Shown: positions 1 through 6,647 of the stretch, in pieces | Position numbering within the stretch: the stretch's first letter is position 1 | Layout of the letters: the number at the start of each line of letters is the position of its first letter | Notes under the pieces: model-generated | Databases searched by the model: none | What the model was told of the DNA's origin: nothing | The model's input: only the letters and a program-made list of their open reading frames with translations | Made by a program: the position numbers and the translations under genes | Assembly (NCBI GenBank): GCA_018901625.1 | Contig: JAHIEM010000099.1 | Coordinates: 1 to 6,647, forward strand | Direction: 5' to 3' | Length of the DNA stretch: 6,647 nucleotides | Source of the DNA: Nanobdellota archaeon | Lineage (GTDB): Archaea; Nanobdellota; Nanobdellia; Pacearchaeales; GW2011-AR1

Positions 1-382
1 CATTTGAGATGTCTTGGGATACTGTTCGGATAGTACACTCTTTTTCATTCTGTTCTGCAATAACAAATCCTATGAATGCGTTCTTGATTATCTCTCCTAT
101 TGTTTTTACAGCAGAGAGATTGTCGTATTTTATTTTTATTATGTCACATCCCATTTTATACAAGCTCGCAAGATACCATCCAGTTGTCCTGTTGTTTAAA
201 TTGCTTATGTCAATCTCTATCTTTTTCTCTTCTTTTTTTCCTCTTCCTCCAATTACCAGCTCGCTTCCTCTCTCTTCCACATCTATCTCATCGCCTTTCT
301 TTATGCCCTGCTGCTTTACCCATTTTGAGGGTAAACTAACCACGATTGTCTGTTTTGCGAGCTGGATTGCTTTTCTTTTCAT
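1..382 (-). CDS. AbrB/SpoVT-domain DNA-binding protein; N-terminal 127 codons only, the 3' end runs off the left edge
   Basis: This ORF is not in the supplied track because it has no stop in the window. My reverse-complement translation from the ATG at 382-380 gives MKRKAIQLAKQTIVVSLPSKWVKQQGIKKGDEIDVEERGSELVIGGRGKKEEKKIEIDISNLNNRTTGWYLASLYKMGCDIIKIKYDNLSAVKTIGEIIKNAFIGFVIAEQNEKECTIRTVSQDISN, and the frame stays open to position 2. The stretch 'VVSLPSKWVKQQGIKKGDEIDVEERGSELVI' fits the SpoVT/AbrB (MazE-like) swapped-hairpin signature. A TATATAAA box on this strand (404-411) ends 21 nt before the ATG. The plus-strand ORFs listed here are low-complexity antisense shadows. Confidence 0.7.
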   Translation of the reverse strand, partial: MKRKAIQLAKQTIVVSLPSKWVKQQGIKKGDEIDVEERGSELVIGGRGKKEEKKIEIDISNLNNRTTGWYLASLYKMGCDIIKIKYDNLSAVKTIGEIIKNAFIGFVIAEQNEKECTIRTVSQDISN

Positions 383-403
383 AAATTAGTAAATTAGAAG
401 GAA

Positions 404-411
404 TATATAAA
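404..411 (-). promoter_or_regulatory. Archaeal TATA box for the minus-strand AbrB-like gene
   Basis: The plus strand reads tatataaa, which is tttatata on the minus strand. Exactly 21 nt separate the box from the ATG at 382. The plus-strand boxes at 463-470, 3003-3010 and 6218-6225 have the same 21-nt geometry. Confidence 0.5.
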
Positions 412-423
412 TTTATCTGTTTT

Positions 424-456
424 TATATACTATAAGGTAGTATATATACTTTAAGG
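424..456. repeat. Two copies of a 14-nt direct repeat in the divergent promoter region (TATATACTATAAGG and TATATACTTTAAGG)
   Basis: The copies lie at 424-437 and 443-456. They match at 13 of 14 positions and start 19 nt apart, between the two divergent TATA boxes. This makes them a candidate operator. Confidence 0.4.
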
Positions 457-462
457 AAAAGA

Positions 463-470
463 TATATAAA
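463..470 (+). promoter_or_regulatory. Archaeal TATA box for the four-gene operon
   Basis: The sequence is tatataaa and ends 21 nt before the ATG at 492. This implies a leaderless first cistron. Confidence 0.5.
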
Positions 471-491
471 CTTTCTGTAGTTAGTCTTTTT

Positions 492-812
492 ATGAAAAGT
501 AAAGTTTTGCTTGGAATCTTGTCATTTGGGATTCTTTTTCTTGTTTTAGTCAGTTCTATTGAAGGTGTAACTGCTGTTAGTTTCAGCAAGGGGGATCTTG
601 TTAAGGTTATCAATGCAGGAAGTATAGGTCTTGCGGTGAGAGGTCCGACTGCTTGCAGTCCATCTTTGCAAAAGGCAAGATATGATGGTTACACTGGGTA
701 TGTAATGGACGGGCCAGATAGCAGTTGTGGGGACGGGTATACTCGTTGGAAAATACACTGGGATATTGATAGTGTTGAGGGTTGGACTATTGATACTTAT
801 GGAGGCAACTGA
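492..812 (+). CDS. Small secreted protein with a bacterial-SH3-like (SH3b / SH3_3-type) domain
   Basis: This is the 106-aa track ORF. The N-terminus MKSKVLLGILSFGILFLVLVSSIEGVTA looks like a signal peptide, with a Lys-rich n-region followed by a hydrophobic core. The mature part, GDLVKVINAGSIGLAVRGPTACSPSLQKARYDGYTGYVMDGP...GYTRWKIHWDIDSVEGWTIDTY, follows the SH3b pattern (G-D-x-V, hydrophobic-x-V-R-x-G-P, G-x-x-G-x-V, W-x-(V/I), G-W). It has two Cys residues (C55 and C79 of the precursor). Confidence 0.6.
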   Translation: MKSKVLLGILSFGILFLVLVSSIEGVTAVSFSKGDLVKVINAGSIGLAVRGPTACSPSLQKARYDGYTGYVMDGPDSSCGDGYTRWKIHWDIDSVEGWTIDTYGGN

Positions 813-815
813 AAA

Positions 816-1238
816 ATGGTACGAGCATTAGTTGTTGAGGACCATGATAAATGGCAAAAGTTTCATAAAAATTGTCTAGAATCTATTTTAGGAAAAGGAA
901 GTGTAGATATTGCAAATAATTACGAGGATGCTATCTCTATGTTAAATCAAGATTATGGGGTGTATATCATAGATGGGCAATTTCTCAGATGTCCTGATGG
1001 TGACCTACAGGTATTGGGAATTCAATTAGCCAAAGAAATTGGAAAGAAAGAAGGTAGTTATGATAAAATTGTAATGGTAAGCAGCAGCGAGGATAGTTTA
1101 TCCAGAGCGCAAAGACTAGGAATAACCCAAGTTTATAATAAATTTTCTCTAAATGCTGACGAAAATGAAGTTGGTGTTTTTTCACGAGATTTGAGGGCTT
1201 TTTTATTAGATACTGAAGCTACTTTATGTGCGGGTTAA
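816..1238 (+). CDS. Stand-alone CheY-like receiver (REC) domain protein with no output domain
   Basis: The ORF encodes 140 aa. GGAGG at 801-805 lies 10 nt upstream of the ATG, and the start is 3 nt after the upstream stop. The REC landmarks are in register: acidic pocket E8-D9 (ALVVEDHD), putative phospho-acceptor D53 (VYIIDGQF), S89-S91 at the end of beta4 (IVMVSSS), and K109 (VYNKF). Confidence 0.75.
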   Translation: MVRALVVEDHDKWQKFHKNCLESILGKGSVDIANNYEDAISMLNQDYGVYIIDGQFLRCPDGDLQVLGIQLAKEIGKKEGSYDKIVMVSSSEDSLSRAQRLGITQVYNKFSLNADENEVGVFSRDLRAFLLDTEATLCAG

Positions 1239-1244
1239 ATTAAG

Positions 1245-2348
1245 ATGATAGACAAAAATTTTGAAGCAACCAAAAGCAGACATTCAGATATATCTGATTT
1301 GGAATTACATTTTTATAACATGAAATATCGGGGAATAAATGACTCTGTAATGGAGTCTGGAGGTGATAGACCAATTTTTTATCTTTTTGATGACAAAAAT
1401 TTTGGGTTGATTTCGTTTATGCTTTCTGAAGATTCTCCTTATAGGATACATAAAGACCGGATACTGTTTAATGATGAAGAATTAAATTTCAGGAATATTC
1501 TTTTTACTCGTTTAGGAAATACATTGCCGTATTATTATTTTAGAGGACCTCATGGAATGTTTCCAAGTTTGCAGGATAGTAAAATTCTTAATGTAAATTT
1601 TAATCCTAAATGCGGCGGATGTGACTTTTGTTTTTACGTATACAGGACTAAACAACTAGAAAATATCACTCCCCAACAAGGTTTTAAAAAAATTGAAGCA
1701 GAAACAGGATTAAATGAACTTAGCTGCCTGGATGAGATAGCTATTGTTACTGGGAGATTTGAATCTGAGGATATGTTAAAAGTTCACATTTTGGATGTAA
1801 TCAATCAGGCAGAAGAAAGAGGATTTGATGGAAGAATTTTTTATATTGGATCACAGTTGGTGACTCCTAGTTGTATAGGGGAAATTTCAAAGAGATTAAA
1901 AAATGATTCAGATAGGTTCAGGTGTGCTTATACTATTGAACGATTCTTTGATAGAAGTTCTATCATGCATGGATCTAAAGGAAAGAAAGATTATCCCGAG
2001 ATATTAAGTGATATGAAAAATCTTAAGAATCTTGGCGTAGGCAAATTAGAGTATACTTATCTTGTAGGTATTGAGGACTTTGATGAATTTAAACAAGGTG
2101 CTGAGGAATTAGTTCATATCGCTATACCTCATATCTCTATTCTGAGAAAGACAGGTCGAAATGCAAATCAATTAACATTGTCAAGGGATTATGTTGAAGG
2201 CGGGCCTGATTATATCTGCCAGATAAGAAAACATTATGAGGATTTATACGGTGGCAAGATTATAGGAAATAATTTTGCGAATCTATGGCTTTTTCCGATT
2301 AGTGACTTTAATTTTTCATCTTATTTAAATCGCTTATCTTCAGTTTGA
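1245..2348 (+). CDS. Radical-SAM-like enzyme with a non-canonical CX2CX2C cluster motif and a roughly 110-aa N-terminal extension of unknown function
   Basis: The ORF encodes 367 aa and starts 6 nt after the REC stop. ILNVNFNPKCGGCDFCFYVY (C123, C126, C129; nt 1611-1631) sits after a beta-strand, as in radical SAM enzymes, and keeps the aromatic residue before the last Cys. However, the first spacing is 2 residues rather than 3. Downstream there are alternating strand-like segments (EIAIVTGRFE, RIFYIGSQL, RCAYTIERF, LEYTYLVGIEDF, IPHISILRKTG) consistent with a partial TIM barrel. There is no C-terminal Cys cluster, so no SPASM or twitch domain. The gene call is firm and the family call is tentative. 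Confidence 0.6.
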   Translation: MIDKNFEATKSRHSDISDLELHFYNMKYRGINDSVMESGGDRPIFYLFDDKNFGLISFMLSEDSPYRIHKDRILFNDEELNFRNILFTRLGNTLPYYYFRGPHGMFPSLQDSKILNVNFNPKCGGCDFCFYVYRTKQLENITPQQGFKKIEAETGLNELSCLDEIAIVTGRFESEDMLKVHILDVINQAEERGFDGRIFYIGSQLVTPSCIGEISKRLKNDSDRFRCAYTIERFFDRSSIMHGSKGKKDYPEILSDMKNLKNLGVGKLEYTYLVGIEDFDEFKQGAEELVHIAIPHISILRKTGRNANQLTLSRDYVEGGPDYICQIRKHYEDLYGGKIIGNNFANLWLFPISDFNFSSYLNRLSSV

Positions 2349-2380
2349 AATTCAATAATTGTAAGGGGGTAAATGAAAAA

Positions 2381-2938
2381 ATGGGAAACTATAAAACAAC
2401 AAACACTACGGGTGCATCAGATGTTTTATTTGGGATACGCACATCTAAGGCAGAAGATCGTCGTACTGGAGAAGCTGGAAGGGGAGCAGGATTTACACAA
2501 GATGAAGCTGACAAAAGTGCATTTAGTCATCTTAAAGGAGCAGATCCTAATGATTCTCGTTATGAGGGGGGCGATAGTGGCGAAGGTTCTGGAGGAAGTT
2601 CGGGAGGAGATTCTGGAGGAAGCTGCTGTTATGTAACAACTGCATGTTTAGACGCACTGGGTTTGCCGAGAGATTCGCTGGAAATGAGAGCAATGAAAAC
2701 TCTCACAAGAGAGCATATACTCAAATCCTTTAGTGGAAAGAGAGATTATGTTTTGTACGGAAGAAAAGGACCTTTAATTGTTCAGGCAATAGGAGCAAGA
2801 GAAGATTCTCAAGGAATCTGGAAACGGATTTATGAAAAATTGCAAGATGTAACTTCTAGTGTTTTGTCTAGTAACTATGAGAGAGGTCATCAACTGTATA
2901 AAGAGTTAATCTTAGGACTAGAGGCGCAATTTGTCTGA
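2381..2938 (+). CDS. Bipartite protein of unknown function: a disordered Gly/Ser/Asp-rich N-terminal half (residues 1-81) joined to a helical C-terminal domain that begins CCYVTTAC
   Basis: The track ORF starts at a TTG at 2345. I prefer the ATG at 2381, because AAGGGGGT at 2363-2370 lies 10 nt upstream of it. This gives 185 aa: MGNYKTTNTTGASDVLFGIRTSKAEDRRTGEAGRGAGFTQDEADKSAFSHLKGADPNDSRYEGGDSGEGSGGSSGGDSGGS-CCYVTTACLDALGLPRDSLEMRAMKTLTREHIL.... By hand count, roughly four fifths of third codon positions in this frame are A/T and first positions are G-rich. That supports this frame over the overlapping frame at 2373-2636. Confidence 0.7.
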   Translation: MGNYKTTNTTGASDVLFGIRTSKAEDRRTGEAGRGAGFTQDEADKSAFSHLKGADPNDSRYEGGDSGEGSGGSSGGDSGGSCCYVTTACLDALGLPRDSLEMRAMKTLTREHILKSFSGKRDYVLYGRKGPLIVQAIGAREDSQGIWKRIYEKLQDVTSSVLSSNYERGHQLYKELILGLEAQFV

Positions 2939-2950
2939 TAATACAATTTA

Positions 2951-2972
2951 TTCTTTTTTTCTTTTTTTCTTT
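2951..2972 (+). terminator. Oligo-T terminator region after the four-gene operon
   Basis: Two T7 runs (2954-2960 and 2962-2968) follow directly after the stop at 2938. Archaeal RNA polymerase terminates at oligo-T tracts. No comparable tract lies between genes 1 to 4. Confidence 0.5.
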
Positions 2973-2992
2973 GGTTCAATCTCGCTTGAACC
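2973..2992. promoter_or_regulatory. Perfect 7-bp inverted repeat GGTTCAA-N6-TTGAACC, a candidate operator just upstream of the ArsR-type gene promoter
   Basis: ggttcaa (2973-2979), tctcgc, ttgaacc (2986-2992). It ends 10 nt before the TATA box at 3003-3010. Dimeric wHTH regulators typically bind dyads of this kind. A terminator hairpin is the alternative reading. Confidence 0.35.
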
Positions 2993-3002
2993 TATCAAAC
3001 TG

Positions 3003-3010
3003 TTTATAAA
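3003..3010 (+). promoter_or_regulatory. Archaeal TATA box for the wHTH/SIMPL operon
   Basis: The sequence is tttataaa and ends 21 nt before the ATG at 3032. The ATG at 3023 is only 12 nt away, which argues for 3032 as the leaderless start. Confidence 0.45.
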
Positions 3011-3031
3011 TCTCAATTATCTATGTTTTTT

Positions 3032-3613
3032 ATGAATAATAAATACGTGCTGGTTTCATTTGATGATGAGAGAATGAAGAGCATTTCTGAGGTTTTAGGA
3101 AATGCGTCGTGCAAGAAGATTTTGAACTTGCTGGCTGAGAGGAACTCATCTGAAACTGATATTTCTCGCGAGTTGGGAATGCCTCTGAATACAGTTGGGT
3201 ATAATGTTAAAAAATTAGTTGAAGCTGGGCTGATTGAGAGAGCAGAACATTTCTGGAGTGTGAAGGGGAAGAAGATACCTGTTTATAGAGTTTCTCAGAA
3301 ATCAATTGTTATTTCTCCTAGGCAGAAAACAAAAACTGCACTAAAATTGCTTCCTGTTCTGATAGTTTCTGGAATAGCAGCTCTACTGATAAGGTTCTTT
3401 AGTTTTTCTGAAAAAGCGATGTTATCTGTTAATGACAAGGTTGCGGGGGCGAGTTTAGAATCTGCTCCTTCTGCTGGTGTTAATTTGGCAAGTTATTCTT
3501 TATGGGACAAGATAATTTCCCTGCCTGCTTGGGAGTGGTTTTTAGCTGGGGCTTTATTCTCTTTGATTGTTTATTTTGTTTTTAGTCTAATAGCTGAAAG
3601 GAGGAAATTTTAG
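3032..3613 (+). CDS. Membrane-anchored ArsR-family winged-helix transcription regulator-like protein
   Basis: The ORF encodes 193 aa from MNNKY. The track start at 3023 would add MFF. The N-terminal wHTH region is ISEVLGNASCKKILNLLAERNSSETDISRELGMPLNTVGYNVKKLVEAGLIERAE...KKIPVYRV (ArsR / HTH_5-like). Two hydrophobic helices follow: LKLLPVLIVSGIAALLIRFF and WEWFLAGALFSLIVYFVFSLIA. Confidence 0.75.
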   Translation: MNNKYVLVSFDDERMKSISEVLGNASCKKILNLLAERNSSETDISRELGMPLNTVGYNVKKLVEAGLIERAEHFWSVKGKKIPVYRVSQKSIVISPRQKTKTALKLLPVLIVSGIAALLIRFFSFSEKAMLSVNDKVAGASLESAPSAGVNLASYSLWDKIISLPAWEWFLAGALFSLIVYFVFSLIAERRKF

Positions 3614-3614
3614 A

Positions 3615-4355
3615 ATGGAAAAATCAGTTCAAATAACTTTGATAATTGCTGCTGCTATAATCATAGTTGCGCTTATTGGGGTATACTCCTTTTTCCAGGT
3701 TATGCCTGTAACTAGGAATACTGTGAATGTTCAGGGAACTAGCCAGGTTAAGGCTGTTCCTGACTTAGTTAGTTTGTATTTCTCTGTGCAGACTCAAGGA
3801 ACTAGCAGCCAGGAAGCTAATGATAAGAACTCGGAGATTGTTGATAATGTTATTACTAACTTAGTCAAGCTGGGATTTGAGAGAAAGGAGATAACTACTG
3901 AAGGATTTAATGTTTATCCTGATTATTCCTGGAGCAGTGGGCAACAGAAACTTATTGGATATAAAGCATCTCATAATATCAAGCTAGAGATGTCAACTTC
4001 TAGAACTGATAAAATCGGTGGAGCTATTGATGCTGGCGTAGATGCAGGGGCATTAGTAAGATATATTAATTTTGAGTTGAGTGTTGAAAAACAAAATGAG
4101 TATAAGGCTCTTGCTTTGAAACAAGCTTCAGAAGATGCGAGAATAAAAGCTGAATCTGTTGCTAGTGGATTAGGAAAGAGAGTTGGAAGCTTGGTTTCAG
4201 TATCTGTGTCAGATTTTGGATATTCTCCTTGGGCTCTATATAGCAATGATGCTATGGTTTCAGGAGCAGCAGAGGCAAAATCAGCAACTACAAGCATACA
4301 GCCTGGAGAAAAAGACATAAACGCAAATGTTCAGGCAGTTTTCAGCCTCAAGTGA
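3615..4355 (+). CDS. SIMPL (DUF541) domain protein with an N-terminal membrane anchor
   Basis: The ORF encodes 246 aa. GGAGG at 3600-3604 lies 10 nt upstream of the ATG, and the start is 1 nt after the upstream stop. The N-terminal TM segment is ITLIIAAAIIIVALIGVYSFF. The SIMPL hallmarks are present: V.G......PD......FSV......A.EA, YPDY, GY.ASH...L, ALKQASEDARIKAE..A..LG and the C-terminal IQPGEKDINANVQAVFSL. Confidence 0.8.
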   Translation: MEKSVQITLIIAAAIIIVALIGVYSFFQVMPVTRNTVNVQGTSQVKAVPDLVSLYFSVQTQGTSSQEANDKNSEIVDNVITNLVKLGFERKEITTEGFNVYPDYSWSSGQQKLIGYKASHNIKLEMSTSRTDKIGGAIDAGVDAGALVRYINFELSVEKQNEYKALALKQASEDARIKAESVASGLGKRVGSLVSVSVSDFGYSPWALYSNDAMVSGAAEAKSATTSIQPGEKDINANVQAVFSLK

Positions 4356-4363
4356 AAGACATA

Positions 4364-4380
4364 AATTTTTATTAATTTTT
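4364..4380 (+). terminator. Oligo-T tracts after the SIMPL gene
   Basis: The sequence aaatttttattaattttt has T5 runs at 4366-4370 and 4376-4380, directly after the stop at 4353-4355. Confidence 0.4.
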
Positions 4381-4399
4381 GTATGTCTTTCCCAGGATG

Positions 4400-4691
4400 T
4401 CAAAATCGTAAGATTTTGAGCACTGTCAGAACCTCAAAGTCGCAAACGAGTTAGTTTCAGCGTCATTTGCTATGAGATAATTTTTTACTATTTCTTTTAT
4501 TTTTTATTTTTATTTAGTTAGTCTAAAGAAAACCTACTGAACGTGCAAATATAACAATTCACCTATAATCCTATTTAGACTTCAAAAATCCTTGACCCTC
4601 CTTGTTTGAACATGGAGTTGCGTTGGATTTTTGACAGTGTTCAAGAACCGCACGGCGTTTCACGCCTTGGACTTCAGTCCACGGTTCTTGA
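4400..4691. repeat. Cluster of related perfect palindromes and an inverted repeat flanking an AT-rich tract. Unclassified; it could be a structured RNA, a MITE or IS remnant, or a protein-binding array
   Basis: Hairpin A is TCAAAATC (4400-4407), GTAA, GATTTTGA (4412-4419). Hairpin B1 is TCAAAAATCC (4582-4591), 33 nt, GGATTTTTGA (4625-4634). Hairpin B2 is TCAAGAACCG (4641-4650), 31 nt, CGGTTCTTGA (4682-4691). The B2 loop itself folds into GGCGT-TTC-ACGCC (4654-4666) and TGGAC-TTCA-GTCCA (4668-4681). The arms of A, B1 and B2 are mutually similar. An inverted repeat, TTGAGCACTGTCA (4416-4428) and TGACAGTGTTCAA (4632-4644), matches at 12 of 13 positions. The tract at about 4475-4530 is almost pure A/T. 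Confidence 0.5.
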
Positions 4692-4740
4692 CATAGGTTA
4701 AAGAATAGATTGTCAGCTTCTGCTTGATTTTTAGATATCT

Positions 4741-4748
4741 TTTTATAT
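4741..4748 (+). promoter_or_regulatory. Archaeal TATA box for gatD
   Basis: The sequence is ttttatat and ends 20 nt before the ATG at 4769. This supports 4769 as the start rather than the upstream TTG at 4724. Confidence 0.4.
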
Positions 4749-4768
4749 CTTCATTGTTTGTGTTTTTC

Positions 4769-6034
4769 ATGGAAGCAAAACCCGGGGATAGAGTCAGCAT
4801 CAGAACAGTTCACGAGACTTTAGAGGGAACTCTAGTTGAGAGCTATGAGGCGGGAATTGTTTTATTGAAATTAAGAAATGGGTATAATTTTGGAATTAAG
4901 AAAGAAGACATAGTTTCTATTGATTTAATTGGCAAGAAAAAAGAAGGCAAGAAAAAAGAAGCTAGGAAAGTTAATTCAAAACTTCCAAATGTTGATGTGA
5001 TAATCACTGGGGGAACTATTTCATCAAGAGTTGATTATCAGACCGGGGGTGTTAAGTGGCTTACTAATCCTGAAGAGTTATTTGAACTATATCCTGAGAT
5101 TTTTGAGATTTGCAATGTAAGGAAAGTTGAGATTCCGTTTATGAAAGCGAGTGAGAATATGGATTATAAAGATTGGCAGGAGATTGCCAAGATTTGCGAG
5201 AAGAGCCTGAATGATGGTGACTGCGAGGGAGTTATAATTACTCACGGAACTGATTTCTTGCATTATACTGCTGCTGCTCTTAGTTTCTTTTTAAAAGATT
5301 TAAACAAGCCTGTTGTTCTAACTTACTCACAGAGAAGTTCAGACAGGGCTAGTTCAGATGCTGCTCTAAACCTGCAGTGCGCTGCGAGAGTTGCTTGTTC
5401 AGATATTGCAGAGGTTGTTTTAGTTGGGCACGCATCTAGTAATGATGATTTCTGTTATGCTTTGCGGGGGAGCAAGGTTAGAAAACTGCATTCTTCAAGA
5501 AGAGATGCATTCAAGCCAGTGAATACCATGGCTATTGCCAGAGTTTTTCCTGATAGGATTGAAACAATTACCGGGCATAGAACTAGAGATGATAACAAGA
5601 AGGTTAAATTAGACGATGGCTTTAATGATAAAATTGCTCTGATTAAGTTTTATCCTGGTATGGACCCTGAGATATTTGATTTTTTATCAACAAGATACCA
5701 TGGTGTTGTGATTGAGGTTTCTGGATTGGGGCATCTGGCTATTGATGAGGCTAGGAAAAATTTACTGCCTGCTATTAAACGAGCTATTGATAATGGGCTG
5801 ATTGTTTGCGCAGCCTGCCAAACTGTTTATGGAAGACTTGATCCATTAGTCTATTCACCTGGCAGAAAGCTAATGAATTATGGCATAATCTTTCTTGGGG
5901 ATATGCTTGCTGAGACTGCTTATGTTAAATTGGGGTTTGTTTTAGGGCATCGCCAGTGGAAGACGAAGGAACAAATAAGAGAGAAGATGCTTGAGAATAT
6001 TTCTGGAGAGTTTAATAATAGGCTAGAAGGGTGA
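4769..6034 (+). CDS. gatD: Glutamyl-tRNA(Gln) amidotransferase subunit D (archaeal GatD)
   Basis: The ORF encodes 421 aa from MEAKPGDRVSIRT. It has a small N-terminal beta domain, then a Lys-rich linker, then an asparaginase-like domain. That domain carries the nucleophile motif VIITGGTISSRVDYQTGGV and a second motif VIITHGTDFL. The domain order and length are typical of GatD. The 15 residues added by the TTG at 4724 (MIFRYLFISSLFVFF) overlap the TATA box and are probably not translated. Confidence 0.92.
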   Translation: MEAKPGDRVSIRTVHETLEGTLVESYEAGIVLLKLRNGYNFGIKKEDIVSIDLIGKKKEGKKKEARKVNSKLPNVDVIITGGTISSRVDYQTGGVKWLTNPEELFELYPEIFEICNVRKVEIPFMKASENMDYKDWQEIAKICEKSLNDGDCEGVIITHGTDFLHYTAAALSFFLKDLNKPVVLTYSQRSSDRASSDAALNLQCAARVACSDIAEVVLVGHASSNDDFCYALRGSKVRKLHSSRRDAFKPVNTMAIARVFPDRIETITGHRTRDDNKKVKLDDGFNDKIALIKFYPGMDPEIFDFLSTRYHGVVIEVSGLGHLAIDEARKNLLPAIKRAIDNGLIVCAACQTVYGRLDPLVYSPGRKLMNYGIIFLGDMLAETAYVKLGFVLGHRQWKTKEQIREKMLENISGEFNNRLEG

Positions 6035-6217
6035 CTAAGAGATAGAGAACCTATTAACTGCTATCTGTTGGAGAAAAATTATCTGCTCATAAATATCAGG
6101 GGCGATTGTTTGACAATTAATTAAGGGGGGGTTATTCTTTTGGTTTTAAGCATAGTCGCTAAGAAGTCCATATCCTAAATCGCAATTAGGTTATGGATGA
6201 ATTGGAAAATAGAAAGG

Positions 6218-6225
6218 TATATAAA
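6218..6225 (+). promoter_or_regulatory. Archaeal TATA box for the small RHH-like ORF and tnpB
   Basis: The sequence is tatataaa and ends 21 nt before the ATG at 6247, the same geometry as the other promoters. It lies inside the alternative longer ORF from the ATG at 6193, which argues against that start. Confidence 0.45.
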
Positions 6226-6246
6226 GGCATTGTGTGTCTATTGTGT

Positions 6247-6366
6247 ATGAAACAAAGAACGAATATACAAATAGAACATAAAACTTTAGAAAAACTAAAA
6301 AAGTTAAGAATCACGAAAAGAGAAACTTATGACGAAATAATAAATCGTTTGATGAAACAAAAATGA
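6247..6366 (+). CDS. 39-aa ribbon-helix-helix-like (CopG / antitoxin-like) small protein
   Basis: This ORF is not in the track because it is too short. The sequence is MKQRTNIQIEHKTLEKLKKLRITKRETYDEIINRLMKQK. It reads as a short beta-strand (TNIQIE), helix 1 (HKTLEKLKKL) and helix 2 (ETYDEIINRLM), which matches an RHH layout. Its TGA stop (6364-6366) overlaps the tnpB ATG (6363-6365) as ATGA. Confidence 0.5.
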   Translation: MKQRTNIQIEHKTLEKLKKLRITKRETYDEIINRLMKQK

Positions 6367-6647
6367 CAACAACTTATAAATTCAGATTATACCCAAAAAA
6401 AGAACAACTAGACAAGTTAGACTTGTCTCTGGAAATTTGCAGACAGACTTATAATAATCTTCTCGCAGGACTTGATGAAAGATATACAAAAAATGAACTG
6501 CAAAACTATTTGCTCGATTTGAAAGTTGTAAATCCTGAAATGAATAATGTTTATTCTAAAGTCTTGCAGATGGAAAATCAAAGACTATTCTCAAACCTAT
6601 CATCACTTTCACAAAGAAAAAAACAAGGAAATAAAGTTGGAAGATTA
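6363..6647 (+). CDS. tnpB: IS200/IS605-family TnpB (OrfB) RNA-guided endonuclease; N-terminal 95 codons, truncated by the right edge of the window
   Basis: My translation is MTTTYKFRLYPKKEQLDKLDLSLEICRQTYNNLLAGLDERYTKNELQNYLLDLKVVNPEMNNVYSKVLQMENQRLFSNLSSLSQRKKQGNKVGRL, and the frame is open to the window end. 'YKFRLYPxxxQ....L......R..YN' is the hallmark N-terminus of OrfB/TnpB (HTH_OrfB_IS605 region). The later stretch 'S...Q........S......' is typical of the start of the WED/REC part. Confidence 0.85.
   Translation, partial: MTTTYKFRLYPKKEQLDKLDLSLEICRQTYNNLLAGLDERYTKNELQNYLLDLKVVNPEMNNVYSKVLQMENQRLFSNLSSLSQRKKQGNKVGRL

What the first reader, a model, noticed from the sequence alone, without database searches (positions are those of the whole stretch)
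463..2972. Four-gene leaderless operon as a candidate undescribed system: secreted SH3b-like protein, orphan receiver, atypical radical-SAM-like enzyme and a Cys-motif bipartite protein
Seen directly: there is one TATA box (463-470) and the intergenic gaps are 3, 6 and 32 nt. GGAGG-like sites precede genes 2 and 4, and the only oligo-T terminator follows gene 4. The four genes are therefore almost certainly co-transcribed. I do not recognise the combination as any named system. There is no SPASM or twitch domain, peptidase or ABC exporter, as a sactipeptide or ranthipeptide cluster would have. There is no histidine kinase or output domain for the receiver, and no nuclease, ATPase or other classical defence component. 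My working hypothesis, which is inference, is that the radical-SAM-like enzyme modifies the gene-4 protein at or near the junction of its disordered half and the CCYVTTAC domain. The receiver would gate the activity or supply a flavodoxin-fold partner, and the secreted SH3b-like protein would be the extracellular component. An AbrB-type regulator is transcribed divergently.
Basis: partly seen in the sequence, partly recalled or inferred. Interest (0 to 1): 0.82.

Follow-up and report, generated by a model that had tools for sequence, protein, structure and literature searches.

The report
Receiver plus atypical radical-SAM gene pair

Summary
The window comes from a Nanoarchaeota (DPANN) MAG. 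The gene layout is as described. The TATA box is at 463-470, the gaps are 3, 6 and 32 nt, SD-like sites precede genes 2 and 4, and a double T7 run follows gene 4.

Comparative data break the "system" apart. Gene 3 has the radical-SAM fold (AF2 pLDDT 88.8; Foldseek hits to LipA, TYW1, NosL, SuiB and viperin). It belongs to an uncurated family of about 240 clusters whose cluster loop is contracted to CX2CX(F/W)C. It has no SPASM or twitch domain and carries a conserved N-terminal domain of about 110 aa.

Gene 2 is a CheY-like receiver that keeps the acidic pocket and the invariant Asp. It lies directly upstream of gene 3 in 8 of 9 loci of that clade. Elsewhere the pair is followed by a P-loop kinase and a methyltransferase, or by GrpB, which also occurs fused to the enzyme. 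A deeper clade pairs the enzyme with a B12-radical-SAM enzyme.

Gene 4 is a divergent CFI-box-CTERM protein (hhalign 99.8%). It never accompanies gene 3 elsewhere, usually stands alone, and occurs in phage tail modules. Gene 1 is not conserved with the pair. I found no support for the idea that the enzyme modifies gene 4.

Verdict: a new variant of a known kind, of moderate interest.

The parts
1..385 (-). g0: N-terminal part of a divergently transcribed protein of about 300 aa with an AbrB/MazE-type (SpoVT) domain. It runs off the window.
   Evidence: Translation. Full-length homologues (304-308 aa) hit PF04014. It is syntenic with g4 homologues in L032, L033/L039, L035 and L037, and with g2-g3 in L001.
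463..470 (+). TATA-box-like TATATAAA, centred about 26 nt upstream of the g1 ATG. This implies a leaderless transcript.
   Evidence: Sequence. Its function is inferred. Other TATA-like words lie at 404 and 441.
492..812 (+). g1: a 106-aa protein with an N-terminal hydrophobic signal or anchor and a beta-rich domain of about 75 aa. Not a conserved partner of g2-g3.
   Evidence: No Pfam, NCBIfam or PDB hit. It is 35% identical to the N-terminal module of a 713-aa Peptidase_M23 protein downstream of g3 in L001.
816..1238 (+). g2: a stand-alone CheY-like receiver domain protein (140 aa). It is the conserved upstream partner of g3.
   Evidence: PF00072 E 8.5e-6, 26.3 bits, below the gathering score. 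The alignment with CheY keeps the acidic pair E8-D9, the invariant D53, and Ser and Lys residues aligned at CheY T87 and K109. It lies directly upstream of g3 in L001, L004, L009 and L011, and in divergent form in L007, L014 and L047.
1245..2348 (+). g3: a 367-aa radical-SAM-fold enzyme of an uncurated family. It has an N-terminal domain of about 110 aa and a partial (beta/alpha)6 barrel, with no auxiliary-cluster domain.
   Evidence: No Pfam or NCBIfam hit. AF2 pLDDT 88.8. Foldseek against PDB returns LipA, TYW1, NosL, SuiB, BlsE, SkfB, viperin-like and HydE at probability 1.0. The family has 240 representative clusters.
1611..1631 (+). Codons for C123-G-G-C126-D-F-C129, the contracted CX2CX(aromatic)C cluster-binding loop after beta-strand 1.
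   Evidence: The motif is present in 24 of 25 family loci, and one member has CX3CX2C. The HMM alignment to the viperin-like CX3CX2C motif needs a 1-residue gap. The loop position after E114-117 is seen in the model.
2381..2938 (+). g4: a 185-aa protein with a variable small N-terminal alpha/beta domain (1-52), a Gly/Ser-rich disordered linker (54-80) and a C-terminal helical CFI-box-CTERM-type domain (about 78-185).
   Evidence: hhalign of A2 against bona fide CFI-box proteins gives probability 99.8%, E 2e-27. No direct NF041770 hit.
2624..2647 (+). Codons for C82-C83-Y-V-T-T-A-C89, the 'CFI box' at the start of the helical domain.
   Evidence: C83 and C89 are invariant. The third Cys of canonical CFI boxes (the DDC position) is Ser in the DPANN branch.
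2954..2968 (+). Two T7 runs, a likely archaeal oligo-T terminator after g4.
   Evidence: Its function is inferred.

Best explanation
The locus is a probable single transcription unit in a DPANN archaeon, but its functional core is the gene 2-gene 3 pair.

Gene 3 is a radical SAM superfamily enzyme of a previously uncurated family. Its three invariant cysteines (C123, C126, C129) sit on the loop after the first barrel strand, with a CX2CX(F/W)C spacing that is one residue shorter than the canonical motif. I infer that they bind a site-differentiated [4Fe-4S] cluster that cleaves SAM to a 5'-deoxyadenosyl radical.

The strongly conserved N-terminal domain of about 110 aa (invariant or near-invariant K27, G30, R42, P43, S64, P65, Y98, R100) is inferred to hold the substrate. 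Three lines point to a small molecule or nucleotide-like compound rather than a peptide: the conservation of that domain, the absence of a SPASM, twitch or RRE domain, and the neighbours in other genomes. Those neighbours are an AAA_33/KTI12-like P-loop kinase, a class-I methyltransferase, GrpB (also fused to the enzyme), a histidine phosphatase, a sugar-phosphate-isomerase-like TIM barrel, an MFS fusion and a B12-radical-SAM enzyme.

Gene 2 is a single-domain CheY-like receiver that keeps its phospho-acceptor pocket. I infer that it is a regulatory or adaptor partner that couples the enzyme's activity to phosphorylation.

Genes 1 and 4 are lineage-specific passengers that happen to share the transcript. 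Gene 1 is a secreted small domain. Gene 4 is a CFI-box-CTERM protein that in related genomes sits at the far end of a variable slot next to the AbrB-type gene.

What is shown: the fold, the motif, the gene order and its conservation, and the CFI-box homology. What is inferred: cluster binding, SAM cleavage, substrate class and the regulatory role of gene 2.
For: - Fold: AF2 model pLDDT 88.8. The top 15 Foldseek PDB hits are all radical SAM enzymes at probability 1.0. 3 of 18 family members give PF04055 hits. The PDB profile hit aligns the Cys loop to a viperin-like CX3CX2C motif with a one-residue gap.
- Motif: CX2CX(F/W)C in 24 of 25 loci, and the canonical CX3CX2C in one member. Only these Cys are conserved.
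- g2-g3 linkage: g2 homologues lie immediately upstream, often overlapping, in L001, L004, L009 and L011. Divergent receivers lie upstream in L007, L014 and L047, with hhalign probability 90%, E 1.6e-6.
- Receiver residues.
- Other neighbours: kinase plus methyltransferase in L007, L047 and L016. GrpB as a neighbour in L010, and GrpB and MFS fusions. B12-rSAM in 11 loci of the deep clade.
- g4 independence.
- g4 is a CFI-box protein.
Against: - No biochemical evidence exists for any family member.
- The window protein itself gets no Pfam or NCBIfam hit.
- A contracted cluster loop has not been shown to support SAM cleavage.
- The neighbours vary, so the substrate class is a weak inference.
- No histidine kinase is seen near any g2.
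- The tight spacing and SD site before g4 show that g4 is expressed with the pair here.
- Several loci are from closely related genomes, so the count of independent observations is smaller than the count of loci.
Confidence: 0.5

Rival explanations
1. The radical-SAM-like enzyme post-translationally modifies the gene-4 protein at or near the Cys-rich CFI box, for example by a thioether or other cross-link. Genes 1 and 2 would be accessory parts of a dedicated four-gene system.
For: - g3 and g4 are adjacent with a 32-nt gap and an SD site, and no TATA box lies at -25 of g4.
- Invariant Cys residues sit at the linker/domain junction.
- In L033/L039 an unrelated radical SAM/SPASM enzyme ends 2 nt before a g4 homologue.
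Against: - 0 of 26 other distinct g3-family loci carries a g4 homologue.
- 8 of 9 other distinct g4 contexts have no radical SAM neighbour.
- CFI-box proteins are widespread in bacteria and in phage tail modules.
- g3 lacks SPASM, twitch and RRE features.
- The g4 C-terminal domain is a confidently folded helical bundle, not a short core peptide.
Confidence: 0.12
2. Gene 3 is a catalytically degenerate radical-SAM-fold protein. The contracted motif would bind a structural or redox cluster, or no cluster, and would not generate a 5'-deoxyadenosyl radical. The protein would act as a sensor or scaffold controlled by, or controlling, the receiver.
For: - No PF04055 hit for the window protein.
- The CX2CX2C spacing is ferredoxin-like.
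- It is absent from the list of tolerated motif variants in RadicalSAM.org, where every variant lengthens the first spacer (PMC9477430).
Against: - All three Cys are strictly conserved, as is the aromatic residue before the third Cys.
- One member has the canonical spacing.
- Residues are conserved at the positions expected for SAM-binding strands: VTGxF..E, YxGS, TxE and YxVGIE.
- The family is associated with biosynthetic enzymes.
Confidence: 0.12
3. The receiver (gene 2) is the protein substrate or the electron-transfer partner of the enzyme, rather than a regulator.
For: - Tight, often overlapping g2-g3 gene pairs.
- Receivers share the flavodoxin-like fold, which is general knowledge.
- No histidine kinase appears in any neighbourhood examined.
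Against: - g2 matches Response_reg rather than flavodoxin models, and it keeps the Asp pocket rather than FMN-binding loops.
- Deeper branches of the g3 family lack g2 altogether. g2 is therefore an accessory of one clade and not the family's substrate.
Confidence: 0.12

Closest known systems
Radical SAM superfamily (PF04055); nearest solved structures are LipA (5exk, 4u0o), TYW1 (6djt), NosL (4r33), SuiB, SkfB, BlsE, viperin-like (9dfu) and HydE
   Same: - Partial (beta/alpha)6 barrel.
- A three-Cys loop directly after strand 1, with an aromatic residue before the last Cys.
- Conserved residues on strands 2-5 where SAM is bound.
   Different: - The first Cys spacer is 2 residues, not 3. Catalogued variants all lengthen it (PMC9477430).
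- No Pfam or NCBIfam model captures the window protein.
- It has a family-specific N-terminal domain of about 110 aa.
- It has no auxiliary cluster domain.
- The substrate is unknown.
Single-domain CheY-like response regulators (PF00072)
   Same: - Size of about 120-140 aa.
- The acidic pair, the phospho-acceptor Asp, and Ser and Lys residues that align with CheY's T87 and K109.
   Different: - The score is below Pfam's gathering threshold.
- No kinase gene lies nearby.
- It is genetically coupled to a radical SAM enzyme rather than to a motor or a transcription output.
CFI-box-CTERM domain proteins (NCBIfam NF041770)
   Same: - g4 has a variable N-terminal part and a Gly/Ser linker.
- It has the C-[FY]-[ILV]-T-T-A-C box followed by a helical domain of about 100 aa.
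- Profile-profile probability is 99.8%.
   Different: - The DPANN branch does not reach the HMM cut-off.
- The third conserved Cys is replaced by Ser, and a Cys is added before the box.
- The function of the whole family is unknown.
Radical SAM/SPASM peptide-maturase clusters (sactipeptide, ranthipeptide and anSME-type)
   Same: A radical-SAM-fold gene lies next to a gene for a Cys-containing protein. One g4 homologue (L033/L039) does sit behind a SPASM enzyme.
   Different: - g3 has no SPASM or twitch domain.
- There is no short leader/core precursor, no protease and no exporter.
- The enzyme-'substrate' pairing is not conserved.

Membership tests
Radical SAM superfamily | Partial (beta/alpha)6 TIM-barrel core | tested here: met
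   AF2 model pLDDT 88.8. Foldseek against PDB returns LipA, TYW1, NosL, SuiB and others at probability 1.0, with TM about 0.40-0.45 over about 240-310 columns.
Radical SAM superfamily | CX3CX2C motif after strand 1 | tested here: not met
   The window protein and 24 of 25 family loci have CX2CX2C. One member has CX3CX2C. Three Cys and the aromatic residue are conserved, so this is a contracted variant of the motif.
Radical SAM superfamily | PF04055 score at or above the gathering threshold | tested here: not met
   No hit at E<=1 for the window protein. Only 3 of 18 relatives hit, with a best E of 9.6e-7.
Radical SAM superfamily | [4Fe-4S]-dependent reductive cleavage of SAM | not testable with these tools
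   Needs anaerobic reconstitution and a 5'-deoxyadenosine assay.
Response regulator receiver (PF00072) | Profile match above the gathering score | tested here: not met
   E 8.5e-6, 26.3 bits against a cut-off of 30.2. Homologues score 14-25.7 bits.
Response regulator receiver (PF00072) | Acidic pair, phospho-acceptor Asp, conserved Ser/Thr and Lys | tested here: met
   The alignment with CheY shows E8-D9, D53 invariant in all 7 sequences, and Ser and Lys residues aligned at CheY T87 and K109 in the g2-type branch (S89, S90 and K109 are invariant among the four g2-type proteins).
CFI-box-CTERM (NF041770) | HMM hit above the curated cut-off | tested here: not met
   No NCBIfam hit for g4 at E<=1. 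More distant relatives found with the g4 profile score 40.6-58.9 bits against a cut-off of 40.
CFI-box-CTERM (NF041770) | Homology of the C-terminal domain, including the C-[FY]-x-T-T-A-C box | tested here: met
   hhalign of A2 against A5 gives probability 99.8%, E 2e-27 over 110 columns. Motif conservation is shown.
Radical-SAM peptide or protein maturation cluster (RiPP-like) | Conserved co-occurrence of the enzyme and its substrate gene | tested here: not met
   No g4 homologue in 26 other distinct g3 loci. A radical SAM enzyme lies next to g4 in only 1 of 9 other distinct g4 contexts.
Radical-SAM peptide or protein maturation cluster (RiPP-like) | SPASM, twitch or RRE domain, protease and exporter | tested here: not met
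   There are no conserved Cys beyond the three of the loop. No such domains or genes are present in the window.
SH3b (PF08239) for gene 1 | Profile or structural match to bacterial SH3 domains | tested here: inconclusive
   No Pfam hit at E<=10 and no PDB profile hit. The only indirect support is its reuse as the N-terminal module of an M23 peptidase.
Known anti-phage defence systems (PADLOC) | Match to a defence-system protein model | tested here: not met
   The only hit is a local 18-bit match of g3 to AbiP, E 4.8e-4.

The most novel reading that the evidence does not exclude
The g2-g3 pair could be the first example of a radical SAM enzyme placed under direct two-component-type (phospho-receiver) control. 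Its family could also be the first radical SAM clade shown to work with a contracted CX2CX2C cluster loop. With its kinase, methyltransferase and GrpB partners it would make an as yet unknown modified nucleotide or metabolite in DPANN archaea and CPR-like organisms.
Probability: 0.25. Interest if true: 0.6.

Novelty: new variant of a known kind. Interest (0 to 1): 0.42.

Why it matters
If the contracted CX2CX(F/W)C loop supports SAM cleavage, it widens the sequence definition used to mine radical SAM enzymes. The variants listed in the RadicalSAM.org paper all lengthen the first spacer, and this family escapes Pfam and NCBIfam.

A receiver domain hard-wired to such an enzyme would be an unusual way to gate radical chemistry. 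It would also be a rare glimpse of signalling in genome-reduced DPANN archaea.

The negative result matters as well. The attractive 'enzyme plus Cys-rich substrate' reading comes from local gene order, and gene 4 belongs to a widespread but unstudied domain family (CFI-box-CTERM) that also occurs in phage tail modules.

Tried and rejected
- Pfam and NCBIfam on g1, g3 and g4 gave no hits.
- phmmer of g3 against PDB gave nothing.
- The genome-contig scan with the g3 alignment failed for lack of a conserved block. That single scan was then spent on g4.
- The viral-contig scan for g3 found no relatives.
- Foldseek of the g4 model against PDB gave no significant match. The best E was 0.086, with only local dsRBD-like hits to the N-terminal 50 aa.
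- PHROGs and Pfam on the phage CFI-box proteins gave no family.
- The SH3b test for g1, using a two-sequence profile against PDB and Pfam at E<=10, gave nothing.
- hhalign of the g3 family against a single SPASM enzyme was uninformative.
- Literature searches for CX2CX2C radical SAM enzymes and for 'CFI-box' or 'CFIATAAYG' found nothing relevant.
- The sigma-70 promoter and hairpin-terminator scan does not apply to archaea, and its counts were at chance level.
- PADLOC gave no credible defence hit.

Ideas considered and rejected:
- g2 as a flavodoxin. It has an Asp pocket, not FMN loops.
- g4 as a lipoprotein or signal-peptide protein. It has no N-terminal hydrophobic segment.
- g3 as a viperin homologue. 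Only the Cys loop aligns, and the fold hits are generic.


Full report
**Origin and layout**

The gene-3 and gene-4 products are identical to hypothetical proteins KKE50_04795 and KKE50_04800 of a Nanoarchaeota (DPANN) MAG. An archaeal GatD gene lies downstream.

The window has the following features:
- A divergent AbrB/MazE-type gene at 1-385 on the minus strand.
- Four co-oriented genes on the plus strand: g1 492-812, g2 816-1238, g3 1245-2348 and g4 2381-2938, separated by 3, 6 and 32 nt.
- TATATAAA at 463-470, centred about 26 nt before the g1 ATG. This is compatible with a leaderless start.
- GGAGG before g2 and GGGGG before g4.
- Two T7 runs at 2954-2968 after g4.

The physical observation is therefore correct. 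Two qualifications apply. T6 runs also occur inside g2 and g3 (1177, 1199, 1375, 1837). The AT-rich intergenic region contains further TATA-like words (404, 441).

**Gene 3**

Single-sequence searches gave nothing in Pfam, NCBIfam or PDB. The word-indexed homology search found 25 relatives.

An alignment of 18 of them (A1) shows only three conserved cysteines: C123 and C126 invariant, and C129 near-invariant. It also shows conserved blocks at VTGxFxSE, YxGS, TxExFxxR, YxYxxG and PH..I.R.

An AlphaFold2 model built on that alignment is confident (mean pLDDT 88.8, pTM 0.88). Foldseek against the PDB returns only radical SAM enzymes at the top: LipA, TYW1, NosL, SuiB, BlsE, SkfB, a viperin-like enzyme and HydE. 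These hits have probability 1.0 and TM of about 0.40-0.45 on the query. The modest TM values fit an extra N-terminal domain of about 110 residues.

The Cys loop follows strand E114-117, where the radical SAM cluster loop sits. A profile search of the PDB aligns it to the CX3CX2C motif of a viperin-like enzyme with a one-residue gap.

Across 25 loci the motif is CX2CX(F/W)C in 24 and the canonical CX3CX2C in one. This argues that the loop is a contracted form of the standard motif. The RadicalSAM.org paper (PMC9477430) lists tolerated variants with first spacers of 4 to 11 residues. It lists none shorter than three.

An exhaustive profile search of 1.84 billion representatives finds 240 clusters at E<=1e-3 and 68 at E<=1e-30. 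This is a real but small family with no curated model. There is no SPASM or twitch domain and no further conserved Cys.

**Gene 2**

Pfam's Response_reg matches at E 8.5e-6 but below the gathering score. An alignment with CheY places E8-D9 on the acidic pair and D53 on the phospho-acceptor Asp, where it is invariant in all sequences. Ser and Lys residues of the g2-type branch align with CheY T87 and K109 (S89, S90 and K109 are invariant among the four g2-type proteins). It is a receiver and not a flavodoxin.

**Conservation of gene order around gene 3**

I collected 27 distinct g3-family loci, counting the window. I searched them with all window proteins and clustered the neighbours.

Within the clade with at least 49% identity to g3:
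- A g2 homologue lies immediately upstream, often overlapping, in the window, L001, L004, L009 and L011.
- A divergent receiver-like protein lies upstream in L007, L014 and L047, with hhalign probability 90%, E 1.6e-6 and the Asp aligned.
- Only L010 lacks one, so the count is 8 of 9 loci.

No other g3 locus has a g4 homologue. The only other g1-like sequence is the N-terminal module of a 713-aa M23 peptidase downstream of g3 in L001. L001 is a close relative that also shares the AbrB and GatD synteny.

What follows g3 elsewhere:
- L047: an AAA_33/KTI12-like P-loop kinase and a class-I methyltransferase, with overlapping genes.
- L007: the same two domains fused.
- L016: the kinase alone, with a histidine phosphatase upstream.
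- L010: GrpB.
- L004: an AP_endonuc_2-type TIM barrel.
- GrpB-enzyme and MFS-enzyme fusions also exist.

A deeper clade (33-37% identity, 11 loci) is paired with a B12-binding radical SAM enzyme, and usually with a convergent 290-aa protein of unknown family.

This pattern of partners suggests small-molecule or nucleotide-type chemistry. So does the strongly conserved N-terminal domain with invariant Arg, Ser and Tyr residues. The point is an inference.

**Gene 4**

Its relatives (A2) share four elements:
- a variable N-terminal region;
- a Gly/Ser-rich linker;
- an invariant C-Y-[VI]-T-T-A-C box;
- a conserved C-terminal domain of about 100 residues.

The AF2 model gives a small alpha/beta domain at 1-52, a disordered stretch at 54-80 and a helical bundle at 84-185 with block-mean pLDDT above 90. 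It has no significant PDB fold match.

A scan of viral contigs found two phage proteins with the same box and the LRxFRD signature. They lie in tail modules just after an NlpC/P60 minor tail protein. A profile that included them recovered 137 proteins, one of which NCBI names 'CFI-box-CTERM domain-containing'. Those distant relatives and the phage proteins score above the NF041770 cut-off. A profile-profile comparison of the DPANN family with them gives 99.8% probability, E 2e-27.

Gene 4 is therefore a divergent CFI-box-CTERM protein. The third conserved Cys of the canonical family is Ser here. I found no literature on this domain.

**Contexts of gene 4**

| Locus | Arrangement |
|---|---|
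| L032/L038, L037 | AbrB-type gene (divergent), one small gene, g4 |
| L035 | AbrB-type gene, three small genes, g4 |
| L033/L039 | AbrB-type gene, a 183-aa gene, a canonical radical SAM/SPASM enzyme, g4 (2-nt gap) |
| L040, L043-L046 | g4 alone behind its own TATA box or SD site, with unrelated neighbours |

The space between the AbrB-type gene and g4 is a variable slot among related Nano- and Pacearchaeota. In the window it holds g1-g2-g3.

Two different radical SAM enzymes directly upstream of g4 homologues is suggestive. However, that makes 2 of about 10 distinct contexts, and the phage and bacterial members have none. I put the enzyme-substrate reading at about 0.12.

**Gene 1**

It has an N-terminal hydrophobic segment and a beta-rich region whose pattern resembles SH3b. 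Its reuse at the N-terminus of an M23 peptidase fits a surface or wall-binding module.

**Interpretation**

The best-supported reading is a conserved two-gene module: a CheY-like receiver plus a radical SAM enzyme with a contracted cluster loop and its own substrate domain. In this genome the module is embedded in a transcript with two unrelated lineage-specific genes.

The fold, the motif, the gene-order statistics and the CFI-box homology are shown. Cluster binding, SAM cleavage, the substrate class and the regulatory role of the receiver are inferred.

None of the four proteins gives a credible match to known defence systems. No RNA family or tRNA lies in the window.

**Verdict**

The four-gene-system interpretation is only partly supported, for the g2-g3 core. 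The proposed mechanism, modification of gene 4, is not supported.

The finding is a new variant of a known kind: an uncurated radical SAM clade with an uncatalogued CX2CX2C loop and a receiver partner. Its interest is moderate.

Noticed in passing
window 4585-4705 (intergenic, between the SIMPL gene ending at 4355 and GatD starting at about 4724-4760): A GC-richer stretch folds into two strong hairpins. MFE is -44.2 kcal/mol with z = -4.2 on the plus strand, and z = -4.1 on the minus strand. There is no Rfam match even at E<=1 and no tRNA. It is a candidate structured non-coding RNA.
   Followed up: partly
window 6363-6647 (+), running off the window: This is the N-terminus of an IS605 OrfB/TnpB-like protein (PF12323 HTH_OrfB_IS605, E 1e-11). 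Its ATG overlaps the stop codon of the 57-aa DUF7557 gene at 6193-6366 (ATGA). A mobile element or an RNA-guided nuclease relative therefore borders the region.
   Followed up: partly
L041:4469-5011 and L042:4761-5324 (IMG/VR viral contigs): CFI-box-CTERM proteins are encoded in phage tail-gene modules. They lie directly after a long tail-fibre or host-specificity-like protein and an NlpC/P60 minor tail protein. This is an unstudied domain family shared by phages, bacteria and DPANN archaea.
   Followed up: partly
L033:1214-2838 and L039:3766-5390: A canonical radical SAM/SPASM enzyme (369 aa) ends 2 nt before a g4-type CFI-box gene in a Pacearchaeota MAG. It is the only other radical SAM neighbour of this family that I saw. 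It might mark a real enzyme-substrate pair unrelated to g3.
   Followed up: partly
L018-L029 (e.g. L019:3653-6941): A deeper clade of the g3 family (33-37% identity) is consistently paired with a B12-binding radical SAM enzyme whose gene overlaps its start. Usually there is also a convergent 290-aa protein with no Pfam family. L023 and L025 additionally share a roughly 270-aa protein of unknown family.
   Followed up: partly
L047:1798-4615; L007:5572-8332: A recurrent four-gene operon with overlapping genes: receiver-like protein, g3-family enzyme, AAA_33/KTI12-like P-loop kinase and class-I methyltransferase. The kinase and methyltransferase are fused in L007. It is a better candidate for a conserved 'system' than the window's own four genes.
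   Followed up: partly
L010 (contig Ga0156069_109) / protein P0006: A g3 homologue with 72% identity is labelled Candidatus Daviesbacteria (bacterial CPR) in NCBI. It has GrpB downstream and no receiver upstream. This reflects either mis-binning or DPANN-CPR gene transfer.
   Followed up: no
window 3003-3040: The HTH/ArsR-like gene g5 has two in-frame ATGs, at 3023 and 3032. TTTATAAA at 3003-3010 lies only 13 nt before the first. The second ATG may therefore be the real, leaderless start.
   Followed up: no

Follow-up and report, generated by a model that had tools for sequence, protein, structure and literature searches.

The CX3CX2C loop is the textbook radical SAM signature, which annotation pipelines look for. 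In the window analysed here, the whole stretch of 6,647 nucleotides from a Nanobdellota archaeon, one gene encodes a protein of 367 aa with CX2CX2C instead, one residue shorter between the first two cysteines. This raises the question of whether the protein binds the SAM-cleaving [4Fe-4S] cluster in an unusual way or is not a radical SAM enzyme at all, two outcomes between which the original prediction did not choose. We regard the ORF as encoding a true member of the superfamily whose cluster loop is one residue shorter and which acts by the mechanism proposed below, and we put the probability of this reading at roughly 0.7. The argument draws on the following features:

816-1238, + strand: gene of a single-domain CheY-like receiver (140 aa), ending 6 nt before the start codon of the radical SAM gene
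1245-2348, + strand: radical SAM superfamily gene (367 aa, ATG-started ORF) with the shortened cluster motif
1245-1580, + strand: N-terminal domain specific to the family (aa 1-112), in which beta strands follow three helices (from conservation and the model)
1584-1595, + strand: predicted strand beta-1, LNVN, aa 114-117, just before the cluster loop (DSSP; L115 and N116 nearly invariant)
1611-1631, + strand: CX2CX2C motif, C123-G-G-C126-D-F-C129 (tgc ggc gga tgt gac ttt tgt), the putative ligands of the [4Fe-4S] SAM cluster
1746-1769, + strand: V168-T-G-R-F-E-S-E175, located where GGE lies in radical SAM enzymes, at the C-terminal end of predicted beta-2 (from conservation and the model)
1929-1955, + strand: Y229-T-I-E-R-F-F-D-R237, family signature Y-T-x-E-x-F-x-x-R, on and after beta-4 (from conservation)
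2052-2078, + strand: Y270-T-Y-L-V-G-I-E-D278 on beta-5, at the radical SAM position of the GxIxGxxE type (Y272 and G275 invariant)

The codons of the motif lie in frame with the ORF, and the motif read from the DNA is conserved in homologues. A single-base sequencing error is excluded as its source, because such an error would shift the frame and because well over 100 independent assemblies show this spacing too. The protein has seven cysteines (positions 123, 126, 129, 161, 210, 227 and 325), as counted originally, and the statement that it carries no auxiliary-cluster motif was likewise correct. If seven cysteines are placed randomly in 367 positions, CX2CX2C arises in 305 of 200,000 trials (about 0.15%); it is the conservation of the motif that marks it as more than a chance arrangement. 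Across 22 homologues with 25-77% identity C123 and C126 never vary and C129 is nearly constant; none of the other cysteines is conserved. Beyond this triad the family alignments contain no invariant Cys or His that could act as a fourth ligand.

The residues between the cysteines are constrained as well. Position 125 (1617-1619) is Gly in 159 of 166 CX2 sequences and position 128 (1626-1628) is Phe in 160 of them, which bears out the prediction that the aromatic residue before the third cysteine is kept. In a sister clade this aromatic residue is replaced by Ala or Trp; the large group with Ala before the third cysteine (CGGCTAC, CAGCKAC) accounts for 22 of 60 loci, and in it the SAM pocket deviates from the canonical one in a second respect.

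About 140-170 sequence clusters carry the short motif, nearly always in the form C-x-G-C-x-Phi-C. Their sources are DPANN archaea, Streptomyces, Nocardia, Mycobacterium and plasmids of Clostridium perfringens, and the majority bear the database label "hypothetical protein". Phage relatives of the family were searched for and none was found. An exhaustive HMM search recovered CX2CX2C in 102 of 148 motif-bearing relatives, and it is the spacing at 59 of the 60 distinct loci drawn from genomes or metagenomes. On the question of whether homologues keep this spacing or revert to CX3CX2C, most keep it, but a few do not: in a neighbour-joining tree of 167 sequences (138 CX2, 29 CX3) lone CX3 sequences, such as P0018 with CSGGCDFC, are nested within CX2 clades. 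Parsimony on this tree gives at least six switches between the two loop lengths, both of which therefore appear functional.

Membership of the 367-aa protein in the superfamily rests on its fold and on transitive homology. Searched directly, it matches no model of Pfam or NCBIfam, and for PF04055 (Radical_SAM) and all of NCBIfam this holds up to E <= 1; a plain sequence search of the PDB gives no match, and a PADLOC search yields nothing meaningful. A weak and local match to AbiP (E 5e-4, aa 214-282) was disregarded. The comparison with PF04055 that the original prediction proposed fails for the protein itself but succeeds for some of its relatives. Weak matches to this model occur in 5 of the 22 close homologues, and 21 of 28 CX3CX2C relatives match it with a best E of 1e-10; three homologues (P0129, P0131 and P0166) reach 32.5-34.7 bits against a gathering score of 29.5. 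The family profile in turn aligns with these 28 relatives end to end (hhalign probability 100%, E 1.3e-57, 340 columns), and in the motif the sole difference is a one-column gap between the first and second cysteine. A profile of the canonical relatives matches biotin synthase and Cfr in the PDB, their beta-5 segment aligning to Cfr (9p0p), and the family profile aligns its motif to that of a viperin-like radical SAM protein (9dfu), again with a gap of one residue.

The fold points in the same direction. An AF2 model of the protein (pLDDT 86, pTM 0.87), with secondary structure assigned by DSSP, was compared with the PDB by Foldseek. Its core is a (beta-alpha)6 barrel whose six beta-alpha units span aa 114-335, in the order beta-1 (114-117), cysteine loop, helix, beta-2 (164-168) and onwards to beta-6 (294-299). 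The best match is LipA (5exk, E 1.3e-5), and the 23 best matches, comprising all those at E <= 1e-3 and the next five, are without exception radical SAM enzymes, among them HydG, NosL, lysine 2,3-aminomutase, HemN, HydE, SkfB and MiaB. The first ordinary TIM barrel stands at rank 24, and HisF and xylose-isomerase-like proteins are found among the lower-ranked matches. TM-scores of the fold matches are modest (0.32-0.45 on the query), and the model is least confident in the cluster loop itself (pLDDT 60-67, aa 121-140). The similarity to radical SAM barrels, on which the original call depended, is therefore present, and together with the sole conserved cysteines and the one-gap alignment it favours a radical SAM protein with unusual cluster binding over the opposite outcome.

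Further conserved motifs lie at positions expected of the barrel. The segment IVTGRFE (aa 167-173, nt 1743-1763) had been put forward as a candidate for a GGE-like motif. It is conserved at the right position, but its sequence is not GGE: at the end of beta-2 (aa 164-168) the family has a putative, degenerate equivalent, TGxF followed by E175; across the 22 homologues V168, T169, G170 and F172 never vary and E175 is nearly constant. The same V-T-G-x-F..E pattern is kept in the CX3CX2C relatives. The family signature YTxExFxxR, with F234 and R237 invariant and Y229, T230 and E232 nearly invariant, is retained even in the most distant relatives.

The N-terminal domain is specific to the family and conserved throughout it. 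Every alignment shows G30 and S64 without variation, the full-length alignment adds Y98 and R100 to the invariant residues, and H22, K27, R42 and P43 come close to invariance. Modelled alone it reaches a pLDDT of 85.9, and a search of the PDB with this model gives no significant fold match (best E 1.4). In that search it matches no RiPP precursor-recognition (PqqD-like) domain, so that a peptide substrate is without support. The domain possibly serves in substrate recognition.

Directly upstream lies the receiver gene, which is a conserved partner of the radical SAM gene in the archaeal clade. Its product scores 26.3 bits with Pfam Response_reg (E 8.5e-6), below the cut-off of 30.2, and aligns to a receiver structure in the PDB (5lwk, E 3.7e-5). 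Orthologues are found directly upstream at four further loci (L001, L004, L009 and L022) and divergent copies at two (L010 and L007); in three orthologues E8, D9, D53, S89/S90 and K109 are invariant at the CheY positions. Presumably co-transcribed in this clade, the receiver may regulate the radical SAM enzyme.

Neighbouring and fused genes across the family encode GrpB nucleotidyltransferase-fold proteins, P-loop kinases, class I methyltransferases, phosphatases of the HAD, histidine and PHP types, and thiamine enzymes resembling ComDE/Ppd or phosphoketolase. Some of the methyltransferases that share operons with family members resemble TehB and ArsM. In the window, no kinase, methyltransferase or GrpB gene adjoins the gene at 1245-2348. 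The neighbourhoods and fusions suggest that the family acts on a small phosphorylated compound, which might be a nucleotide or a sugar phosphate, a suggestion weakened by the fact that partner genes differ between clades. An ORF of 197 aa downstream, rich in Gly and Ser and containing Cys, was considered as a substrate or partner and rejected; a single close relative (L009) shares it, and three other loci (L001, L004 and L021) lack it. An analogy with Elongator, prompted by neighbouring Kti12-like kinases and methyltransferases, was likewise dropped: the kinases match the generic AAA_33 model better than KTI12, and the 367-aa protein has no acetyltransferase domain.

We propose the following mechanism. 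The loop after beta-1 would have lost one residue in this clade, turning CX3CX2C into C-x-G-C-x-Phe-C, and the near-invariant Gly before the second cysteine probably permits the tighter turn. C123, C126 and C129 would ligate three irons of a [4Fe-4S] cluster and, there being no conserved fourth ligand, the fourth iron would be free to chelate SAM. F128 would contact the adenine in the manner of the usual aromatic residue, and V-T-G-x-F..E at the end of beta-2 may stand in for the GGE motif. Once reduced, the cluster would cleave SAM to give the 5'-deoxyadenosyl radical, and this radical may act on a small substrate that would sit between the barrel and the N-terminal domain peculiar to the family.

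An alternative that keeps both the fold and the cluster is a non-canonical chemistry, in which the shorter loop, the degenerate GGE and, in sister clades, the loss of the aromatic residue re-orient SAM. Either a different S-C bond would be cut, with a 3-amino-3-carboxypropyl or methyl radical as the product (compare Dph2 and ArsL), or SAM would serve solely to donate methyl groups or as a cofactor, the situation in TsrM. The systematic deviation in spacing with its near-invariant Gly, TGxF in place of GGE, and the TehB- and ArsM-like methyltransferases in the same operons are consistent with this idea, and the change from Phe to Ala in a large clade suggests an adenine pocket released from its canonical constraint. 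We nevertheless consider it unlikely: CX3CX2C and CX2CX2C interconvert in one family while the other motifs stay unchanged, which argues for the same chemistry as in members with the canonical loop, and an altered regiochemistry is not specifically indicated by the sequence.

Much less credible is an Fe-S sensor or regulatory module devoid of catalysis, the cluster of which would report redox, oxygen or iron status through the CheY-like receiver or, in relatives, through fused histidine-kinase ATPase domains. The tight coupling of the receiver gene in the archaeal clade would fit such a role, as would the HATPase_c domain in a distant relative (P0129), the HATPase_c_2 gene directly upstream in Streptomyces and the GGDEF-domain gene in a Nocardia operon. 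Most relatives, however, have no signalling partner and reside in operons of metabolic enzymes, and the barrel-lining YTxExFxxR, K245 and YxYxxG are strongly conserved, as expected of an active site. The least probable explanation, and a very improbable one, is a degenerate radical SAM relative or structural metal site in which the cysteines bind zinc or nothing, so that the protein would be cluster-free, for instance an ordinary TIM-barrel-like enzyme. The missing direct match to Radical_SAM and the presence of HisF and xylose-isomerase-like barrels among the lower Foldseek ranks could be read in this way. Yet strong purifying selection acts on the three cysteines, the Gly preceding the second and the hydrophobic residue that flanks them, in archaea as well as bacteria, the motif sits exactly at the radical SAM cluster position, and radical SAM enzymes fill every rank above the first ordinary barrel.

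The preferred reading, a radical SAM enzyme with a contracted cluster loop, can be extended to the family. Here we are more hesitant, and hold at somewhat less than even odds that it is an undescribed radical SAM family of DPANN archaea, Actinomycetota and Clostridium plasmids, in which a CX2CX2C motif with an obligatory Gly binds the cluster and which would supply the radical step of a conserved module making a modified nucleotide-like or sugar-phosphate-like metabolite. The module would comprise the radical SAM protein, GrpB and/or a thiamine-dependent enzyme, a methyltransferase and a phosphatase, and the 367-aa protein would be the family's founding example. A literature search found no description of an association of GrpB or phosphoketolase with the CX2CX2C family.

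A large clade with a loop shorter by one residue, switching with the canonical length, indicates that the cluster site tolerates contraction, and the family thereby offers a natural experiment on how loop geometry sets SAM binding. The shorter loop may partly explain why members in Streptomyces, Nocardia, Mycobacterium, C. perfringens plasmids and DPANN archaea are labelled "hypothetical". The family also draws attention to a biosynthetic module, conserved and uncharacterised, that has the poorly understood GrpB among its components. Family members in cultured bacteria, for example WP_004456851.1 of C. perfringens (CNGCKFC) and WP_195007684.1 of N. farcinica (CTGCVFC), make the question tractable.

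Among known systems, the family profile finds its best sequence-level match in the PDB with viperin-like proteins (9dfu, 9dfn), over beta-1 and the cysteine loop. This match is local (about 40 residues, E 0.004) and does not extend over the full length, which in viperin includes a C-terminal nucleotide-binding extension, the N-terminal domain differs, fungal viperin (6b4c) is only rank 43 among the fold matches, and no viperin model in PADLOC matches the 367-aa protein, which is not a viperin. Prokaryotic viperins often adjoin nucleotide-type kinases and phosphatases, and so do members of this family. The NCBIfam models NF045502 ('variant_rSAM') and NF050148 (rSAM_ApyD) give weak local matches around the motif in some members, but neither covers the family; NF045502, considered as existing cover, matches 2 of 42 members with at best 19.5 bits against a cut-off of 125.

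Other accepted members of the superfamily depart from the canonical spacing too. QueE and Elp3 variants are among them, and to our knowledge the known spacing variants lengthen the segment between the first and second cysteine or, as in ThiC, carry the motif in a separate C-terminal domain. Non-canonical spacings include CX2CX4C in ThiC and CX5CX2C in HmdB (PMC4389238). Unlike in any of these variants, the loop of the 367-aa protein is one residue shorter and at the normal position; a literature search did not find CX2CX2C described as a radical SAM motif.

In the ferredoxin motif CX2CX2CX3C, three irons of a single cubane take their ligands from the CX2CX2C segment, and this spacing is therefore geometrically able to bind a cluster. 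The 367-aa protein shares this segment but has neither the fourth Cys nor the Pro of ferredoxin, carries the motif once rather than twice, and has a barrel fold. After C129 the sequence continues FYVYRT, and no Fer4 model of Pfam matches. A site-differentiated cluster is expected, in contrast to ferredoxin, whose [4Fe-4S] motif type is named as CX2CX2CX3CP in PMC9431491.

From canonical radical SAM enzymes (PF04055; LipA 5exk, HydG 4wcx, NosL 4r33, lysine 2,3-aminomutase 2a5h, biotin synthase) the protein differs in the two rather than three residues between the first and second cysteine, in an N-terminal domain that has no solved structural relative, and in its own signature YTxExFxxR. It has in common with them the (beta-alpha)6 partial barrel, three cysteines in the loop that follows beta-1, the third preceded by an aromatic or hydrophobic residue, a motif containing Gly where beta-2 ends, and G-x-x-E/D on beta-5.

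The CX2CX2C spacing is real: positions 1611-1631 (tgc ggc gga tgt gac ttt tgt) encode C123-G-G-C126-D-F-C129, in frame within the ATG-initiated open reading frame at 1245-2348 (+) for a protein of 367 aa. The protein contains seven Cys residues, as originally counted (positions 123, 126, 129, 161, 210, 227 and 325), and random placement of seven Cys over 367 positions produced CX2CX2C in 305 of 200,000 trials. A sequencing artefact as the origin of the spacing is excluded, because a single-base error would disrupt the reading frame and because independent assemblies show the same spacing. The G+C content of the window is 35.9%, and tRNA and Rfam searches of it gave no match.

The three Cys residues are conserved. 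A word-indexed search of 5.8 billion proteins returned 25 homologues, 22 of which were aligned (25-77% identity). This alignment shows C123 and C126 in every sequence and C129 in all but homologue P0019, which has a local deletion; no further conserved Cys is present among the 22. Searched exhaustively with an HMM, 1.84 billion cluster representatives yielded 237 clusters at E <= 1e-3. Homologues mostly keep the short spacing rather than revert to CX3CX2C: CX2CX2C and CX3CX2C (hereafter CX2 and CX3) occur in 102 and 44 of 148 retrieved sequences spanning the motif, in 138 and 29 of 167 near-full-length tree sequences, and in 59 and none of 60 distinct genomic or metagenomic loci, the ORF of one locus being truncated. 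Gly precedes Cys2 in 159 of 166 CX2 sequences versus 19 of 44 CX3 sequences, and Phe precedes Cys3 in 160 of the 166. One sister clade (e.g. loci L028-L038) has Trp before Cys3 (CKGCDWC) and is consistently paired with genes for a B12-binding radical SAM protein and an unnamed 291-aa protein. Another, large sister clade (e.g. L054-L088) has Ala there (CGGCTAC, CAGCKAC); with the aromatic residue replaced, the SAM pocket deviates from the canonical one in a second respect.

The original prediction left two alternatives, an unusual motif in a true radical SAM protein or a protein outside the superfamily. The window protein has neither the canonical spacing nor a score above the Pfam threshold: Pfam and NCBIfam models gave no match even at E <= 1, and a plain sequence search of the PDB found nothing. 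PF04055 (Radical_SAM) misses the protein itself; it matches five of the 22 homologues weakly (best E 9.6e-7) and 21 of 28 CX3 relatives (best E 1e-10), several above the Pfam gathering score. These 28 relatives align with the family profile-to-profile over 340 columns (probability 100%, E 1.3e-57), the motif differing by a one-column gap alone, and their own profile matches biotin synthase and Cfr in the PDB. A further match of the family profile is 9dfu (E 0.004), a radical SAM protein resembling viperin; the alignment covers beta-1 and the Cys loop and has one gap, which falls between Cys1 and Cys2.

The fold points the same way. The AlphaFold2 model (pLDDT 86, pTM 0.87) has six beta-alpha units at aa 114-335, with the Cys loop between beta-1 (114-117) and the first helices; loop pLDDT is the lowest of the model (60-67). 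The best 23 Foldseek matches in the PDB are all radical SAM enzymes (E 1.3e-5 to 2e-3; TM-scores modest, 0.32-0.45), among them LipA, a radical SAM methyltransferase, HydG, NosL, lysine 2,3-aminomutase, HemN, BlsE, HydE, SkfB, SuiB, MiaB and AprD4, and ordinary TIM barrels rank below all of them. The proposed GGE-like candidate, V-T-G-x-F..E, falls at the end of beta-2, the position of the SAM-binding GGE motif, and is common to the CX2 and CX3 groups, as are Y-T-x-E-x-F-x-x-R on beta-4 and Y-x-Y-x-x-G-x-E/D on beta-5. Judged by predicted fold and full-length homology to CX3 relatives, the window protein is a member of the radical SAM superfamily with an unusual motif, in support of the first alternative; cluster binding and SAM cleavage are activities that we infer for it. 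Its N-terminal domain (aa 1-112) is conserved family-wide and has no solved structural relative.

Loop length has switched repeatedly, with at least six changes by parsimony on a neighbour-joining tree of the 167 sequences. The lone CX3 sequences P0018, P0035, P0080 and P0090 are nested within CX2 clades; P0018, 49% identical to the window protein, reads CSGGCDFC, the canonical motif. Therefore, both loop lengths serve one protein family. Distant CX3 relatives include very long fusion proteins (P0129, P0131 and P0083), which join the radical SAM domain to a histidine-kinase ATPase domain (1624 aa in all), to methyltransferase and HD domains (1378 aa in all) or to an MFS transporter (875 aa in all).

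Close relatives belong to Candidatus Pacearchaeota and Woesearchaeota genomes, and distant CX2 members, all labelled "hypothetical protein", to Aenigmatarchaeota, Streptomyces and Christensenellales. Distant CX2 members are also found in 39 records of plasmids (30 from Clostridium perfringens, 5 from Streptomyces, 3 from Nocardia and 1 from Mycobacterium), with CNGCKFC in C. perfringens and CTGCVFC in Nocardia. For the 15 plasmid records listed, the annotation is "radical SAM protein" in two, the match overlaps no annotated feature in one, and the rest are hypothetical; no NCBIfam model covers the family.

Other genes of the window
492-812 (+): small secreted protein, 106 aa, signal-peptide-like N-terminus
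816-1238 (+): CheY-like single-domain receiver, 140 aa, ending 6 nt 5' of the radical SAM start codon
2345-2938 (+): ORF of 185-197 aa, ATG at 2381 likely the true start
3023-3613 (+): ArsR/MarR-type HTH protein, ordinary neighbour
3615-4355 (+): SIMPL/DUF541 protein, ordinary neighbour
4724-6034 (+): archaeal Glu-tRNA(Gln) amidotransferase subunit GatD (NCBIfam 452 bits), real start probably downstream of the listed TTG

Several DPANN relatives keep this arrangement: receiver orthologues lie just 5' of the radical SAM gene in L001, L004, L009 and L022, some overlapping its start codon, and divergent copies occur in L010 and L007. The CheY signature (phospho-acceptor) residues are all invariant, and the receiver aligns with that of 5lwk. 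Speculatively, the receiver might control the enzyme through its phosphorylation state or serve as an adaptor; it is unusual for a reduced-genome archaeon to pair an enzyme with a receiver that stands alone. In the ORF at 2345-2938 a Gly/Ser-rich linker precedes a conserved C-terminal domain opening CCYVTTACL; the ORF matches nothing in Pfam, NCBIfam or PADLOC. It has a clear orthologue 3' of the radical SAM gene in L009 (5115-5678) and is probably not a functional partner, because none follows the gene in L001, L004 and L021. The 492-812 protein is similar to the N-terminal domain of a Cys-rich Peptidase_M23 protein of 713 aa, which in L001, a Pacearchaeota relative, is encoded at 7140-9281, 3' of the radical SAM gene; the likeness suggests that genes have been shuffled locally among close relatives. 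The hydrophobic C-terminal half of the 3023-3613 protein suggests membrane segments. GatD indicates that the window is archaeal, and the neighbours in relatives, including genes for GatE-type GatB, TBP, LSM and ribosomal protein S8e, fit a DPANN origin.

Neighbours within 4 kb of the gene were clustered across the 60 loci. GrpB (PF04229) occurs in 17, in 15 of them directly 3' on the same strand, overlapping or <=28 nt away; these loci include L021, whose protein is 72% identical to that of the window. In at least 10 further clusters GrpB is fused at the N-terminus. Class I methyltransferases follow (16 loci), then the unnamed 291-aa protein (9), HAD phosphatases, xylose-isomerase-like TIM barrels and the B12-binding radical SAM protein (8 each), CheY-like receivers, PHP domain proteins and tyrosine-phosphatase-like proteins (5 each), and a split ComDE/Ppd-like thiamine decarboxylase (4). 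The last, whose substrate would be a 3-substituted pyruvate, forms a conserved operon with the radical SAM gene, methyltransferase(s) and a HAD phosphatase (L014 7086-8161, L016 3775-4829, L018 4980-6061, L019 7083-8154); it scores under the NCBIfam cut-offs for sulfopyruvate and phosphonopyruvate decarboxylase alike, and no PEP mutase lies within 6 kb at these loci. Woesearchaeota loci have P-loop kinases (AAA_33) and histidine phosphatases next to the gene. Its companions in Streptomyces, Nocardia and C. perfringens are a methyltransferase, a HAD phosphatase and a protein of the phosphoketolase family, with a PHP or enolase-superfamily protein added depending on the organism; in C. perfringens this set lies inside a small adenylation/ACP cluster. 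That cluster is carried by mobilizable plasmids of ~70-75 kb (L089, NZ_CP075936.1, 30445-45503, and 29 similar records) in the order BtrH-N protein, adenylate-forming enzyme, ACP, HAD, adenylation-domain protein, CX2CX2C radical SAM, phosphoketolase-family protein, PHP protein and methyltransferase; the literature searched names no product for it. What recurs among the neighbours is the transfer of phosphoryl, nucleotidyl and methyl groups on some small molecule, and a nucleotide-like or sugar-phosphate-like substrate is therefore suggested, with low confidence.

These proteins form a radical SAM family that has gone unannotated and whose shortened putative cluster loop probably depends on a Gly. 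The family bears on how variable the cluster loop can be, on gaps in annotation and on a conserved but uncharacterised module that includes GrpB. Members in cultured bacteria make the family directly testable. CX2CX2C is the spacing of ferredoxins and is able to ligate three irons of one cubane; the window protein has neither a ferredoxin fold nor the fourth Cys and Pro of the ferredoxin motif. Radical SAM enzymes with non-canonical motifs include QueE and Elp3 variants. Other such motifs are CX2CX4C in ThiC and CX5CX2C in HmdB (PMC4389238), and the literature searched describes no systematic shortening by one residue at the normal site. As far as is known, non-canonical motifs have a longer loop or one that is placed elsewhere, whereas the present family shortens it by one residue at the normal site.

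What the first reader, a model, noticed from the sequence alone, without database searches (positions are those of the whole stretch)
2381..2938. Gene-4 product: a leader-like disordered Gly/Ser/Asp-rich half fused to a CCYVTTAC-initiated helical domain, a possible substrate of the adjacent enzyme
Residues 1-81 have almost no hydrophobic core and end in GGDSGEGSGGSSGGDSGGS. Residues 82-89 are C-C-Y-V-T-T-A-C, followed by LDALGLPRDSLEMRAMKTLTREHIL and further predicted helices. From memory only, I recall bacterial hypothetical proteins with a domain starting C-(F/Y)-(L/I)-T-(T/S)-A-C-V...GLPDDC.EL..LR.FRD.Y. I cannot name or verify that family, but this sequence follows the same pattern. Its position immediately downstream of a radical-SAM-like gene, with a flexible tract presenting a Cys triad, resembles a precursor-maturase pair. 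At 185 aa, however, it is far larger than typical RiPP precursors.
Basis: partly seen in the sequence, partly recalled or inferred. Interest (0 to 1): 0.66.

Follow-up and report, generated by a model that had tools for sequence, protein, structure and literature searches.

The report
Divergent CFI-box protein beside radical SAM
Gene 4 is a real small archaeal protein whose C-terminal half belongs to a widespread but uncharacterised cysteine-box helical domain family (CFI-box-CTERM). Its position next to a radical-SAM-like gene looks largely incidental, although a sister group of the same protein is consistently paired with a different radical SAM maturase.

Summary
The ORF at 2381-2938 (185 aa) is real. 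It has 28 close homologues in Nanoarchaeota/Pacearchaeota metagenomes.

AlphaFold predicts residues 1-53 as a small folded beta-beta-beta-alpha domain. Only residues 54-80 look disordered. Residues 81-185 form a confident five-helix bundle.

The family has about 3,000 representatives. The domain is always the last ~104 residues, often follows a Gly/Ser linker, and is fused to very diverse N-terminal parts.

The family's usual Cys triad is C1, C7 and C17. Here C17 is an invariant Ser99, and an extra Cys82 precedes C1.

Gene 3 is a divergent radical SAM enzyme (CX2CX2C, no SPASM domain). Its constant partner is gene 2. It adjoins a CFI-box gene in only 2 of 7 lineages. Gene 4 lies in a variable island.

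A sister clade carries a [Y/H]SK-GS-HxK-HSK motif. It is adjacent to a DynA/anSME-like rSAM-SPASM gene in 5 of 5 assessable lineages.

Verdict: a new member of a known, uncharacterised domain family. The precursor-maturase idea is partly supported, but not for this gene pair.

The parts
2381..2938 (+). Gene 4 CDS, 185 aa, the modular CFI-box protein
   Evidence: ORF; 28 homologues; alignment A1
2381..2539 (+). Residues 1-53: small lineage-variable N-terminal beta-beta-beta-alpha domain
   Evidence: AlphaFold pLDDT 79-88, E4-8 H12-16 E20-26 E32-37 H40-52. Weak dsRBD / 'ABA sandwich'-like Foldseek matches, rmsd 1.6-2.3 A over about 50 residues but E>0.1. This region cannot be aligned between clades.
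2540..2623 (+). Residues 54-81: disordered Gly/Ser/Asp linker
   Evidence: pLDDT below 50 for residues 54-80; 75% G+S+D; G/S-rich pre-linkers occur in 43 of 133 family members
2624..2935 (+). Residues 82-185: divergent CFI-box-CTERM five-helix domain
   Evidence: pLDDT 93-98; profile search finds 2,987 representatives; hhalign 99.9% to NF041770-positive sequences
2624..2647 (+). CCYVTTAC box (C82, C83, C89)
   Evidence: C83 conserved in 172/172 and C89 in 168/172 across the family; C82 present in 57 of 174
2675..2677 (+). Ser99 codon, at the position of the family's usual third Cys (the 'DDC' Cys)
   Evidence: Column 20: Cys in 112 sequences, Ser in 53; invariant Ser in the DPANN clade
1245..2348 (+). 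Gene 3, 367 aa: divergent radical SAM enzyme without a SPASM or twitch domain
   Evidence: No Pfam hit for the window protein itself. 5 of 22 homologues hit PF04055, best 9.6e-7. Foldseek matches LipA, HydG, NosL, KAM and SkfB at probability 1.0, E 1e-5 to 1e-3.
1611..1631 (+). Gene 3 cluster motif C123-G-G-C126-D-F-C129 (CX2CX2C)
   Evidence: Alignment A2: C123 and C126 invariant, C129 in at least 90%; one homologue (P0046) has the canonical CX3CX2C
816..1238 (+). Gene 2, 140 aa: receiver (CheY)-like protein, the constant partner of gene 3
   Evidence: Response_reg E=8.5e-6, 26.3 bits, below the 30.2 cut-off. Found directly upstream of gene-3 homologues in L013, L016, L049 and L051 at 54-69% identity.
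492..812 (+). Gene 1, 106 aa: small protein with a hydrophobic signal-peptide-like N-terminus
   Evidence: 35% identical to the N-terminus of the 713-aa M23 peptidase encoded just after the gene-3 homologue in L013
8..382 (-). N-terminal 125 codons of an AbrB/MazE-type gene, cut off by the end of the window (its ~300-aa homologues make up neighbour cluster c1); this is the synteny anchor
   Evidence: tblastn 61% identity, E=6e-43; MazE_antitoxin domain; the same anchor flanks gene-4 or gene-3 cassettes in L001, L006, L013, L019 and L020

Best explanation
Gene 4 encodes a soluble modular protein with three parts: a small lineage-specific N-terminal beta3-alpha 'head', a flexible Gly/Ser/Asp tether, and a constant C-terminal five-helix bundle. 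The bundle is a divergent CFI-box-CTERM domain.

Shown:
- The domain belongs to a very large bacterial, archaeal and phage family.
- In that family it is always the last ~104 residues, usually after a low-complexity linker, and is attached to unrelated N-terminal parts.
- The only near-universal residues are the Cys-aromatic-aliphatic-T-T-A-Cys box at the start of helix 1.
- The DPANN clade has swapped the usual third Cys for Ser99 and mostly gained a Cys just before the box.

Inferred:
- The thiol cluster at the mouth of the bundle is the working site. It could bind a metal or cofactor, or act as a covalent-attachment or redox site.
- The bundle is the constant functional module, and the variable head supplies lineage-specific specificity.
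- The protein is not a RiPP-type precursor.
- Gene 4 abuts gene 3 because both lie in a variable cassette region between an abrB/mazE-like gene and gatD. The self-contained unit there is gene 2 plus gene 3.
For: Homology to CFI-box-CTERM.

Architecture: the domain is always terminal and the median protein length is 185 aa. N-terminal partners among 145 representatives include eCIS_core (8), pentapeptide repeats (3), Peptidase_C80 (2), HopA1, TcdB-type glycosyltransferase and others.

Cys conservation: 172/172 and 168/172. The third Cys is present in 112, with Ser in 53. Cys at -1 occurs in 36/53 Ser-type sequences against 17/112 Cys-type sequences (Fisher p=3e-11, not corrected for phylogeny).

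Fold: confident folded bundle plus a folded head.

Conservation pattern: the C-domain is 51-85% identical among close homologues, while the N-terminal parts cannot be aligned.

Weak linkage to gene 3: 2 of 33 gene-4 lineages and 2 of 7 gene-3 lineages. The syntenic interval in L013 lacks gene 4. Close relatives P0004 and P0005 have nearly identical heads but different upstream genes.

Bacterial CFI-box genes on plasmids and in a phage have no rSAM neighbour.
Against: No biochemical function is known for any CFI-box domain. No paper was found in the searchable library and there is no solved or structurally similar protein. The 'thiol site' and 'constant module' roles are therefore inferences from conservation only.

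Genes 1-4 are tightly packed on one strand (gaps of 3, 6 and 32 nt) and look co-transcribed. The gene 3-gene 4 pair recurs in a second lineage (L009). A sister clade is strictly rSAM-linked. A functional tie to gene 3 therefore cannot be excluded.

The window protein itself does not reach the NF041770 threshold.
Confidence: 0.6

Rival explanations
1. One reading: gene 4 protein is the substrate of the adjacent radical SAM enzyme (gene 3). The enzyme would modify the Cys/Thr-rich CCYVTTAC segment presented by the flexible linker, for example by thioether formation, Cys oxidation or methylation. This would be protein-level maturation, as anSME does on sulfatases.
For: Same strand, 32-nt spacer with an SD-like run, operon-like packing, and an oligo-T tract only after gene 4. 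The pair recurs in L009-L011, where the genes overlap. Gene 3 has a genuine rSAM fold. Another CFI-box clade is obligately paired with an rSAM-SPASM enzyme, so CFI-box proteins can be rSAM partners.
Against: Gene 3 homologues in 5 of 7 lineages have no CFI-box gene within 4-5 kb, yet 4 of these 5 keep gene 2. 31 of 33 gene-4 lineages lack gene 3. Window and L009 are close relatives, so the pairing probably reflects one evolutionary event. Gene 3 has no SPASM/twitch or RRE-type peptide-recognition hit. The CFI box is equally conserved in the many family members that have no rSAM neighbour.
Confidence: 0.12
2. The CFI-box bundle is a pure protein-protein adaptor. It would pair homotypically with other CFI-box proteins, or dock onto a conserved machine, in the manner of the effector-associated domains (EADs) and Death-like helical adaptors of bacterial conflict systems. 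It would recruit variable heads or effectors.
For: It is a small, non-enzymatic, all-helical, strictly terminal module on very diverse partners. Bacterial examples sit beside VWA+PP2C genes and dynamin-family genes. This matches the general description of EADs in PMC7159879. One assembly (GCA_017973895.1) carries two paralogues, and P0089 has two tandem copies.
Against: CFI-box is not shown to be any of the published EADs. The defining EAD pattern, one copy on a core component and another on an adjacent effector, was not seen in any locus examined here. Universally invariant cysteines are unusual for a simple cytosolic docking domain.
Confidence: 0.15
3. The CFI-box domain is itself a toxin or effector domain, as C-terminal domains of polymorphic and eCIS-delivered toxins are. 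On this view gene 4 is a small toxin in a variable island.
For: 8 of 145 representatives carry the eCIS_core/DUF4157 cargo marker at the N-terminus with CFI-box at the extreme C-terminus. A podovirus encodes a 994-aa protein ending in the domain, next to its portal gene. Gene 4 lies in a variable genomic region. The preprint 10.1101/2021.10.19.465003 reports a DUF4157-fused C-terminal toxin, PT6, whose identity with CFI-box could not be checked.
Against: In the long bacterial proteins a recognisable effector domain (C80, TcdB-type GT, HopA1) already lies between DUF4157 and CFI-box. In DPANN the C-domain is the conserved part and the N-terminus the variable part, which is the reverse of polymorphic toxins. 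No conserved downstream immunity-like gene was found.
Confidence: 0.08

Closest known systems
CFI-box-CTERM domain (NCBIfam NF041770), used by PGAP to name 'CFI-box-CTERM domain-containing protein'
   Same: Strictly C-terminal ~104-residue helical domain that begins with C-[FY]-[ILV]-T-T-A-C. It follows a low-complexity linker. It shares the G..DY..Y...P.IV..I and later helices. Profile-profile probability is 99.9% over the full length.
   Different: The window protein does not reach the NF041770 score. GLPDDC.EL..LR.FRD is replaced by GLPRDSLEMRAMKTLT. The third Cys is an invariant Ser, and an extra Cys precedes the box. The clade is confined to Nanoarchaeota/Pacearchaeota-type DPANN archaea.
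Triceptide (three-residue cyclophane) precursor/maturase pairs such as HtkA/HtkB (His-C2 to Lys-Cbeta on an HTK motif; PMC11499958), and DynA of dynobactin
   Same: The sister clade of gene 4 carries [Y/H]-S-K ... H-x-K-H-S-K just before the CFI box. It is adjacent to a DynA/anSME-like rSAM-SPASM gene (best NCBIfam hit DynA, 330 bits).
   Different: The window's gene 4 has no aromatic or His triplets in its linker, and its neighbour (gene 3) is an unrelated rSAM without SPASM. The sister-clade 'precursors' are ~170-aa proteins with a folded follower domain, not short peptides. No modification has been demonstrated.
Anaerobic sulfatase-maturating enzyme (anSME) acting on sulfatases
   Same: Precedent for an RRE-less rSAM-SPASM enzyme modifying a Cys in a full-size protein. 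The L002-type enzyme scores 272 bits against TIGR03942.
   Different: That score is below the family cut-off of 349. The target motif C/S-x-P/A-x-R (from my own knowledge) is absent from the CFI box. Gene 3 in the window is not of this type.
Effector-associated domains / bacterial Death-like adaptors (Kaur et al., eLife 2020, PMC7159879)
   Same: Small, terminal, non-enzymatic helical modules fused to many different partners in conflict-type neighbourhoods.
   Different: No sequence or structural link to any EAD was shown. The paired-copy arrangement that defines EADs was not observed. The invariant Cys box has no counterpart in the EAD description.

Membership tests
CFI-box-CTERM (NF041770) | Domain lies at the extreme C-terminus of the protein | tested here: met
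   Domain covers residues 82-185 of 185. In 133 motif-bearing representatives the remainder after the box is 101-110 residues in nearly all.
CFI-box-CTERM (NF041770) | Starts with the Cys-aromatic-aliphatic 'CFI' box (C-[FY]-[ILV]-[TA]-T-A-[CA]) | tested here: met
   C83-Y-V-T-T-A-C89. C83 conserved 172/172 and C89 168/172.
CFI-box-CTERM (NF041770) | Scores above the curated NF041770 cut-off (40 bits) | tested here: not met
   No NCBIfam hit at E<=0.1 for the window protein. Bacterial relatives score 42-63 bits.
CFI-box-CTERM (NF041770) | Demonstrable homology to NF041770-positive sequences over the whole domain | tested here: met
   hhalign A3 vs A5: probability 99.9%, E=3.3e-31, 108 columns. 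hmmsearch E of 1e-14 to 1e-19 to the same proteins.
CFI-box-CTERM (NF041770) | Third Cys and the LR.FRD helix-2 motif (GLPDDC.EL..LR.FRD) | tested here: not met
   GLPRDS99LEMRAMKTLTRE. Ser occupies the Cys column in all 28 close homologues.
RiPP precursor / radical SAM maturase pair | Conserved co-occurrence of precursor and maturase genes | tested here: not met
   Gene 3 is next to gene 4 in 2 of 33 gene-4 lineages and 2 of 7 gene-3 lineages.
RiPP precursor / radical SAM maturase pair | Short precursor with a leader and an unstructured core | tested here: not met
   185 aa with two confidently folded domains. The Cys box is the start of helix 1 of a bundle.
RiPP precursor / radical SAM maturase pair | Maturase carries a peptide-handling accessory domain (SPASM/twitch or RRE) | tested here: not met
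   Gene 3 and its homologues have no SPASM or PqqD hit; only three conserved Cys.
RiPP precursor / radical SAM maturase pair | Enzyme-dependent covalent modification of the precursor | not testable with these tools
   Needs co-expression and mass spectrometry.
Radical SAM superfamily (gene 3) | CX3CX2C cluster-binding motif | tested here: inconclusive
   CX2CX2C (C123-GG-C126-DF-C129) in 20 of 22 homologues. P0046 has CX3CX2C, and P0047 lacks the segment that carries the third Cys.
Radical SAM superfamily (gene 3) | Partial TIM-barrel rSAM core fold / PF04055 similarity | tested here: met
   Foldseek top 23 matches are all rSAM enzymes at probability 0.99-1.0. 5 of 22 homologues hit PF04055. 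PDB rSAM core 9dfu E=0.004.
Triceptide-type system (3-CyFE rSAM-SPASM plus aromatic-X-X motifs) | Adjacent rSAM-SPASM gene and aromatic/His-X-X motifs in the partner | tested here: not met
   Not met in the window: no SPASM enzyme, and the linker has no His or aromatic triplets. Met only in the sister clade.
Effector-associated (EAD-like) adaptor domains | Paired copies: one on a core component and another on a neighbouring effector | not tested
   Only single copies were seen in the loci fetched. Complete genomes were not available.

The most novel reading that the evidence does not exclude
CFI-box proteins of DPANN archaea are protein-sized substrates of radical SAM enzymes. In the sister clade, a DynA/3-CyFE-like rSAM-SPASM would cross-link the [Y/H]SK/HxK/HSK triplets placed just before the CFI box. 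This would give an archaeal 'triceptide' carried on a folded 100-residue follower domain. In the window's clade, the unrelated CX2CX2C radical SAM enzyme (gene 3, with its receiver-like partner gene 2) would modify the CCYVTTAC thiol box. That would make the CFI box a general radical-SAM-addressable module. The probability given is for the window pair. For the sister clade I would put it near 0.5.
Probability: 0.12. Interest if true: 0.75.

Novelty: new member of a known kind. Interest (0 to 1): 0.42.

Why it matters
The analysis gives an anonymous DPANN hypothetical protein a family: a Ser-for-Cys variant of the CFI-box-CTERM domain. It also shows that this named but unstudied domain is a very widespread constant C-terminal module in archaea, bacteria (including eCIS-type cargo proteins) and phages, with a near-universal Cys box. 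That defines a tractable biochemical question: what do the two invariant cysteines do?

The by-product may be more valuable than the finding itself. One archaeal CFI-box clade has His/Tyr-Ser-Lys triplets and an obligate DynA-like rSAM-SPASM neighbour. It is a concrete, testable candidate for a new archaeal cross-linked protein or RiPP class.

Gene 2 plus gene 3 define an uncharacterised radical SAM family with an unusual CX2CX2C motif and a receiver-like partner.

Tried and rejected
- Direct family scans of gene 4 found nothing usable. Pfam, NCBIfam, PHROGs and PADLOC gave only a sub-threshold BssB_TutG match at E=0.06, which I rejected as chance.
- A PDB sequence search with the domain profile gave no hit even at E<=10.
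- Foldseek of the gene 4 model against PDB and BFVD gave nothing with E<0.01. Only the ~50-residue head gave low-rmsd dsRBD / 'ABA sandwich'-like matches that are not statistically significant.
- Literature searches for 'CFI-box' and for the motif strings CFIATAA, CFITTAC, CYITTAC and others found no paper.
- I could not check whether the DUF4157-fused toxin PT6 of preprint 10.1101/2021.10.19.465003 is the CFI-box domain. No sequence is in the text or the held supplement.
- Gene 3 and the L002 rSAM-SPASM are not related beyond the superfamily level: BLASTP E=0.8.
- The genome-contig scan returned only 4 loci because the derived patterns were clade-specific. A census of the whole family's neighbourhoods was therefore not possible.
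- I considered a Hint/intein-like autoprocessing reading of 'G-C-[FY]' and rejected it because the domain is all-helical.
- No tRNA or Rfam family is present in the window.

Full report
THE OBSERVATION

The ORF at 2381-2938 (+) encodes 185 aa. Residues 63-81 are GGDSGEGSGGSSGGDSGGS and residues 82-89 are CCYVTTAC, exactly as reported.

It is a real gene. A search of 5.8 billion proteins returned 28 homologues (E down to 1e-71), all from metagenomes or MAGs labelled Nanoarchaeota or Pacearchaeota. Their N-termini support the ATG at 2381. The window itself is archaeal: it carries gatD at 4724-6034.

An AAGGGGGT run lies 10 nt upstream of the start, and T-runs follow the stop.

The 'disordered half' holds only in part. 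With the 28-sequence alignment, AlphaFold gives:
- a small beta-beta-beta-alpha domain for residues 1-53 (pLDDT 79-88);
- disorder only for residues 54-80 (that linker, residues 54-81, is 75% Gly/Ser/Asp);
- a five-helix bundle for residues 81-185 (pLDDT 93-98).

In the alignment C83, Y84, T86, A88, C89, L90 and S99 are invariant. C82 is Gly in about a third of sequences.

WHAT THE C-TERMINAL DOMAIN IS

No library matched the window protein directly. A profile of the domain (A3) searched against 1.84 billion cluster representatives found 2,987 proteins at E<=1e-3 and 563 at E<=1e-10.

In every hit listed the domain is C-terminal, and the host proteins range from 91 to 1,454 aa (median 185).

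Eight tested members score above the cut-off of NCBIfam NF041770 'CFI_box_CTERM', and PGAP names plasmid-borne examples accordingly.

A profile-profile comparison of the DPANN clade with those NF041770-positive sequences gives 99.9% probability, E=3e-31, over the full 108 columns. Gene 4 is therefore a divergent member of a named but uncharacterised family. I found no paper on the family and no solved or structurally similar protein.

FAMILY ANATOMY

- Of 133 motif-bearing representatives, 43 have a Gly/Ser-rich stretch just before the box. The window's G/S/D tract is therefore the family's normal interdomain linker.
- The box Cys (C1) is conserved 172/172 and C7 168/172. The usual third Cys (the 'DDC' Cys) is present in 112 sequences and is Ser in 53, essentially the DPANN clade.
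- A Cys directly before C1 is present in 36/53 Ser-type sequences but only 17/112 Cys-type sequences (Fisher p=3e-11, not corrected for shared ancestry). This hints that a three-thiol arrangement is maintained by relocating the third Cys.
- N-terminal partners among 145 representatives include eCIS_core/DUF4157 (8), pentapeptide repeats (3), Peptidase_C80 (2), beta-flower (2), HopA1, a TcdB-type glycosyltransferase and one radical SAM fragment.
- Annotated bacterial contexts show a VWA plus PP2C pair, an OmpA-family gene, two dynamin-family genes, and a 994-aa podovirus protein next to the portal gene. None has a radical SAM neighbour.

GENE 3 AND ITS REAL PARTNER

Gene 3 (1245-2348) has no Pfam hit itself. 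However, 5 of 22 homologues hit PF04055, a PDB rSAM core matches at E=0.004, and its AlphaFold model (pLDDT 86) matches LipA, HydG, NosL, lysine 2,3-aminomutase, SkfB and others at probability 1.0.

Its cluster motif is CX2CX2C rather than CX3CX2C; one homologue has the canonical spacing. It has no SPASM domain.

I examined seven gene-3 lineages: window, L009, L013, L016, L049, L051 and L052.
- Only the window and the closely related L009 have a CFI-box gene beside gene 3.
- The other five have none within 4-5 kb by tblastn and hmmsearch. Four of those five retain a gene-2 homologue immediately upstream.
- Gene 2 is a receiver-like 140-aa protein.
- A homologue of gene 1 forms the N-terminus of the M23 peptidase encoded just after gene 3 in L013.

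GENE 4 NEIGHBOURHOODS

Across 33 dereplicated gene-4 lineages the neighbours vary:
- Gene 3: 2 lineages.
- Tandem Lrp/AsnC-type regulator, divergently transcribed: 7 lineages.
- Weak winged-helix protein, divergently transcribed: 5 lineages.
- Various small unknown proteins in the rest.

The left end of the window (382-8, minus strand) encodes an AbrB/MazE-type protein. The same anchor precedes different cassettes in L001, L006, L019, L020 and L013. L013 shares both the anchor and gatD with the window but has no gene 4. P0004 and P0005 have nearly identical heads yet different upstream genes.

Gene 4 therefore sits in a variable region. Its adjacency to gene 3 is best explained as one recent juxtaposition.

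THE SISTER CLADE

One clade (P0012, P0017, P0018, P0020, the L031 protein, and probably P0022 and P0023) has a distinct N-terminus. It carries NP[LI][LM]..[IL]...YN.Y followed by [Y/H]-[S/N]-K-G-S-H-x-[K/N]-[H/Y]-S-K-GGGG immediately before CY[VI]TTAC.

In all five lineages of this clade whose flanks can be assessed, the adjacent same-strand gene is an rSAM-SPASM enzyme.
- It lies upstream in L002 and L022 and downstream in L012, L031 and L060.
- The enzymes are only 50-53% identical to each other.
- The fifth case was a prediction made before the look-up.
- None of 26 other lineages with visible neighbours has such a gene.

The enzyme's best NCBIfam matches are DynA (330 bits, cut-off 450) and anSME (272 bits, cut-off 349), followed by several cyclophane-forming maturases. 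P0092 is a fusion of the first 155 residues of such an enzyme to a CFI-box domain through the same SKGSHSKHNKGG segment.

HxK is an experimentally proven triceptide motif: HtkB makes a His-C2 to Lys-Cbeta link on HTK (PMC11499958). The feature that travels with the rSAM-SPASM gene is the His/Tyr-Ser-Lys segment, not the CFI box. That segment is therefore the likelier target. This is inference; nothing has been shown chemically.

INTERPRETATION

The best-supported reading is that gene 4 is a modular CFI-box protein whose constant, functionally central part is the C-terminal bundle with its invariant thiol box. It is not a RiPP-style precursor of gene 3 (confidence about 0.6 for the whole statement, higher for family membership).

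Adaptor (0.15) and toxin (0.08) readings remain open. What the CFI box does chemically is unknown for the whole family.

NOVELTY AND INTEREST

This is a new, divergent member of a known and named but uncharacterised domain family, so the finding as stated is moderately interesting at best.

The more surprising results lie beside it:
- an obligate CFI-box / DynA-like rSAM-SPASM pairing with HSK triplets in DPANN archaea;
- a CX2CX2C radical SAM family with a receiver-like partner.

Noticed in passing
L002:1214-2838, L012:4759-5882, L022:1-776, L031:950-2258, L060:38-1727: A sister clade of gene 4 carries [Y/H]SK-GS-HxK-HSK-GGGG just before the CFI box. It is adjacent, in either order, to a DynA/anSME-like rSAM-SPASM gene in 5 of 5 assessable lineages. 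This is a candidate archaeal triceptide-like cross-linked protein system.
   Followed up: partly
window 816-2348: Gene 2 (receiver/CheY-like, 140 aa) and gene 3 (radical SAM with CX2CX2C instead of CX3CX2C, no SPASM) form a conserved, tightly coupled pair in at least 5 lineages. Neither its function nor its substrate is known.
   Followed up: partly
window 492-812 and L013:6140-8281: Gene 1, a 106-aa protein with a hydrophobic signal-like N-terminus, is 35% identical to the N-terminus of a 713-aa M23 peptidase encoded right after the gene-3 homologue in L013. A gene-1-like module therefore travels with genes 2 and 3.
   Followed up: no
window 8-382 (-) through 4724-6034: The interval between an AbrB/MazE-type gene and gatD is a variable cassette region. 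Related contigs carry different gene sets there: L013 has genes 2 and 3 plus the M23 peptidase, L006 has three small unknown genes plus gene 4, and L020 has the rSAM-SPASM gene plus gene 4.
   Followed up: partly
window 4628-4704: A GC-rich island (48% against about 30% around it) in the 370-nt gap upstream of gatD folds into a long stem carrying two small hairpins. MFE is -42.4 kcal/mol for the 126-nt stretch 4590-4715 that was folded, z = -3.85 on the + strand. There is no Rfam or tRNA match.
   Followed up: partly
window 6193-6647: A small DUF7557 ORF (6193-6366) is followed by the N-terminus of an IS200/IS605-type TnpB/OrfB protein (HTH_OrfB_IS605, 6363 to the end of the window). A mobile element borders the locus.
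   Followed up: no
P0092 (269 aa): A single ORF fuses the first ~155 residues of a DynA-like radical SAM enzyme to a CFI-box domain through the SKGSHSKHNKGG segment. It is either a natural deletion/fusion or an assembly chimera. It independently links the two gene families.
   Followed up: partly
family alignment, window codons 2624-2626 and 2675-2677: Across 174 family members, a Cys just before the box is common when the usual third Cys is Ser (36/53) and rare when it is Cys (17/112). This suggests the third thiol is relocated rather than lost. The test was not corrected for phylogeny.
   Followed up: partly
P0148, P0158: Some eCIS_core-type bacterial members have runs of Cys immediately before the box (KKCCCCCCFITTAC, KCDCCYITTAC). 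These resemble S-acylation or metal-cluster sites.
   Followed up: no
L059:2412-5396 (podovirus MW202701.1): A 994-aa phage protein encoded between the portal and capsid genes ends in a CFI-box domain. This suggests virion-packaged proteins also use the module.
   Followed up: no
window 3023-4355: Directly downstream of gene 4 lie an ArsR/HTH_20-type regulator whose C-terminal half is hydrophobic (3023-3613) and a SIMPL/DUF541 protein (3615-4355). In 12 other lineages gene 4 is instead flanked by a divergently transcribed HTH regulator.
   Followed up: no
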